DNA of 64,000 nucleotides from Myxococcota bacterium (GTDB taxonomy: Bacteria; Myxococcota_A; UBA796; CAJQPC01): assembly GCA_036229005.1 (NCBI GenBank), contig JAZAMN010000059.1:96001-160000 (forward strand). Reading direction: 5' to 3'. This document shows, piece after piece, positions 1 through 64,000 of the stretch. Numbering within the stretch: position 1 is the stretch's first letter; every line of letters begins with the position of its first letter. A program made the position numbers and the translations under genes. The notes under the pieces are model-generated. The model did no database searches. It saw nothing but the letters and a program-made list of their open reading frames with translations, and was not told where the DNA came from.

Positions 1-1899
1 CGCCTGCTGACAGCGACCGTCGTTCCCACCAAGTTCGAGCCCTTCGCCGACCACGACGGCCTGGCAGCCGCCGCAGATGTCCTGGTGCTCACAGGCGGCG
101 CAGCCCAGGTGTCCGCGGGCGCGCAGCGCGGCGGCTGTGGGGTGGCGCCGGGCGCGCTCGACGAAGCCGCGGACGCTGTCCAGCTCCACCCGCCCCAGCG
201 GGGCGCGGAAGGGGTGACAGGGGCTCAAGCTGCGGTCGGCCTGCACGCAGATCCGCGCGCCGCCGGCCTCACACTGCCAGAGGCTCTCCCGGGGCAGGCC
301 CAGACCCTCCAGCAGCGGGTTGATCACGGGGTAGTCAGCCACCACCGTGCTCAGTCCGCGCTTCTCCAGCGCGGCGACCTGCTCGGCGCAGCGCAGCAGA
401 TCCGCGGTGCTCAGGCCCCGTCCAGCGGCGGGCGTCATGCCCGGCTTGGTGAACAGCGGCCACAGGGTCAGCGGCCGCCACTGGCCCATGGACTCAGCCA
501 GGTACTGGCCCCAGGCGGCCACGCCGTAGTCCAGCAGCTCGCCGGTCAGGATGGTCGCCGGGGTGGCCAGCACGCCGTGCTCAGGCGCGATCGCCAGGGC
601 GTGCAGCGACTTGGCGGTCTGCGTGCGACCGCGCACGCGCTCGTGGACCCCCGGGGGCCCATCGATGCTCACCATCAGGTGGACCTTTGCGCGCAGCGCC
701 CCCAGCCTGGCCATCTCCGCGTGGTCCAGCAGCCCGCCGTTGGTGTTGATCAGCACCTGCGCGATGCCCAGCGCGTCCGCGCGCTCCAGGACCTCCCAGA
801 TGTGCGGGTAGAAGAAGGGCTCGCCGCCGGTCAGGTGTAGCACGGTGCGGTGTCCGACGGCCTCCTCCAGGAGCGCGAACACCAGCTCCAGAGGCAGCTC
901 GTCCAGATCGCTCAGGTCGGGCTCCTGCGCGAACACAAAGCAGTCCGGGCAGCGCAGGTTGCAGCGCCGGGTGAGCTCGATGTCCAGGACCAGGCGCTCC
1001 CCACCAAAGGCCGCCCGCGCGCCCAGCCGCAGCTTGCGACGCCCCAGGGCCTTGCGGCGCGCCTGGATGTGCGTCTGCAGCAGAGGCCCCAGCTCGAACG
1101 CAGCCGCCCGCACCTCGCAGGCACCCAGAGCGCTGTCGATGGCGTGCAAGTGGGTTCGAAGCGGTCCGGTCTTCCATGCCCGGCGCTCCGCAGCCCCCAG
1201 CTCCTCGACCCCATGACGACTCGGGTCCAGGCCCAGGATGGCCAGGTACGACGAGCGCTGTCCTTCAGCCAGATCCCGCGCCCCACCCAGCAGGTCGTTG
1301 GTGAGCTGCAGGGGCACGCCCAGCGCCTCCACCAGCTCAAACAGCGGCTCCACAAGCTCCGGCCGGCCGGCCTCCCGCGCCAGGGACACCAGCGGCAGCG
1401 CCATGGGCAGGTACTTGGCGCCCTGCAGCGCGGTGGCCTCTTCGGTCCAGGGCGCAGCGCTCGTGCGCAGGGTCAGGTCCCGGAGGGCGGCGTCCACAAA
1501 GGCCCCCATCCCCCGCGTCCAGTCCTGGGGCTCCAGCGACATCCACCCCAGCGCCGTCCCGGTCAGGAGCTGCTGGAGGTAGGCCCCGCGCGGCTCCGCG
1601 CCCTCGTCCACCAGGTCGTCCTGGATGCGCACCGCCAGATACAGGGCGAGCATCGCCTGCTGCGCGCGCTGAACGGACGCCTCGGGGAGTTCCAGCCCCT
1701 GCCCCAGCCAGGCCAGCAGCACAAAGGCCGGGGAGCCCTCCGGCCCGACAAACAGCCCCTCCAGGCCGCCCATGGGCTCCAGGCGCGCCCTCAGCGCATC
1801 GAGCTGCTCCATCAACAGACGCTGCGGGAGGGGGGGGAGGCTGCGCAGCGCGGCCTCAAATCGGGCCACACCGCCCTGCAGACCGTGGCTCTCGGACAT
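1..1899 (-). CDS. Fusion protein: N-terminal isoprenoid synthase-fold (ComQ/polyprenyl synthase-like) domain + radical SAM/SPASM domain; 3' end runs off the window
   Basis: Hand translation: ATG at 1899 overlaps the TGA of the upstream protease (TGATG) and the frame stays open to position 1 (633 codons). Motifs: YLAVRIQDDLVDE (DDxxD, 1620-1606), LQLTNDLLG (~1299), CNLRCPDC (CxxxCxxC, 963-940), TGGEP, NTNG, VSIDG, and SPASM cysteines CEAGGARICVQADRSLSPC...CAACEHQDICGGC...C. Absent from the ORF track because it has no stop in the window. Confidence 0.9.
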   Translation of the reverse strand, partial: MSESHGLQGGVARFEAALRSLPPLPQRLLMEQLDALRARLEPMGGLEGLFVGPEGSPAFVLLAWLGQGLELPEASVQRAQQAMLALYLAVRIQDDLVDEGAEPRGAYLQQLLTGTALGWMSLEPQDWTRGMGAFVDAALRDLTLRTSAAPWTEEATALQGAKYLPMALPLVSLAREAGRPELVEPLFELVEALGVPLQLTNDLLGGARDLAEGQRSSYLAILGLDPSRHGVEELGAAERRAWKTGPLRTHLHAIDSALGACEVRAAAFELGPLLQTHIQARRKALGRRKLRLGARAAFGGERLVLDIELTRRCNLRCPDCFVFAQEPDLSDLDELPLELVFALLEEAVGHRTVLHLTGGEPFFYPHIWEVLERADALGIAQVLINTNGGLLDHAEMARLGALRAKVHLMVSIDGPPGVHERVRGRTQTAKSLHALAIAPEHGVLATPATILTGELLDYGVAAWGQYLAESMGQWRPLTLWPLFTKPGMTPAAGRGLSTADLLRCAEQVAALEKRGLSTVVADYPVINPLLEGLGLPRESLWQCEAGGARICVQADRSLSPCHPFRAPLGRVELDSVRGFVERARRHPTAAALRARGHLGCAACEHQDICGGCQAVVVGEGLELGGNDGRCQQA

Positions 1900-2792
1900 C
1901 ACGCCACCGCCGGCGCAGACGAGGACACCGAGAAGCTGCGCGCGAGATCCAGCGCGCCCGAGCCCAGCCGCTCCCGCAGCCCCGCCACACCCAGCTTGGG
2001 GGAGTGCTGCAGCAACAGGGCAGCGGACCCCGCCACCAACGGCGCCGCGAAGCTGGTCCCGCGCTCCCACCCGTATCGCCGGGGACAGAGCGCCACCCGC
2101 ACGCCGCTCCCCGGGGCCAACAGCTCGGGCTTCACCGAGCGCCTGTCCTCCCAGCAGAGCAGCCCCTCCGGGCTCTCCGGGCCGGGCTCTCCCCCGCGGT
2201 CCAGGCTGCCGACGCCCAGCGCCTCGGGGTAGTTCCCCGGGCTGCCCGTCTCGCCCTGGCGTCCGCCGTTGCCGATGCTGGCGACCACCAGGATGCCGCT
2301 CCGCTCGGCTTCCTGCACAAGATCGCGGATCCACGCGTCCTGACCACGCCGCTCCAGGGTCATCAGGACCAGGTCCACCTGACCGTGCTCCAGCAACCAC
2401 TTCAGGCCAGCCCGGACGTCCTCGGGCTCAGCCCGGGAGACCCGTCGATGGCGCCCCATCCGGTAGACATCGGCGACCACCAGCGTGGCCTCGCGCGCGA
2501 GCCCCTGGTTGTCCCCCACCAGCAGGCTGGCCACGGCGGTCCCGTGGTCGGGGATCGGCGCCTGACCGGGAGAGATGCGGTGCACCTGGATGCGGCCGGA
2601 GGCGACCGCCCCACTCAGCTCGGGGTGCTCCAGGTCCACGCCACCATCCACCAGCCCGATGCGGACGCCGTCACCGCGTAGCCCGAGCGACCACGCGACC
2701 TGTGCACCGATGGCGTGCAGGTGCCAGGCAGGGTCCAGCGCTTGTACGGGCGTTGCCCGCGGCGCACGGGCAGCCTGAATGCTCGATGACAT
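1899..2792 (-). CDS. S8 (subtilisin-family) serine peptidase, catalytic domain only
   Basis: Triad motifs LVDGG, DHGTAVASL, GTSFAAP and oxyanion SIGN. Likely start is ATG 2792 (MSSSIQ); the ORF track extends to 2885. No signal peptide or pro-domain visible. Confidence 0.9.
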   Translation of the reverse strand: MSSSIQAARAPRATPVQALDPAWHLHAIGAQVAWSLGLRGDGVRIGLVDGGVDLEHPELSGAVASGRIQVHRISPGQAPIPDHGTAVASLLVGDNQGLAREATLVVADVYRMGRHRRVSRAEPEDVRAGLKWLLEHGQVDLVLMTLERRGQDAWIRDLVQEAERSGILVVASIGNGGRQGETGSPGNYPEALGVGSLDRGGEPGPESPEGLLCWEDRRSVKPELLAPGSGVRVALCPRRYGWERGTSFAAPLVAGSAALLLQHSPKLGVAGLRERLGSGALDLARSFSVSSSAPAVA

Positions 2793-2942
2793 GGTGGGTC
2801 CGGGATGACAGGCCCCCCCAAGGACAGCGCGCTCCAACGCGGTGGAGGCGTATACACCGTCTTGACCCTCAGGTCCACACGTCAACCTCCCAATATAGCC
2901 TTGATGATCGGGGTCGCTCCTACTTCGGTATTACATCCCATT

Positions 2943-3761
2943 TCATTCCTCCCCCGAGACCTGCCTCGCGACCCACCCGTGGACCGTTTCTGGAGCAAGT
3001 GCAAGCAGATAGAGCAGCAGCATCGACGCCGAGAAGGTGGCGACTGGAAGACTTACATAGATCCCCGCGTGCAAGATCACCCCAAATCCAAGGATCCATT
3101 TGCGGGCAGATGGGAGCCAGATGCCTAGGGCAATGGCGTACTCCAGCAGAATGACCGCTACGCTCAAAGCGACCATCAACCAATGGAATCCGGGCCACGC
3201 CGGGTAGTCCGAGCCCTGGTACAGGACCATGAAATACTGCTCCATCCGCTCCCCCGAGGCGTGCCCCCACTCGGTCTTGGACCAAGCTCCAAAGAGGTAG
3301 ATCGCGCTGAGCTGCACCTTGATCAAGTGGCGTCCCCAGTCCAGTCCCCGCTCCCGGGGAGCGTCGCCGCGCCGCAGCGCCAAGGCCCGATCCAGCGAGA
3401 AGCTCCCTCCGCAGGGGGTCAGCGCGAGCAGCACGGGCAGCGTGAACAGCAGGTAGGTGTGGTGGTGGGTGTAGGGCTCCACCCCCATCTGGTGGCCCAG
3501 GCCGTAGTACAGAAAGAGCCCCAGCGCGCCCGTGATCGCGGTGCTCAGGCGGGAGAAGAGCCCCAGGAACATGGCGGCCGTGGCCGCATACCAGAGCAGC
3601 GAGAGGCCGATGCGCCAGGGCTGGATGTGCTGGTAGAGGACAAAGTCGCTGCCCAGCCGGGACCAGAGCAGCAGTGGCCACCCGATACGGACCAGCGAGA
3701 CCGAGCGCGTCGAGGCCTCCTTGGAGAAGAAGGCCACGAGCCGGGCTCTCAGGGCGTGCAC
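2943..3761 (-). CDS. HTTM-domain (vitamin K-dependent carboxylase-like / SdpB-like) membrane protein
   Basis: Multiple TM segments; motifs HHTYLL, FSLD, QLSAIYLFGAWSK, GVILHAGI, FS typical of HTTM proteins. Confidence 0.8.
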   Translation of the reverse strand: MHALRARLVAFFSKEASTRSVSLVRIGWPLLLWSRLGSDFVLYQHIQPWRIGLSLLWYAATAAMFLGLFSRLSTAITGALGLFLYYGLGHQMGVEPYTHHHTYLLFTLPVLLALTPCGGSFSLDRALALRRGDAPRERGLDWGRHLIKVQLSAIYLFGAWSKTEWGHASGERMEQYFMVLYQGSDYPAWPGFHWLMVALSVAVILLEYAIALGIWLPSARKWILGFGVILHAGIYVSLPVATFSASMLLLYLLALAPETVHGWVARQVSGEE

Positions 3762-4144
3762 AGGTTCTCCTCGGGGTCACCCTGGGGCTTCCACCCGCGA
3801 ATCCCGCCGCAGCGGCAGTCCATGGTGAGCTCCTGAACCCCGAGCGCGCGACAGATCTCCCTCCCCTGCCGCCTGGCCTGGTCCACGTCCCGCAGCATGC
3901 GCACCTTCCGGGGCGCCTCCCAGCGGTGCTCGTAGCCCAGGGTCTCCAGCCGCTGCACCGGCGTCCGCTGAGGGCCCGCCAGATAGCGCACGTCACAGAT
4001 GTCCGTGCCGTAGCCGATGAACATCAGCCAGCGCTTCACGTAGGGCACGCGCAGGCCGAGCACCTGGGTGGCGAAGGGCCCCCCCAGCATCCACAAGGTC
4101 AGGGAGGCGAAGAGCCCCGCTCGAAGCCAGATCTTCCACCGCAT
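3749..4144 (-). CDS. Small membrane-anchored partner of the HTTM protein (SdpA/DUF5819-like)
   Basis: N-terminal TM, W-x-M-F motif, several Cys; overlaps the HTTM gene by 13 nt. Confidence 0.55.
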   Translation of the reverse strand: MRWKIWLRAGLFASLTLWMLGGPFATQVLGLRVPYVKRWLMFIGYGTDICDVRYLAGPQRTPVQRLETLGYEHRWEAPRKVRMLRDVDQARRQGREICRALGVQELTMDCRCGGIRGWKPQGDPEENLCTP

Positions 4145-4194
4145 GCGCGCTGGCTATCCCAAGCCGCTATCGTGGGCATGCAACCGAGGTCGCC

Positions 4195-4656
4195 ATGCTC
4201 CTGCTCCTGCTCGCCTGCACCCGCTCGGCGGACCCCACACCTGAGCCCGCGGTGGAGGAGGAGGAGACCTCGGCCCCCGCGCCAGTGACCCCACCCCCCA
4301 TGCCCGAGCGGCCCACCCTCCCCTCGGAGCGCTCGGCCCCAAGCGAGGACACCGCGAGGTCGTGGCTCACCGGCAACTGGAGCACCGGCGGGAACACCCT
4401 GAGCCTCAAGGGGGACGGGACCTTTGTCTACGCGGGCAAGGATCCCTGCGGGCAGCAGGACCTGGCCGGGACCTGGGAGCTCACCCGCCGCACGCCGAGC
4501 TGGGTGAACGCCCGGATGACCCCCACGCAGGGCGAGCCCACGGTGCTGGCGCTGGGCGTCCCCCTGAACCCCAAGATGCGCCCGGACCACTTTGGCGTGG
4601 ACTGCGAGAAGGACCCCATCGGGATGGAGTCCAGCAGCTACTGGACCCGCCGCTGA
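4195..4656 (+). CDS. Hypothetical lipoprotein
   Basis: MLLLLLAC start with GAGG RBS, Pro/Glu-rich linker, small beta-rich domain. Confidence 0.7.
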   Translation: MLLLLLACTRSADPTPEPAVEEEETSAPAPVTPPPMPERPTLPSERSAPSEDTARSWLTGNWSTGGNTLSLKGDGTFVYAGKDPCGQQDLAGTWELTRRTPSWVNARMTPTQGEPTVLALGVPLNPKMRPDHFGVDCEKDPIGMESSSYWTRR

Positions 4657-4675
4657 GTGCAGCGGGCCGCCCGGC

Positions 4676-5401
4676 TCAGGGCAGGGTGTTGAACACCCGC
4701 TGGACGTCGTCGTCCTGCTCCAGGCGATCGATCAGCGCCAGCACCTCGTCCGCCTGCTCGTCGCTGAGCTCGGTCATGGTGGTGGGGTTGTAGTCGGTCT
4801 CGGACTTGAGGGGCTCGATGCCCAGCTCGTCCAGCGCCGTGGAGAGGTTGTTGAAGTCCTCGAAGGCGCAGCGCAGGGCCATGACCTTCTCGCCCTCTTC
4901 GTTCTCGTCCTCGGCCATGGACTCCAGGCCGTGGTCGATGAGCTCGAGCTCCAGCTCCTCCCAGTCGCGGTCGGCGTCCAGCGCCAGGTGGAAGAGGCCC
5001 TGGTGCTCGAAGAGGAAGGACACGCTGCCGGTGGCGCCCATGTTGCCGCCGCCCTTCTTGAAGTGCATGCGCACGTTCGCGACGGTGCGGGTGGGGTTGT
5101 CGGTGGCGGTCTCGACCAGGATGGCGACGCCGTGGGGGGCGTAGCCTTCGTAGATCAGGATGGCGTAGTCGGAGGCGTCGTCGCCCGAGGCCTTCTTGAT
5201 CGCGTTCTCGATCTTGTCCTTGGGCATGTTGACCGAGCGCGCGTTCTGGATGGCCCGCCGCAGCGCCGGGTTGTTCTCGGGGATCGGACCGCCGGCCTTG
5301 ACGGCGATGGTGATCTCCTTTCCGCAGCGCGTGAACGCCTTGGCCATGCGGTCCCACCGCTTGAACATGGTGGCCTTGCGCTTCTCGAACATGCGGCCCA
5401 T
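4676..5401 (-). CDS. yebC: YebC/PmpR family protein
   Basis: [47 protein letters not shown] motifs. Confidence 0.95.
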
Positions 5402-5558
5402 GGGCTGCCCTCCAGTCTGGGGTGCAAGGCTATGTCACCCGCGCGCGCCGCGCCAACACCAGCGCCATGACCGGGCGCAGAGACACAGAGTCCGGCCCAC
5501 AAGTGTGTGGAATCACCCAGCCTGTCCTCGCTGGCGCCGTGGTGGCGTCGCGGTGTGC

Positions 5559-5574
5559 TGGCACGCCCCTTGCT
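5559..5574 (+). promoter_or_regulatory. Sigma-54 (-24/-12) promoter upstream of the usp gene
   Basis: TGGCACG-CCCC-TTGCT matches the consensus TGGCACG-N4-TTGC(A/T), 27 nt before the ATG at 5602. Confidence 0.75.
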
Positions 5575-5601
5575 GCGTTGGTGAGCCACACAGGAGTGAA
5601 C

Positions 5602-6045
5602 ATGTTTGAGCGTGTCCTCGTCCCCGTCGACTTCTCCGATCCCTCTCGGGCCGCCCTCCGGCTGGGGCGGGATCTGGTCGCCAGCAGCGGCGGCACCCTG
5701 ACCCTGCTCCACGTGAGCGCGCTCCCCTGGCACGCCAGCCAGGAGCTGGGCATGACGCCCGCCGGCGCCGAGCTCTACCAGGACCTGGCCAAGGACGTGA
5801 GCCGAGAGCAGATGCGCGCGCTGACCGAGATGGCCAACGCCGAGCTGCCCGGCCCAATGGACCGCGCCCTGCTGCTGCGCGAGGGCTTCCCCCCCGATGA
5901 GATCGCCGCCCAGGCCAAGCAAGGCAAGCACGACGTGGTGGTCATGGGCACCCACGGTCGCACGGGCGTGAGCCGGGCCATCATGGGATCGGTGGCCGAG
6001 CGGGTGGTGCGGCTCTGTGAGATCCCGGTGCTGATCACCCGCTGA
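5602..6045 (+). CDS. Universal stress protein
   Basis: MFERVLVPVDFSDPS...VVMGTHGRTG...GSVAERVVR; AGGAG RBS. Confidence 0.95.
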   Translation: MFERVLVPVDFSDPSRAALRLGRDLVASSGGTLTLLHVSALPWHASQELGMTPAGAELYQDLAKDVSREQMRALTEMANAELPGPMDRALLLREGFPPDEIAAQAKQGKHDVVVMGTHGRTGVSRAIMGSVAERVVRLCEIPVLITR

Positions 6046-6120
6046 GCCCTGCGCCCCCGGAGCGCTTCGAATAGCGAGAGGCGTCGGCCCGTCCACGTCG
6101 CCCCTTCCCGGAGTGTCCCC

Positions 6121-7794
6121 ATGGGGAGCGCCCTGTTCCTGATCCTCGCCTGCGCCGAGCCCCCCGCACCCTGGGAGGGCCCGGTGCTCACGCAACCCCG
6201 CGAGGCGCTGACGGTGGCGCAACTCCAGGACACGCAGACCCTGGAGCTGCTGGACATGAGCTTCTTCGCCCGGCCGGACTGGGCGGAGGACAGCAGCCGG
6301 GAGTTCTCGGGGACGCTGCGCTTTGAGGACAGCGAGCTGTTGGCCCCCAAGGACCGCGAGTCCTACGAGGGCGAGGACAGCTTCCCGGCGCTGACCCTGG
6401 AGCTGGTGAGCGACGGGGGCCTGCTCCACGCGCAGCCCATGGGCGTGATCGACACCCGCGCGGAGAGCGCGAGCTACTGGGACGTGTACGTGGGCACGGG
6501 CGCGATCTGGGAGGAGCCGGACGACGGGGGCTGGAGCCGGGCGAGCCTGCCCGTGAACCTGCTGGGCCGCTACGTCGGCGAGGTGCGGAACTGCGTGGCC
6601 ACCTGGGTGTTCGACGACACGCAGACCAGCAACGTCTACCTGCAGTGCAGCCAGGAGACGGCGGTGCTGGACGCCGGCCAGCTCGGGGACCTGCGGGCGA
6701 TGCTCCCGGTGGGCTTCACGCCACTGGAGGCAGACCCTGCGCTGCTCGCCGAGGCCCAGGCCCGCTACGCCGCGCGCATCCCGGTGGAGCCCCTGGCGGA
6801 GCTGGACGCTGAGGGCGAGATCGCCGCCCACTTCGACCGCGACCACGTGACCAACGCGTCCACTTCGCTGGGGGGCGTCTACTGGGACGGGACCCTGTAC
6901 CTGCACCCGGCGGCCACCCGACACGGGCCCTTCCCCTACCCCCAGGACATGCGGCACGGGGTGTTCTCGGTGACCAAGAGCATGGCCGGGGCGCTGGCCA
7001 TGTTCACCCTGGCGGAGCGCTACGGGGACGAGGTGTTCGACGCGCAGATCGTGGACTACGTGCCCGCCCTCGCCGACCTGCCCGAGTGGCAGGGGGTGAG
7101 CTTCTCGCACTGCCTGAACATGGTGACCGGCACCCGCGCGGGCGAAGACCTGCTCTACGAACCCCTGGAGCTGGCCCCCGACAGCGAGACGGCCATCCAG
7201 AACATCGCCGCGTTCGGCGACTACCCGGAGGCCCCCGGCGAGGCCTTCAACTACGCCACCACCAACACCTTTGTGCTGTCCTACGCCATGGAGCGCTACG
7301 TCCAGGAGCGCGAGGGGCCCGACGCCCACTACTGGGACATCGTCCACGACAGCGTGCTGGTGCCCATCGGCGCCCAGGACTTCGCGGTCCTCCACACCCG
7401 CGACGAGGCCCCCCAGGACCGCGTGCCCATCCTGGGCCTGGGCGGCCTCCCCAGCGCGGACAGCGCCCTCAAGATCGCCCTGCTGATCGCCAACGAGGGC
7501 GAGCACAACGGCCAGCAGCTCCTGAGCCGGACCCGCGTGCGGGAGGCCCTGGGGCGCGAGGACTTCGAGGGCTACAAGGCCTGGTCTGGCCTGCGCTACC
7601 GCCACTCCTTCTGGGTGCAGAGCGTGCGCGTGGGTGGCTGCAAGGTCGAGCTCACCTACATGGAGGGCCTGGGCGACAACCGCGTGGTGCTCTTCCCCAG
7701 CGGCGCGGTCTCCCTGCAGTTCACCGACGAGTTCGACGACGACTTCAAGGAGCTCGTGCGCGCGGTGGAGGGCCTGCACAGCTCCTGCGACTGA
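6121..7794 (+). CDS. Beta-lactamase-like serine hydrolase lipoprotein
   Basis: FSVTKS (SxxK) and PGEAFNYAT motifs; N-terminal LILAC lipobox. Confidence 0.8.
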   Translation: MGSALFLILACAEPPAPWEGPVLTQPREALTVAQLQDTQTLELLDMSFFARPDWAEDSSREFSGTLRFEDSELLAPKDRESYEGEDSFPALTLELVSDGGLLHAQPMGVIDTRAESASYWDVYVGTGAIWEEPDDGGWSRASLPVNLLGRYVGEVRNCVATWVFDDTQTSNVYLQCSQETAVLDAGQLGDLRAMLPVGFTPLEADPALLAEAQARYAARIPVEPLAELDAEGEIAAHFDRDHVTNASTSLGGVYWDGTLYLHPAATRHGPFPYPQDMRHGVFSVTKSMAGALAMFTLAERYGDEVFDAQIVDYVPALADLPEWQGVSFSHCLNMVTGTRAGEDLLYEPLELAPDSETAIQNIAAFGDYPEAPGEAFNYATTNTFVLSYAMERYVQEREGPDAHYWDIVHDSVLVPIGAQDFAVLHTRDEAPQDRVPILGLGGLPSADSALKIALLIANEGEHNGQQLLSRTRVREALGREDFEGYKAWSGLRYRHSFWVQSVRVGGCKVELTYMEGLGDNRVVLFPSGAVSLQFTDEFDDDFKELVRAVEGLHSSCD

Positions 7795-7812
7795 GCCTCT
7801 TGGCCCAGGGCC

Positions 7813-9210
7813 CTACTCCAGGTAGCCCAGGGCCTTGAGCTGCTCGGTGGTCGCGTCGCTGTCGTCGCGCCCGGCGTTCAGGGGGCTCGCGGTGCCCACC
7901 CAGGCCTGCACCTGCTTCTCGAGCTGCATGCCCGCGGTGCTGTTGGTCTGGAGCAGATCGCTCTGCTCCATCGCGTCATCGCGCGCGAACAGCTCGCGGG
8001 TCTGGACCTTGGGGCAGCTCTGGTACTTGTACTCCGGGGTCCAGACGCCCTTGCACTTCTGGGCGTTGGTCCAGGCCTGGCCCTCTTCGTACTCGGGCTT
8101 CTCGGGCTTGGTGGCCTCGGAGTAGATCTGGGCGCGGGCCGGCGGCGCCTGCCCCAGGAACAAGGGCGCGAAGGACACGCCCTCGCTGCGCGGCGCGCTC
8201 TGCAGGCCCAGCACCTCCAGGATGGTGGGGGTGACGTCCACGTTGGAGACCAACCCGCTGTGCCGGGTGCCCCCCAGCTTGCCGCCGGGCAGGCGGATGA
8301 ACAGCGGGATGTGGGTGGCGCTGTTGTAGGTGGACGGCCCGTGGTCCCAGTAGTCCTTGTGCTCGTCGAAGCTCTCACCGTGATCGCTGGTGATGATCAG
8401 CAGGCTGGTCTCCAGCAACCCCTGAGCGTCCAGGCCCTCGAGCAGGCGCCCGAGCTGCTGGTCGGTCCAGCTCACCTCGCCGGCGTAGAGGTCCTTGAGC
8501 ACCTCGGACCTGGCGAAGGCCTCGGGCTCCCCGCGGTGCATGGCGGCGCGGATCTCCTTGAGCTCCTCCATCGTGCCCTGCAGGCCCATGTGGTCCTGGC
8601 GGTACATGGTGTCGAAGGGCGCGGGCGGCGCATAGGGCCAGTGCACGTCCCAGTAGTGCACGAACAGCAGCAGCTTGTCCCCGGCGCGCTGCGGGGTCTT
8701 CTGGAGCACGGCGTCGGTGACCTGGGCGTTGTCCCCCATGTTGGGGAAGTAGGCCTCAAAGCCCTGATCAAAGCTGAACTTTGGATTCAACGGAAAGGCA
8801 CCACTGACCCCCAACGTGCGCCAGCCGGCGTCCTTGAGGCTCTCGGCCAGCATCACGTTGTCCGGGTGGACGATGTCGCCGTTCCGCGCGGCGCCGTGGG
8901 TGTGCGGGTAGCTGCCGGTGAACAGGCTGGTGTGGCTGGGCAGCGTGGTCGGAGCCGCCGTGTACGCGTGCTCGAAGACGATGGACTCGGCGGCCAGCCG
9001 GTCAAAGTTCGGGGTCTTGACCTTGGCGCTGCCGTAGGGCCCCAGGTGGTCGGCCCGCAGGGTGTCGATGGACACGACGATCACGTTCTCGACGCCCAGC
9101 GAAGCGTAGCCGTCCTGGGCCTGGGTCTCCGGAGCGCCCGCCAGCGCCAGCCCGAGCAGCCCGGCGCCCGCCCCCAGCCAGGCCGCACTCTTCCACACAG
9201 CTCCGCGCAC
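7813..9210 (-). CDS. Sulfatase-like hydrolase/transferase (alkaline phosphatase superfamily)
   Basis: SIDTLRADHLG, TTLPSHTSLFTG, HYWDVHWPY, SDHGE, C-terminal LKALGY. GTG start at 9210 follows a GGAGG RBS. Confidence 0.88.
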   Translation of the reverse strand: MRGAVWKSAAWLGAGAGLLGLALAGAPETQAQDGYASLGVENVIVVSIDTLRADHLGPYGSAKVKTPNFDRLAAESIVFEHAYTAAPTTLPSHTSLFTGSYPHTHGAARNGDIVHPDNVMLAESLKDAGWRTLGVSGAFPLNPKFSFDQGFEAYFPNMGDNAQVTDAVLQKTPQRAGDKLLLFVHYWDVHWPYAPPAPFDTMYRQDHMGLQGTMEELKEIRAAMHRGEPEAFARSEVLKDLYAGEVSWTDQQLGRLLEGLDAQGLLETSLLIITSDHGESFDEHKDYWDHGPSTYNSATHIPLFIRLPGGKLGGTRHSGLVSNVDVTPTILEVLGLQSAPRSEGVSFAPLFLGQAPPARAQIYSEATKPEKPEYEEGQAWTNAQKCKGVWTPEYKYQSCPKVQTRELFARDDAMEQSDLLQTNSTAGMQLEKQVQAWVGTASPLNAGRDDSDATTEQLKALGYLE

Positions 9211-9307
9211 ACGCACCTCCAGCTTTTCGACGGGCGCCCTGCAAGGTAACGCACCATGGGGACCGCTCTGTTCCCCTGACCTCACGAGTGCAACCCGGGA
9301 GTAGACC

Positions 9308-10327
9308 GTGCAGCGCGTCCGAATCCACGAACACGGCGGAGTCGACGTGCTCCGCCGCGAGACCGTCCCCACCCCCGAGCCCGGCCCTGGCCAGGTGCGC
9401 ATCCGCGTCCGCGCTGTAGGCCTGAACCACCTGGATCTCTGGGTTCGCCGAGGCGTTCCCGGGCACCGATTCCCCCTGCCCATGGTCCCCGGCAGCGACA
9501 TCGCCGGCGTCGTGGAGACCGGGCCCCGCGCCGGGGAGCGCGTCGTCCTGCACCCCGGGACGAGCTGTGGACTCTGCCCGGCCTGCCAGTCCGGCCAGCA
9601 GGATCTCTGCCGCCACTACGAGATCCGCGGCGAGGGCGGCGACGGCGGCATGTCCGAGCGGATCGTCTGCGATGAGGCCGATCTCATCCCCATCCCCGAG
9701 CACCTGGACTTCGCCCAGGCCGCCTCCCTCCCTCTGTCTGGACTGACCGCGTGGCACATGCTCCGCAAGGCTGGGCTCCAAGCGGGTGAGACGCTGCTGG
9801 TGCTGGGCGGGACCAGCGGCGTGGGGCACCTGGCCATCCAGATCGGGCGCCTCCTGGGCGCGCGTGTCCTCGCCACGGCCGGGAGTGCAGAGAAGCGCGA
9901 GCGCTGCCTGTCGCTGGGTGCAGAGCAGGCCTTCGACCACCGCGATCTGGCCCCCTTCCATCGCCAGGTCAAGGCGGCCACCCAGGGCGCGGGGGCGCAC
10001 GTGGTCTTCGAGCACATCGGCGCGGTCACCTGGGAGCGCTCCCTCAAGTCCCTGGCTTGGGGCGGTCGGCTGGTGACCTGCGGGGCGACCACCGGCGCCG
10101 AGGTGCCCCTGAACCTGCGGGCACTCTTCTTCAAGCGACAGAGCCTGATCGGCAGCACCATGGGGAGTCGGGGGGACCAGCTTGCATTCTGGCGGCAGGT
10201 CACGCTCGGCCACATCACCCCGGTCGTGGCCTGTACCTTCCCCTGGGAGGAGCTTGGGCGCGCACACGAGGTGCTGTCGGGTGGAGTCGTCGGAAAGGTT
10301 GTGGTGACCCTTCCAGATGGGGCGTGA
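9308..10327 (+). CDS. Zinc-binding alcohol dehydrogenase/quinone oxidoreductase (MDR family)
   Basis: GLNHLDLW, PGSDIAG, CGLCPAC...C structural zinc site, GGTSGVG, GSTMG. Confidence 0.92.
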   Translation: MQRVRIHEHGGVDVLRRETVPTPEPGPGQVRIRVRAVGLNHLDLWVRRGVPGHRFPLPMVPGSDIAGVVETGPRAGERVVLHPGTSCGLCPACQSGQQDLCRHYEIRGEGGDGGMSERIVCDEADLIPIPEHLDFAQAASLPLSGLTAWHMLRKAGLQAGETLLVLGGTSGVGHLAIQIGRLLGARVLATAGSAEKRERCLSLGAEQAFDHRDLAPFHRQVKAATQGAGAHVVFEHIGAVTWERSLKSLAWGGRLVTCGATTGAEVPLNLRALFFKRQSLIGSTMGSRGDQLAFWRQVTLGHITPVVACTFPWEELGRAHEVLSGGVVGKVVVTLPDGA

Positions 10328-10390
10328 TTCCCCCTGCCCCCTCTTGAACCCCGGGGCCTCTTCCGATCGCGTCCAAGGAGGAGGTTCTCT

Positions 10391-11776
10391 GTGTCTTCTA
10401 CGAGCACACCACTTGACCGCTTGCTGCACCCCATCAAGCGCTTCGCATCGCTGGACATCTCCGGCGGCATCCTGCTGATCGCCTGCACCGTCGCGGCGCT
10501 GGTCTGGGCCAACAGCCCCTGGCACGACAGCTACCACCACCTCTGGCACACCCCGGTGGGCTTCGCCCTGGGCAGCTTCCAGGTGGAGATGAGCCTGCAC
10601 CACTGGATCAACGACGGGCTGATGGCCCTGTTCTTCCTGGTCGTGGGGCTGGAGATCAAGCGCGAGCTGCTGGTCGGCGAGCTCTCGTCCTTCAAGGCGG
10701 CGGCGCTGCCGGTGGCCGCAGCGGTCGGCGGTATGGCCGTCCCCGCCGCGATCTACGTCGCGTTCAACTACGGCACCGAGAGCGCCGGCGGCTGGGGCAT
10801 CCCCACCGCCACCGACATCGCCTTCGCCCTGGGCATCCTCTCCCTGCTGGGCAAGCGCGTGCCGGTGAGCCTCAAGCTCTTCCTCACCGCGCTGGCCGTG
10901 GTCGATGACCTGGGCGCCGTGCTCGTGATCGCCTTCTTCTACACCGCCGAGGTCAAGCTCTGGGCCCTGGGCGCCGCCGGCGGCGTGTTCGGCGCCATGC
11001 TGGTCCTCAACCGCATGGGCCTGCGCAACGTGGGCGTCTACGGCCTGCTCGGCCTGGGCCTGTGGGGCTTCCTGCTGGCGTCCGGTGTGCACGCCACCCT
11101 CGCGGGCGTGATGACCGCCATCGCCATCCCCAGCACCCGGCACCTGGTCGACACCGACCACCTGCCCATGCAGGGCCACCTGACCCTGCGCGAGCTGATT
11201 CAGGGCGAGCACGACCACGCCCACGTGGGCCACGCGCTGCACGCAACCGAGAGCCCGATGCACCGGGTGGAGCACGCGCTCCTGCCCTTCATCGACTTCC
11301 TGATCATGCCAGTGTTCGCCCTGGCGAACGCCGGCCTGACGCTGCACGGGTCCCCCACCGAGGCGCTGGCCTCCAACGTGGGCATGGGCGTGCTGCTCGG
11401 CCTCTTCGTCGGCAAGCAGCTCGGCGTGTTCGGCGCCTCCTACCTGGCGGTGAAGTCCGGGCTGGCCAAGCTCCCAGGCAACCTGCGCTGGGGACAGATC
11501 TACGGCGCCGCGCTGCTCGCGGGCATCGGCTTCACCATGAGCCTGTTCGTGACCGGCCTGGCCTTCGCCGACCCGGCCATGGTGGACAACGCCAAGCTGG
11601 GCATCCTGGGCGGCTCCCTGATCTCCGCGGTCGCGGGCGCTGGGCTCCTGATCTGGCAGGCCCGCGCGCACAAGGTCAGCGAAGACACCCTGCCCCAGGT
11701 CGCGGTCGAAGCGCCCCAGGGCTCTCTCGCGGCCAACAGCCCCATGGTCGAGGCCGAGGACCAGGAGGCAGCCTGA
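10391..11776 (+). CDS. nhaA: Na+/H+ antiporter NhaA
   Basis: WINDGLMALFF, GLEIKRE, ATDIAFALG, LAVVDDLG, GIGFTMSLF. Confidence 0.97.
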   Translation: MSSTSTPLDRLLHPIKRFASLDISGGILLIACTVAALVWANSPWHDSYHHLWHTPVGFALGSFQVEMSLHHWINDGLMALFFLVVGLEIKRELLVGELSSFKAAALPVAAAVGGMAVPAAIYVAFNYGTESAGGWGIPTATDIAFALGILSLLGKRVPVSLKLFLTALAVVDDLGAVLVIAFFYTAEVKLWALGAAGGVFGAMLVLNRMGLRNVGVYGLLGLGLWGFLLASGVHATLAGVMTAIAIPSTRHLVDTDHLPMQGHLTLRELIQGEHDHAHVGHALHATESPMHRVEHALLPFIDFLIMPVFALANAGLTLHGSPTEALASNVGMGVLLGLFVGKQLGVFGASYLAVKSGLAKLPGNLRWGQIYGAALLAGIGFTMSLFVTGLAFADPAMVDNAKLGILGGSLISAVAGAGLLIWQARAHKVSEDTLPQVAVEAPQGSLAANSPMVEAEDQEAA

Positions 11777-11782
11777 TCGGAA

Positions 11783-11809
11783 GGCGGCCCTCTACCGAAG
11801 GGGGCCGTC
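11783..11809. terminator. GC-rich hairpin between convergent nhaA and MCP-like genes
   Basis: GGCGGCCCTCT / AGGGGGCCGTC stem with G-U pairs; no U tract. Confidence 0.35.
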
Positions 11810-11813
11810 GCGC

Positions 11814-12686
11814 TCAGAAGAGGAGGACGTCTCCCGCCTCGGGGGACTCCTCCTCTTCCTCGTTCAGGACGGTCCCGTCGGCGTCGATCCCCGTCAGCGC
11901 CGCCAGGAGTCCCGCGGGTCCATCCGCGAAGACGGCCTGGACGCCGAGCATCTCCAGCTCGCTCAGCCGCTGCTCGAGCCCATCGATCATCGACAGGTGC
12001 TCCCGGGCGGCGGCGCCATCGGCCTTGAGCGCGCCCACGCGGCCCTGGGTCTCCCGCAGCGCCTCGTCGACGCTCCGGGTCATGCGCGTGGTGTGCTCAC
12101 CGAACTCGGACTCGATTCGCTCGACCTCCGCGGCCAGCGCCTGGGTCTCGGCCATGAGCTGCTTGGAGCTGGCCTCGAGCGCCGGGAGCTGCCGGCGCAG
12201 GTCCGTGACGCGCCCCGCCAGCTCATTCGACGTGGTCGCGACGTCAGCGGACAGGTCCTGCATGTGCCGGGCGACGCTGCCGACGGTGGCGCCCTGGCTG
12301 CCAAGCTGGGAGGCGCTCACGGCGGTGTTCACCGCCAGCATGTTGGCCTCGTGCGCGAGCTCCTCCATGTCGTTCCGGACCTCCTCGATCCGGGCGCAGC
12401 CCTGCGACAGGGAGTCCACCAGAGCGCCCTGCTCCTGCACCAACTCCACCAGCTCCTGGTTGAACACCTGCAGCGTGCGGCTCTGCTCGTCCAGGGCGCG
12501 TCGCAAGGCGGCGCGACCGCCCCCATCTTCGACCGCGGCTTCGAGCTGCTCGGCAGCCGTGGTGGCCCGGTGCTCCACCTCGGAGACCTCGTGGATCAGG
12601 GCCGCGATGGCGATCTGCGCGTCCGTGCGCGCCTTCTTGCAGCGGGAGCCGAGCTCCAGTCCATAGCGGGCCAGGTGGGCAGACAT
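11814..12686 (-). CDS. Soluble methyl-accepting chemotaxis-like coiled-coil protein
   Basis: ELAHEANMLAVNTAVSASQLGSQGATVGSVARHMQDLS is a divergent MCP signalling hairpin; no TM segment. Confidence 0.75.
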   Translation of the reverse strand: MSAHLARYGLELGSRCKKARTDAQIAIAALIHEVSEVEHRATTAAEQLEAAVEDGGGRAALRRALDEQSRTLQVFNQELVELVQEQGALVDSLSQGCARIEEVRNDMEELAHEANMLAVNTAVSASQLGSQGATVGSVARHMQDLSADVATTSNELAGRVTDLRRQLPALEASSKQLMAETQALAAEVERIESEFGEHTTRMTRSVDEALRETQGRVGALKADGAAAREHLSMIDGLEQRLSELEMLGVQAVFADGPAGLLAALTGIDADGTVLNEEEEESPEAGDVLLF

Positions 12687-12713
12687 GGGTACTCCAGGGT
12701 GGGCCGGGGGGCA

Positions 12714-13622
12714 TCAGAACAGCAGGGCCTCGCCAGCGGCGGGGGCGTCTTCTTCGTCGTCGCGGTAGAGCGCGTGGGCTGCGTCGTGGGCGAAGCCTGC
12801 GCCAAAGTAGAAGGGCTCAGCGTCCGGCTCTCCGCTGTCCCTGCGGGCCTCGGCCATCAAGGGATCCAGGCGCTGGAGGGCCTGAATCATGGGGTCCTGG
12901 AACTGGAGCGCGGAGAGCGCCCTGTGGGAAGCGCTGACCGCACGCTCGACCTGCTTGAGACAGGCGGCGAAGCGGTCCGAGAGCCCGCCGGAGAGCTGCG
13001 CGGCGGCCTTGTTGATGCTGCGGGAGTGCCGCCACATGGAGCGCCGGAGCTCCTCGCTGCGGACCAGCCCCTCCCGGAGACGCCGAAGCAGCGCCGGCAG
13101 CGCCTCGCTGAGCACGCCGATCAACGCCACGACGTCCTCGCTTGCGCCCTCCATCCGCTGCCCCAGCGCGAGCAGCTTGGCGGCCAGGCCGTTGATCTCC
13201 ATTCCCTGAGACGCCAGCACAGCCCCCTCGACCCGGACATGAACGCTGAGCAGGCGCGCGGACTGGATCCCACGCCGCAGCGACATGTGGGTTGCCAGCA
13301 CGTGCGTGGCGATCTCGGAGAGCGCCTCGACCTGCTCCATCTGCGCGCGCATGCACACGGCGATGCGGTCCAGCACGCCGGTCAGCCGCTGGTGCTGCTC
13401 CTGACTCAGCTCCCCCAGCCGGTCGAGCTGAAGGGTGTCCTGCAGGCCGTTGAGGGTCTCGACGTGCGCCTCGGCGAGCTCGACCATGTGGCCGACGCGC
13501 CCGCCGATCTCCAGGACCTCCCGCTCGGAGTAGGTGCTCAGGTCCCGGAGCGCCGTCGCGATGGCCTGGTGAAGGGCCTGGTGCGGGCTCTCAGGGGTCA
13601 GTTCGATCGCTGCTGCAGACAA
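12714..13622 (-). CDS. Soluble MCP-like protein with QFQD motif
   Basis: Degenerate hairpin ARLLSVHVRVEGAVLASQG and ALSALQFQDPMIQ. TTG start at 13622 follows AGGAGG; the ORF track starts at 13649. Confidence 0.7.
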   Translation of the reverse strand: MSAAAIELTPESPHQALHQAIATALRDLSTYSEREVLEIGGRVGHMVELAEAHVETLNGLQDTLQLDRLGELSQEQHQRLTGVLDRIAVCMRAQMEQVEALSEIATHVLATHMSLRRGIQSARLLSVHVRVEGAVLASQGMEINGLAAKLLALGQRMEGASEDVVALIGVLSEALPALLRRLREGLVRSEELRRSMWRHSRSINKAAAQLSGGLSDRFAACLKQVERAVSASHRALSALQFQDPMIQALQRLDPLMAEARRDSGEPDAEPFYFGAGFAHDAAHALYRDDEEDAPAAGEALLF

Positions 13623-13737
13623 GGCACACCCTCCTGGTGCTGTCTGCATTCACGGCCGGAGGGCCCGCGGCTTGACCAAAATCCCCGCACAGCCCATCAG
13701 GCGGATCGAAGCGAAGTCAGTCAGGATCGGCCTCTCA

Positions 13738-15564
13738 CTACTCCTTCTCCGGGGGGAGCTTGGACCGGTCGATGTTCGGGAGCCCCCGTCCCCGCCCCTG
13801 GCGGGCCTCCCGCGGTCCCCGCGTCCGGCCCTTGCTGGCCCGGGTGGACCCGCTTCCTTGCGATCCTCCCGCCTGCGAGGTGCGGCTGCCCGCCTCCCCA
13901 CTCCCGGACCTGGGCGTGGCCTTCGCCGAGCTGCCTTGGGTCTGCTGGGACTGGGGCTTGGCTGCACCGGCGCGGGCTGCGCGCCCGCCGGTGGCTGCGC
14001 CGCTGCGCGCTCCGGACGCTCCCGCGCCGCCGCTCGGCCCCGGGCCGCCGGCTCCACCGGCAGCGCCCGCCGGACGCGGACGCCCGCCGGCTCCACCGGC
14101 TCCAGCGCCACCACCGGCTCCCGCCGACCCCGGCCCAGTCGCACCGCTGGGTCCACTCCCGGAGCCACCGCCGCTTGGCCCGGCTCCGCCTGCTCCACCG
14201 GCACCGCCCGGCCGCGGCCGACCGCCGGCTCCAGCGCCACCGGCTCCAGCGCCCGCCGGGCGCGGACGCCCGCCAGCCCCGGCTCCACCGGCTCCGCCGG
14301 CTCCAGCGCCTGCCGGACGCGGACGCCCGCCGGCTCCGGCACCACCGGCACCAGCGCCCGCCGGGCGCGGACGCCCGCCGGCTCCGGCTCCGCCGGCTCC
14401 ACCGCCCGGCCCAGTCGCCCCGCTCGGACCACTCCCCGAGCCACCGCCGCTCGGCCCAGCGCCCCCGGCTCCCCCGGCTCCAGCGCCCGCCGGACGCGGA
14501 CGCCCGCCAGCTCCGGCACCACCGGCACCAGCCCCAGTGCCCGGCCGCGGCCGGCCACCCGCACTGCCACCGGCTCCCGCCGAACCCGGCCCAGTCGCCC
14601 CGCTCGGACCACTCCCCGAGCCACCGCCGCTCGGCCCGGCTCCACCGGCTCCCCCGGCTCCAGCGCCCGCCGGACGCGGCCCCCCGCCGGCTCCACCGGC
14701 TCCACCGCCCGCGGGGCGCGAACTCCCGCCGGCACCGCCCGCCGGACGCGGACGCCCGCCGGCTCCACTGCCGCCGGCTCCACCGGCTCCACCGGCTCCA
14801 GCACCACCAGCCCCCGGACGCGACCGACCGCCGGCTCCAGCACCACCAGCCCCAGCGCCACCGCGCCCCGCCGCGCCACCGCGCCCAGCGCCAGCCGCAC
14901 CTCGACTGCGGGCGGATCCCCCCGAGGTGCCGGGTGCGCCACCCCGGCCAGAGGGTGAGCCCCCAGCCCCGGCGGCACCAGGCGCCTCTTGATCCACCCC
15001 AGCCGCAGCCTGGACCGCGTCCACGCCTGCCTGCGCGCCGTCGATTTGACCGCCCATCGCGCCCAGCCCACCCAGCACGGGGTCCAGCGCGTCGCCCAGG
15101 CCCACCTGCTCCAGCAGATCGTCGGCCTGCTGCACGGTCTCCTTGGCCTCGCCCAGGAAGGCCTCCATCTCGTCCAGGGCCTCCTCGACCGGCTCGGTGA
15201 CCTGGAGGATGAGCTCCTGGGCCTTCTCCTGCCACTCCTGGAAGTCGAGCTGGTCCGCGATCTGCTGCTCCAGGCTCCGCACCGCGCCCATGGCCTGCTC
15301 TGCGAAGGGGTTGCTCCCGAGCTGACCACCCAGCGCGTCACTGAGGGGCGTGAAGTCCCCGGTCAGCGCCTCGTTGAGGCCCCCCAGAGCCCCTCCGGCC
15401 CCTCCGGCCCCTGCACCCGCGGCACCGGCGGCGCCTCCAGCACCTGCACCGGCGCCTGCGCCCGCTCCCCCTGAAGCAGCAGCGCCCCCACCGCTGCCCT
15501 TGGGGCGCGCAGGGGGGTGCTTGTGAGCGGCCGCGGAAAGGGCCTTCTTGGGCTTGGCTGCCAT
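13738..15564 (-). CDS. Gly/Ala-rich low-complexity repeat protein with a central acidic helical domain
   Basis: 608-aa ORF, same strand as its neighbours, with a protein-like central segment (EQQIADQLDFQEWQEKAQELILQ). Confidence 0.7.
   Translation of the reverse strand: MAAKPKKALSAAAHKHPPARPKGSGGGAAASGGAGAGAGAGAGGAAGAAGAGAGGAGGALGGLNEALTGDFTPLSDALGGQLGSNPFAEQAMGAVRSLEQQIADQLDFQEWQEKAQELILQVTEPVEEALDEMEAFLGEAKETVQQADDLLEQVGLGDALDPVLGGLGAMGGQIDGAQAGVDAVQAAAGVDQEAPGAAGAGGSPSGRGGAPGTSGGSARSRGAAGAGRGGAAGRGGAGAGGAGAGGRSRPGAGGAGAGGAGGAGGSGAGGRPRPAGGAGGSSRPAGGGAGGAGGGPRPAGAGAGGAGGAGPSGGGSGSGPSGATGPGSAGAGGSAGGRPRPGTGAGAGGAGAGGRPRPAGAGAGGAGGAGPSGGGSGSGPSGATGPGGGAGGAGAGGRPRPAGAGAGGAGAGGRPRPAGAGAGGAGGAGAGGRPRPAGAGAGGAGAGGRPRPGGAGGAGGAGPSGGGSGSGPSGATGPGSAGAGGGAGAGGAGGRPRPAGAAGGAGGPGPSGGAGASGARSGAATGGRAARAGAAKPQSQQTQGSSAKATPRSGSGEAGSRTSQAGGSQGSGSTRASKGRTRGPREARQGRGRGLPNIDRSKLPPEKE
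14000..14880 (-). repeat. Coding tandem repeats: GGRPRP x8 and GPSGGGSGSGPSGATGPG x3 in Gly-Ala spacers
   Basis: Counted in the translation; DNA-level repeats such as GGACGCCCGCC and CCCAGTCGC are visible. Boundaries approximate. Confidence 0.85.
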
Positions 15565-15626
15565 GGGGGAGACCTTCGGTGCTCCGGAAGTCTACCGCCT
15601 GCAGCCCAGCCCGACAAAGGCCACAA

Positions 15627-17792
15627 TCAGACCAGGAAGAGCATCTCGCGGTACTTGGGCAGCGGCCAGCGGGCGTCGGCCACCAGGCCCTCCAGGCGAT
15701 CCACCACGGAGCGGGCGGCCTCCAGCGCGGGGACCACCTTCTCGGAGACCGCGCGGGTGTCGTGACCAGCCTCCTCGGCGGCCGCGTCGATGGCCTTCAT
15801 GGCGCCCTGCAGCTCGACCAGGGCGGTACCCAGGGCGATCAGGTGCTCCTTCTCGGGGCCATAGTCCAGGCCCAGCTCCTCGAGGCTCTCGGCGCCCTTG
15901 GCGACCTCGGCGCGCTCGGCGAGCACCACGGGGATGATCTGCTCGTTCACGATGAGCTTGAGGGTGTCGCGCTCGATGTCCACGGCGGTCAGGTACTGCT
16001 CGGTGTAGACGTTGAAGCGGCTGGCCACCTCGTCGCCGGAGAGCACGCCCTGCTTGGCGAAGAGCTCGACCACCTCGGCGAGCTGCAGCTCAGCCAGGGC
16101 CTCGGGGGTGGTGCGCAGGTTCTTGAGGCCACGCTTCTCGGCCTCGACCACCCACTCCTCGCTGTAGCCGTCGCCCTCGAAGCGCACGGGCGCGGACTCG
16201 ACCAGGGCCTTGCGGATGGCCTTGAATGCGGCGGCCTCGCCCCCCCCGAGCTCCGCGATCCACGCGGTGATCTGCTGCATGCCCTCAGCGACGATGGTGT
16301 TGAGCACCGTCACGGGCCAGGCGGGGTTCTGGGTGGAGCCCACCGCGCGCAGCTCGAACTTGTTGCCGGTGAAGGCCAGGGGGCTGGTGCGGTTGCGGTC
16401 GGTGTTGTCCTTGACCACGTTGGGCAGGGTCGCGACGCCCACGTCGAGCAGCGCCTGCTCGGGGGTGCGGGTGCCCAGCTCGCCCTCTGCGATCTGGTCG
16501 CAGATGCGGGTCAGGGTCTCGCCCAGGAAGACGGACATGATGGCCGGGGGGGCCTCGTTGGCGCCCAGGCGGAAGTCGTTGCTGTGGCTGGCGACGGCCG
16601 CGCGGAGCAAGCCACCGTAGCGCTGCACGCCCAGCAGGACGCTGGCCAGCACAGCCAGGAAGCGCAGGTTCTCCTGGGGCTGCTCGCCGGGCTCCAGCAG
16701 GTTCTCCCCGCCGGCGCTCATGGACCAGTTGTTGTGCTTGCCCGAGCCGTTGATGTTGGCGAAGGGCTTCTCGTGCAGCACCACCTTGAAGTCGTGGCGC
16801 AGCGCCACGCGCTTGAGCACCTCGGCGATCAGCTGGTTGTGATCGACGCCGACGTTGGCCTCGCGGAAGATGGGCGCCAGCTCGAACTGGCTGGGGGCCA
16901 CCTCGTTGTGGCGGGTCTTGGCGGGCACGCCCAGCAGGTAGAGCTCCTGCTCGACCTCCTGCATGAAGCTGGCCACGCGCGGCGGGATGGCGCCGAAGTA
17001 GTGGTCGTCCAGGCTCTGACCCTTGGGGGGGTTGGCGCCCACGACGGTGCGGCCGGCGATCGCCAGGTCAGGGCGCAGGGCCCAGTAGGCGCGGTCGATC
17101 AGGAAGTACTCCTGCTCACAGCCCAGGGTGCTCACCACGCGGATCGGCTCGCGGCCCAAGGCGCTCAGAAGGCCCCGGGCGGCCTTGTCGGCGGCGGCCA
17201 TGGAGCGCAGCAGCGGGGTCTTCTTGTCCAGCGCCTGGCCGGTGTAGCTGATGAACGCGCTGGGGATGCACAGGGTGGAGCCGCTCTCGCCCTCCATGAT
17301 GAACATGGGGCTGGAGGGGTCCCAGGCGGTGTAGCCGCGGGCCTCGAAGGTGGTGCGCACGCCGCCGCTGGGGAAGCTGGAGGCGTCGGGCTCGGACTGG
17401 ATCAGCATGGCGCCGGAGAAGCGCTCGATCGCGGTGTCCCCGCCGGTGAAGTCCAGGAAGCTGTCGTGCTTCTCGGCGGTGGCGCCGGTCATGGGCTGGA
17501 ACCAGTGGGTGAAGTGGGTCGCGCCCTGCTCCAGGGCCCACTCCTTGACCGCGTGGGCGACAGAGGTGGCGACCTCTTCGTCCAGAGTCGCGCCCTCCTC
17601 GATGACGGCCTTCACCTTCTTGAACACGGGCTTGGGCAGCTTGGACTGCATGACCTCCACAGAGAAGGTCTTCTGCCCAAAGAGCTTGGCGACCCCTTGC
17701 ACCCGCCCGTCCGGACCGACGGGGCGGTCGAGGACCCGGGGCTTCCTGGAGTTGGCGGTGGCGACAGCGGCAAAGCGAGCGGACGCGGGCAT
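15627..17792 (-). CDS. glnN: Glutamine synthetase type III
   Basis: THFTHWFQP, EPDASSFPSGG, TFEARGYTAWD, HNEVAP, NGSGKHNNWS, DRNRTSP, WPLPKYREMLF; ATG 17792 with RBS. Confidence 0.96.
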   Translation of the reverse strand: MPASARFAAVATANSRKPRVLDRPVGPDGRVQGVAKLFGQKTFSVEVMQSKLPKPVFKKVKAVIEEGATLDEEVATSVAHAVKEWALEQGATHFTHWFQPMTGATAEKHDSFLDFTGGDTAIERFSGAMLIQSEPDASSFPSGGVRTTFEARGYTAWDPSSPMFIMEGESGSTLCIPSAFISYTGQALDKKTPLLRSMAAADKAARGLLSALGREPIRVVSTLGCEQEYFLIDRAYWALRPDLAIAGRTVVGANPPKGQSLDDHYFGAIPPRVASFMQEVEQELYLLGVPAKTRHNEVAPSQFELAPIFREANVGVDHNQLIAEVLKRVALRHDFKVVLHEKPFANINGSGKHNNWSMSAGGENLLEPGEQPQENLRFLAVLASVLLGVQRYGGLLRAAVASHSNDFRLGANEAPPAIMSVFLGETLTRICDQIAEGELGTRTPEQALLDVGVATLPNVVKDNTDRNRTSPLAFTGNKFELRAVGSTQNPAWPVTVLNTIVAEGMQQITAWIAELGGGEAAAFKAIRKALVESAPVRFEGDGYSEEWVVEAEKRGLKNLRTTPEALAELQLAEVVELFAKQGVLSGDEVASRFNVYTEQYLTAVDIERDTLKLIVNEQIIPVVLAERAEVAKGAESLEELGLDYGPEKEHLIALGTALVELQGAMKAIDAAAEEAGHDTRAVSEKVVPALEAARSVVDRLEGLVADARWPLPKYREMLFLV

Positions 17793-17949
17793 GTGTTCCT
17801 TCCGGTGTGGGGTCGTTCTCGGCTCGGTTCCAAGAGCCATGACAGGGCGTGTCTAGCCGGTCGCTGTGTGAACACCCGTGACGGTTGACCAACAGTCGCC
17901 CCCCTGCGTCACTGACTGGGCATACACGCAGACGCATAATCATGCACCT

Positions 17950-18663
17950 TCAGTCCACCACCAGAAAGGGCCCGAAGCTGCCCCGCTTGTGCCCCATGGT
18001 CCCCGACCTGGTCCTCAAAACCGACACCCCGCCGTCCAGGTAGAGCGCCTCACGACAGCCCAGCGCCGCGCTGGCGAACTCGGCCGCCGTATACAGACTC
18101 ACCGCGCGGTGGGAGATGAACAGCACCACCGTGTCCCCCTCCGACACACAGGCCCCATTCCGCGTGTACGTCGACGTCGACGCCGGGTTCAGCTCCGGGT
18201 GGATCCGCCCCTGGTGGACCAACAGCGGCCCGGACTGCGTCGCAAATCCGACACCCTCAGGCGGGCCCGCAGCCCACGCGGTCGACTCCACGATCCAGGC
18301 GCCGCCCGATCCCCACGCGAGCACCCCGTTGGGCTTGATGAAGAAGTTCCCGCCGCCCCCCGGCCCCAGCTCCAGCGGCGCGTGCTCCACGCCATCCTGG
18401 ATCAGCAGCCCCACCGGCCGCAGGTCCTTGAGGTACATCCCCGCGTTCATCGCCAGGGTGACCTCGCCGAGCTCCGCCAGCGTGTGGGGGTCCGTGGGCT
18501 CCCCGCCGGTCAAGCGGAGCGCCTGCTGGTCCAGCTCCACCCGGATCACCTCCCAGGCCTCCCCCTTGTGCTCCACCCGAAGCTGCGTGAGCCCCGGCAA
18601 GGAGCTGGCTTGGGAGGCGCTGCAAGACAGCATTCCCATCATCAGAGCAATCGTGGGTTGCAT
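17950..18663 (-). CDS. Phosphodiester glycosidase family (NAGPA/YigE-like) exported protein
   Basis: MNAGMY, GNFFIKPNGV, ATQSGPLL, ALYLDGG; GGAGG RBS before ATG 18663. Confidence 0.88.
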   Translation of the reverse strand: MQPTIALMMGMLSCSASQASSLPGLTQLRVEHKGEAWEVIRVELDQQALRLTGGEPTDPHTLAELGEVTLAMNAGMYLKDLRPVGLLIQDGVEHAPLELGPGGGGNFFIKPNGVLAWGSGGAWIVESTAWAAGPPEGVGFATQSGPLLVHQGRIHPELNPASTSTYTRNGACVSEGDTVVLFISHRAVSLYTAAEFASAALGCREALYLDGGVSVLRTRSGTMGHKRGSFGPFLVVD

Positions 18664-18717
18664 CACACCTCCAGACTCCGGGCCCCAGCGAGGACACGCT
18701 GGCCCACTCGACACCGT

Positions 18718-18733
18718 TGCAGGCCCCGTGCCA
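18718..18733 (-). promoter_or_regulatory. Putative sigma-54 promoter for the YigE-like gene
   Basis: Minus strand TGGCACG-GGGC-CTGCA, with correct GG-N10-GC spacing, about 55 nt upstream of the start codon. Confidence 0.6.
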
Positions 18734-18750
18734 GCCCCCCCCTTGCGCCC

Positions 18751-19055
18751 CGAGCTCGCGGCTACGCCCTCTCAGTGAGCGCCCGGGGGTAGCCAGGGCC
18801 TCTGAGTGAGCGCCCGCTGGAGGCTACGCCCCACCGGTGAGCGCTTTTGCCACCGTTTGGCGCCCGAGAGCCGCAGATCCGGCCCCAGACCCGCCAATTC
18901 AAGCCCAAATCGCCCAGATCGGTGGGCCGATCGCTCACTGAGCACCCCTGGCCTCAGCCGAGCGCTCACTGAGCCCCTCTAGCCTCAGTGCCCCGCTCAC
19001 TCAGACCCGGTAGCCGCCGCCCCCCGCTCACTCAGACCCGCTGGCCCCCCGACTC
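18751..19055. repeat. Seven 31-bp units, consensus CGCTCACT(G/C)AG-N6-T(A/G)GCC-N9, in two oppositely oriented arms (3 + 4) around an 88-bp core
   Basis: GTGAGCG at 18775, 18806, 18837; CGCTCAC at 18932, 18963, 18994, 19025. Every within-arm step is exactly 31 bp. Confidence 0.9.
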
Positions 19056-20403
19056 AGCGCCCCGTCACCGCCAGACGCCGCCGCAGCAGCGCCACGTCGG
19101 GCCCGTCGAGCTCGGCCCCCTCCAGCACCGCGGCCTGCCACTCCAGCACCTGCGCGGCGGCCTTCTTGCCCGCCTCCACACCCGGCTGGTGGTAGGCGTT
19201 GATCCCCGACCAGGTCGCGTAGAAGCCCACGGCCCGCTCGTAGAGGGCGATCAGGGCGCCCAGGGTCCGAGCGTCGACCCGCTCGACCTCCAGGGTGAGG
19301 CTCTGGCGGCCCGCCTCCCGCAGCGCCCGCCGGGTCCCCAGCAGGAAGCCCAGCAGGTAGTCGCCGATGCGCACGCCGGGCTCGACCTCCAGGTCCCCGA
19401 GCGCGCCGGCCCCCTCGTCCGAGAGCACGGCCACGAAGCTCACAAAGAAGTCGTCCGGCCCGTCTCGGAGCTGCTGTACGAACGCGTGCTGGTCGGTAGA
19501 GCCCTTGTTTCCGTACACGCTCAGGCCCACGCGCTGGCCGTCTTCGCGCTCCTTGCCCAGCGACTCCATCACGAGCTGCTGGAGGTAGCGAGAGAGCAGC
19601 AGCAGGCGGTCGCAGTAGGGCAGCATCACCATCGCGCGCGGGCGGCCGCTCTGCGCCGACCACCAGGCCTGGGCCAGCGCCAGGGCGGGGTTGCCGTGCT
19701 CGCCGCGGGTGCATCGGTCCATCTCGGCCGCCCCCTGAACGAAGGCCTCCCAGTCCAACCCGCACAGGGCCATGGGGAGCAGACCGACGGCCGCGTGCAG
19801 GCTGGTGCGCCCACCGACCCAATCCCACATGGGCACACGGGCGCGCCACCCCTGGGCCTCAGCGAGGACATCGAGCTTGGAGCCCACCCCGGTCACCGCG
19901 ATGGCGTGCTGCGCGAAGTCCAGCCCCGCCGCCGCGTAGGCCGCCTGCGTGGCCAGCATGCCGTTGCGGGTCTCCTTGGTGCCCCCCGACTTGGAGATCA
20001 CCAGCACCCCGGTGCGCTCCAGCGGCAGCCCGTCCAGCACCCGCGCCATGCCCACCGGATCGGTGTTGTCGATGAACGCGGCCTTGGCCCCCAGGGCATC
20101 CAGCACGAGCTGCGGCCCCAGCGCGGAGCCGCCGATCCCCACCATCAGCAGGTGTTCGAAGGGCCAGTCCGCGGCCAGCGCGCGGAGCTGCGCCCAGAGC
20201 GCGTGGATCTCCGCCCCCAGACCGTCGGGGGCCAGCTCAGGCGCCCGCAGCCAGTAGTGACCGACCCGTCGGCCCTCGTCCGGGTTCGCGATGGCCCCGG
20301 CCTCCAGCGCCCGCATGGCGACCAGCGCCCGCTCGGTGCTCTGGGGCGCAGCCGCGCCCATGTCGCAAAGGTCCAGGGCGATGCCCGCAGCCTCGACTCG
20401 CAT
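19054..20403 (-). CDS. pgi: Glucose-6-phosphate isomerase
   Basis: [51 protein letters not shown]. Confidence 0.96.
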
Positions 20404-20404
20404 T

Positions 20405-21700
20405 TCAGGCCTCCACAAGCTCGATGCGCACCAGCTTCTTCACGTTGGCGCAAGCGCTCTGACCGTCCTCGGGCGGAACGAGCACACGGAAGGGCCCGCC
20501 CTTGTCCTCGGGCACGGGCGCCCCATCCACCGAGTGCAGCACCATCGCGTCCCCCAGCTCGCCCACCGGGGTGGGCCCGGAGACCATCCCGTCCGCCGCG
20601 ACCAGCACCACCTGGGCGCCCTCCATCGGGTGCAGCAGCCCCACGATCTCCCGCAGGTAGACGGCCTGCCCCGCCCGCTTGGGCACGCGCTCGGCGACGT
20701 CCGCGATCTGCCCCGGCAGGGCCGCGAGGCTCCAGCGGTTCAGGCGCGCCCGGTAGCTCCCCCCGTCGCTCAGCCGCAGCTCGCCCAGCACCGAAGGGTC
20801 TTCGCTGTAGCGGGCCGCATCCAGAGCCCCCAGCAGCCCGGTGGCCTCGCTTGCATCCCCCTTGACGATGACGTCGACCGCCGAGGTGCTGCGCAGCCCG
20901 GTGGGCCGGGCATGGACCTGGCCACCCGCCCGCTCCATCAGCGTCCACCCAAGGTCCGTGTGGAAGAGCCCCTTGACCCGCTCCGCGCCGCAGTCCGCGA
21001 GCACCGCCCGGAGCGCCTTCTGGTCGAACACCACCTCGGGCTCCCAGGTCTGGCTGGCGGCCGCGTAGCCCGCCGTGGACAGGCCCGGCTTGTGCACCCG
21101 GATGCCCGGCCCCTGTCGCCGCAGGTCGAAGAGCCCGGGGTCGACCTTGCCGGAGCGCGTCTCCACCACCGCCAGCCAGGGGGGGAAGTGGTCGGCCGTC
21201 GCCGCCTTGGCCGCCTCCAGCGTGTCCACGTCGCACTGGTCGCCAAAGTTCAGGATCAGCACGTCCGCCGCGTCGAGCTGCTCCAGGAGCAGCGCGGGGG
21301 CCAGGCCCTTGAGTCGCCGCGGGTCCAGCACCCCCACCACGGGCGCCAGCTCCAACTGAGCGGCCACCTTGGAGCGCGAGAGCGTGTCCAGGATGTCCGC
21401 CGGGCGGGCGAGCCCCGTGGCCTCGATGAAGATGCGGTCAGGGGGCGGCTCCTGAGCCAGCAACGCCTCGACCGAGGGGGCCAGGTCCTCGGGCGCCGTG
21501 CAGCACACGCAGCCGCCGGGGATCTCCTGGATGGTCGCCTTCCCCGAAAGCAGGGTCGCGTCGATCCGGGCTTCCCCGAAATCGTTCACCACCACCGCGC
21601 ATCGCTCCTGCTCCTGCCGGGTCTCAAGCTGGTTGAGCAACAGCGAGGTCTTCCCGCTGCCCAGGAATCCGGTGACGAGGTGAAGGGGCGTGCGGGCCAT
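20405..21700 (-). CDS. COG0523/CobW-family G3E GTPase with a C-terminal sulfite-oxidase-type molybdopterin-binding-like domain
   Basis: [27 protein letters not shown]-terminus AADG...[18 protein letters not shown]...[11 protein letters not shown]. Confidence 0.85.
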
Positions 21701-21780
21701 GGGCTCTCCAGTCGGGGGGTGGACCTATCCGCCGCGCGCGGCGGTGCCAGCCTTGAGCCCCCGGAGCCCCCGCCTTGCGC

Positions 21781-22731
21781 CTACTTCACCGAGCGCAGGA
21801 GCTTGTTCACGTCCGACCAGCGCTTGCTGCTGGAGGAGGCGCCCAGGACGGAGACGACCACCCGCCGCCCACTGTCGAGCTCCACCACGCCGACAAAGCA
21901 GTAGCCCGCCGTGTCGGTGTACCCGGTCTTGCCAGCGAGGACCTGCAGGTCCCCTCTCCCAACCAGCCGGTCGGTGCTGTAGAGCAGGCGGTTGGGGCTG
22001 CCGTCGGCCTGCTCCAGCCACCAGCTCGGGGCGCTCGCCGCGATGCTCAAGGTGGGGTGCGCCGAGACCGCGACGGCGGCCTTGGCCATGTCCCGGGCGG
22101 TCGACAGGTTCTCGTCGTCCAGCCCCGAGGGCTCCGCCCAGCTCGAGCTCACCATGCCCAGGTCCGCGCTGACCTGATGCATGCGCTGGTTGAAGGCGTC
22201 CCAGTCCAGGCCGCTGGCCACCTGCACGCCGTAGGCGCCCCGGTTGTCGGAGCTCACCATCGCCGCGCCCAGCAGGTCGTAGCCCCGGTAGCACTCCCCC
22301 GTGGAGAGCTTGGAGTAGGCGCCGCTGCGGGTGGGGTAGAAGCGCGCGTCCACGCAGTAGGTGTCATCCAGCCCCCGGCCCTCGCTGGCCCAGGTCAGCC
22401 CGGTGGTCAGCTTGGTCAGGGACGCCACAGGCCGCAGGTTGTCCGCGCTCTCCGCGTGCAGCACCCGCCCCTCGTCCAGATCGAAGAGGAAGCTGGCCCG
22501 CGCGTTGATGCCGGAGACCGTCTCCTGCCCGGGCGCGTCCATCTCCGGGAGCACCTGCAGGGCCTGGGGTGCGGGGTGCCACGCCGGCGGGGTCCAGGGC
22601 AGCACCGTCGGCCGCTCGGGGAGGGCCTCCTGGGCGTCCACCGTGGGGACCAACGCCACCCCGATGCACGCCACCGACAGGACCGCCAACACCGCTGCTG
22701 CCCGCGCACGCAAGGCCTTCTTCTCACCCAT
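21781..22731 (-). CDS. D-alanyl-D-alanine carboxy/endopeptidase (peptidase S11, PBP7-like)
   Basis: ASLTKL (SxxK), SSDN (SxN), KTGYT (KTG); signal peptide. Confidence 0.92.
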   Translation of the reverse strand: MGEKKALRARAAAVLAVLSVACIGVALVPTVDAQEALPERPTVLPWTPPAWHPAPQALQVLPEMDAPGQETVSGINARASFLFDLDEGRVLHAESADNLRPVASLTKLTTGLTWASEGRGLDDTYCVDARFYPTRSGAYSKLSTGECYRGYDLLGAAMVSSDNRGAYGVQVASGLDWDAFNQRMHQVSADLGMVSSSWAEPSGLDDENLSTARDMAKAAVAVSAHPTLSIAASAPSWWLEQADGSPNRLLYSTDRLVGRGDLQVLAGKTGYTDTAGYCFVGVVELDSGRRVVVSVLGASSSSKRWSDVNKLLRSVK

Positions 22732-22865
22732 TCCTGGTGCCTCCAGGCGCCCAGAGGATCCCGTTTCTGTTGACTTGTCAAGAAGCAAGTGAAACAAGCC
22801 TCTGAGGGAGCACCCCAGCGCCCCTTTGCCTGGACGCCCAAAGCCCCCGCGACTAGAGACCCCAG

Positions 22866-23483
22866 ATGCCCACCCTGTCCCTCTCGCTGCTGCTCGCCTG
22901 TGGCCCAGACATGGCGCCCCAGGACACCGGCGATCTGCCCGCGGACCTGGCCCCGCTCCTCAAGAACACGGCCGACTACCCCGCTGACCAGGCCGAGACC
23001 CTCAACCTGGAGCTGGGCGAAGAGTCCGACTACGACTGGGTCCACGGCAAGGGCTACCTGCACGCCGATCTGCAGAGCTCCTGGGCCGCGATGCAGGAGC
23101 CCCTGGTCCTGCTGGACCGCCGCAAGGTCAGCGAGTGGTCCGTGGAGTGGGACACCCGCCCCCAGTACGCGGTCTCCCACACCACCCACAACGTCGTCCC
23201 GGACATCGTGACCATCGAGTTCGACATGGACTGGTGGCAGGACGAAGTCTCGGATGGACGAGTGGCTGGTCGCTACGAGAAGACCGAGGGCACACCCTTC
23301 ATCACCTCGATGGCCGGTGGCTTCTTGCTGATCCCGATCAGCGAGGAGATCACGGCCATCGAGATCATCGGCACCCTGGACGCCGCCCAGCGCGGCCCCG
23401 AGCCCGTGGCCGAGTACTGGACCGACGTGTACGCCGACGCCGTGGCCACCGTGCACGGGGAAGATCTGCCCGAACTGGACTGA
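22866..23483 (+). CDS. Hypothetical lipoprotein
   Basis: MPTLSLSLLLAC start; acidic globular domain; GC3-biased codons. Confidence 0.75.
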   Translation: MPTLSLSLLLACGPDMAPQDTGDLPADLAPLLKNTADYPADQAETLNLELGEESDYDWVHGKGYLHADLQSSWAAMQEPLVLLDRRKVSEWSVEWDTRPQYAVSHTTHNVVPDIVTIEFDMDWWQDEVSDGRVAGRYEKTEGTPFITSMAGGFLLIPISEEITAIEIIGTLDAAQRGPEPVAEYWTDVYADAVATVHGEDLPELD

Positions 23484-23552
23484 TCCGGGGATGCTGGGTT
23501 ACACGCCCGGGTCCCGCGACCCTGGTCGCCCACGAACCCCATGGAGAGTCCC

Positions 23553-23684
23553 ATGCCCAAGTCCGCGTCTGCCCGTCACCGCGCCAAGCTCAAGGCCAAG
23601 AAGCGCAAGGAGCGTATGCGCAAGAGCGGCGCCCTGCGCGTGCGCAAGCCCGGTGGCCGTATGAAGAAGACCAACCGCAAGTAG
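23553..23684 (+). CDS. 43-aa highly basic small protein (below the ORF-track cutoff)
   Basis: Hand translation MPKSASARHRAKLKAKKRKERMRKSGALRVRKPGGRMKKTNRK*. GGAGAG RBS; all Lys codons are AAG; fills the gap between two + strand genes. An in-frame ATG at 23541 is an alternative start. Confidence 0.8.
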   Translation: MPKSASARHRAKLKAKKRKERMRKSGALRVRKPGGRMKKTNRK

Positions 23685-23714
23685 AGCAGTGCTACCCTCC
23701 GATCCGGAGGATTC

Positions 23715-24035
23715 ATGCACATCTGCAACCACTGCGGATCCCCGGCTCCGGCCGGCAACGACTGCCCCCACTGCTCGGCTCGGCTGGCCTCCAGCCCCAA
23801 GCCGGTGCTGCTGGGGGCAGCGGCGCTCCTTGGGCTCAGCCTCACAGCCTGCACCGGCATCGGCGAGCCCGCGGCGCTCTACGGCGCCCCCGACAGCGGC
23901 TGGATCGACAGCGACGGCGACGGCACCCGCGATCGCCAGGACTGCGCCCCCGAAGACGCCGAGGTCTACCCGGGCGCCCCGGAGACCGCCGACGACGGCG
24001 TCGACTCCAACTGTGACGGTGAAGACAACACCTGA
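23715..24035 (+). CDS. Small protein: zinc ribbon + lipobox + LYGAP motif + MopE-like putative metal-binding repeat
   Basis: CNHC...CPHC, LLGLSLTAC, ALYGAP, DSDGDG...DC...VYPGAPE...DGVDSNCDG; GGAGG RBS. Confidence 0.85.
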   Translation: MHICNHCGSPAPAGNDCPHCSARLASSPKPVLLGAAALLGLSLTACTGIGEPAALYGAPDSGWIDSDGDGTRDRQDCAPEDAEVYPGAPETADDGVDSNCDGEDNT

Positions 24036-24122
24036 GCCCGATCCTGCGCCGGCGCAGCCTCCCGCCTTGCTCGCGCCCCTCTGGTGGATATGGATCCATT
24101 CCAGATCAAGCAGGAGAAACAC

Positions 24123-24599
24123 ATGGACAACGGACTGTCCCCCGACACCCGCCGCGCCCTGGCCCAGGGCCTCTCTACCGTCCTCGCGGACACCTACACC
24201 CTCTACCTCAAGACGCACAACTTCCACTGGAACGTGACCGGTCCCATGTTCCAGACCCTGCACGTGCTCTTCGAGACCCAGTACACCGAGCAGTGGGCCG
24301 CCGTGGACCAGCTCGCCGAGCGCATCCGCGCCCTGGGCTACCCCGCCCCCGGCTCCTACGCGCAGTTCGCCGCCCTGACCTCCATCGCCGAGGCCGACGG
24401 GGTCCCCGCCGCGCCCGAGATGATCAAGCAGCTCGCCGCTGGCCAGGACGCCGTCTGCCGCTCCGCCCGCGCCGTGGTGTCCATCGCCGAAGAGGCCGGT
24501 GACGTGGTCTCCGCCGACCTGCTCACCCAGCGCCTGACCGTGCACGAGAAGAACGCCTGGATGCTGCGCAGCCTGCTCGAGGACCACGGTGCAGCCTGA
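24123..24599 (+). CDS. dps: Dps DNA starvation/stationary phase ferritin-like protein
   Basis: LYLKTHNFHWNVTGPMF, DQLAERIRALG, HEKNAWML; AGGAG RBS. Confidence 0.97.
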   Translation: MDNGLSPDTRRALAQGLSTVLADTYTLYLKTHNFHWNVTGPMFQTLHVLFETQYTEQWAAVDQLAERIRALGYPAPGSYAQFAALTSIAEADGVPAAPEMIKQLAAGQDAVCRSARAVVSIAEEAGDVVSADLLTQRLTVHEKNAWMLRSLLEDHGAA

Positions 24600-25239
24600 G
24601 TTCTGGCACGAGCGCTGGCAGACCCAGACCATCGGCTTCCACCAGGACAAGGTGCACCCCGACCTGGAGTGCTTCTCCCCCCGCGGTCAGGACGGCCGCG
24701 TCTGCCGCATCCTGGTGCCCCTGTGCGGCAAGAGCTGGGACGTCCCCCACCTGGCCGCCAGCGGCCACCAGGTCGTAGGCGTGGAGCTCTCCCCCCTCGC
24801 CGCCAAGGCCATGATCCAGGAGCACAAGCTCCAGGTCCAGGAGAGCCAGCGGGGCCCCTTCCAGATCTTCCACAACGACTCCCTGGAGCTGCGGGTCGGC
24901 AACGTCTTCGATCTCGACGCCAGCGAGGACTTCGACGCCGTCTGGGACCGGGCCGCCCTGGTGGCCCTCAACCCCGAGCAGCGCGTCCGCTACGCCGCCC
25001 TGCTCACCAAGCTGCTGCGCCCCGGCGGCCAGATGCTGCTCAACGTGTTCGAGTACGACCAGGACAAGATGTCCGGCCCGCCCCACTCCGTCCCCTTGGA
25101 CGAGGTCAAGACCCACTACGCCGAGCACTTTGAGATCGAGGTCCTCCGCGAGGACGACATCCTGGAGCAGTCCCCCAAGTTCCGCGAGCGCGGCCTGGAC
25201 CGGCTGCTGGGCCGCCTCATCCACCTGACGCGCCGATAG
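24589..25239 (+). CDS. tpm: Thiopurine S-methyltransferase
   Basis: FWHERW...IGFHQ, LVPLCGKS, GVELS, WDRAALVAL, GPPHSV. Confidence 0.93.
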   Translation: MQPEFWHERWQTQTIGFHQDKVHPDLECFSPRGQDGRVCRILVPLCGKSWDVPHLAASGHQVVGVELSPLAAKAMIQEHKLQVQESQRGPFQIFHNDSLELRVGNVFDLDASEDFDAVWDRAALVALNPEQRVRYAALLTKLLRPGGQMLLNVFEYDQDKMSGPPHSVPLDEVKTHYAEHFEIEVLREDDILEQSPKFRERGLDRLLGRLIHLTRR

Positions 25240-25269
25240 GGCCTCGCCGCCCGGGTTAGGGGGTGCCGA

Positions 25270-25716
25270 ATGCAGCTCCCCGCCTGGCTCAACCAACCCT
25301 GGCTGGCCTCCATCCTGGGGGCCCCCAGGGCCACCCGCGCCATCACCGGCCTGGCCGCCCTGCAGCTCGGCGCTGAGCTGGCGGGGCTCTCCTTCTGGGG
25401 CTGCCCCAGCCGCCTGGCCTTTGGATTTCCTTGTCCGGGCTGCGGCCTCACCCGCGCCAGCGAGGCCCTGCTCCACGGGCACTGGTCCCAGGCCATGCAC
25501 CTGCACGCCTACGCGCCCGTGCTGCTGCTGCTCCTCCTCCTCATCGCAGTGGCGGCCGTGCTCCCAGTCCGCCAGCGGCAGACCCTCGCGGACCGCGTGG
25601 CGGCATGGGAGCAGAAAACTGCATTTTCCACCTTGCTCGCGCTGGGGCTGGTGGCGTACTACGTCACGCGCCTGGCCATGGGTCCTCGCGAACTGCAGAC
25701 CCTGCTGGCCGGCTGA
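25270..25716 (+). CDS. DUF2752-type membrane protein
   Basis: CP...GFPCPGCGLTRA motif followed by TM helices. Confidence 0.85.
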   Translation: MQLPAWLNQPWLASILGAPRATRAITGLAALQLGAELAGLSFWGCPSRLAFGFPCPGCGLTRASEALLHGHWSQAMHLHAYAPVLLLLLLLIAVAAVLPVRQRQTLADRVAAWEQKTAFSTLLALGLVAYYVTRLAMGPRELQTLLAG

Positions 25717-25750
25717 GCCACACCCCAAGTTCCCCTCCCAGGAGTCACAC

Positions 25751-25976
25751 ATGTCCGGAGCTCTCACCGCCCTGGCTGACCCTCATCAAGATGTTCGGTG
25801 ACAAGGAGGACGGTGGTGTCGGCAAGGGCATCGGCGGCTTCATCTGCGCCATCTACGCCCTGGTCTGGGGCTGGCAGAACCGCGCCAAGCACAACCACGA
25901 GAAGGTGATGCAGGTCTGGGGCGCGGCCATCGGCCTCGGCTTCGTGTTCAACGCCATCGCCCGCGCCATGGCCTGA
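25751..25976 (+). pseudogene. Small membrane protein, apparently frameshifted near its 5' end (or starting at ATG 25791)
   Basis: RBS-backed ATG 25751 (MSGALTALA) stops at 25801; the protein-like sequence WLTLIKMFG...YALVWGW...NAIARAMA is in another frame. Confidence 0.5.
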
Positions 25977-25996
25977 CCCTGGTCCCTGACCTACGC

Positions 25997-26021
25997 AACC
26001 CTCGGCCTCGGCCGGGGGTTT
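25997..26021 (+). terminator. Hairpin terminator between convergent genes
   Basis: AACCCTCGGCC-TC-GGCCGGGGGTT stem-loop with a short T run. Confidence 0.5.
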
Positions 26022-26069
26022 CGTGCTCTGGACCGAGCTCTGCCGGACGAGAGTCCCAAACAGGCAGAA

Positions 26070-26846
26070 CTATCCCTCGAGCAGCGCGCTCCCGATCGCA
26101 AAGGCCGCGAACAGCGCCACCGCGATCCACACCCCGCGCCACAGCCACCGACCCGCAAAGAGCCGCTGGTCATGCACCTTGGCCTCCTCCATCGCCCGAG
26201 GGACGTGGGTGAGCCCCAGCCGCTGGGGCGCCGCCGCCGCCAGCCCCATCGCCAAGGCCTGCCGCAGCAGCTCCCGCAGCACGTCGTCCTCGCGGGCACC
26301 CGAGCTCCACAGAGCGCTGGGCGACAAGATGAGCAGGAGGTCTGCCCCCGAGCGCTGCAGCGAGATGATCCGCCCCCAGGACCGCCGCTCCTCCACCCGC
26401 AGGTGAAGCTGCTTGAAGGCCCGCCGCACCCGCAAGCGCGCCCACAGGCTCCCGCCCCCCTGCGGCAGCTCCCCCAGCCGCGCCGCCTCCGCCAGGGCCA
26501 ACACAAAGGCGTGCCCCATCCCATGCTCGGCCACCAGCGCCGGCAGCGCCTCACGCAGCAGCCAATCAAGCTGGTACTCCGCCATCAGCCAGACCGTGTC
26601 CACGTACTCGGGCCCCGGCCCCCCGCCACGCCGCCCCCCACCCGCGAAGGGGTTGCCGTCCGCCGTGCCGTCCCGGATGGCCTCGTAGGCGGCGTTGATC
26701 GCCTTGAAGCGCTCGGTGGCCTGGGGGTCGTCGGGGTGCAGATCCGGGTGGTGCTGCCGCGCGAGCTTGCGAAAGGCCCGCTTGGCCTCATCCACGCTGG
26801 CGCCTGGGGCCAGCCCAAGGGTCTCGTAGGGGTTCCCGAAGCTCAT
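26070..26846 (-). CDS. J-domain (DnaJ-like) protein with a C-terminal TM helix
   Basis: [15 protein letters not shown] (HPD), FKAINAAYE. Confidence 0.9.
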
Positions 26847-26948
26847 CTGGATCAGCTAACGCCAAGCGCCCCCCTGCACCGGCTCGCCAGGCCCCTCAAC
26901 CCGGAGTACCCTGTGAGCACAGGGCAGGACGAGAGAGGAAGGCACCCC

Positions 26949-27347
26949 ATGCGCGGGACACCTTGGTTCACCCTTTTGCCTGCTGCGCTGCTCATCCCCC
27001 TCATCGGCTGCTTCGGCGCCAGCGAGGACACCAGCGGCCCAGAGGACACCGACCCCCTGGTCTGCGCCGAGCTCAGCCTTGAGGACTGCGCCACCGAAGG
27101 GGTCGCTCAGTGCAGCCTCCTCAGCGGGCGCGCCCTCCAGGACGACGGCGCCGGCGGCCAGTGCGTCGACTTCTCGGTCGACAGCGAGCCCATGGGCTGC
27201 ATCGACGACGACCAGGGCTGCGGCGACGCCGAGACCGTGGCCGCCCCCGCCGACGACCCCGAGAACTGCACCCACTGGTTCCCCTCCACCTGCCTGCCCG
27301 ACGGCTACGTCTACTGCGGCAGCAGCATCGACGAGTGTGCCCCATGA
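26949..27347 (+). CDS. Cys-rich acidic lipoprotein (paralog 1)
   Basis: LLIPLIGC lipobox; 10 further Cys; CGDAxTxAAPADDP motif shared with the next gene. Confidence 0.8.
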   Translation: MRGTPWFTLLPAALLIPLIGCFGASEDTSGPEDTDPLVCAELSLEDCATEGVAQCSLLSGRALQDDGAGGQCVDFSVDSEPMGCIDDDQGCGDAETVAAPADDPENCTHWFPSTCLPDGYVYCGSSIDECAP

Positions 27348-27688
27348 AGCGCCTGACCCTGACCCTGGCCGCCCTGCTCCCCCTGGTCGCCTGCAGCGCC
27401 GAGCAACGCTGCGCCGCCACCGCCGCCGAGGACTGCGCGGACGCCCGCGGCTGCGTCGAGCTCACCGGCCGGTCCGTGGAGACCGACGAGAGCGGCGAGG
27501 CCTGCGCCGACTACGACACCGAGCTGGAGGTCCTGGGCTGCATGGCCGCCGAGCAGGATTGCGGCGACGCCCTGACCCTGGCCGCCCCCGCCGACGACCC
27601 CACGGACTGCAGCTACTGGTTCACCAACACCTGCATCCCAGCGGACATGGTCGCCTGTGACGACTGGCCGGATGAGTGCTCGGAGTAG
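27344..27688 (+). CDS. Cys-rich acidic lipoprotein (paralog 2)
   Basis: MKRLTLTLAALLPLVAC; ATGA overlap with paralog 1; same 10-Cys pattern. Confidence 0.85.
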   Translation: MKRLTLTLAALLPLVACSAEQRCAATAAEDCADARGCVELTGRSVETDESGEACADYDTELEVLGCMAAEQDCGDALTLAAPADDPTDCSYWFTNTCIPADMVACDDWPDECSE

Positions 27689-27709
27689 TCGGACGCTGGT
27701 CCGGTTGAA

Positions 27710-27967
27710 TCACCAAGCACAGAGCGTCGTGAACTCCCCCATGGGGGTGTACACAAATTTCGAACGTCCCTGGCCGATCTGCTCGGTCATCCAGCCGCTG
27801 ATGTTGGCCTCCTGCTTCTCAAGGCTCAACCCCCCAAAGCGGCTGTGGCAGACCGCCTCCTTCTGGTCCCCCGCCTGAGCCGGGCTGGCGACCAGGAGTG
27901 CGCCCACTCCTGCCCCCAGGACGAAGGTGACTGCGGCGATTCCAAGGGCCTTGGGGCTGATGTACAT
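27710..27967 (-). CDS. Small secreted hypothetical protein
   Basis: AGGAG RBS, signal peptide ending AQA, two Cys, ends LCAW. Confidence 0.7.
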   Translation of the reverse strand: MYISPKALGIAAVTFVLGAGVGALLVASPAQAGDQKEAVCHSRFGGLSLEKQEANISGWMTEQIGQGRSKFVYTPMGEFTTLCAW

Positions 27968-28008
27968 GGCTGCTCCTATGGCCTGCAGAGTACACCGCCG
28001 CGGCCCCC

Positions 28009-29661
28009 TCACCCCGCCAACCACCGCTCCACCAGACCCCGATACCAGTCGCTTCCGGGCTCCTCGACCGCAGCGTCCAGGGCTGCCCGCAGCGCCGCAT
28101 CCAGCGCCTCTGTGTCAGGTGCGGGCAGCTTCGAGCGGGCGGGCAGCTTGTCCACCAGGCGAGAGAGCGCCGAGCTCTGCTGCTGTGCGCCGATGCCCAG
28201 CAGCACCAGCTCCAGGCGCCCCGCGTCCGGGTGCCTGGCGTAGGCGGCCGCCACACTCTCCGCCAGGGTCTGTCGCTCCCCCGGGTCCGGCGAGCGCAGC
28301 CCCGGCGCGATGGCGTCCAGGCGCAGCCCGGCCGGCAGGCTCTTGAGGTCATACAGACCAAAGGACGCGTCCCCGGGCACCTGAACGACCGCCGCGATGG
28401 CCGCGTCCAGCAGCGCCTGGGCGGGTTCCGCTCCCATGGTGGGGTGTCGCACAAAGTACATGAGCTGGTCCGCCAGGCTCCGAACCGTGGTTGCGTGCCC
28501 TGCCGCCACCGCCCGATCCAGCAGCATCTGCGCCAGCTCCAGGCGGGTGCTTGCTCGCCGCACCGGGGGAGTTGGAAGCGCAAGCCAGGCCCGCACCAGC
28601 GGCCTGCATTCCGCCATGGCCAACAGCGCCTCCCCGTCCAGCGCGGGGTCCAGATACAGATCCAGCGCACGCTGCAGATCCACCCGGTGGACCTCGCCGT
28701 AGGTGTAGAGGGCGGCCAGGGTCTCTGCGCGGTGAAGCGGAAGTGTGTCCTCGTTTGTGGCGCTGTGTGCCAGGTGGTCCAGGAGGGCCTGACCGCTCCC
28801 AAAGGGTGTGCCCGTGAACCAGGGAGAGCCCACCAGCCCCTCCCTCGACCCGCTCCAGGGGACCTGCCAGATCAAGCAGTCCAACAGCTCGCTGCGGAAG
28901 GGGAGTGCAGGGCTCGCAGCGAGCAGGTCCAGCGCCACGGCGGCCCGCTCGGGGTCCTTTCTGTGCACACCCGAGCGCAGGTAGTCCGGCAGCAGCGTGC
29001 GCAGGATCATCCGGTTTGTGGGGTCCTGCAACGCTGCCCTCTGTGCGCGCTCCCGCTGGGCCTGATGTTCCCCTTCGGTCACATACAGATCGCGCAGTAT
29101 CCCCGACACCCGCTCCCGCACCTCGATCGCCGGGTCGCGCAGCCCCCCACAGATCAAGGCCAAGTCCTCCACGGTCAGCACGCTCATGAAGTCCAGGAAG
29201 GCCCAGGCGGCGGCCCGCGCGATGGGCGCCGGGTCGTGCTCCACCATCCGCAGCATGCGCTCCTGAAAGCGTTCCTGCTCCAGATACTCCGGGTAGCGCG
29301 CCTCGGGAAAGGCCAGCACCTCGGCCCGCAGCAATCCGTGGGGGTGGTGGTCCAGGATGGCCTCTGCTTGATCCGCCAGGGACTCCGGGTCCTGCACGAT
29401 CCGCTGCAGCGCCCGCCAGGCGTGCTGGGTGTAGCTGGGGATGGTCTTCTCCCACAGATAGCGCAGCAGCCAGGGGGCCAGCTCGGCGTCCAGGGCCGCG
29501 TCCCGCTCGGGGCAGGCCACCAGCTCCGCGAAGAGAGGCAGCAGCGCGGGGGAGCCATCCTCGTGCTCTTCGTCGTGCAGGGACTGTAGCAGGTGGTGGA
29601 CGGGGCTCAGGGCGTCCCGCTCCCACCACTCGACCAGATCGAGCTCCGGGATATCGAGCAC
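28009..29661 (-). CDS. Hypothetical alpha-helical (HEAT-repeat-like) protein
   Basis: 550-aa ORF; HDPAPIARAAA, LRDPAIEVRE, LRSPDPGERQ resemble HEAT repeats. Confidence 0.65.
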   Translation of the reverse strand: MLDIPELDLVEWWERDALSPVHHLLQSLHDEEHEDGSPALLPLFAELVACPERDAALDAELAPWLLRYLWEKTIPSYTQHAWRALQRIVQDPESLADQAEAILDHHPHGLLRAEVLAFPEARYPEYLEQERFQERMLRMVEHDPAPIARAAAWAFLDFMSVLTVEDLALICGGLRDPAIEVRERVSGILRDLYVTEGEHQAQRERAQRAALQDPTNRMILRTLLPDYLRSGVHRKDPERAAVALDLLAASPALPFRSELLDCLIWQVPWSGSREGLVGSPWFTGTPFGSGQALLDHLAHSATNEDTLPLHRAETLAALYTYGEVHRVDLQRALDLYLDPALDGEALLAMAECRPLVRAWLALPTPPVRRASTRLELAQMLLDRAVAAGHATTVRSLADQLMYFVRHPTMGAEPAQALLDAAIAAVVQVPGDASFGLYDLKSLPAGLRLDAIAPGLRSPDPGERQTLAESVAAAYARHPDAGRLELVLLGIGAQQQSSALSRLVDKLPARSKLPAPDTEALDAALRAALDAAVEEPGSDWYRGLVERWLAG

Positions 29662-29664
29662 AGA

Positions 29665-31119
29665 CTACTCCTCGAAGTACCCGAGCGCCTTGAGCTGCTC
29701 ATTGATCTCCGCGTCGATGTTCCCCCGCAGGGCCTCGTACTCTTCGACCTTGCCCTCCTTGAGGGCGTCGATCAGCCCGGAGAGCTCCTCGACCAGCTCC
29801 GGCTGCCCGGCGGCCAGGTTGTTCAGCTCCCCCGGGTCCGCCTGCAGGTCGTACAGTTCGATGGTGCCCTCGTCCATGGGGTAACCCGCGTAGATGCGCG
29901 TGGTCTTGAGGTGCCGGATCAGCTTGTAGCGCTCGGTCACTACGCCCTCGAGCTGCCTGCCCGTGTGCTCCAGCAGCGCCGCGCCGCCCGGCCCCGGTGC
30001 GTCCAGGTAGGACCACAGATCGGTGCCCCGGAAGGCCTCCGGCGCCTCGATTCCGTTCCTTGCCAGCACCGTGGGCGCCACGTCCACCAACGACACAACG
30101 CGCTCCACGTTCACACCCTTGGGCCCGTCGGGGACGCGGATGATGAGCGGGATGTGGGTGGTGCCCTCATACAGACCTCCGTGTACGAACCACAGCCCGT
30201 GCTCGCCAAGGGACTCCCCGTGGTCGGCGGTGAACACAAAGATGGTGTCCTCCCACTCGCCGGCCGCCTGCAGCTCCCGGATCATCAGGCCGATGTGCTG
30301 GTCCAGCCAGGTCAGGCTGCCCTTGTAGGTGCCCGTGATGTAGTCGGCGGACTCCACCCCATCGACCCAGCGCAGGAAGTGCTCGGACTGTTGGTGATCC
30401 CGCGGAAACAGATCCCAGATCTCCTCCATCGAGACCTCGCCGGGATCGCCCTTCTCGCCGTCAAAGTAGAAGGAGTCATAGGCCGCCGGGGCGTGGTAGG
30501 GCGTGTGGTTGTCCACAAAGTGCACCCACAGAAAGAAGGGCTCGTCCTTGCCCGCGCGCCCCTGGATGTAGTCGTTCACCCAAGGCAGGGTCTTGTCGGC
30601 CTTGCGCACGTGGTCGCCGCGGCGGATGTCCTGGATGCCCTGGGGCACGCCGCTGACCTCGGGGTTGAGCCAGGGCATGTTCAGGTGGGCCGCAGTGCGC
30701 CAGCCCTGGGGCTTGAGGACCTCCGGCAGCGTGGTGATGCGGCTGGAGATGGCCGACACATTGGAGAAGGCCCGGTGGTCGCTCGGATACAGAGAGCTCA
30801 GCAGGCTGGCGTGCGCCGGCAACGTGGTGGTGATGGGCGTGTAGGCCCGGGAGAAGTTCACCCCTTCGGCCGCCAGCCGGTCCAGGTGGGGGGTGTAGAG
30901 CTCCGTGTTGCCGTTCACCGGGAGCATGTCACCGCGCAGGGTGTCCGCGGTGATCACCACAACGTTGTACTTCCGGGGCGCCGGCGAGGTCACCGGGCCC
31001 GCGACCGCAGCGTCCTCGGACTGTGTTGGGGCAGCCGCCTGCTGCTCGGCGGGCTCGGCCTGGGCGGCGGGCACGGCCTCGGGGCGGGTGCAGGAAAGCA
31101 TCATCCAGAGCAGGCTCAC
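29665..31119 (-). CDS. Sulfatase-like lipoprotein
   Basis: ITADTLRGD, TTLPAHASL, HFVDNHTPY, TADHGESLGEHG, ELYDLQADPGE, LKALGY. GTG start follows GAGGAG. Confidence 0.88.
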   Translation of the reverse strand: MSLLWMMLSCTRPEAVPAAQAEPAEQQAAAPTQSEDAAVAGPVTSPAPRKYNVVVITADTLRGDMLPVNGNTELYTPHLDRLAAEGVNFSRAYTPITTTLPAHASLLSSLYPSDHRAFSNVSAISSRITTLPEVLKPQGWRTAAHLNMPWLNPEVSGVPQGIQDIRRGDHVRKADKTLPWVNDYIQGRAGKDEPFFLWVHFVDNHTPYHAPAAYDSFYFDGEKGDPGEVSMEEIWDLFPRDHQQSEHFLRWVDGVESADYITGTYKGSLTWLDQHIGLMIRELQAAGEWEDTIFVFTADHGESLGEHGLWFVHGGLYEGTTHIPLIIRVPDGPKGVNVERVVSLVDVAPTVLARNGIEAPEAFRGTDLWSYLDAPGPGGAALLEHTGRQLEGVVTERYKLIRHLKTTRIYAGYPMDEGTIELYDLQADPGELNNLAAGQPELVEELSGLIDALKEGKVEEYEALRGNIDAEINEQLKALGYFEE

Positions 31120-31130
31120 AGCGGCTCCTC

Positions 31131-33575
31131 TCAGTTGGGCACGGTGACAAAGATGGGGCTGGACCAGGCCGCGTCGGGCGTCCACTGGTCCTGGGCCTGG
31201 ACGACCCGGAGTACGTAGAAGTGGTCCCCGGCTGGCGGGCTGTCCGTCCAGCTCCCGGACTGGCGCAGGCTGTCCCCGGCGACCCGGTGCACGACCTGTC
31301 CGTCGCGCAGGATGTGGATCTCCTGCAGGGTGCGCGAGCCCGCGGCCTCCCAGGTGAACGACAGGGGGCCGGTGGCGGTGGTCTGTGTTCCGTTGACCTC
31401 GCCGGTGGACAGGGTCAATACGGCGCCCATGGGGGCCCCAGAGGTGGCGCAGGTGTGCCGATCATAGAGAGCCTCCCACAGACCCTCTCGGGTCCCCTGC
31501 TCCGCGAGCACTCCGGTGAGCCCCTGGGTCCAGGGGTCAGGGCGCCGCGCGATGCCGTGGTGCCAGATCAGGCCGTGGCCGTCCGAACCCGCCACAAACC
31601 CATAATCCAGCCCCTGCCCCAGGCCGTCGTAGGCGAACATACCGGACATGTCCCCCCGGGAGGCGATGACCTGGTCGCCGGCCTGCTCGCTGAGTCCGTG
31701 CACAGACACGATCTCGAAGTTCCGCTGGATGCGGGGGTCGAAGTTCTCCCAGTCCGTGCCGGTCCACGAGGTGTGGTGGGGGACGGAGAAGACCTGCTCG
31801 GGGGCCAGCCCCTGGTTGAGCGCCTTGGTGTCGGGGGCGCCGTCCTTGAAGCCCAGGATGGGGGTGGGCGCCCAGCCCTTGAAGTACAGGTTCCGGTGGC
31901 CGGAGCCCTTGGGCAGCAGTGGCGTGGTCCACTCGTAGGCGTGCAGGGTCACAAATCCCGGCAGGCGGCCAAAGAGCTCGGTGAGCCAGGCCTGCTCTTC
32001 GTGCTCGGAGGGGAGCATGCGCGAACCGATGACATAGTCGTGGTCTGTGAGGGTCGCGAAGTCCAGGCCCCGCGACCAGGCGCGGGCGTAGATCTCGTCG
32101 GCGGGGCCGGTGGCATCGGACATGGCGGAGTGCATGTGCACGTCGCCCAGATACACCTCGCGGCCGCCCACCTGCAGGCGCTCGGTGACGCCCTGGCTGG
32201 GCAGGCCCAGGTCTCCCACAGTCTCCAGGGCGGTGTCCTGCCAGCCGGACTGGGGGGCGCTCAAGGCGGGGAGCGTAAGCTGCTCCAACACAGAGGCTTT
32301 GCGCGCCTTGCGGGCCGCGTAGAGGGTGTCTCCGCTCAGGGCGAGCTGCGCCTTCTGGCCGCGGGCGCCCCAACCGTACCGGGTCAGGTCCAGGGGGGTG
32401 GAGAAGCCCTGGGCGCCCACCACATGCAGGTATGCCCCTTGGGAGCTGCGGGTGACCACCACCACCCCGCCAGACTGTGTGACCACCAGCGAGGGGAACT
32501 CGGCGCCCTGCTGCTCTCCGGACGCGGTCGCCCAGGCCATGGGGTCGCCCAGGGTGCGCACGCCCTGCGCGGAGACTTCGAGCAGGCCCACCCACTTGAC
32601 CAGGGCCTGGGGCCGGGAGTCGTGGAAGGCGACCAGCAGGCGATCACCGGCGACGGCCAGGTCCGGGGCGGCCTGGATGCCGGGCTGACGCCACCCCTGG
32701 GTGCGGCCCCACTTGCCCCCGGCCCAAGTGCGTAGACGCAGGTCGTAGTCGGGGTCTGAGGGGGTGTCGCGCTGGGCGCTCTGCTGGGGGGCGCGGGTGA
32801 CCAGGCTGTCCCAGGCCACGTGGACCCGCTCGCCGTCTACAGCCACGCTGGGGCGGCGGTCCAGCCAGCCCTTGGAGAGCAGCTCGGGCTCGCTGGCCGC
32901 GCCGCCAGAGACTTGCGCATAGGCGATGCCGACGCCCTGCCCGACGTCCTGCTCCCAGACCACGTGCACCACGCCGGCGCTGTCCACGGCCAGATCGGGG
33001 TTCGCGGCGCGTCCGGGGCCCGCGGAGAGCTCCAGGATGGGGCCCAGGCGGTCCACGCGGCGCAGGAGCACCTTGCGGCTGAGGGTGGAGCGCTCACCGG
33101 CGGCGCTGCGTCCGCTCCAGGCCAGCCACACCGAGCCGTCGGGGCCAGCCACCAGCACGGGGGCCCAGGCGCGGCTGCCCTTGGAGACGGACTGGGGGGC
33201 GCCCAGGGACTGGGGGTCGGCGCCTCGGCGCAGCTCGATGCGCTCCTGGCCGGCGGCGTAGGACACGAACGCGGCGAAGAGCTCTCCGCTGCTGGAGACG
33301 GCCACGGCGGGGGACTCGAACTCCCAGCCCTCGGCCAGGTCCAGCACCTGCCGGCTCACCCCGTCCACGGTCTGGTCGGGGGCCAGGGCCTGCACCTGGA
33401 AGCCGCCGGCCGGGGCGCTCAAGGGGGCCAGCTCAGGGGTGAGCGCGGGGGGCTGTGCAGTCGGCTGCGCGGCGGGCTCCACGGGGGCCACCTGGGGCAT
33501 GGGCGCGGCGGACACCACGGGCTCCGAGCCGGCGCAGGCCAGAGTCAGGAGCAGGGAGGGCAGGGTCGTGGTCAT
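31131..33575 (-). CDS. Lipoprotein with N-terminal beta-propeller-like repeats and a C-terminal PHP-like metallohydrolase (DUF3604/CehA-McbA-like) domain
   Basis: LLLTLAC; GDVHMHSAMSD, TDHD, YEWT, GHRN, PHH, GSDGH. The longer ORF-track extension is antisense to slt. Confidence 0.8.
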   Translation of the reverse strand: MTTTLPSLLLTLACAGSEPVVSAAPMPQVAPVEPAAQPTAQPPALTPELAPLSAPAGGFQVQALAPDQTVDGVSRQVLDLAEGWEFESPAVAVSSSGELFAAFVSYAAGQERIELRRGADPQSLGAPQSVSKGSRAWAPVLVAGPDGSVWLAWSGRSAAGERSTLSRKVLLRRVDRLGPILELSAGPGRAANPDLAVDSAGVVHVVWEQDVGQGVGIAYAQVSGGAASEPELLSKGWLDRRPSVAVDGERVHVAWDSLVTRAPQQSAQRDTPSDPDYDLRLRTWAGGKWGRTQGWRQPGIQAAPDLAVAGDRLLVAFHDSRPQALVKWVGLLEVSAQGVRTLGDPMAWATASGEQQGAEFPSLVVTQSGGVVVVTRSSQGAYLHVVGAQGFSTPLDLTRYGWGARGQKAQLALSGDTLYAARKARKASVLEQLTLPALSAPQSGWQDTALETVGDLGLPSQGVTERLQVGGREVYLGDVHMHSAMSDATGPADEIYARAWSRGLDFATLTDHDYVIGSRMLPSEHEEQAWLTELFGRLPGFVTLHAYEWTTPLLPKGSGHRNLYFKGWAPTPILGFKDGAPDTKALNQGLAPEQVFSVPHHTSWTGTDWENFDPRIQRNFEIVSVHGLSEQAGDQVIASRGDMSGMFAYDGLGQGLDYGFVAGSDGHGLIWHHGIARRPDPWTQGLTGVLAEQGTREGLWEALYDRHTCATSGAPMGAVLTLSTGEVNGTQTTATGPLSFTWEAAGSRTLQEIHILRDGQVVHRVAGDSLRQSGSWTDSPPAGDHFYVLRVVQAQDQWTPDAAWSSPIFVTVPN

Positions 33576-33671
33576 GGTCCATCCAGGGCCTTGAAACAGT
33601 CTGACAGCCGACAAGGTAGTGCAGTTGCAGCCTCGGGGCTGTATGTATTCTCTTGACGCGTCCAGATCCCC

Positions 33672-35897
33672 ATGGAGAGGCGAATGCTGACCACCCTGAC
33701 CTCGCTTGCGCTGATGATGGCCTGCAACCCCGCGGAGCCCGAGCCGGTCCAGGCGGTGGACCAGCAGCCCCCGGAGCCCCCTCCCCCTCCCTCCCACCTG
33801 GACCTGAGCCCGGTGACGCCCGCCTTCGAGCGCAGCGCCGAGCTGGACCAGGCGCTGGCGGACCAGGACTGGGCGGCGGTCGCGATGCTCACGACGGACC
33901 CCCAGAGCCCCCAGGAGGCCTTCGTGCACGCGTGGGCGCGGGTGGAGCTGGGCCAGGCGCGGGCGGTCGTGGACCTGGTGGACCGCGTGGACGGACCCCA
34001 GCCCTACCTGGGCTACCTGCGGGGGCGCCTGCTGCACGCCGATGGGAGGCCCGAGGAGGCGCTGGCAGAGCTGCTTCCGCCTGAAGACGACGCTCCTCTG
34101 CACCGTCAGATCCTCGCGTGGCGTGCGAGCTGCCTTGAGGAGCTGGGGCGCGCAGACGAGGCCACCCTGCTCTACGCCCGCCTGATCCAGGCACCGGACC
34201 CCGCGGACGGGAGCGCGCACGCCCTCGCACAGATGGGGGGACCCGAGGCCCACCGGCGCATCTGGGCGCACTACCCGGACACGCCCCAGGACAACGCTCT
34301 GGGCCCCATCACAGATCCGACCTGGCAGGAGGCCACGCACCGCGCAGCGGCCTACATGAACCGGGGGATGTACCTGACGGCCATCAAGGAGCTGGAGGGC
34401 TTCGCACCCGACACAAACACGGGCGAGGACGCCTGTCTGTACCGCTACGTGAAGGGCCGGAGTCTGTACAAGAAGAACAAGCGCAGCGAGGCCAGCGCGG
34501 CCTTCGGGAGCGCGGCGACAGACTGTGTGGGGACGGAGATCGGTCCCCAGGTGGCCTACCTGAGCGGGCGCAACGAGCAGCGCCTGGGCAACCACCGCAC
34601 GGCCGCCGGGATCCTGCAGCGCATGGCGCAGGACTACCCGGAGCACAGCTACGCCGACGACGGCCTGGTGATGGCGGGGGAGTCCCTGGAGAAGGCCGGG
34701 GATCTCATCGCCGCGCAGCGTCTGTGGTCACAGGCTGCGGCCGACTTCCCCGAGGGCGACATGGTCCCCGAGGCGCTCTGGCGGCTGGCCTGGTCGCACT
34801 ACGAACAGGGGCACGGTGACCGCGCCCGCCAGGTGGCCCAGCAGCTCGGGGGACTGGACCCCGCGCAGGACCACTTCCACGTGCCGGCGGGGCGCTACTG
34901 GGCGGCGCGTTGGGCGCTCTACCCCGACGTGAACAACCCCACACAGACCCGGCGACCGGACGCCCTGCTGCCCGACCCCAAGACCACCGCGGTGGCCGAG
35001 TGGAGCGCGCTGGTGCAGGACCTGCCCTGGTCCTACTACGCGGTGCTGGCCAGTAGCCGCATCGCCGAGGAGGACCCCGCCGCGTTCTCCGCGCTGCCCA
35101 AGCCCCCGGGGCCGGCATCTCGCACAGACTGGCCGGTCCCCTATCCCCTCACCCGGGATCCCGCTCTGGACCGCGCCCAGACGCTGCTCTCCTACGGACT
35201 GCACGGGCTCGCGCGGGACGAGATCCGGGACCTGGAGTTCGACGACCCCACGACCCTGTGGTGGAGCGAGTCGCGCTCGGAGAACGGGGACTGGCTCAAC
35301 GCCCACCGCGAGCTGCGGGTGTGGGTGCGCAGCCACGTCCCCAGCGAGGCCACCCCCGACACCGCGCGTGAGCTGGCCGTGGCCTACCCCAACCACTGGC
35401 TGCCCGAGGTGCAGGAGGCGGCGGATGGCTACCGCTTCCCGCCCCGCTACTTCCAGGGCCTGGTCCGGGTTGAGAGCAACTTCAACGAGCAGGCGGTGTC
35501 CTGGGCCGGCGCCCGCGGACTGTGTCAGGTGATGCCGGCCACCGGCAAGAGCGTGGGCAACTGGCTGGGGCTGAAGGTGGGCAAGCCGGAGCTGCTGGAC
35601 CCGGCCATCAACCTGCAGGTGGGCGCGCGCTACATGGACCACCTGCACAAGCTCTTCAACAACAGCCCGTATCTGAGCGCCGCTGGGTACAACGCGGGCG
35701 AGAACCGCATCCTGCAGTGGATCCGCGAAGACGGGAACCTGCCCACCGACGAGTTCGTGGAGCGCATCCCCTTTGATGAGACCCGCGGCTACGTGAAGCG
35801 CGTGGTGGGCACCTGGGCGGCCTACGGCTGGCTGCGCGACGGTGAGGGCCCCAAGGGGCTGGACGCGTACAACCACACGGCGCTGCCGGAGCGCTGA
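33672..35897 (+). CDS. slt: Soluble lytic murein transglycosylase with TPR-like repeats (lipoprotein)
   Basis: RVESNF, SWAGARGLCQVMP, AGYNAG, IPFDETRGYVKRV. Confidence 0.92.
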   Translation: MERRMLTTLTSLALMMACNPAEPEPVQAVDQQPPEPPPPPSHLDLSPVTPAFERSAELDQALADQDWAAVAMLTTDPQSPQEAFVHAWARVELGQARAVVDLVDRVDGPQPYLGYLRGRLLHADGRPEEALAELLPPEDDAPLHRQILAWRASCLEELGRADEATLLYARLIQAPDPADGSAHALAQMGGPEAHRRIWAHYPDTPQDNALGPITDPTWQEATHRAAAYMNRGMYLTAIKELEGFAPDTNTGEDACLYRYVKGRSLYKKNKRSEASAAFGSAATDCVGTEIGPQVAYLSGRNEQRLGNHRTAAGILQRMAQDYPEHSYADDGLVMAGESLEKAGDLIAAQRLWSQAAADFPEGDMVPEALWRLAWSHYEQGHGDRARQVAQQLGGLDPAQDHFHVPAGRYWAARWALYPDVNNPTQTRRPDALLPDPKTTAVAEWSALVQDLPWSYYAVLASSRIAEEDPAAFSALPKPPGPASRTDWPVPYPLTRDPALDRAQTLLSYGLHGLARDEIRDLEFDDPTTLWWSESRSENGDWLNAHRELRVWVRSHVPSEATPDTARELAVAYPNHWLPEVQEAADGYRFPPRYFQGLVRVESNFNEQAVSWAGARGLCQVMPATGKSVGNWLGLKVGKPELLDPAINLQVGARYMDHLHKLFNNSPYLSAAGYNAGENRILQWIREDGNLPTDEFVERIPFDETRGYVKRVVGTWAAYGWLRDGEGPKGLDAYNHTALPER

Positions 35898-35980
35898 CGG
35901 GGCGGATGTGACGCCCTGTGACCGCTGCGGCGCTTGGCCCTTTGGCACGGCTACTGGGCGCTCCCACGAAAGGAGCCCCC

Positions 35981-36595
35981 ATGTTGGACATCGCACAGAT
36001 CCCCTCCCTCTCCACCGCCAGTGATCAGTACGGCGTCATCCTCAAGGGGCGCGTGCAGATCACGGACCCCACTGTGGCCCAGCTCCGGGCCCTGGACGCC
36101 CACGTTCAGGCCCTGCGCGCCGAGCTGTCGCTGCCCCTGGTGATGGTGATGTCGCTGGCTTGGGAGGGCGAAGGGCACGCCGACGACAAGAAGCTCTATG
36201 GCTCCGCCATGGTCGGGTTGGCCCTCAAGATCTGCCCCGTCAACGCGGCCCCGGTGGAGGTCACCCCGGCCGAGCTGGAGGCCCCCGAGATCCCCGCCGT
36301 GGTCTGGGAGACCGTGGGAGATGGCGAGAGCCCGGACGGTCTGTATGTGTGCCCCGCGGGCTGGTCGGTGGCCTGCCTGGTGGCTGGCGAGGTCGTGAAC
36401 GACGAAGACGATGACGAGGACGAGGACGACGACGACTTCGATCTGGAGGACGACGAGTGGTGCGGAGACGTGGAGGGTGAGGACGTCGCCTTCGGCAGCT
36501 CCGAGAACATGGGCATGACCTATGGGGAGATCACGGCGGAGGGGCTGGAGTTGATGGAGGGGACCAAGACCTGGTTCTGGGCGCACTACGCTTGA
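35981..36595 (+). CDS. Hypothetical acidic protein
   Basis: AAGGAG RBS, GC3 bias, Asp/Glu tract. Confidence 0.7.
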   Translation: MLDIAQIPSLSTASDQYGVILKGRVQITDPTVAQLRALDAHVQALRAELSLPLVMVMSLAWEGEGHADDKKLYGSAMVGLALKICPVNAAPVEVTPAELEAPEIPAVVWETVGDGESPDGLYVCPAGWSVACLVAGEVVNDEDDDEDEDDDDFDLEDDEWCGDVEGEDVAFGSSENMGMTYGEITAEGLELMEGTKTWFWAHYA

Positions 36596-36791
36596 GGCGT
36601 GTGTTGGGTGGGGTCTCCCGACATCAGGGGTCCCGCTCTCCGCCATCCGACGACAGGGTGGCGACCCCCCCCGTGGTGTAGCTCTGCTGATCGAGTACCA
36701 GGCCAGCGGGCAGGGCGTCGAGCTTCGCGCCCCAGTAGAAGTTCACCTGGCGCCGTACCGCCAACAGATCAGGATGGACATGAGCCTCGCA

Positions 36792-38075
36792 TCAGCCCAT
36801 CAACCTACCAATGCCCTCGCTGACGCGCAGATCCCACTCCCCGCCCCCACCGGGCAGGAGCTCAGGCGGTAGGCCAGCGAGCTGCGCCGCACAACGGTCC
36901 CTCCCCTCCTGGACCGAGGGCGCCTCGGAGACGAGCTCGCCGTTCAGGATCAGGGGCTGGAGCAGGGGCTCGCCGTCCAGGTGGTCGGCCTCGTCGAGCA
37001 GACAGACCAGATCGTGGTCTGCGCGGCGCAGGACCTGCTTGGTGCCGGGGTAGCGGGCGGAGCCGGGCTTGAGGGAGGGGACGGCGTCGGGGCCGCGCCA
37101 CTGCTCCGCGATTCGGTAGCTGGTGGGGATGGGGCCGCCGCGGACCAGGTTCTTGCCGACGGCGAGCAGATCGATGGGGGCGTCACCCAGGCGCGAGATG
37201 GCCTCGGGGCCCAGGGAGCCGCTGCCCAGGATGCGGGTGTGCGACATGCCAGCCTTGTCCAGCATGGGACGCAGGGCGCGGGCGGCGCGGGCGAGCTGGG
37301 GGTGGTCCAGGCGCACCATGCGGACCAGCTCCCGGTGCTGGGCGAGCTGCGCGACGGCCTGGTCGACGCGGCCCGGCGGCAGGTTGACGAAGCCGACGTC
37401 CGGGAAGTGGACGGAGAAGGCCTCCAGCGCCGGGGCGATGTCCCCGTAGGCGGTGAAGAAGTCCGAGGACAGGGTGCCCATGACCGGCACGCCGAGCTGG
37501 GCGGCGGCGGCGGCGTTGGAGGAGGCGTAGAAGCCCCCGACGATGGCGGCCCGGGCCGTAAGCACGGCCCCCTCCCCGCTGGCGGAGCGGCGCGAGGCAA
37601 ACTCGTAGAGGCGGCGGCCCCCGGCGGCCAGGGTGCAGCGCGCGGCGCGGGTGGCGACGGCGGTCGCGGCCGGGACCATCTGCAGCAGGCGGGTCTGGAT
37701 GAGGGTGGCGTGCTGAAGGGGCGCGGTGACCCGGAGGATCGGCGTGTGGGGGCCGACCAGGGTGCCCTCGGCCACGGCGTGGATGTCGCCGGAGAAGGCA
37801 AAGTGGCGCAGGCTCTCCCACCAGCCCTCGCTGGCGCGGGAGAAGGCCTGCTGCTCCTTGAGCCAGGCGATGGAGCGCTCGTCAAAGCGCATGTCCAACA
37901 CGGAGCGGGCGGCCTCGTGCATGCCGGCGGCGACCACCCAGGGCGCGCCCTTGAGCGCGGCGCGCGGGTAGAGGTCGAAGGTCGCGTGGCCCCACAGCCC
38001 GTCGGCGTGGTACACGGCGGCCACCACCAGCAGGTAGAAGTCCGTCTGCAATGCGGTCTGCCAGAGAGGCGCCAT
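36792..38075 (-). CDS. Nicotinate phosphoribosyltransferase-like protein with divergent active-site motifs
   Basis: Collinear with PncB (TDFY, F.GDI.AV.EGT, EF..RR, SSN, VRLD, PG.KQV.R), but GTMAHS reads GTLSSD. Confidence 0.8.
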   Translation of the reverse strand: MAPLWQTALQTDFYLLVVAAVYHADGLWGHATFDLYPRAALKGAPWVVAAGMHEAARSVLDMRFDERSIAWLKEQQAFSRASEGWWESLRHFAFSGDIHAVAEGTLVGPHTPILRVTAPLQHATLIQTRLLQMVPAATAVATRAARCTLAAGGRRLYEFASRRSASGEGAVLTARAAIVGGFYASSNAAAAAQLGVPVMGTLSSDFFTAYGDIAPALEAFSVHFPDVGFVNLPPGRVDQAVAQLAQHRELVRMVRLDHPQLARAARALRPMLDKAGMSHTRILGSGSLGPEAISRLGDAPIDLLAVGKNLVRGGPIPTSYRIAEQWRGPDAVPSLKPGSARYPGTKQVLRRADHDLVCLLDEADHLDGEPLLQPLILNGELVSEAPSVQEGRDRCAAQLAGLPPELLPGGGGEWDLRVSEGIGRLMG

Positions 38076-39369
38076 GAGCCAAGACTACCCCAAGCGTTCT
38101 CAGAACAAGCGCCGCAGCAAGCCCAAGGCGCGCCGGACCAAGAAGCCGGAGGCCGAGAGCCAGCCCGCCGCTCCCCGCATCGGCGGCGACGCGGTCGTGG
38201 TCAACGGCTACTCCGCCAAGTGGCTGCGGCAGGGCTTCTGCTGGGTCTACCCGCAGGAGGTCGTGGGACGCCCCAAGCGCCTGCGCGCCGGGCAGGTGGT
38301 GAAGCTGGCCGATGAGCAGGGCGAGGACCTGGGCCGCGGGCTCTGGGACGAGGGCTGGCTGGCGGTGCGGCGCTTCCGCGAAGACAGCGGGCCGGTGGAT
38401 CGCAGCCTGATCGCCGAGCGCCTGGACGCGGCGCAGGCCCTGCGCGACGTGGCGGTGGAGCAGGACACCACGGCCTACCGCCTGGTGCACGGGGAGAACG
38501 ACCTGCTGCCGGGCATCCGGGTGGACGTGTACGGCCCGCACCTGGTGGTCACGCTCGACTCCCCCTCGGTCAAGCCGCTGCTGGGCGCGCTGGTCGAGGA
38601 GCTGGTGGCGCGCCTGTCCCCGCGCGGGATCCACCTGGCGTGGCGGCCGGACCCCCGGGACGACGTGGACACCTCGGAGCTCGAGTCCGGGCTGATCTGG
38701 GGCCACCCCCCTCCCGGCGATGTGCGGGTCACCGAGCGCGGCATCGCCTGCCTGGTGCGCCCCAGCGCCGGCAAGGACATCGGCCTCTATACCGACATGC
38801 GCACGAACCGCGCGTGGCTGGAGTCCTACTGGGGCGGCCGGCGGGTGCTGAACCTCTTCGCCCACACCGGCATGTTCTCGGTGGCCGCGGCCCTGTCCGG
38901 CGCGAGCGAGACGGTCTCGGTGGACCTGAGCGAGGCCTACCTGGACCGCGCCCAGGCCAACTTCGTGGCCAACGGCCTGGACCCCCAGATGCACAGCTTC
39001 CTGGCCGAGGACGTGCGCAAGGCCCTGGACCGCTTCCGCCGCACCGACGACCTCTTCGACGCCGTGATCCTGGACCCGCCGGGCTTCTCCCACGGGCCCG
39101 AGGGCCGCATGGCCGCCGGCAAGGACTACCCGCGCCTCGTAGCCGCCTCCCTCAAGGTGCTGGCCCCCGAGGGCTGGTTCATCGGCGCCCTGAACCTGGG
39201 CCAGGTCACCCCCCGCGAGTTCCACACGGCCGTGCGCGAGGGCGCCAAGCGCGCCGACCGCAAGCTGCAGCTCCTCTTCGAGGGCGGGCAGGCCCCGGAC
39301 CACCCCGCGCTCGTGGAGTTCCCCGAGGGCCGCTACCTCAAGTTCGCTGTGTGGCGCTGCATCGGATGA
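38074..39369 (+). CDS. RlmI/RlmK-like class I SAM-dependent rRNA methyltransferase
   Basis: YRLVHGENDLLPG, GLYTDMR.NR, VLNLFAHTG, ILDPPGF, FPEGRYLK. Confidence 0.92.
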   Translation: MSQDYPKRSQNKRRSKPKARRTKKPEAESQPAAPRIGGDAVVVNGYSAKWLRQGFCWVYPQEVVGRPKRLRAGQVVKLADEQGEDLGRGLWDEGWLAVRRFREDSGPVDRSLIAERLDAAQALRDVAVEQDTTAYRLVHGENDLLPGIRVDVYGPHLVVTLDSPSVKPLLGALVEELVARLSPRGIHLAWRPDPRDDVDTSELESGLIWGHPPPGDVRVTERGIACLVRPSAGKDIGLYTDMRTNRAWLESYWGGRRVLNLFAHTGMFSVAAALSGASETVSVDLSEAYLDRAQANFVANGLDPQMHSFLAEDVRKALDRFRRTDDLFDAVILDPPGFSHGPEGRMAAGKDYPRLVAASLKVLAPEGWFIGALNLGQVTPREFHTAVREGAKRADRKLQLLFEGGQAPDHPALVEFPEGRYLKFAVWRCIG

Positions 39370-40337
39370 GCGTCTCCCACCAGCTCGAGCACCTCAAGCT
39401 CCCCTCGGCCGGAGGGAAGGGGCCCCGGATGCTCCCGAGCCATCGGCTCACCTCCGCACAGCGTGGGCCCACGGTCCTGATCACGGGCGGGGTGCACGGC
39501 GACGAGGTCACCGGTCTGGCGGCCATCCAGGCGCTGATCCCGAAGCTGGAGCAGGCCCTGGACCACGGGCGCGTGCAGCTCTACCCCAGCCTGAACCCGG
39601 CCGGCCTGGAGGCGGGGACCCGCACGGTGCCGGAGGACGGCGCGGACCTGAACCGCCACTTCCCGGGGGCGCGCCGCGGGGTGCCCACCGCGAAGCTCGC
39701 GCACTGTCTGTGGCAGCACATGGAGGGCCACCTGCCCGAGCTGCTGATCGACCTGCACGCGGACAGCGGCGCGTCCATCCCCTACTGCATCGTGGACCGG
39801 CACCTCAAGGGGAGCGCCCGGCTCACGGGCCAGTGCCAGCAGCTCGCGGAGGCCACCGGGCTGACGGTGCTCATGGAGTACCCCCGCAAGCGCTACGCGG
39901 AGTACGGGCTGGAGCGCAGCCTGAGCGGCGCGGCCCTGAACCTGTGGGGCATCCCCAGCCTGACGCTGGAAGCCGGTCCTCGCCTGCGGGTGGATCCCGA
40001 CGCGGTGGAGGCTGTGGTCCAGGCGGTGATGGGTGTGCTGGGCATGTTGGGCATGGTCCCCGCCGCTCCCTCTCCCCACCCGACCCGACTGGAGGGCGGC
40101 CCCTGGCGTCGCGAGGCCGGACCGCGCCTGTCCCACGACGGGCTGCTGGTGCCCAAGGTGCTGCCGGGTCAGAGCTTCCGCCGCGGGCAGCTCCTGGCCG
40201 AGGTGCGCAGCCTGGAGGGGCGCCTGCGGGAGCGCTTGTTGGCCACGCGTCAGGGGGCGGTGATCAGCCTGCCGGAGACGGGCTGGGCCTTGGCCGGGAG
40301 CGCCGCAGGGACATACGCTGTCGCCGAGGAGGCGTGA
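39366..40337 (+). CDS. Succinylglutamate desuccinylase/aspartoacylase (M14-like) family protein
   Basis: GGVHGDE, DLNRHFPG, IDLH, LTLEAG; ATGA overlap with the upstream gene. Confidence 0.9.
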   Translation: MSVSHQLEHLKLPSAGGKGPRMLPSHRLTSAQRGPTVLITGGVHGDEVTGLAAIQALIPKLEQALDHGRVQLYPSLNPAGLEAGTRTVPEDGADLNRHFPGARRGVPTAKLAHCLWQHMEGHLPELLIDLHADSGASIPYCIVDRHLKGSARLTGQCQQLAEATGLTVLMEYPRKRYAEYGLERSLSGAALNLWGIPSLTLEAGPRLRVDPDAVEAVVQAVMGVLGMLGMVPAAPSPHPTRLEGGPWRREAGPRLSHDGLLVPKVLPGQSFRRGQLLAEVRSLEGRLRERLLATRQGAVISLPETGWALAGSAAGTYAVAEEA

Positions 40338-40708
40338 TGCTGTTGCTGGCCCTTGGCTGCCTGCACCCCAAAGAGCCCGCGGTCGCGGCCAAGAGCCCGG
40401 ACAACACGCCGCGGCTGGAGCGCGTGGCGCTGGACAGCGGCGAGGTCTGGCGCGGCGAGGTGGGCATCAGCTTTGCCCGGGACGTGCTCGGGGACGCCGC
40501 CGTGGACGCCTGCCTGACCGAGCTGGAGGACACCCGCTACGACACCTGCGCGATGCGCCTGCACAACTGCCTGACGGTGGTGGTGAGCGGCCCGGAGGAC
40601 GCCACGGTGGTGCTGGACGCGGAGGGCTGCGGGGCGGACCTGCCCTCGGAGACCTGGCTGGTGGTGGACCACGAGGGCGAGGCCAAGCCGCGCGTGGTGA
40701 AGCCGTGA
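40337..40708 (+). CDS. Hypothetical lipoprotein
   Basis: MLLLALGC; overlaps both neighbours; GAGGAGG RBS. Confidence 0.75.
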   Translation: MLLLALGCLHPKEPAVAAKSPDNTPRLERVALDSGEVWRGEVGISFARDVLGDAAVDACLTELEDTRYDTCAMRLHNCLTVVVSGPEDATVVLDAEGCGADLPSETWLVVDHEGEAKPRVVKP

Positions 40709-41673
40709 TCCTGCTGACCGGCGGCACGGGGCAGATCGGCTCGGCGATCGCGCGGGAGTTGGTGGCCCAGGGACGCGACGTGCGCTGCCTGGTCCGCCGC
40801 AAGGAGCGCCTGGGGGTGCTGGACCCCGAGGGTGTGGAGCTGGTGCTGGGCGACGTGACCGACCTGGGCTCGCTGCGGGTGGCGGCCAAGGGCTGCAAGC
40901 AGGTGATCCACGCGGCCGGGGTGGTCAGCTACCTGGACAAGAACAAGGAGCTCCAGCGCGAGGTCAACGTGGGCGGCACGACCAACGTGCTGGACGCGGC
41001 GGCGTTCGTGGACGCGGACCGGGTGCTGCTGACCTCGTCGATCGCGGCGCTGGGGTGGGTGCCCGCGGGCGAGATCGGCGACGAGACCACCGCCTGGAAC
41101 TGGGGCCCGCTGGGGCTGGGCTACTTCGACACCAAGCACGCGGCCGAGATCGCCGTGCTGAACGAGCACCGGCTGGAGGGCGTGGCGGTGAACCCGGGCA
41201 TCACCCTGGGCGCCTACGACCTGCACCAGAACGGCGGCCGCATCCTGATGAACGTCCACAAGGGCATGCCGGGGGTGCCCCCAGGCGCGACGACTGTGGC
41301 CAGCCTGGACGACGTGGTGCAGGGGCACATCGCCGCGCTGGACAAGGGGCGGGCCGGCGAGCGCTACGTGCTGGGTGGGCACACGCCCAGCTTCCTGGAG
41401 CTGTTCACCGCCGCGGCCCAGGTGGTGGGCAAGCCGGCGCCGACCCGGGTGCTGCCCAAGTGGGTGACCAAGGTCGCGGGCGGCCTGCAGCTCCTCAAGG
41501 GTGCGCTGACCGACCAGGAGCCTCCCCTGACCCCCGGGCTGGCCGAGGTGAGCGCCCAGAACCGCCGCTACGCCAGCGACAAGGCGATCCGCGAGCTGGG
41601 CTACGCCCCCAAGCCCCTGGAGCACGGTCTGGAGGCCTGCTGGGCCTGGTACCGGGAGCAGGGCATCGTCTGA
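40705..41673 (+). CDS. NAD-dependent epimerase/dehydratase (HpnA/dihydroflavonol reductase-like)
   Basis: TGGTGQIG, HAAG, TSS, YFDTK (YxxxK), GERYVLGG. Confidence 0.92.
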   Translation: MILLTGGTGQIGSAIARELVAQGRDVRCLVRRKERLGVLDPEGVELVLGDVTDLGSLRVAAKGCKQVIHAAGVVSYLDKNKELQREVNVGGTTNVLDAAAFVDADRVLLTSSIAALGWVPAGEIGDETTAWNWGPLGLGYFDTKHAAEIAVLNEHRLEGVAVNPGITLGAYDLHQNGGRILMNVHKGMPGVPPGATTVASLDDVVQGHIAALDKGRAGERYVLGGHTPSFLELFTAAAQVVGKPAPTRVLPKWVTKVAGGLQLLKGALTDQEPPLTPGLAEVSAQNRRYASDKAIRELGYAPKPLEHGLEACWAWYREQGIV

Positions 41674-41689
41674 GGCTCCCCCTCAGGGG

Positions 41690-42817
41690 CTATCGGGCGC
41701 AGATCCCGGGGTGGACCCGCCAGTGCTCCAGGCCGATGGCGTCCTGCCCTTCGATGCGCGTGACGACCAGATCCAGGGCGCCGTCTGCCGTCAGGTCGTG
41801 CAGGGCGTACCAGATGCGCCCGGTGGTGGCCTCGGGGGCGGGGAAGCTGCCGGCCGGGTAGCCCTCGGGCAGGTGTACGAGCGCCGTGGGCTCCCCCAGA
41901 GTGTCGAGCTCCAGGCTGTAGCGCTGCCACGCCGTGTCGCTGTGGGCGGGGTCGATCAGGGCCAGCCTGTCCTCGTCGATGGGCATGAGCGTCGCGGTGT
42001 CCGGGAGGACGAGGGGCTCAGGGGGTGAGAACGACTGGGGCCCACCAAAGGAGATCCCCGCCTCCCCGAACCAGTCGAGCCATCCGTCCCCGTCGAGGTC
42101 CTGGAGGGTGCCTCCGACGCCGGGGGCCTGGACGCTGACCCCGTTGGACGCGAAGCTGCCGGCCTGCCCGGGGTGGATCTCCCAGCCGCCCTCGGTGGCG
42201 ATCCACAGGTCGGGCCAGCCGTCGCCCTGCCAGTCGCCCAGGTGGAAGCTGGCGCCGCGGATCGCCAGGGGGAGGTTGTAGAGGAAGGCGCTGTCGGAGA
42301 AGCCCTGTTCGGCTCTGGGGTACACCAACCAGTAGCTCTGGCCCAGCTCACTGGAGCCGGGGAGCTGGGTGACGACGAGGTCCTGCTGGCCGTCCCCGCT
42401 GAGGTCCAGCAGGCGCCAGTCCAGGTCTTCGCCGTCCAGGTTCTCGAGCTGGCCCAGGCTGCTGGCCAGGGGGCCGGGCACCGGGAAGGGGTTGGGGTCG
42501 AGCGCGAAGCCGGCGCCGCTGTTGTCGTGCACGGACCAGCCGCCCTCGGCGTGGGCGGGCTCGGTGTAGACCAGCGAGAGGCCCTGGCCCAGGTCCAGCA
42601 GGCCCCAGTTGTTGCCGCCGGGATCCGGGTCCACGGGCAGACGGAGGGAGCCCTGGCTGTCGGCGGGGAGCGTCCAGATCAGGGCCTGGTTGGCGAAAGC
42701 GGCGACCTCGCAGGGGGCCGGCGGCGCAGTGTCCGGGCCGGTGTCCACGGGGGCGGGGTCCAGACCGCAGCCCAGCAGCCCCATCGCGGCCGGGGCCATC
42801 AGCGCCAGGCTCAGCAC
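41690..42817 (-). CDS. FG-GAP/VCBS-repeat lipoprotein
   Basis: LLGC lipobox; DLSGDGQQDLVV, DWQGDGWPDL, DLDGDGWLD, DLTADGALDLVV. Confidence 0.8.
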   Translation of the reverse strand: MLSLALMAPAAMGLLGCGLDPAPVDTGPDTAPPAPCEVAAFANQALIWTLPADSQGSLRLPVDPDPGGNNWGLLDLGQGLSLVYTEPAHAEGGWSVHDNSGAGFALDPNPFPVPGPLASSLGQLENLDGEDLDWRLLDLSGDGQQDLVVTQLPGSSELGQSYWLVYPRAEQGFSDSAFLYNLPLAIRGASFHLGDWQGDGWPDLWIATEGGWEIHPGQAGSFASNGVSVQAPGVGGTLQDLDGDGWLDWFGEAGISFGGPQSFSPPEPLVLPDTATLMPIDEDRLALIDPAHSDTAWQRYSLELDTLGEPTALVHLPEGYPAGSFPAPEATTGRIWYALHDLTADGALDLVVTRIEGQDAIGLEHWRVHPGICAR

Positions 42818-43770
42818 GCGCCTCCGACCAGGGCCTCGACGACCTGGGCACGGGAGCGGGGGCCGTAGGTGGCGACCCAGTCGGGGTTCGGCAAGCGCAT
42901 GGGCTGGACCTCAAGGTACCTGGGCAGCTCGGGGTCCGGGAGCAGCTCGCCCTTGATGCGGCGCACCAGGCGGCCCCCCAGGCTGGTGCGCAGGGGGGGC
43001 GGCTCGCGGAAGGTCTGGCGGCACATGGCCTGGTGGAGCTGCTCGAAGCTGGCCAGGAGGCTCACGGCATCTACCCGGCTGAGCTTGGCGACGAAGCGGC
43101 GCTCCCCGGGCATGGCCTGGCCCTGGACCCGGGCGACGATGGAGCGGGCGAGCTCGTCCATGTGGACGAAGGGCAGCGGGGTCTGGGCGCCGGGGAGCTC
43201 CAGGTGGGTGCCGGACTCAGCGGCGGCGGCGGCGGCCTCCAGCCAGCCGGTGAGGGCCCCGGTGCTGCCCAGCGCGCCGAAGGGGTGCCCCGCGCGGACG
43301 ATGCAGGTCTCCACGCCGCTGCGGCGGGCGAAGAAGCCGACACGGGCCTCGGCGGCGCAGAGGGTGGCCAGCCAGGTGGAGCCGAAGGCGCTGGCGTCCA
43401 CGTCGGGCTCGTCGGGGGAGGGGTGGTCCAGCAGGGCGGAGCTCAGGGTGATCAGCAGCTCGGGGTCGCCGAACGCGGAGAAGGCGTGGAGCAGCGACTG
43501 GGTGGCCTTGAGGTTGCGCTCGATGAGCTGGCCGTCGCTGCCCTGGGCGTCCTGGTCCAGGTGCAGCAGGGCCTGCACGCCGCGGATGCGCTCGCCGTAC
43601 TGCTGGGGGCAGAGGGGGTCGGCCTCGATGACAGGCACGCCCCACTCCGCGCTGCGCACAGGGTCCAGCTCGCCGGGGCGGGCCAGCACCAGCAGCTCAT
43701 GTTCGTCGCGCAGACCGAGCAGGACGCGGCGACCCAGGGGGCCGTGGGCGCCCGTGAGGAGGATCTTCAT
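42811..43770 (-). CDS. Atypical NAD(P)-binding SDR/epimerase-like protein
   Basis: MKILLTGAHGPLG, PFVHMDELA; canonical YxxxK not evident. Confidence 0.7.
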   Translation of the reverse strand: MKILLTGAHGPLGRRVLLGLRDEHELLVLARPGELDPVRSAEWGVPVIEADPLCPQQYGERIRGVQALLHLDQDAQGSDGQLIERNLKATQSLLHAFSAFGDPELLITLSSALLDHPSPDEPDVDASAFGSTWLATLCAAEARVGFFARRSGVETCIVRAGHPFGALGSTGALTGWLEAAAAAAESGTHLELPGAQTPLPFVHMDELARSIVARVQGQAMPGERRFVAKLSRVDAVSLLASFEQLHQAMCRQTFREPPPLRTSLGGRLVRRIKGELLPDPELPRYLEVQPMRLPNPDWVATYGPRSRAQVVEALVGGAC

Positions 43771-44912
43771 GCGCCCACCTCCTGGATGAGGGCCACGAGC
43801 TCGGACTGGACCTGCTCCCGCCGGACGGGGCAGCCTCCAATGTGGGGGACGCCGTGCTCCTTGGCGAAGCATGCGCTGCAGTCCCCCAGAGCCACCGCGG
43901 GGCGCTCCGGCTCGGGCGTCCGGGTCTCGGGCTGGTGCCCCATGTAGAGGTCCACGCCGTCCACAAAGAGGCGCTTGGCCAGGGTGGCCATGGTGCGCAG
44001 GCGCGTGGGCTGCTCGCGGGCGAAGTCCAGCACCGACTCGGCGGCCACGTGGCAGGTCGCGCAGCTATCTCCGGGGAACACGCGGGCGGCGCGGGTGGGG
44101 TGCAGCACGCCGGTGGGCTGCTTGAAGTCGCGGCGCTGATCGGCCCACTGCTGGGGGGGCGCGGGGAGCTCGCGGTCCAGGGCCTTGGCCAGAGCGGCGA
44201 TGTGCTCGACCTGGGCGGGCTCAAGTCCCATCAGCCAGGCGGCGGCGGCGTCGACCTCCAGCAGGTCGGTCCCGCCCAGGTAGTAGCCGGTCTGCACGGG
44301 GTCTCCGTGGTGGGGGCCCTCGCCCTCCATGGCCAGCTCCGCCTCGACCAGGGTCAGCCCCGGCTGCAGGGTGGCGCCGAGCTGCCCCATGAGCGGCTCC
44401 AGGCCCTCGCGGTGCATGCGCAGGGACTCGCTGTCGGGGAGCAGGCCCATCAGGCCCTTGGTGCCCACCGCCATGCGGGTGCCGGAGTGGGTCTTGAGGC
44501 GCACGCAGTTGATCAGCAGGTCCTGCTCCGAGAGCACCGAGGGCACCAGGAAGCCCCCCCGCAGGCTCATGGGCTCGACCTCCAGGTCCACCAGGCGCAG
44601 GTGGGGGAAGTCCTCCAGCAGCTCCATGCAGCCGGTCCCTTCGAGCAGGTCCATGAACGAGGTGTAGGGCACATCCGGCGGGGTGAGCAGCGCGCTGTGG
44701 GCCAGGCAGACCGAGCGGATCCCCTGCTCCTGCAGCCAGCTCAGCAGCGCGTGGAGGAAGGCGCGGCTGGTGGTCTCCGCGGGAGCTGGGTCCACCGCGT
44801 TCCAGTCGGGCTTGATGATCACCCGGCTGGCGGGCTGCAGCCCCAAGTCGAGGTCATCGAGGAGCTGCTTGAGGGACCCGCGCGGGTCGGTGAAGGGCGT
44901 CAGCGCGATCAT
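43767..44912 (-). CDS. DUF362-domain protein with a C-terminal Cys cluster (putative Fe-S)
   Basis: IIKPDW, RLKTH, MEGEGP..G, C-terminal CATC...GDC...GGCP. Confidence 0.82.
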   Translation of the reverse strand: MIALTPFTDPRGSLKQLLDDLDLGLQPASRVIIKPDWNAVDPAPAETTSRAFLHALLSWLQEQGIRSVCLAHSALLTPPDVPYTSFMDLLEGTGCMELLEDFPHLRLVDLEVEPMSLRGGFLVPSVLSEQDLLINCVRLKTHSGTRMAVGTKGLMGLLPDSESLRMHREGLEPLMGQLGATLQPGLTLVEAELAMEGEGPHHGDPVQTGYYLGGTDLLEVDAAAAWLMGLEPAQVEHIAALAKALDRELPAPPQQWADQRRDFKQPTGVLHPTRAARVFPGDSCATCHVAAESVLDFAREQPTRLRTMATLAKRLFVDGVDLYMGHQPETRTPEPERPAVALGDCSACFAKEHGVPHIGGCPVRREQVQSELVALIQEVGA

Positions 44913-44975
44913 GCACCCACCTTAGCCCGCTGGCCCCCCCTCATGGGAGGGTCGCTGCGATCCGCTGACGGGAGC

Positions 44976-45608
44976 ATGAGCACCTCCCTCCCCACGCGGC
45001 CCTGGACCCAGGCTGGGCCCGCCCAGATCTCCACGCTGGTCACCCTCGCGGGGGGCATGGCGATCACCGCCCTGGCCTCCCTCGCGGACCCCGGCCCCGC
45101 CCTGCTGATCTTCTCCGGGGGCGTGACCATGGGGGTCACGGGCGCGATCTGGGCGCTCATCGCGCGCCGCCCGCCCACTCGCTGGGCTCAGGTCGCCGAG
45201 GCCCAGGGCCTGACCTGGGAGCGCAAGGGCAAGGTGGAGTGGCTGCGCGGCAACTGGGGCGGCCGCAGAGTCAGCGTCCGGGTCTGGGGCCGCCGCATGG
45301 ACGTGACCTGCGCCCCCTTCAAGGAGCTGGAGCGCGACTTCCCCGCCTCCAGCGAGGCCCTCAAGGAGCACCTGGCCGCCGTGCAGCGCGGTGTCCCTCC
45401 GGCCTCCGATTTGGGCGACCCCATCGTGCGGGCGGCGTTCGCCGAGACCCTGAGCGCGGGCTTCGAGGTGCGCGGCCTGGCCGGCGAGCTGGACCTCCGC
45501 GGCCCCCCCAAACCCGAGGCGGTCCCGCGCATGCTGGAGGCGGTGGTGAGCCTGTGCATGACCCTGGATCAGAGCCGCCTTCGCCGAAAGACCGACACCC
45601 TGTTCTGA
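44976..45608 (+). CDS. Hypothetical membrane protein (2 TM)
   Basis: GGAG RBS; two hydrophobic helices followed by a soluble domain. Confidence 0.7.
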   Translation: MSTSLPTRPWTQAGPAQISTLVTLAGGMAITALASLADPGPALLIFSGGVTMGVTGAIWALIARRPPTRWAQVAEAQGLTWERKGKVEWLRGNWGGRRVSVRVWGRRMDVTCAPFKELERDFPASSEALKEHLAAVQRGVPPASDLGDPIVRAAFAETLSAGFEVRGLAGELDLRGPPKPEAVPRMLEAVVSLCMTLDQSRLRRKTDTLF

Positions 45609-45661
45609 GGGAGCGAGCGCACACCGGGTAGGCTAAGGAGAGGTACTGACCCGGAGTCAAG

Positions 45662-47554
45662 ATGTGGATGCTGCTGCTGGCCTGTAGCCAGGTGACCCCG
45701 CGCGAGGCTGGGGACCGCACCCCGCCCCCCGCCGCCGACTGCGACCCCCTGGATCCCGTCCACTGCCTGCTCCCCTTCCCGTCCAACAGCAGCATGGTCG
45801 CCGACGCCAGCACCGAGACCGGGCTGCGCATGGCCTTCGACCCCAGCTCCCTGGGCGTGGACGATGACCCCAGCTTCCTGAACCTGGCCGACGGCTTCTC
45901 CCGGATCACCGGCGTGGCCGTGGCCTTCGACCAGGTGCTCGACCCCAGCATCGCCAGCGAGTCGGTGCTCCCGGCGGTCGAGGGCACCGGCCCTCTGCAG
46001 GTGTTCAACGCGCAGGTGGGCAGCGACCGCTACGGCCAGCGCATGGCGTACTGGACCGAGCTCTACGACGCCTCCAACGTCAGCTCCGAGCGCACGATGC
46101 TGGTGGGCCGCCCCGAAGAGGTGCTGGAGGCCAACGCCGACCACGTCTTCGTGGTGCTGGACTCCAGCGGCGGCGCCGTCACCGAGTCCGTGCAGGTGGC
46201 GCTGGGCCTGACCGAGCCCCGCGGCTCGGACGAAGAGGCGCTGGCCGCCCACTACGCCCCCACCGCCGACTTCCTGGTGGAGCAGGGCATCGACCTGGAG
46301 AGCGTGGTGCGCTTCGGCGAGTTCACCACCCGCTCCGAGGCCGACCCCCAGAAGCGCATGGAGGCCATGATGGCCGCGCTGGAGGACGCCAGCTCCGATC
46401 TGGGCGTGGAGATCGACGCCGTGGTGGAGCCCGCAGATCCCGCCGTGGCCGCCATCGTGCGCGGCCGCCTGACCGGCGCCCCCAGCTTCCTGAACGATGA
46501 CGGCACCCTGGAGCTGGACGCCGACGGCAACCCCAGCATCGTGGGCACCGCCGACATCGAGTTCCGCATCAGCATCCCCGCCGACGTCGAGAACTACCGG
46601 GTCGTGCTCTACGGCCACGGCACCGGCGGCGACGTCACCGACTCCTCCTTCGACACCGAGCTGGCCGAGTACGGCATCGCCAAGCTCAACCTGCGCTTCG
46701 ACGGCTGGACCGGCACCGACTTCGTGGGCACCCTGGGCGACCTGAGCGCCTTCCTGGAGGGCAGCGAGCGGAGCACCTCCGGACTGCTGGAGTCCCTGGC
46801 GGGGGGAACGGTCCTGGTGACCTCGCTTGGGGGCGCGCTCGGAGAGACCCTGAGCGCCGAGACCCTGGGCGGTGAGCCCAACCCTGCCGCGGGCCAGGTC
46901 CCCCGCTCGGACGAGGTCGTCTGGATGGGCGGCTCCCTGGGTGGCACGCTGGGCGCCGTGATCGTGTCCGCGGACCCGCGCCTGACCAAGGCCGTGCTCA
47001 ACGTGCCCGGCACCGGCTGGAGCCACATGATTCCGCACTCCCTGCTCTACGACGTGGGCCTGGGTGATGCGCTGGAGGGCAACTACGGCAGCATCGTCGA
47101 CCTGCAGATCGTGCTGCTGGCCGGCCAGGTCTCCTGGGACGACGTCGACGGCGCGGTGTGGGCCGACAAGGCGCTGGACGTGGGCGGCAGCTTCCTGCTC
47201 CAGCAGTCCATGGGCGACCCCGTGCTCCCCAACCTGGGCACGCGCCTGCTGGCCCGCAGCCTGAACGCCGTGCAGCTCGAGCCCAGCCTGGAGCCCCTCT
47301 ACGGCGCGGAGACCACCACCGACACCGTCCAGACCGGCGCCGCCCTGGAGCAGTTCTGGGTCGCGGACACCGGCCCCTACGACGTCCACGGCTTCGCAGC
47401 GCGCAACACCATCGCCGGAGACGCCGCCCTGGAGCAGATCCTGCTCTTCGCCCAGGACGCCTGGGAGGGCCAGACCCCCATGAGCCACCCCAGCATCTGC
47501 ACGGACCAGGGCGCGGACGGGACCTGTGACTTCCGGGCGCTGACGGAGGACTGA
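45662..47554 (+). CDS. Lipoprotein with a C-terminal alpha/beta-hydrolase (extracellular lipase-like) domain
   Basis: MWMLLLAC; CLLPFPS, DGFS, VLYGHG, GGSLGG nucleophile elbow, HGF. Confidence 0.82.
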   Translation: MWMLLLACSQVTPREAGDRTPPPAADCDPLDPVHCLLPFPSNSSMVADASTETGLRMAFDPSSLGVDDDPSFLNLADGFSRITGVAVAFDQVLDPSIASESVLPAVEGTGPLQVFNAQVGSDRYGQRMAYWTELYDASNVSSERTMLVGRPEEVLEANADHVFVVLDSSGGAVTESVQVALGLTEPRGSDEEALAAHYAPTADFLVEQGIDLESVVRFGEFTTRSEADPQKRMEAMMAALEDASSDLGVEIDAVVEPADPAVAAIVRGRLTGAPSFLNDDGTLELDADGNPSIVGTADIEFRISIPADVENYRVVLYGHGTGGDVTDSSFDTELAEYGIAKLNLRFDGWTGTDFVGTLGDLSAFLEGSERSTSGLLESLAGGTVLVTSLGGALGETLSAETLGGEPNPAAGQVPRSDEVVWMGGSLGGTLGAVIVSADPRLTKAVLNVPGTGWSHMIPHSLLYDVGLGDALEGNYGSIVDLQIVLLAGQVSWDDVDGAVWADKALDVGGSFLLQQSMGDPVLPNLGTRLLARSLNAVQLEPSLEPLYGAETTTDTVQTGAALEQFWVADTGPYDVHGFAARNTIAGDAALEQILLFAQDAWEGQTPMSHPSICTDQGADGTCDFRALTED

Positions 47555-47602
47555 GCCTGGTTCTCCCTTGACGTCTTCTCGATGGAGGGGAAGAGTGGCT
47601 GC

Positions 47603-48208
47603 ATGACGCACACAAGTGGGATGGCCCTCCTCCTGGGCCTCTGGGGCGCGGCCCCACCGGACAGCACGCCCTCCACCGGCGAGGACACACTGGGCCTGCA
47701 GCTCGGCGTCGCGGGGGCCTGGGCGCCCAGCGGGCCGCTCTCCACCCCCTACGCGCGGGCCCAGCTGCGGCTGCCGGTGAACAGCGACAGCGCGATGTTG
47801 CTGGGGCTGGGCGTCGACCTGGGGACGGACCGGCAGACCGTGACCTGGGAGAACGACACGCCACTCACCATCGACGGCCACTGGACAGTGCGCAGCACGC
47901 AGCTGAGCCTCCGCCCTGCCCTGGCCTTCCGGAGCAGCCCGCAGCGCCCGCTGCAGGGCGAGCTGGCCTTTGGCGTCGTCGCCGTCCTGGACCGGGAGCG
48001 CTGGCGCGCAACCGACGGGTCCGAGCGGCTCACCGACAGCGCGGTGCAGACCCAGACCTACATCGCCCCCTCCGCACAGGCGGCGCTGCTCTACGCCCTG
48101 GGTCCGGGGCGCGTCGAGCTCGGGGCGAGCGTCGATCTCCACGGCGACGGCTTGGGCGGCTACGTCCCGATGGGGAGCGCGCACCTTGGGTATCGCTGGG
48201 TGCTCTGA
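47603..48208 (+). CDS. Putative small outer-membrane beta-barrel protein
   Basis: Hydrophobic N-terminus, alternating beta-strand pattern, C-terminal HLGYRWVL. Start uncertain (47582, 47603 or 47621). Confidence 0.6.
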   Translation: MTHTSGMALLLGLWGAAPPDSTPSTGEDTLGLQLGVAGAWAPSGPLSTPYARAQLRLPVNSDSAMLLGLGVDLGTDRQTVTWENDTPLTIDGHWTVRSTQLSLRPALAFRSSPQRPLQGELAFGVVAVLDRERWRATDGSERLTDSAVQTQTYIAPSAQAALLYALGPGRVELGASVDLHGDGLGGYVPMGSAHLGYRWVL

Positions 48209-48298
48209 AGGCCCGAAGCGTCAGGCTTTCGGCCGCACCCATGTCAGGCTCGTATCAGGGATGCACAGCTACCCTGAAGGGGTCGTGATGGAGCGCGC

Positions 48299-51200
48299 GT
48301 GCCCCTGTTGCTTGCCCTGGCTTGTGCCACAGATCCCCAGGTGGAGACCGTCGCTGGAGAGGGCCTCGCCTTCTGCCTGGGCGATGACACCGTCCTGGTC
48401 CAGGCCACCCACCCCATGCTGGCCCCCCTGGCCGTCGGGCTGCTGGATGAGCCCAGCCTGGCCTCGCCGACGCTGAGGTTGCGACACAGTGGCGGGGTCT
48501 GCGATGGGTGCCGAGGTACGGGCGATGCGCGCAGCGTGCCCCTCAACCGCCTCTCCTGGCTTGGACCCGAGACCATCGAGATCAGCCTGGACGCCGGCCA
48601 GGCGCTGGAGCCGGGGGTGTGGGACCTGGAGATCACCAGCCCCGAGGGGGAGGAGGGTCTGATCAGCGGGCTCTTCCTGGTCCTGCCCCAGCCCGACACG
48701 GAGGGGCCCACCCCCTCTTCCGTCTGCTACCAGGCGGACACCCAGGAGCTCACGTTCGCCGGCGAGGGACTGCTGAGCTGGAACGACACCCTCCCCATCG
48801 CGGAGCTGGTGACCGGAGAGCAGGCCCTCTCGGCCCTGGAGGACTGCGAGCCCCTGGCCCTGGACCACCCCGGCCAGGTCTGCGAGACCGCCCTGCTGGA
48901 CATCGCGCCCAGCGCCATGGCCATCGGACACCAGAGCGTGTTCCTGTGGAACCCGGCGCCCGCGGACTGTGAGGGCTCCGCCCCCGTCGAGCTGGAGATC
49001 GTGTCCGCCCCCACCGTGGACGAGGTCAGCCCCGAGGCCGTCTGCACCGGCGGTGGCACCGTGACCCTGACCGGGCGCGGGCTGGTGGAGGGCACCCAGG
49101 TGTTCGCCGGCGAGCAGGAGCTGGACACCACCTGGATCTCCGAGGCCGCGGTCGAGGTCGACACCACGCCGCTCTCGGTGGGCAGCTACGACCTGAGCGT
49201 GGTGATCCCCGGGGGCTGCGGCGCCGAGCTGAGCAGCGCCCTGCAGGTGAGCGAGACGCCGCTGGTGTTCTACGTCGACCCGCCGGTGATCCACCCCAAC
49301 GTGGAGACCACCCTGACGGCCTACGTGGCCGACCTCTCCGGCCAAGTCCAGGAGGCCTGGATCACCGACAGCGACGGCGTGCGCACCGAGGTCGACTGGC
49401 GCTGGGACGCGAGCGACGCCGGGCGCCTCTACTTCACGCCCCCCGCCTACATGGCCAACGGGGAGTACAGCCTGCATCTGGTGCAGGACGGCTCCTGCGA
49501 AGGCGAGTTCACCGGCAGCTTCCGCATGCGCCGCTACTCCCCCATCGAGCTGGACCGCCTGGACCCGGCCTTTGCGTGGACCTTCTCGCGCAGCCCAGTG
49601 GAAATCTACGCCCTGGAGAGCGGCGAGCCCTTCCAGGCCACCCCCCGGGTCTACCTGATGGGCCCCGATCGGGAGGCGGGCACCTACCCCCTGCTGGGTG
49701 TGCGCATGGAGGACGACTTCCTGCTGCGCGCGACGGTCCCCGAGAGCCTGCCGGTGGGCACCTACAGCCTGCTCGTGCTCAACCCCGACGAGTCGATGGG
49801 CCTGATGGAGGACGCCCTGGAGGTCAGCGGCCAGGCCCCCCCCACCATCGAGGCCGTCACCCCCAGCTCCCTGGACAAGTCCAACCCGGAGCTGGTGGAG
49901 ATCCTGGGCCGCGATTTCCGCGACGCAACGGTCACCCTGAGCTGCGATGACGGAGGCGGCCCGGAGGAGGTCAGCACCACGGTGGTCAGCGAGACCTACG
50001 GCCTGCTGGAGATCCAGGTCCCGTCCACCGGCTACAACGGCGCGGTCTGCACGGTCCAGGTGGTCAACGCGGACGGCTCCGCGGCGGTCTTCTCGGCCAT
50101 CTCGGTGCGCAACCCCAGCCAGAACCTCTTCCCCTGGAGCGCCGGCCCCGACATGGTGGAGGCCCGCCGCTCCCCCGCGACGGACGCCGCCCGCCTGGAC
50201 TCGGTGACCCGCTACCTGCTGGCCGCGGGAGGCGACGGCGGAGACACCAGCACCGCGATGGACAGCATCGAGGTCGCGGACATCGGCGTCTACGGCGAGC
50301 TGGGCACCTGGACCCTGCTGGACCAGACCCTGCCCGGCCCCCGCAGCGGCGCGACCCTGATCAGCCTGCACCCCTACGTGTACGTCATCGGCGGGCACGA
50401 CGGGACCAGCGCCACCGACACCCTGTACCGGGCCGAGGTGCTGGACCCCAACGACGCCCCGCTGATCGAGTCCGTGAACATGGCCCGCAAGTCCACGGGG
50501 CTGGAGCCGGGCACCTGGCGCTACCGCGTGTCGGCGGTGTTCCCCGCCTACGACTACAGCAACCCCAAGGGCGAGGGCCTGCCCAGCGAGCCCCTGATCC
50601 TGGTGCTCCCCGAGGTCTCCGGCGGCGTGCTCCGCCCCACCCTGAACTGGACCAGCGTGGACGGCGCCGTGCGCTACCGGGTCTACCGCAGCCCCAGCGC
50701 GGACGCGGCCCAGGGCAGCGAGGAGCTGGTCGCCGAGGTGAGCACCACCAGCTTCACCGACACCGGCCTGGAGACGGACCCCAGCGTGCTCCCCTTGGTG
50801 CCCGGCTCCCTGGGCGAGTGGAAGGAGCTGAACAGCCTCAAGACGGCCCGCGCCTTCCACTGCAGCACCCTGGCCTACGACCCCGAGACCGACCCCGAGA
50901 ACGCCTACCTCTACGTGGGCGGCGGGCTGGACGCGGACGACAACCCGCTGGACAGCGTCGAGTACCTCAAGGTGCGCATCGAGGGCCCCAAGACCCAGAC
51001 CACGGGCGCCTGGAAGGTCAGCGCGAACACCCTGGACACGGCCCGCTACGGCTGCGCCGCCTACACCATCGACGCCGAGAACCACTCGGTCGTCGAGCTG
51101 GACGAGTCCTGGGTGGTGTTCGCCGGCGGCATGACCAAGACCAAGGCCACCGGTGAGGCCCAGGCCGGGCTGGTCGGCAACGGCGGCGAGCTCGACGACT

Positions 51201-51487
51201 GGCAGTCCATCCAGAGCATCAGCCCCGCCCGCGCCGGCATGGGCTCCGCGAGCGCCAACGACAGCCTCTACGCCTTCGGCGGCCAGAAGGGCGAGCCCAA
51301 CGGGACCTCGACCTCCGCGGCCCTCACCGTGGCGCCGGACCTGGCCAACTGGAACAGCCTGAGCACCTCCCTGCTGAGCCCCCGCGTGTGGGTGGGCTCG
51401 GCCCAGGAGAGCGCCGTCATCCTGATCGTCGGCGGAGAGACCAACGACGAGGCCGCCACCAGGAGCACCGAATGGACCAACTACTGA
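48299..51487 (+). CDS. Large lipoprotein with IPT/TIG-like Ig domains and Kelch repeats
   Basis: MPLLLALAC; PTVDEVSP..GG.VTLTG.G; Kelch-like YVIGG, LYVGGG, LYAFGG. Confidence 0.85.
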   Translation: MPLLLALACATDPQVETVAGEGLAFCLGDDTVLVQATHPMLAPLAVGLLDEPSLASPTLRLRHSGGVCDGCRGTGDARSVPLNRLSWLGPETIEISLDAGQALEPGVWDLEITSPEGEEGLISGLFLVLPQPDTEGPTPSSVCYQADTQELTFAGEGLLSWNDTLPIAELVTGEQALSALEDCEPLALDHPGQVCETALLDIAPSAMAIGHQSVFLWNPAPADCEGSAPVELEIVSAPTVDEVSPEAVCTGGGTVTLTGRGLVEGTQVFAGEQELDTTWISEAAVEVDTTPLSVGSYDLSVVIPGGCGAELSSALQVSETPLVFYVDPPVIHPNVETTLTAYVADLSGQVQEAWITDSDGVRTEVDWRWDASDAGRLYFTPPAYMANGEYSLHLVQDGSCEGEFTGSFRMRRYSPIELDRLDPAFAWTFSRSPVEIYALESGEPFQATPRVYLMGPDREAGTYPLLGVRMEDDFLLRATVPESLPVGTYSLLVLNPDESMGLMEDALEVSGQAPPTIEAVTPSSLDKSNPELVEILGRDFRDATVTLSCDDGGGPEEVSTTVVSETYGLLEIQVPSTGYNGAVCTVQVVNADGSAAVFSAISVRNPSQNLFPWSAGPDMVEARRSPATDAARLDSVTRYLLAAGGDGGDTSTAMDSIEVADIGVYGELGTWTLLDQTLPGPRSGATLISLHPYVYVIGGHDGTSATDTLYRAEVLDPNDAPLIESVNMARKSTGLEPGTWRYRVSAVFPAYDYSNPKGEGLPSEPLILVLPEVSGGVLRPTLNWTSVDGAVRYRVYRSPSADAAQGSEELVAEVSTTSFTDTGLETDPSVLPLVPGSLGEWKELNSLKTARAFHCSTLAYDPETDPENAYLYVGGGLDADDNPLDSVEYLKVRIEGPKTQTTGAWKVSANTLDTARYGCAAYTIDAENHSVVELDESWVVFAGGMTKTKATGEAQAGLVGNGGELDDWQSIQSISPARAGMGSASANDSLYAFGGQKGEPNGTSTSAALTVAPDLANWNSLSTSLLSPRVWVGSAQESAVILIVGGETNDEAATRSTEWTNY

Positions 51488-52215
51488 TGCCTCTGGGACT
51501 GCTGGCCCACCTCTTGGGCCCGGTGGTGGCCCAGGACACCGAAACACCCCCGCCCACCAGCGAGGACACCCCGGCGCCGACCGAGCCCGAAGCCGCCGAA
51601 TCGGATGCCGCCGAGGAGGATCTGGAGGCCGACGACTGGACCCCCGATCAGGCCAAGGCCCCGCCCCCCGAGCTGCCCTGGCGCAGCCTCTCCGCGGGCG
51701 GAACCCTCGGCCTGGCCATCCCGCGCAGCGGCCTGGAGGCCGGCCCCGCGCTGGCCCTGGAGGCCCGCTGGCGCCCCGAGGCGCTCCAGGGCCGCGTCCA
51801 GCCCACCCTGGCGCTGTCCCGCGCCTCCGTGAGCACCAGCGGCACCCTGGAGGACGACGCCTTCTCCACCGCCTACCGCTGGAGCCTCTCGCAGGCCCAG
51901 CTCGCGCTCCAGCCCGGCGTCACCCTGCGCGTGCTGGCACCCGCTGAGCGCGCCCAGCCCGAGCTGCGCCTGGCCCCCAGCCTGGTGCGCACGCGGTCCA
52001 CGCTCCAGGGCCAGCTCGAGGGCCAGACCCCGCCGGTGCGCGAGACCCTGTGGTCCGTGGGCTGGGTGGCCTCGCCTGGCCTCGCTGTCGCGCTCCCCGC
52101 TGGGGAGCTGATGATGCACCTGGAGGTCCAGAGGGTGAGCCAAGCCGGCGCGCTCACCGGCGCAGCCCCTGGCCTCCAGCTCTCCCCCACCCTCGGCTAC
52201 CAGCAGCTCTTCTGA
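51487..52215 (+). CDS. Putative small outer-membrane beta-barrel protein with an acidic/Pro N-terminal linker
   Basis: TGATG overlap with the upstream gene; amphipathic strands; C-terminal TLGYQQLF. Confidence 0.65.
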   Translation: MPLGLLAHLLGPVVAQDTETPPPTSEDTPAPTEPEAAESDAAEEDLEADDWTPDQAKAPPPELPWRSLSAGGTLGLAIPRSGLEAGPALALEARWRPEALQGRVQPTLALSRASVSTSGTLEDDAFSTAYRWSLSQAQLALQPGVTLRVLAPAERAQPELRLAPSLVRTRSTLQGQLEGQTPPVRETLWSVGWVASPGLAVALPAGELMMHLEVQRVSQAGALTGAAPGLQLSPTLGYQQLF

Positions 52216-52226
52216 GAGGATCCCCC

Positions 52227-53741
52227 ATGTTCTTGATGCTGCTCGCGTGCTCGGATCACGGGCTGAACATCCAGACCGACGACCCCTGGGCCGGTGACCC
52301 CGCGATCGAGGTGACGCCCCCCACCCTGGACTTCCTGACCCAGGACCTGGGCGAGGTGACCGAGCGGGAGGTCGAGGCCTTCTCGGTGGGCGTCGGGGTG
52401 CTCTCCATCCAGGGCCTGCGCATCGAAGGTGACGAGGGCTTCTCCGTGGACGAGGAGACCTACGCCGACCTGCTGCCCGGCGAGTCCCTGCAGATCCCGG
52501 TTTCCTTCACGCCGTCCATGCCCGGCCCCCACTCCGCCACCCTGTTCGTCCTCAGCGACGACCCCGAGCGCCCCGAGGTGGAGGTCGCCCTGAGCGGGGA
52601 CGGCCTGACCCCCTGGCTGGTGGTCACCCCCAGCAGCCACGACTACGGCGAGGAGCTGCTGGGCTGCCCCATGTCCGAGACCCTGGTCGTCCAGAACGTG
52701 GGCAACGCGGACCTGGAGCTCAGCGCCATCGAGACCCTCTCCAGCGAGGCCTTCACCGTGGTCGAGCTGCCCGAGCTCCCCACCACCCTCACCCCCGGGG
52801 CCTGGCTGGAGCTGCCCGTGCAGTGGGAGCCCAGCACCATCGGCAGCGAGTCCGGCGGCCAGCGCTTCGTCTCCAACGACCCCCGCGGAGACCTGCAGGT
52901 CACGCAACAGGGGGTGGGGCTGGCCACCGACACGGCCACGGACAGCTTCACGATCACCGGGGATCCCCCCGTCGACATCGTGTTCGCGGTGGACCAGTCG
53001 GGGTCCATGGACAACGACGCGGCCTCCCTGGCGCTGAACTTCGAGGGCCTGATCACCACCCTGGAGGGGGTGACCAACAACTGGCACATCGGCGTGGTGA
53101 CCTACGACGACGGCTGCTTCAACCACGGGGTGCTCAGCGCCGACACCGAGAACCTGGGCGGCCTGTTCGCCGAGGCCGTCACCATGGGCACCGACCGCGA
53201 GGTCCAGGATGACGAGGCCCTGTTCAAGCTCCTGGACCGCGCCCTGCTCCAGCTCGAAGGCTGCAACGCCGGCTTCCGCCGGGAGGGCGCGCTCTTCCAC
53301 ACGGTCTTTGTCAGCGACGAGCCCGAGCGCTCCAGCGAGCAGGCCTCCGCGTGGACCTGGGAGTACTTCCACGAGCGCTACACCGCCGTGGTCCCCGACT
53401 CCCTGTTGATGGTCAGCGGGGTGATCGACGCCGACGACTGCAACGAGGGCGACGACGGCTACGCCGAGATGATCGCCGAGACCTCGGGCCTGAGCATGAG
53501 CATCTGCTCCCCCGACTGGTCGGCCTACGCCGAGGACATCGCCAACGCCAGCCTCACCCACCGCTGGACCTTCACCCTGTCGCAGGACGCGGCCGCCGGC
53601 ACGATCGTGGTGCTGGTGGACGGGGTGGAGACGAGCGCCTGGAGCTACGACGCCGCCCAGAACGCGGTGCTGCTGGAGGAGGGCCGCGACGGCCAGAGCG
53701 TCGAGGTCCAGTACTCCGTGCAGACCGAGTGCCTGAACTGA
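52227..53741 (+). CDS. Lipoprotein with two ASH/choice-of-anchor D Ig domains and a vWA domain
   Basis: MFLMLLAC; IEVTP..LDF, SDDP, SNDP; VDIVFAVDQSGSM (MIDAS), VSDEPE. Confidence 0.85.
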   Translation: MFLMLLACSDHGLNIQTDDPWAGDPAIEVTPPTLDFLTQDLGEVTEREVEAFSVGVGVLSIQGLRIEGDEGFSVDEETYADLLPGESLQIPVSFTPSMPGPHSATLFVLSDDPERPEVEVALSGDGLTPWLVVTPSSHDYGEELLGCPMSETLVVQNVGNADLELSAIETLSSEAFTVVELPELPTTLTPGAWLELPVQWEPSTIGSESGGQRFVSNDPRGDLQVTQQGVGLATDTATDSFTITGDPPVDIVFAVDQSGSMDNDAASLALNFEGLITTLEGVTNNWHIGVVTYDDGCFNHGVLSADTENLGGLFAEAVTMGTDREVQDDEALFKLLDRALLQLEGCNAGFRREGALFHTVFVSDEPERSSEQASAWTWEYFHERYTAVVPDSLLMVSGVIDADDCNEGDDGYAEMIAETSGLSMSICSPDWSAYAEDIANASLTHRWTFTLSQDAAAGTIVVLVDGVETSAWSYDAAQNAVLLEEGRDGQSVEVQYSVQTECLN

Positions 53742-53750
53742 GCGCGGTGC

Positions 53751-54089
53751 TCAGTCCTCCGGGAGCATCTTCACCCGGGTGACCTCGCGCTCGGGGAAGC
53801 AGGCGTCCTCGGGCGCAGCGACCTCGACCGTCTCGACGGTGCGGTTCCAGCCGGGGCCACCCAGGAACACCTTGTAGGCCCCTGGCTGACCGCTGCCGCA
53901 CTCCCAGTACTCCTCGCCCAGGACGCACGCGGTGGTGACGGGGGGATCGAGCTCCGCGGGGGAGGACTCGATCTCGATCTCCTCGATGAAGGCGCCAGAC
54001 TCGGTCACCGGCTCGATGTAGAAGCTCGGCGCGCCCGCGTCACAGTCGCCGACTTCGGCGCAGGCAAGGGCAAGGACAAAGAGCAACAT
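53751..54089 (-). CDS. Hypothetical lipoprotein
   Basis: MLLFVLALAC after GGAGG; four further Cys. Confidence 0.7.
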   Translation of the reverse strand: MLLFVLALACAEVGDCDAGAPSFYIEPVTESGAFIEEIEIESSPAELDPPVTTACVLGEEYWECGSGQPGAYKVFLGGPGWNRTVETVEVAAPEDACFPEREVTRVKMLPED

Positions 54090-54237
54090 CAGGAGACCTC
54101 CGGTGCCGATTCCCCTATTTGCACGGCTGCTCCAGGACAAGGGCCGCACCTCTGGAACTCCTGCGGCCCCTCCGCGCCATCGTCCCGTCACACTCCGATC
54201 CTAAACAGCAGCCATTCACCCGGAGTGGTTCATTTCC

Positions 54238-55350
54238 GTGAACGCGCCCGTCCCAGTACCTGACGCCCCTTCCACCGAAGGGTCCGCCCCAATCCGTGTC
54301 TTCATCGAGCTGATCCGCAAGGAGAGCGTCTTCCTGGCGCTGCTCCTGCTGGGCTTCGTGGTGACCGCGCTGACCTACCAGACCCCCCACATCGCCATGT
54401 GGGTGGGCTTCGGTATCGCGGCCTACTCCGCGGTGGCCAACGACTCGATCCAGACCCTGGGCACCTTCATCGCGTCCAACAAGGACAAGCCCTGGTGGGT
54501 GCTCTGGCTCTTCATGGGCGGCATCTTCCTGGCGACCGCCGCCTACTCGTGGATCAACTACGGCGGCGACGTCTCCTACGGCCGCCTGGCCTCCAAGGGC
54601 TTCGAGACCGCCCCCACCGAGTTCCAGTACCTGCAGGTGGCCGCGCCCCTGTTCCTGCTGATCCTCACCCGCCTCAAGATGCCGGTGTCCACCACCTTCC
54701 TGCTGCTGAGCTGCTTCGCCGCCAGCGGCAAGAGCATCTGGGCCGTCACCGGCAAGAGCCTCACCGGCTACGCCATCGCCTTTGTCGTCGCCATCGTCAT
54801 CTGGATGACCCTGGGTCGCCTGATGCAGCGCAAGTTCACGGGAGAGGCGCACAAGGGCTGGACCGTCGGCCAGTGGGTGATCTCCGGCGCGCTGTGGTCC
54901 GTCTGGCTGCAGCAGGACGCCGCCAACGTGGCCGTCTACCTGCCCCGCAGCCTGGGCGTCGCCGAGTTCGTGGCCTTCGCCGCGTTCATCTTCGCGGGCC
55001 TGGGCCTGCTCTTCTGGCAGGGCGGCGAGCGCATCCAGGAGGTCGTGGACGAGAAGTCCAACGTGGTGGACGTCCGCGCCGCCACGATCATCGACCTCAT
55101 CTACGCCATCATCCTCTACGTGTTCAAGGTCCAGTCCGACATCCCCATGAGCACCACCTGGGTGTTCGTCGGCCTGCTGGCCGGCCGTGAGCTGGGCATG
55201 AGCATCGTCAAGGCCCACGACCGCAGCCTCAAGAAGGCCTTCAAGATGATGGGCAAGGACCTGCGGAACGTGGCGATCGGCTTCGTCATCAGCCTGATCC
55301 TGGCCAGCGTCATCAACCCGACGATTCGGGAGGCCCTGCTGGGTCGGTGA
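54238..55350 (+). CDS. Multi-pass membrane protein, phosphate transporter (PiT)-like
   Basis: ANDSIQTLGTF, PVSTTF, QDAAN, PMSTTWVFVGLLAGRE repeated PiT-like signatures. Confidence 0.75.
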   Translation: MNAPVPVPDAPSTEGSAPIRVFIELIRKESVFLALLLLGFVVTALTYQTPHIAMWVGFGIAAYSAVANDSIQTLGTFIASNKDKPWWVLWLFMGGIFLATAAYSWINYGGDVSYGRLASKGFETAPTEFQYLQVAAPLFLLILTRLKMPVSTTFLLLSCFAASGKSIWAVTGKSLTGYAIAFVVAIVIWMTLGRLMQRKFTGEAHKGWTVGQWVISGALWSVWLQQDAANVAVYLPRSLGVAEFVAFAAFIFAGLGLLFWQGGERIQEVVDEKSNVVDVRAATIIDLIYAIILYVFKVQSDIPMSTTWVFVGLLAGRELGMSIVKAHDRSLKKAFKMMGKDLRNVAIGFVISLILASVINPTIREALLGR

Positions 55351-55861
55351 GCGTCCCCTGGAGCGCGACCAGCTCCGGGTGCTCGGGGAAGCGAGCGAGT
55401 GCGTCCTGCAAGCGGGCTTCGGCCTGCACCGTCAGGCCCTGTTGGTGCAGCCGCTCAATCGCAATGGCCTCCTGTGTCGGCGAGGTCGGGCGAGGTCCAA
55501 GCAGCCGCTGCAGGCGCTTGAGCTCGCTGCGCTGCTTGCCGGTGGCGTCCAGAGCCTCCAGGGCCCTGCGCGCGAGCCTCCCCATTCCTCGCTTGTGGGC
55601 TTCTTCCACCACGACGACCAGGCCAAAGGGGTGGCCCGAGACGGTGTGGAGGATCTCCTGCTCACCCGCCAGCCGCTCCTCCCCCGACTCCATGCTGACC
55701 CGCTGGAGCAGCTTGCGGGCCTTCTTGGTGCGGCTGTTGCGGTAGAAGAAGGGGCCCAGGGCGATCAGGATGACCACCAGGAGCACCGACCCGCCCCAGT
55801 CGGGGAGCTGGACCCCCAGCACCCCCAGCACGGTGTTCAGGAGGTCGGTCAGGTAGCGCAC
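55313..55861 (-). CDS. Hypothetical membrane-anchored helical protein
   Basis: N-terminal TM, helical C-terminus; abuts the DAHP synthase stop. Confidence 0.6.
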   Translation of the reverse strand: MRYLTDLLNTVLGVLGVQLPDWGGSVLLVVILIALGPFFYRNSRTKKARKLLQRVSMESGEERLAGEQEILHTVSGHPFGLVVVVEEAHKRGMGRLARRALEALDATGKQRSELKRLQRLLGPRPTSPTQEAIAIERLHQQGLTVQAEARLQDALARFPEHPELVALQGTLTDPAGPPESSG

Positions 55862-57187
55862 TCAGCGCTCCTGGCGCAGCCGCTGCGCGATGAGGAAGGC
55901 GATCTCCAGGGCCTGCGCGTAGTTCAGGCGGGGGTCGCAGAAGGTCTCGTAGGCGTGGGAGAGGTGGTGGTCCGCGAGCCCCTGGGGGCCGCCCACGCAC
56001 TCGGTGACGTCCTCGCCGGTCATCTCGAAGTGCACGCCACCCAGCACGCTGCCGCAGGCCTGGTGGGTGTCCATGACGGCCTTGAGCTCGCCCAGGATGT
56101 TGGCGACGTCGCGGGTCTTGAGGCCCTGCTCGGTGCTGCGGGTGTTGCCGTGCATGGGGTCGCAGGACCAGGTCACGGTGAGCCCGGCGTCCTGGATGGC
56201 GCGGATGTGCCCGGGGAGCAGCTCGGCCACGCGGCCGGCGCCGTAGCGGGTGATCAGGGTGATGCGGCCTGGGATGTCGTCCGGGTTCAGCGCGCGCACG
56301 ACCTGCACCAGCTCGTCGGGCTGCATGCTGGGCCCGCACTTGACGCCGATGGGGTTCTGGATGCCCCGGAAGTACTCGATGTGCGCGTGGTCGAGCTGGC
56401 GGGTGCGGTCGCCGATCCACAGGAAGTGGGCGCCCAGGTTGTAGTGCCCCTTGGGCGTCTGGACGGTCATGGCCTCCTCGTAGGGGAGCAGCAGGCCCTC
56501 GTGGGAGGTGAAGAACTGCACGCCCGACAGGGTGGACTGGGCGTCCGCGCCGACGGCCCCCATGAAGTCCACGGCCTCGCCGATGCGGGCCAGGATGTCC
56601 TCATAGGCGGCGCGCTTGTCCTGGGCCTGGACGAAGCCCAGATCCCAGTGCTCGGGCTGCCGCAGGTCCGCGAAGCCCCCATCCAGCAGCGCTCGCACGT
56701 AGTTCAGCGTGGTGGACGCGTGGAAGTAGGCCTGCACCAGGCGCTGGGGGTCCGGGGTGCGCTCGCTGGGGTCGTGGCCGTTGATGTGGTCGCCCCGGTA
56801 GGTGGGGATCTCCACACCGTCCACGATCTCGGTGGGCCGGGAGCGCGGCTTGGCGAACTGCCCGGCCATGCGCCCGATGCGCACCACGGGGATGCGGGCG
56901 CCCCAGGTCAGGACCACGCTCATCTGGAGCAGGATCTTGAGCTTGTTCTCGATGGCCTGCGCGTTCAGGTCGACGAAGCGCTCGGCGCAGTCGCCACCCT
57001 GGAGCACAAAGCACTCGCCGCGACCGGCGCGGGCGAGCTGCTCCCGGAGGGCGTCGACCTCTCCGGAGTGCACCAGGGGGGGCAGGGCCCGCAGGTGGTC
57101 CAAGGCCGCCTTCACGGCCTCGGGATCGTCATACTCGGGCTGCTGCCGGATGGGCAGGCCGCGCCAGCTTTGGGGGGTCCAGGTCAT
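55862..57187 (-). CDS. Class II DAHP synthase
   Basis: LQGGDCAE, GRMAGQFAKPRS, WIGDRTRQ, CDPMHGNT, CDPRLN. Confidence 0.96.
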   Translation of the reverse strand: MTWTPQSWRGLPIRQQPEYDDPEAVKAALDHLRALPPLVHSGEVDALREQLARAGRGECFVLQGGDCAERFVDLNAQAIENKLKILLQMSVVLTWGARIPVVRIGRMAGQFAKPRSRPTEIVDGVEIPTYRGDHINGHDPSERTPDPQRLVQAYFHASTTLNYVRALLDGGFADLRQPEHWDLGFVQAQDKRAAYEDILARIGEAVDFMGAVGADAQSTLSGVQFFTSHEGLLLPYEEAMTVQTPKGHYNLGAHFLWIGDRTRQLDHAHIEYFRGIQNPIGVKCGPSMQPDELVQVVRALNPDDIPGRITLITRYGAGRVAELLPGHIRAIQDAGLTVTWSCDPMHGNTRSTEQGLKTRDVANILGELKAVMDTHQACGSVLGGVHFEMTGEDVTECVGGPQGLADHHLSHAYETFCDPRLNYAQALEIAFLIAQRLRQER

Positions 57188-57235
57188 GGGGCCTGAGCTA
57201 ACCACCCAGAGCGGCTGCGTCCCGCCTCCGCCGCG

Positions 57236-57952
57236 CTACTGAGCGGCGCCCTCGGCGGCGGGAGGCTCACCAGCGGGAGCCGCCGGGGGGACCTCGCCGG
57301 CACCAGGAGCCTCACCAGCGGGGGGCTCACCACCAGCGGGAGGCGGTGGGGGCATCTCGCCTCCAGGGGGCGGCGTCGCTCCCTCTCCTGCCGGCATCTC
57401 AGCGACCGGCGGCGCGGACTCGGAGCAGTCCAGCTTGACCGTGGTGTCGGCCTCCAGGGAGATGGGCATCGACTTGTTGGCGAAGAAGATGCCGGCCTCG
57501 GAGGGGATGTTGTCGTTGTCGGTGTCGACGAAGCCCAGGACCATGCCCGTGCCGCCCTTGGGGGCCATGAAGCTGAACTCGCCAGCCTTCTCGACCTTGG
57601 CGCCGGACAGGGGGCGCGGGGGCGGGCCCTCCTCGATCGCGCCCTCCTCTCCCTCGGGGGGCGGGGGGAAGAGGTGGATCACGTAGGGACCCTCGGCGTT
57701 CTCGCAGATGAGCTCGCCGGTGATGGTCACGTGGTCCAGGTCCTTGAGGGCCTCCTGGGTGAGCTCGATCTCGGGGTCGTAGGGCGGGGGCGCGCCGGGA
57801 CCGTCCGCGGGGCCAGGCGTGGCGCCCTCGGGCGGCGGGGTGACGCCGTTGTTGTCGGGGTTCCCCATGGGGGTCCCACCGGCGCCGTTGTTCGCGCCGA
57901 CCTCGGCGGGGGGCTCAGGGCAGCCCAGGAACAGGGCGAGTGCGATCAGCAT
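57236..57952 (-). CDS. Hypothetical Pro-rich lipoprotein
   Basis: MLIALALFLGC with GGAGG RBS; Pro/Gly/Glu-rich termini. Confidence 0.78.
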   Translation of the reverse strand: MLIALALFLGCPEPPAEVGANNGAGGTPMGNPDNNGVTPPPEGATPGPADGPGAPPPYDPEIELTQEALKDLDHVTITGELICENAEGPYVIHLFPPPPEGEEGAIEEGPPPRPLSGAKVEKAGEFSFMAPKGGTGMVLGFVDTDNDNIPSEAGIFFANKSMPISLEADTTVKLDCSESAPPVAEMPAGEGATPPPGGEMPPPPPAGGEPPAGEAPGAGEVPPAAPAGEPPAAEGAAQ

Positions 57953-58014
57953 GAAGTCCTCCTGCGGGACAGACCCGCGATTGGGGGCACGATACCAAAG
58001 TCCAAAAGCGGCCC

Positions 58015-59082
58015 TCAGGCCAGGGTGACGCTCTCGTCGAGGTACACGTCCTGGATGGCGTTGAGCAGGGCCACGCCGTCCGCGCGGGACTTCTGGAAGG
58101 CCTTGCGGCCGCTGATGAGGCCCACGCCGCCAGCGCGCTTGTTGATGACCGCGGTGCGCACGGCCTGGGCCATGTCGTTCTTGCCGGAGCCGCCGCCGGA
58201 GTTGATGAGCCCGACGCGGCCCATGAAGCAGTTGGCCACCTGGTAGCGCACCAGGTCGATGGGGTTCTCGGAGGCGAGCTCGGTGTAGATGCGGTCGTCG
58301 AACTTGCCGTAGCTGCTATCGCCCATGTTCAGCGCCCGGTAGCCGCCGTTGTTGGTGGCCATCTTCTGCTTGACGATGTCCGCGTGCAGGGTGGCCGCCA
58401 GGTGGTTGGCCTGGCCGGTCAGGTCGGCGGCGGCGTGGTAGTCGACCCCGTCCTGCTTGAACGCGGGGTTGCGCAGGTAGGCCCACAGCACGGTCGCCAT
58501 GCCCAGCTCGTGGGCGTGGGCGAAGGCCTGGGAGACCTCCTGGATCTGGCGGTTTGAGTCCTCGGACCCAAAGTAGATGGTCGCGCCCACGGCCACGCAG
58601 CCCATGTCGTAGGCCTGCTCGATCTGGGCGAACATGATCTGCTCGAAGGTGTTGGGCACCGACAGCAGCTCGTTGTGGTTGATCTTGAGCATCAGCGGGA
58701 TCTTGTGGGCCCACTTGCGGGCCACCATGCCCAGCACGCCCAGGGTGCTCGCCACCGCGTTGCAGCCGCCCTCGTAGGCGAGCTCCACGATGTTCTGGGG
58801 GTCGAAGTAGTCGGGGTTGGGCGCGAAGCTGGCGCCGGCGCTGTGCTCGATGCCCTGGTCCACCGGGAGGATGCTCAGGTAGCCGGTGTTGGCCAGGCGA
58901 CCGTTGCCGTAGAGCGCCTGGATGCTGCGCAGGGTCCGCACGTTGCGGTCGGACTGGCTCCAGATGCGGTCCACCAGGTCGGGCCCGGTCTGGCTCAGGC
59001 GGCTGGCCGGGATGGTGGTGCAGGTGTGGGCGAGCAGGCTGTCGGCCTCGGCGCCGAGGAGCTGTGCGATGTCGGTGGCCAT
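58015..59082 (-). CDS. fbaB: Class I fructose-bisphosphate aldolase
   Basis: [40 protein letters not shown]. Confidence 0.97.
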
Positions 59083-59184
59083 GGGGTCCTCCTGGTGGTG
59101 GACCCAGGCTTAATGGAGCGCCCCAAGGCGCACCATGCCAAGGTCGAAACAGCCGGGATCCCCTGCTCCACCGGCGGGCTCACC

Positions 59185-59250
59185 AAGAGAAAAGGGCCCG
59201 CCCCCCAACCGGGAGACAGGCCCTCTCAAGCGAGGTCACCTGGGTGACCT
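59185..59250 (-). terminator. Rho-independent terminator downstream of the TlpA-like gene, plus an adjacent 8-bp inverted repeat
   Basis: Minus strand AGGGCCTGTCTCCCGGTTGGGGGGCGGGCCCT followed by TTTCTCTT; AGGTCACC-TG-GGTGACCT at 59233-59250. Confidence 0.65.
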
Positions 59251-59261
59251 TCACGGAAGCC

Positions 59262-60002
59262 TCAGAGGTACTTCTCGATCATCTCGTCGCTCAGGCGGCC
59301 GGGGTGACCACGCCAGACGATCTTGCCGTCCTTGACCACGGCGGCGGCGGGGATGCCGGAGACTGCGAAGGCCTTGGCGGCGTCGCCGTTCTCCTTGAGC
59401 ACGGTGTAGGTCACGCCCTGCTCCTTCACGAACTCCTTGACGCCCTCTTCGGTCGCGGACTTGGTGATGCGGGTCAGGCCGACCACGTCCATCTTGCCCT
59501 TGTACTTGTCGGCGGTCTTGATGAGCTCAGGCACCTCGCGCCGGCAGTGGGGGCACCAGACCTCCCAGAACACCACCAGGGTGGTGCCGCTCTGCAGGTC
59601 CATGTCGCTGGCCTGGCCCACGTAGGCGGCCTCGATGGTGGGGTTGGTCACGGAGGTGCCGATGACGTCCAGCTCGCGCTTGTAGCGGATGGCCTTGTTG
59701 GCGGTCTGGGTGGTGCCGAAGTCCTTGAACAGCTTGTCCAGGTCGGCCTTGGCGCCCTCCATGTCCCCGGCGCCCATCTTCTCGTTGAACTGGCCGAAGA
59801 GCTCCTGGGCCTTGGCCTCGTCCGCGGCGTTCACGGCGGGAGCGGCGGCGCGCCCGGAGCCGCTGCCCCGACCACCCTTCTCGAGCTCGGCGACGCGGGC
59901 GTCGAGGGCCTCGACCTTGGCGGCGAGCTCGTCGTGGTCAGCCTTGGGAGCGCAGGCGGCCAGGCTGGCCAGCGCGAGGGCGGAGAAGATCATGTTCCGC
60001 AT
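59262..60002 (-). CDS. TlpA/ResA-like thioredoxin lipoprotein
   Basis: LAAC lipobox, FWEVWCPHCRRE, VSGIP. Confidence 0.92.
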   Translation of the reverse strand: MRNMIFSALALASLAACAPKADHDELAAKVEALDARVAELEKGGRGSGSGRAAAPAVNAADEAKAQELFGQFNEKMGAGDMEGAKADLDKLFKDFGTTQTANKAIRYKRELDVIGTSVTNPTIEAAYVGQASDMDLQSGTTLVVFWEVWCPHCRREVPELIKTADKYKGKMDVVGLTRITKSATEEGVKEFVKEQGVTYTVLKENGDAAKAFAVSGIPAAAVVKDGKIVWRGHPGRLSDEMIEKYL

Positions 60003-60183
60003 TGGGATGCCTCCAGTTCAGCCCCCAACGACAGGCGGGGGCGGGCGGTTTCTGAGTTCGGCGGCCCCGGAGGCCGCGTGACCCCTGGGAATTAGCACAA
60101 GCACGATGGGTCGGCCATTGCCGACCGTGGGAAGGCCTGTACCGCCCAGGGGGTTCAGGTATTTCGCCTTGGGGGCACAGAAG

Positions 60184-61149
60184 TCAGCGACAGACCTCGG
60201 CGTGGCGGTAGGCGAAGTCGCTGTCCGGGCCGGCGACCCACTCCGCGACCAGCAGCGGAGTCGGCCCGTCGGTCGCCGCGGTGACGGCGTACAGCTCCGC
60301 GTCCAGGCCACTGTCGACCTCGCTGGCGGACCCGAGCTCGCAGTTGGCGTGCACCGGGATCTGGAGCAGTGTGCCCTGGGGTGAGAGCCCCCACGCCATC
60401 GCTCCCTCCTCCAGCCCCTGGAGCGCGAAGGGGGCCAGGATGTCCGTGATCTGCGCGGTGCAGCCGGTCTCAGGGTCCGCGATCCAGGCGTCCTGGGGGC
60501 TGTCGATGCCCACGCGGACGAAGGTGCTCCCCTGGCCGTCGACCACGATGCCGCGCACCTGATCGACGCCGGTCAGCAGGCCAACCGAGACCACCGCGTC
60601 GCCCTCAAGGCGCTCGATGGGGAAGTCCAGGCCCTCGGTGCGCGCCCAGGTCGGGCCGGGGCCCAGCACAAGCCAGTCGCGCTCGGGCAGGTCGGCGGCG
60701 ATCTCAAGGTCCTCGCCCCAGGTGTTGTCGGCCAGGGTGCGCAGGAAGGTCCCGCCGGGCTCGCCGTTCCTGAGCAGGTGCAGGCCGCTCTCGGCGTCCC
60801 CCCACAGGGCGGCGGCGTAGCTCTTGGACCCGGGGGGCACGTCCTCGGGGGTGGCGTCGGCGGGGTAGTGCAGGCGGAGCTGGCCTTCATCCAGGCGCTC
60901 CACGAAGGCCACCTGGCCGTCCACGACCGTGAGGTCCTGGCTCTCGCCGCTGAGCTCGAACACCACCTGGCCGTCCTTGGCGACGCTGGCGCCCTGAGTC
61001 CAGAGAGCGCCGTCGCCATCCACGACGGCTCTGCGGGAATAGGAGGGTGCGTCGGCCCACTCCACCGCGTCCCCCACCACCCACAAGGCCCGGGTGCCCA
61101 GCTCCCGGTCATCACAGGGGGTGCAGGCGAGGAGAACAAGGATCAGCAT
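60184..61149 (-). CDS. Hypothetical beta-rich lipoprotein
   Basis: MLILVLLAC; overlaps the end of the LRR gene. Confidence 0.7.
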   Translation of the reverse strand: MLILVLLACTPCDDRELGTRALWVVGDAVEWADAPSYSRRAVVDGDGALWTQGASVAKDGQVVFELSGESQDLTVVDGQVAFVERLDEGQLRLHYPADATPEDVPPGSKSYAAALWGDAESGLHLLRNGEPGGTFLRTLADNTWGEDLEIAADLPERDWLVLGPGPTWARTEGLDFPIERLEGDAVVSVGLLTGVDQVRGIVVDGQGSTFVRVGIDSPQDAWIADPETGCTAQITDILAPFALQGLEEGAMAWGLSPQGTLLQIPVHANCELGSASEVDSGLDAELYAVTAATDGPTPLLVAEWVAGPDSDFAYRHAEVCR

Positions 61150-62024
61150 TCGAGCTCCGGGATGGCGTCGCGCAGGGCGCTGAGCTGGTCGGGCAGGAGC
61201 CCGCAGTCCCGTACCCGGAGGCAGCGCAGGCCCTCGGTCCGGGACAGGGCACGCACGCCTTCAGGACCCAAGGTGTTGCCGCTCAGGTCCAGCGCGCTGA
61301 CCTGGGGGATGTGGGAGAGCGCGACCACCCCGGCCGGGCCGATCCCGCAGCCCTCCAGGCGCAGGGACGTGAGGGTGCGGGTCGCGGCGAGGCGGATGGC
61401 GCCGGCGTCCCCCAGGGGGTTGTTCCGCAGATCCACCCGCTCCAGGGGCATCTCGGCCAGGATGCTGGCGCCCTCCTTGCCCACCCGGTTCTCGGTCAGG
61501 CGCAGGCTGCGCAGCGCCGGCAGGCCCGCAACCGCCTGGAGCAGGCTGTTGTCGCCGCGGATCTCGAGCTGGATGACGTTGCCGGGGCCGCGCTCGACCT
61601 TGGGCTGGCGGCAGCGAACGCCGTTCCCATCCAGCCGCAGCTCCCGCAGGGTGTGGGCGGGGATGCGCCGCAGCATCGGGGGCAACGCGGCGGCCCCCAC
61701 GCCCGGGACCACCACCAGGCGCACGAGCCCAGGGCCCAGGTCGGGGCCTATGGTGGCCAGCAGCTCAGCCGCCGCCTCGCTGCGCACCTTGAGGGTGGCG
61801 CCCGCCTGCCCGAAGTTCGGGCGCACCACCAGCTCGTCGCCAAGCTCCAGGATCAACGCCCGATCTTCGGGACGCAGCCCCGGCAGACAGAAGGCCAGGG
61901 CGTGTTCGGGGAGATCCTGGGCGAGGTCGTCGACCAGGCGCAGGAAGCCGCCGCGATCGCCCCGCTCTCGCAGGGTGTGCAGGCGGCGCTCGAGACCAGG
62001 GAGGGGCTTGCTCACGCCCAGCAA
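61143..62024 (-). CDS. Leucine-rich repeat (RNI/GALA-like) protein
   Basis: LRSLRLTENRVG, VDLRNNPLGDAGA, LTSLRLEGCGIGPAG, LDLSGNTLGPEGV; start codon uncertain. Confidence 0.8.
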   Translation of the reverse strand: MLGVSKPLPGLERRLHTLRERGDRGGFLRLVDDLAQDLPEHALAFCLPGLRPEDRALILELGDELVVRPNFGQAGATLKVRSEAAAELLATIGPDLGPGLVRLVVVPGVGAAALPPMLRRIPAHTLRELRLDGNGVRCRQPKVERGPGNVIQLEIRGDNSLLQAVAGLPALRSLRLTENRVGKEGASILAEMPLERVDLRNNPLGDAGAIRLAATRTLTSLRLEGCGIGPAGVVALSHIPQVSALDLSGNTLGPEGVRALSRTEGLRCLRVRDCGLLPDQLSALRDAIPELEC

Positions 62025-62128
62025 GGTACCCTGATCCAGTCCCCGTCGGCATCCCGACGGGATGGGCGCCTGTAAGTCAGGTGTCCCCGCGCGCGTTCCC
62101 CGCGCCCCGAGAGAGTCCTGGAGCCGTC

Positions 62129-62923
62129 ATGCTCATCTGCCTTGTCGCCGCCGCCACCGCCGCCTCCCCTGGCCTGGTCACCACCGCCCGCGGGGACGTG
62201 ACCCTGAACGGCGAGCCCGTGAGCGTCCCCTTGGTGCTCGCCGAGGGCCAGACCCTGGACCTGGGGGCCGGCGCCGAGGTCGTGGTGCTCTACCAGGGCG
62301 CCGCCAGCCAGCACCAGGGCCCCAGCACCCTGACGGTCTCCGAGCTGCAGGGCGCCAGCGCCTCCACCGGCGAGCAGGTGGCCACCCTGGACTCCGTGCT
62401 CTCCCGCGAGACCAGCACCGCCCGCACCGGAGCCACCCGGGCAGCCGCCGAGCTCCAGCTCCTGCGCCCGGTGGTCGGGGACGAGGTGTTCGCCCTCCAG
62501 AGCATCCAGTGGCGCTGCGCTGAGACCGCCCAGGGGCAGCCCTGCCCGGAGATCCCGGTGGAGGTCTACTCCTTCATGGACGACGCCGTGCTCTGGACCG
62601 CAGCGGGCGCCGGCAGCGTGGACTACGCCGGCCCCGAGCTGCCCCCCGGCCCCTACACCGTGCGCCTGAGCGGCGTGGACTTCGCCTTCAAGGTCGCCTC
62701 CGCCGGCGAGAAGGAGCAGGTCCAGAGCGCCGTCCAGACCGCCTCCCAGGCCGGCAGCGCCCTGTCCCAGGTCGACCAGCTCTCCCTGGTGGTGGGCCTC
62801 TACGCCCAGTCCGGGCACCTGAGCGAGGCCCTCTGGGCCCTGGAGTCCGGCATGAAGGCGCAGCAGGCCCCCGAGCTGGACGCCCTGCAGGCGACCCTGG
62901 AGACCCAGGCAGGCCAGCGGTGA
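62129..62923 (+). CDS. Exported hypothetical protein upstream of a CHASE2 gene
   Basis: GGAG RBS, signal peptide MLICLVAAATA; GTGA overlap with the CHASE2 gene. Confidence 0.7.
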   Translation: MLICLVAAATAASPGLVTTARGDVTLNGEPVSVPLVLAEGQTLDLGAGAEVVVLYQGAASQHQGPSTLTVSELQGASASTGEQVATLDSVLSRETSTARTGATRAAAELQLLRPVVGDEVFALQSIQWRCAETAQGQPCPEIPVEVYSFMDDAVLWTAAGAGSVDYAGPELPPGPYTVRLSGVDFAFKVASAGEKEQVQSAVQTASQAGSALSQVDQLSLVVGLYAQSGHLSEALWALESGMKAQQAPELDALQATLETQAGQR

Positions 62924-64000
62924 AGCTCCCCTGGTGGCGCCGTCAGGACCAAGGCGAGGAGTGCGACAGCCCCGCCTCCCACCTGGCGCGGTCCATGGCC
63001 TACGAGTCGCTGGTCGTGGTGTTCACCGCGGTCGCCGCCGCCGTGATCGCCTTCCTGGTCAGCCGCGGCCAGGTCGAGGACCTCTACATCAAGGCCCGCG
63101 GCAGCGCGCCCACCAGCGGCGAGGTCGCGGTGGTCACCATCGGCCCCGAGGCCCTGTACCTGTGGGACCCCAGCCAGCCCCAGCCCGAGCAGACCCCCCG
63201 CGGCCTGCTCACCGAGCTGGTGCGCAGCATCGAAGAGGCCGGCGCCTCCGTCATCGTGCTCGACGTGCTCATGGACGCCCCCGATGAGCCCGGCCTGGTG
63301 CCCGATCCCGCGCTGTGGAGCCCCAGCACCCCCGTCGTCGTGGCCACCCGCTTCGTACCCACCGCGCCCACCGCCCAGCGCGACTTCATGCCCGACAAGG
63401 CCGCCGCGCTCAGCCACCCCCAGATCCACGCCGGCTTCGCCAACCTCCAGACCGAGCAGCCCTGGCTCTTCGCGGACGGCGAACTGGTGCGTCACGCGCC
63501 CTTGGTGCGGCAGGTCGCGAGCGCATCCCTGAGCCCCGGCACCTGGCCCACCAACCTCTTGGGCGCGGACCAGCAGGACGACCGCCTGGTCCCCAGCATG
63601 ACCCTCCAGGCGGCGATGCTGCATCGCGGGACCTCGCTGGCGGACCTGAGTGCTGTGTGTCCCGTCACGCCAGGGGAGCCCCTGCGGTGCACCGAGGGTG
63701 CTCAGGCGCTCGGACTCCCCGCCTCTCCCCAGCCCCTGCACGAGGGCGTGCTCATCAACTTCCGCGGCCCCGAAGGCCACGACGGCATCCCCACCGTGCG
63801 CGCCGCCAGCCTGCTCCGCGCCGCCTCCATGCGCGGCCTGATGGAGTCCCAGGGCGTGCCCGGCCCCCCCGCCGACCTGCCCCCCGACATCCGCGAGGCC
63901 CTGGCCGGCAAGGTCGTCATCGTCGGGCGCGTGGACCGCATCGGGCAGGCGCACGCCGACCGCTTCGTCACGCCCTACAGCTTCCCCACCCTCATGCGCG
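62920..64000 (+). CDS. CHASE2-domain sensor protein (runs off the window)
   Basis: Hand translation from GTG 62920: TM helix, EVAVVTIG, TPRGLLTELV..IEEAGASVIVLDVL, LINFRGP, LAGKVVIVG, DRFVTPY. Confidence 0.88.
   Translation, partial: MKLPWWRRQDQGEECDSPASHLARSMAYESLVVVFTAVAAAVIAFLVSRGQVEDLYIKARGSAPTSGEVAVVTIGPEALYLWDPSQPQPEQTPRGLLTELVRSIEEAGASVIVLDVLMDAPDEPGLVPDPALWSPSTPVVVATRFVPTAPTAQRDFMPDKAAALSHPQIHAGFANLQTEQPWLFADGELVRHAPLVRQVASASLSPGTWPTNLLGADQQDDRLVPSMTLQAAMLHRGTSLADLSAVCPVTPGEPLRCTEGAQALGLPASPQPLHEGVLINFRGPEGHDGIPTVRAASLLRAASMRGLMESQGVPGPPADLPPDIREALAGKVVIVGRVDRIGQAHADRFVTPYSFPTLMR

Follow-up and report, generated by a model that had tools for sequence, protein, structure and literature searches.

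In the QhpC/QhpD/QhpE system a SPASM enzyme, a small-protein substrate and a cytoplasmic S8 protease without pro-domain occur together; anSME performs a beta-oxidation of Ser or Cys and MftC a C-terminal oxidative decarboxylation. To our knowledge neither a prenyltransferase nor a sensor kinase accompanies any of the Qhp, anSME and MftC systems. In the available part of its description (PMC4008528), ComQXPA has prenyltransferase, small protein, membrane kinase and response protein in this order on one strand. The Trp that receives the prenyl group in ComX is an internal one. The cluster PalP-PalX-PalQ of Paenibacillus alvei combines a trans-IDS-like prenyltransferase, an NHLP-clan precursor whose last residue, a Trp, is modified, and a histidine kinase; as far as the accessible description goes, neither a radical SAM enzyme nor a cyclase nor an S8 protease belongs to it (PMC10853753). 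ChrPC and NctPC carry a fused cyclase domain, MstE-like in NctPC, besides a trans-IDS-like P domain (ChrPC), with Trp as acceptor, according to the part of a 2026 review that covers them (PMC13290415); section 2.4 of that review names Trp as the target of every trans-IDS-like peptide prenyltransferase characterised so far. In daptides the core varies and the site of modification is marked by an invariant C-terminal hydroxy residue, on which a Thr-specific oxidative decarboxylase of the alcohol dehydrogenase type acts; neither prenylation nor a radical SAM enzyme is part of that step in the available sections of PMC10036551.

Here we analyse a locus of a marine Myxococcota bacterium that shares features with each of these systems. 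It has the same-strand gene order of ComQXPA, to which it adds a fused radical SAM half, a Nif11-like leader, a cyclase and a protease, and the kind of enzyme, precursor and kinase found in palP-palX-palQ; unlike PalX, its small protein and the relatives thereof end in Ser, Thr or Cys, an invariant end beside a variable core as in daptides. Whereas the cyclase is fused in ChrPC and NctPC, here it is encoded by a gene of its own in convergent orientation, and a radical SAM enzyme takes its place as fusion partner. Positions below are those of the window, the whole 64,000-nucleotide stretch of DNA that was analysed; locus L001 (G000:C59:81001-99200) reaches beyond its position 1, and a window position equals the L001 position minus 15000. 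The features are as follows.

1000..1899, minus strand: N-terminal half of the fusion protein (aa 1-300), predicted trans-IDS-fold prenyltransferase
1..999 and 47 nt past the window edge, minus strand: C-terminal half of the fusion protein (aa 301-648), radical SAM and SPASM
1899..2792, minus strand: stand-alone cytoplasmic S8 (subtilisin) protease of 297 aa, Pfam S8 E 2e-28
L001 14684-14932, minus strand, beyond window position 1: Nif11-like candidate precursor P0003 of 82 aa
L001 12346-14733, start uncertain, minus strand, beyond window position 1: membrane histidine kinase
L001 ~11391-12410, plus strand, beyond window position 1: class II terpene cyclase-like gene
L001 9920-~11290, minus strand, beyond window position 1: receiver-PAS-HATPase protein

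A prenyltransferase-fold enzyme fused to a radical SAM enzyme

The fusion protein of 648 aa is encoded by a single minus-strand frame that runs from ATG 1899 to a stop 47 nt beyond the window edge; a sequence-only reading of the window had proposed it as far as that edge. That reading had also considered an assembly artefact, which is ruled out by runs X2 and X3 of two studies, in each of which one contig covers the whole 7.2-kb stretch, and by 11 further fused proteins of 651-679 aa (P0005-P0015). The frame is without frameshift in two independent assemblies, and the sole indel listed across the stretch in the X2 and X3 contigs, a deletion of 3 nt, falls within the kinase gene. Among 17 loci, from which the partial matches L024, L029, L031 and L032 were excluded, ten are cleanly fused, five are split, one lacks a radical SAM gene (in G158:C62 it is absent from the adjacent position) and one, G160, has its junction in a G/C-run stretch and was scored neither fused nor split. 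The fusion is hence genuine and conserved in relatives, and its observation is confirmed. No description of the fusion or of the system was found in the open-access literature; the genome-mining tables of Hubrich 2024 might list such clusters.

The N-terminal half models as a trans-IDS-fold prenyltransferase, an activity that is predicted. Residues 1-286 of the model match trans-IDS enzymes (top Z 21.0, rmsd 3.3, 264 residues aligned), Ord1 (Z 17.0) and MoeN5 (Z 16.4) are other matches, and no class I terpene cyclase appears among the best 50; the ESM Atlas is consistent with this, giving a TM of 0.75 to a GGPP-synthase cluster, and the isoprenoid synthase fold anticipated for the first ~300 aa was thereby borne out. 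RIQDDLVDE is found at residues 91-99 (window 1629-1603) and LQLTNDLLGGARDL at residues 197-210 (window 1311-1270); the residues concerned are the FARM D94-D95-x-x-D98, K162, Q198 and the pseudo-SARM N201-D202...D209. All are kept in the 17 members of the prenyltransferase clade (threshold E<1e-65; next match 1e-21), so that both the DDxxD and the ND-type second motif of the earlier reading are present, and the alignment of these 17 shows no RR pair downstream of the FARM. An all-alpha-helical trans-IDS-like class is characterised, in the available parts of PMC13290415 and PMC12510300, by an intact FARM and a degenerate SARM preceded by Gln, and the spacing of K178, Q216 and D219 of Ord1 (PMC12510300, same limitation) is mirrored in the K162/Q198/N201-D202/D209 region. 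The N-terminal half has the fold of this class, with an intact FARM and QxxND in 17/17. In HMM searches Pfam Radical_SAM matched the C-terminal half (fusion residues 307-444, E 1e-15); for the N-terminal half nothing in Pfam or NCBIfam exceeded its cutoff, and SQS_PSY reached only E 0.01. P0016, a distant homolog of this half, is a prenyltransferase-cyclase fusion.

The C-terminal half contains CNLRCPDC (CxxxCxxC) at residues 313-320 (window 963-940), GGEP at 358-361 and eight SPASM cysteines (C543, C551, C561, C600, C603, C609, C612 and C630) that are invariant in 11/11 rows of alignment A12. It thus has what marks a radical SAM-SPASM maturase, namely CxxxCxxC, GGEP and at least seven C-terminal Cys. 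The motifs and the Cys set that had been read from the sequence are therefore there, but the spacing, CX2CX5CX2C, departs from the textbook CX2CX5CX3C. No RRE domain was seen in this half. Among the matches listed no named radical SAM family (ScmE, NirJ, MftC, PapB etc.) scored above its curated cutoff, the best score being 62.7 bits against cutoffs of 170-850 (best 25 of 62 families), and all family scores shown for QhpE, anSME and MftC are far below cutoffs. Maturases of peptides or proteins (PqqE, SkfB, SuiB, anSME) make up most of the solved structures nearest to this half, and Foldseek of the full-length model returned solely radical SAM enzymes among the matches listed.

Small proteins, peptidases and neighbouring genes

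The sequence-only reading had supposed that a precursor may lie beyond position 1, and the candidate P0003 was found there, supporting a RiPP-type context; a transporter was not seen in this locus. All 17 loci have a small ORF, and the last residue of the small proteins is Ser, Thr or Cys in 18/18 (8 S, 9 T, 1 C). The 18 make up 14 clusters at 40% identity, and two of them were found after this ending had been noticed. As background, 8.3% of 3489 ORFs in the same genome end in S, T or C. The residues adjoining the fixed end are variable. P0003 itself has no match to any Nif11 or NHLP model; a homolog, L027, matches Nif11 weakly (E 4e-4, below cutoff), and this match together with the alignment makes P0003 a candidate for a Nif11-like leader. 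Tandem Nif11-like repeats followed by a short tail make up several of the small proteins, a double-glycine cleavage motif is not conserved in the small-protein alignment A7, and ESM Atlas leads for P0003 are only unnamed or DUF3800. A predicted complex between the fusion and P0003 scored 0.68, with partner-swap controls of 0.00 and 0.02, but the enzyme-swap control reached 0.49, and the prediction is not counted as evidence.

P0003 has a single Trp, W51, in an LAxxWG helix. A Trp occupies this position in ~2/3 of 15 aligned small proteins, varying with gap placement; the remainder have other residues there, among them S, R, H and Y. Only 1/18 small proteins has a Trp in the last 16 residues and 2/18 have none at all, so the designation as Trp prenyltransferase is unsupported; neither a conserved Trp near the peptide C-terminus, as for ComQ-type enzymes, nor a C-terminal Trp, as for PalQ, is found.

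The S8 protease was described correctly by the earlier reading: it has an intact triad D49/H83/S247 with oxyanion N175, as expected of a subtilase, the Pfam match spans residues 40-276 of 297, and since the catalytic domain starts near residue 40 there is no space for a signal peptide and pro-domain. Its TGA overlaps the ATG of the fusion by 1 nt (TGATG). A QhpE-type model matches it at E 4e-15, below cutoff. It is likely the leader peptidase. As a defining partner it did not hold up, because only three genomes, all of this genus, have the stand-alone form directly upstream, and an S8 of any kind is near just 8/17 loci, which makes S8 an accessory. Profile A10 missed S8-VWA proteins, so S8 absences rest on A10 and inspection of ORF lists. 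The peptidases that recur at the loci differ in kind (S8, S8-VWA, C11, PqqD-M50), and none was seen in the fetched DNA of 8/17 loci, some of these on short contigs.

Transferase, peptide, membrane kinase and regulator are adjacent on one strand, with the convergent cyclase gene between kinase and regulator. The kinase is of the HisKA type with GAF, and a paralog, G160:C8, has no prenyltransferase nearby. The cyclase shows profile matches including MstE, a DxDD-type motif and a QW-repeat barrel; it occurs at 8/17 loci, only beside fused or probably fused forms. Its motif is DLDS here and DADD, DADV or DADS in homologs, and with the third Asp lost in this genus its activity is uncertain. The parts that best characterise the system, a small protein with a fixed C-terminal Ser/Thr/Cys, a dedicated sensor kinase and a class II cyclase, lay outside the view of the sequence-only reading. 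Two other candidates were rejected as parts: the upstream HTTM and 131-aa genes (window 2943-4144), where G001 and G003 carry other genes, and the downstream TldD/PmbA, which appeared in no genomes other than the three of this genus.

Prenyltransferase clade, radical SAM family and sensor region of the kinase share one distribution, each matching the same 13/182 genomes of the class, these relatives not being independent and the profiles being built partly from the same loci. A 401-genome phylum sample gave six matches, all within the class; the range outside the class was covered by this sample, two pattern scans and two word-limited searches. Distant prenyltransferase relatives adjoin Os1348/Frankia NHLP-clan precursors (3/3 scanned pass the NF038399 cutoff), and their loci often have class II cyclases and membrane adenylate cyclases. 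Trp is absent from 8/9 distant precursors. Three of these end in Gly, and no member of this radical SAM family was found in their genomes; at the lone distant locus with this family the precursor ends in Cys.

Proposed pathway and alternatives

The locus probably makes and senses a prenylated peptide signal that is modified at the C-terminal residue rather than at Trp. We infer a layout like comQXP/palQXP operons, with a signal peptide that would be both prenylated and radical-modified at that residue. The fusion enzyme would bind the helical Nif11-like leader; its IDS-fold half, going by the modelled fold, would ionise GPP, FPP or GGPP at the intact DDxxD and attach the chain to the last residue of the peptide, through its side-chain O/S or its carboxylate. 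The radical SAM half would take the beta-H of the same Ser, Thr or Cys and oxidise the residue, probably with loss of CO2, before or after prenylation. Where present the class II cyclase, assigned by family, may cyclise the isoprenoid chain. The leader would be cut off by a protease, in this locus the S8 with its translational coupling to the fusion, upon which the product may exit the cell and bind the kinase, the signal passing via the adjacent receiver protein.

A variant that overlaps this reading has the radical SAM half act on the attached isoprenoid, by desaturation, cyclisation or tethering back to the peptide, with the C-terminal Ser/Thr/Cys as mere O/S nucleophile. The fusion suggests a channelled prenylated intermediate, and the restriction of the cyclase to fused or probably fused forms (8 loci) fits as well, but we hold this variant to be unlikely: every locus with a radical SAM gene has an S/T/C-ending small protein, the distant prenyltransferases with Gly-ending precursors appear not to need O/S, and the solved relatives of this half mostly act on peptides or proteins. 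Quite unlikely is a small-molecule meroterpenoid or lipid pathway, in which the IDS-fold half prenylates a free acceptor (cf. Ord1/XiaM on indole), cyclase and radical SAM half tailor the product, and the small protein is carrier, chaperone or regulator. The fold is common to Ord1 and MoeN5, and the substrate of MstE, which the cyclase profile matches, is a prenylated small molecule. The available part of a preprint (bioRxiv 10.64898/2026.10.04.756588) likens the architecture of Nif11 leaders to that of acyl carrier proteins, and the short-tailed tandem repeats would suit such a role. This pathway leaves unexplained the last residue fixed in 18/18 with variable neighbours, the NHLP-clan identity of the distant partners and the recurring yet differing peptidases.

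The version of the sequence-only reading, applied to P0003, would have a ComQ-type enzyme prenylate W51 and the radical SAM half introduce cross-links into the peptide. In its favour are the frequent Trp of the helix and the Gln before the pseudo-SARM, kept in 17/17 and tied to indole recognition in the accessible part of PMC13290415. The replaceable helix position, the 17/18 partners without Trp in the last 16 residues and the largely Trp-free distant partners make it improbable. The Gln, moreover, also occurs in ordinary trans-IDS enzymes. Very improbable is that the N-terminal half is a class I terpene cyclase that builds a diterpene with the class II cyclase. NSE/DTE is the second motif of class I terpene cyclases, and N201-D-L-L-G205-G-A-R-D209 fits its spacing, with Gly at position +4 in 13/17 clade members; the best PDB sequence match of a wide profile is Sat1646 (E 0.007), which we take to be such a cyclase. 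Against this reading, only xD is left of the second motif in distant relatives, the best fold matches listed are trans-IDS enzymes, and the class II cyclase is at just 8/17 loci versus 17/17 for the small ORF.

Taken as a whole, fold, fusion, RiPP-type context and a candidate precursor just beyond position 1 are supported from the earlier interpretation, but Trp as acceptor and S8 as defining partner are not. With the catalytic motifs kept and the partners Trp-poor or Trp-free with only the last residue fixed, a new lipidation acceptor chemistry and a new radical SAM reaction are predicted; a non-Trp acceptor would be without precedent in the available part of PMC13290415, where every characterised trans-IDS-like prenyltransferase targets Trp. 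Tentatively, the locus might represent a new RiPP class and the first such peptide-pheromone system in Myxococcota, in which one polypeptide radically oxidises and prenylates a C-terminal Ser/Thr/Cys, possibly at the enol or enethiol after oxidative decarboxylation, and a separate class II cyclase yields a Trp-free terpenoid-capped peptide that is read by a co-inherited kinase. The specific sensor kinase, distributed together with these enzymes, points to unrecognised peptide signalling in uncultured Myxococcota.

The fused gene and its neighbourhood

The frame opening at ATG 1899 on the minus strand encodes a protein of 648 aa, its stop lying 47 nt beyond the window edge, and every motif quoted for it in the sequence-only reading was found at its position. 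An assembly artefact, named there as grounds for refutation, is contradicted by single contigs of two marine metagenome runs from different studies, which carry the whole locus with no frameshift. Given the frame, the motifs, these contigs and eleven other fused proteins (651-679 aa), the fusion is real. No description of it was found in the open literature, a scope outside which the Hubrich 2024 paper and its supplements fall.

A precursor, it had been suggested, might lie beyond position 1. The source genome stretch L001 (window position = L001 position - 15000) holds a candidate directly 3' of the fusion, followed by further genes:

L001 14684-14932: 82-aa ORF P0003, directly downstream of the fusion
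L001 12346-14733: multi-helix membrane histidine kinase, next after P0003
L001 ~11391-12410: 339-aa cyclase-like gene, convergent
L001 9920-~11290: receiver-PAS-HATPase protein

P0003 has a ribosome-binding site (GAGAGGAG), and its dN/dS of 0.07-0.27 within the genus (69 codons, three pairs) indicates purifying selection. Two Cys in the first loop of the kinase are invariant in 9/9 aligned homologs. Combined with eight homologs into a profile, the convergent gene matches squalene-hopene cyclase (E 2e-17) and MstE (E 2e-9); judged by sequence, it encodes a class II cyclase-like protein of a single domain, whose DxDD motif reads DLDS in the source genus.

The receiver gene is followed by a TldD/PmbA pair, a DcsG-like ATP-grasp protein (below cutoff) and an unknown protein of 637 aa (L001:4220-9877, minus strand); TldD also follows the locus in genomes G001 and G003. 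Upstream of the S8 protease gene is an HTTM/SdpB-like membrane gene with a 131-aa partner (window 2943-4144, minus strand), a pair not conserved at that place in G001 or G003.

The S8 protease was described correctly: it lies upstream, overlaps the fusion by 1 nt (TGATG), retains its catalytic triad as well as the oxyanion Asn, and leaves no space for a signal peptide and pro-domain. A role for it as a defining partner is not supported: S8 genes occur near 8/17 loci, in differing forms and placements. The small form was found only in the three genus members, two loci have divergent or convergent S8 genes, and three have S8-VWA proteins (~1400 aa) within the operon, between small ORF and kinase:

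L063:10475-14677: S8-VWA protein
L068:10770-14882: S8-VWA protein
L071:3358-7578: S8-VWA protein

A clostripain takes the place of S8 at one locus, and in distant relatives the peptidase is of the PqqD-M50 type. Since S8 genes lie near only 8/17 loci and other peptidases occur elsewhere, the protease is an interchangeable accessory.

Distribution and the two halves

Of 182 genomes from the class, 13 hold a total of 15 matches to the N-half profile at E<1e-65, the next match following only at 1e-21. The same 13 genomes are recovered by a profile of the kinase's sensor region and again by one of the radical SAM half, the alignments behind both being free of G001, G081 and G119. In a phylum sample of 401 genomes all six matches fall inside the class. 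The 17 loci, two metagenome contigs included, comprise ten cleanly fused and five split forms, one with an unreadable junction and one lacking an adjacent radical SAM gene; the cyclase is found at 8/17, all fused or probably fused. In split forms the two genes are coupled through an overlap of TGATG, ATGA or GTGA; these forms constitute a single clade (support 97/93), so that one fission or fusion event, in either direction, suffices to explain them.

The proposed HMM search recovered Radical_SAM at residues 307-444 (Pfam) and, for the first 300 residues, no match above cutoff. The expected isoprenoid-synthase fold was borne out by structure prediction: residues 1-298 are all-helical in an AlphaFold2 model (mean pLDDT 74, 8-row alignment) which, compared with 48,161 PDB representatives, best matches trans-isoprenyl diphosphate synthases (Z 21.0, rmsd 3.3, 264 aligned) and also the prenyltransferases Ord1 (Z 17.0) and MoeN5 (Z 16.4). 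An ESM Atlas model is concordant with the trans-IDS fold. The first Asp-rich motif (FARM), K162, Q198, N201-D202 and D209 are conserved in 17/17 clade members; the arginine pair after FARM, a feature of chain-elongating synthases, is absent from all 17. The pattern fits the ComQ/PalQ/ChrPC/Ord1 type, for which FARM and a pseudo-SARM preceded by Gln have been described (PMC13290415; PMC12510300). A class I terpene cyclase is retained as an alternative, at low odds, because the NDxxGxxxD spacing resembles the class I motif and Sat1646 is the best PDB sequence match of a wide profile (E 0.007).

The C-half is indeed of the radical SAM type, and its eight SPASM cysteines are conserved. It falls far under the cutoff of every named radical SAM family shown, its closest solved relatives being mostly peptide and protein maturases.

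Small proteins and their last residue

Every one of the 17 loci has a small protein, those of G081 (start cut off) and G148 lying on a separate contig immediately upstream of the kinase. They share a Nif11-like helical unit, in some repeated two or three times; Pfam Nif11 matches only that of locus L027, weakly. The L027 protein (L027:5329-5940) has three tandem units, and L028 (L028:3049-4059) encodes two such proteins, with a methyltransferase downstream.

The last residue is Ser, Thr or Cys in all 18 small proteins, which form 14 clusters at 40% identity, against 8.3% of 3489 ORFs in the source genome; those of G081 and G148, found after the pattern was recorded, both conform. Position -2 is hydrophobic or Pro, and -3 to -7 are variable. 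The expected Trp acceptor is not supported: Trp occurs in the last 16 residues of 1/18, and two proteins are Trp-free altogether. Of nine partners of distant prenyltransferase relatives, three each have G, S and C as the final residue, 8/9 lack Trp, and 3/3 scanned are Os1348-type NHLP-clan proteins. Those ending in Gly come from G005 and G121, where the fusion's radical SAM family was not found; at the one distant locus with that family the partner ends in Cys. This pattern, drawn from small numbers and relatives that are not independent, suggests that the transferase calls for a small residue at the C-terminus, and the radical SAM half for a beta-heteroatom on that residue.

A sister system occurs at L009, L014, L017, L074-L077, L079 and L081 (G005, G013, G125, G140, G126, G138, G121, G109). 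Its core is a stand-alone trans-IDS-like prenyltransferase and an NHLP precursor of Os1348/Frankia type, which lacks Trp and ends AAS/AAG/AAC or similar, often with a class II cyclase of ~520-590 aa, a membrane adenylate cyclase and a PqqD-M50 peptidase gene in divergent orientation; no member of the fusion's radical SAM family was detected in these genomes. Some loci have, by eye, a methyltransferase or 2OG-oxygenase-like gene. A divergent copy, L078 (G161:C2), has a prenyltransferase, a kinase whose loop looks PDZ-like by eye, and a protein of 148 aa that ends GGGGVC, together with an unknown protein of 472 aa and a radical SAM gene that belongs to the fusion's family but stands alone.

Proposed maturation

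Beyond the folds, motifs, gene order, co-occurrence and terminal residue observed, we propose that the enzyme would bind the leader of the small protein, prenylate its C-terminal residue and oxidize that residue by radical chemistry; cyclisation, leader removal, export and sensing of the product may follow. Radical SAM enzymes perform beta-oxidation of Ser/Cys (anSME) and C-terminal decarboxylation (MftC). A fixed C-terminal residue marks the modification site in PalX (Trp; PMC10853753) and, with oxidative decarboxylation, in daptides (Thr; PMC10036551).

Several observations count against this reading: a double-glycine site is absent, the source locus shows no transporter, a non-Trp acceptor is without precedent in the portion of the literature surveyed, one locus lacks a radical SAM gene, the G084 kinase has an internal stop (one in-frame TAG; L067:11355-14015), and G160 has an orphan kinase paralog, which neighbours a receiver protein but lacks a prenyltransferase in its vicinity (L085:8039-11194).

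P0016 (667 aa) joins the same prenyltransferase family to a squalene-hopene-cyclase-type domain, a ChrPC-like architecture.

The system would operate in the manner of palQXP/comQXPA, with the option of a ChrPC-type cyclase. It departs from the Trp that defines ComQ and PalQ, so we class it as neither. That it represents a new RiPP class, in which radical and prenyl chemistry would be coupled at the C-terminus, is a tentative proposal that we hold to be rather doubtful.
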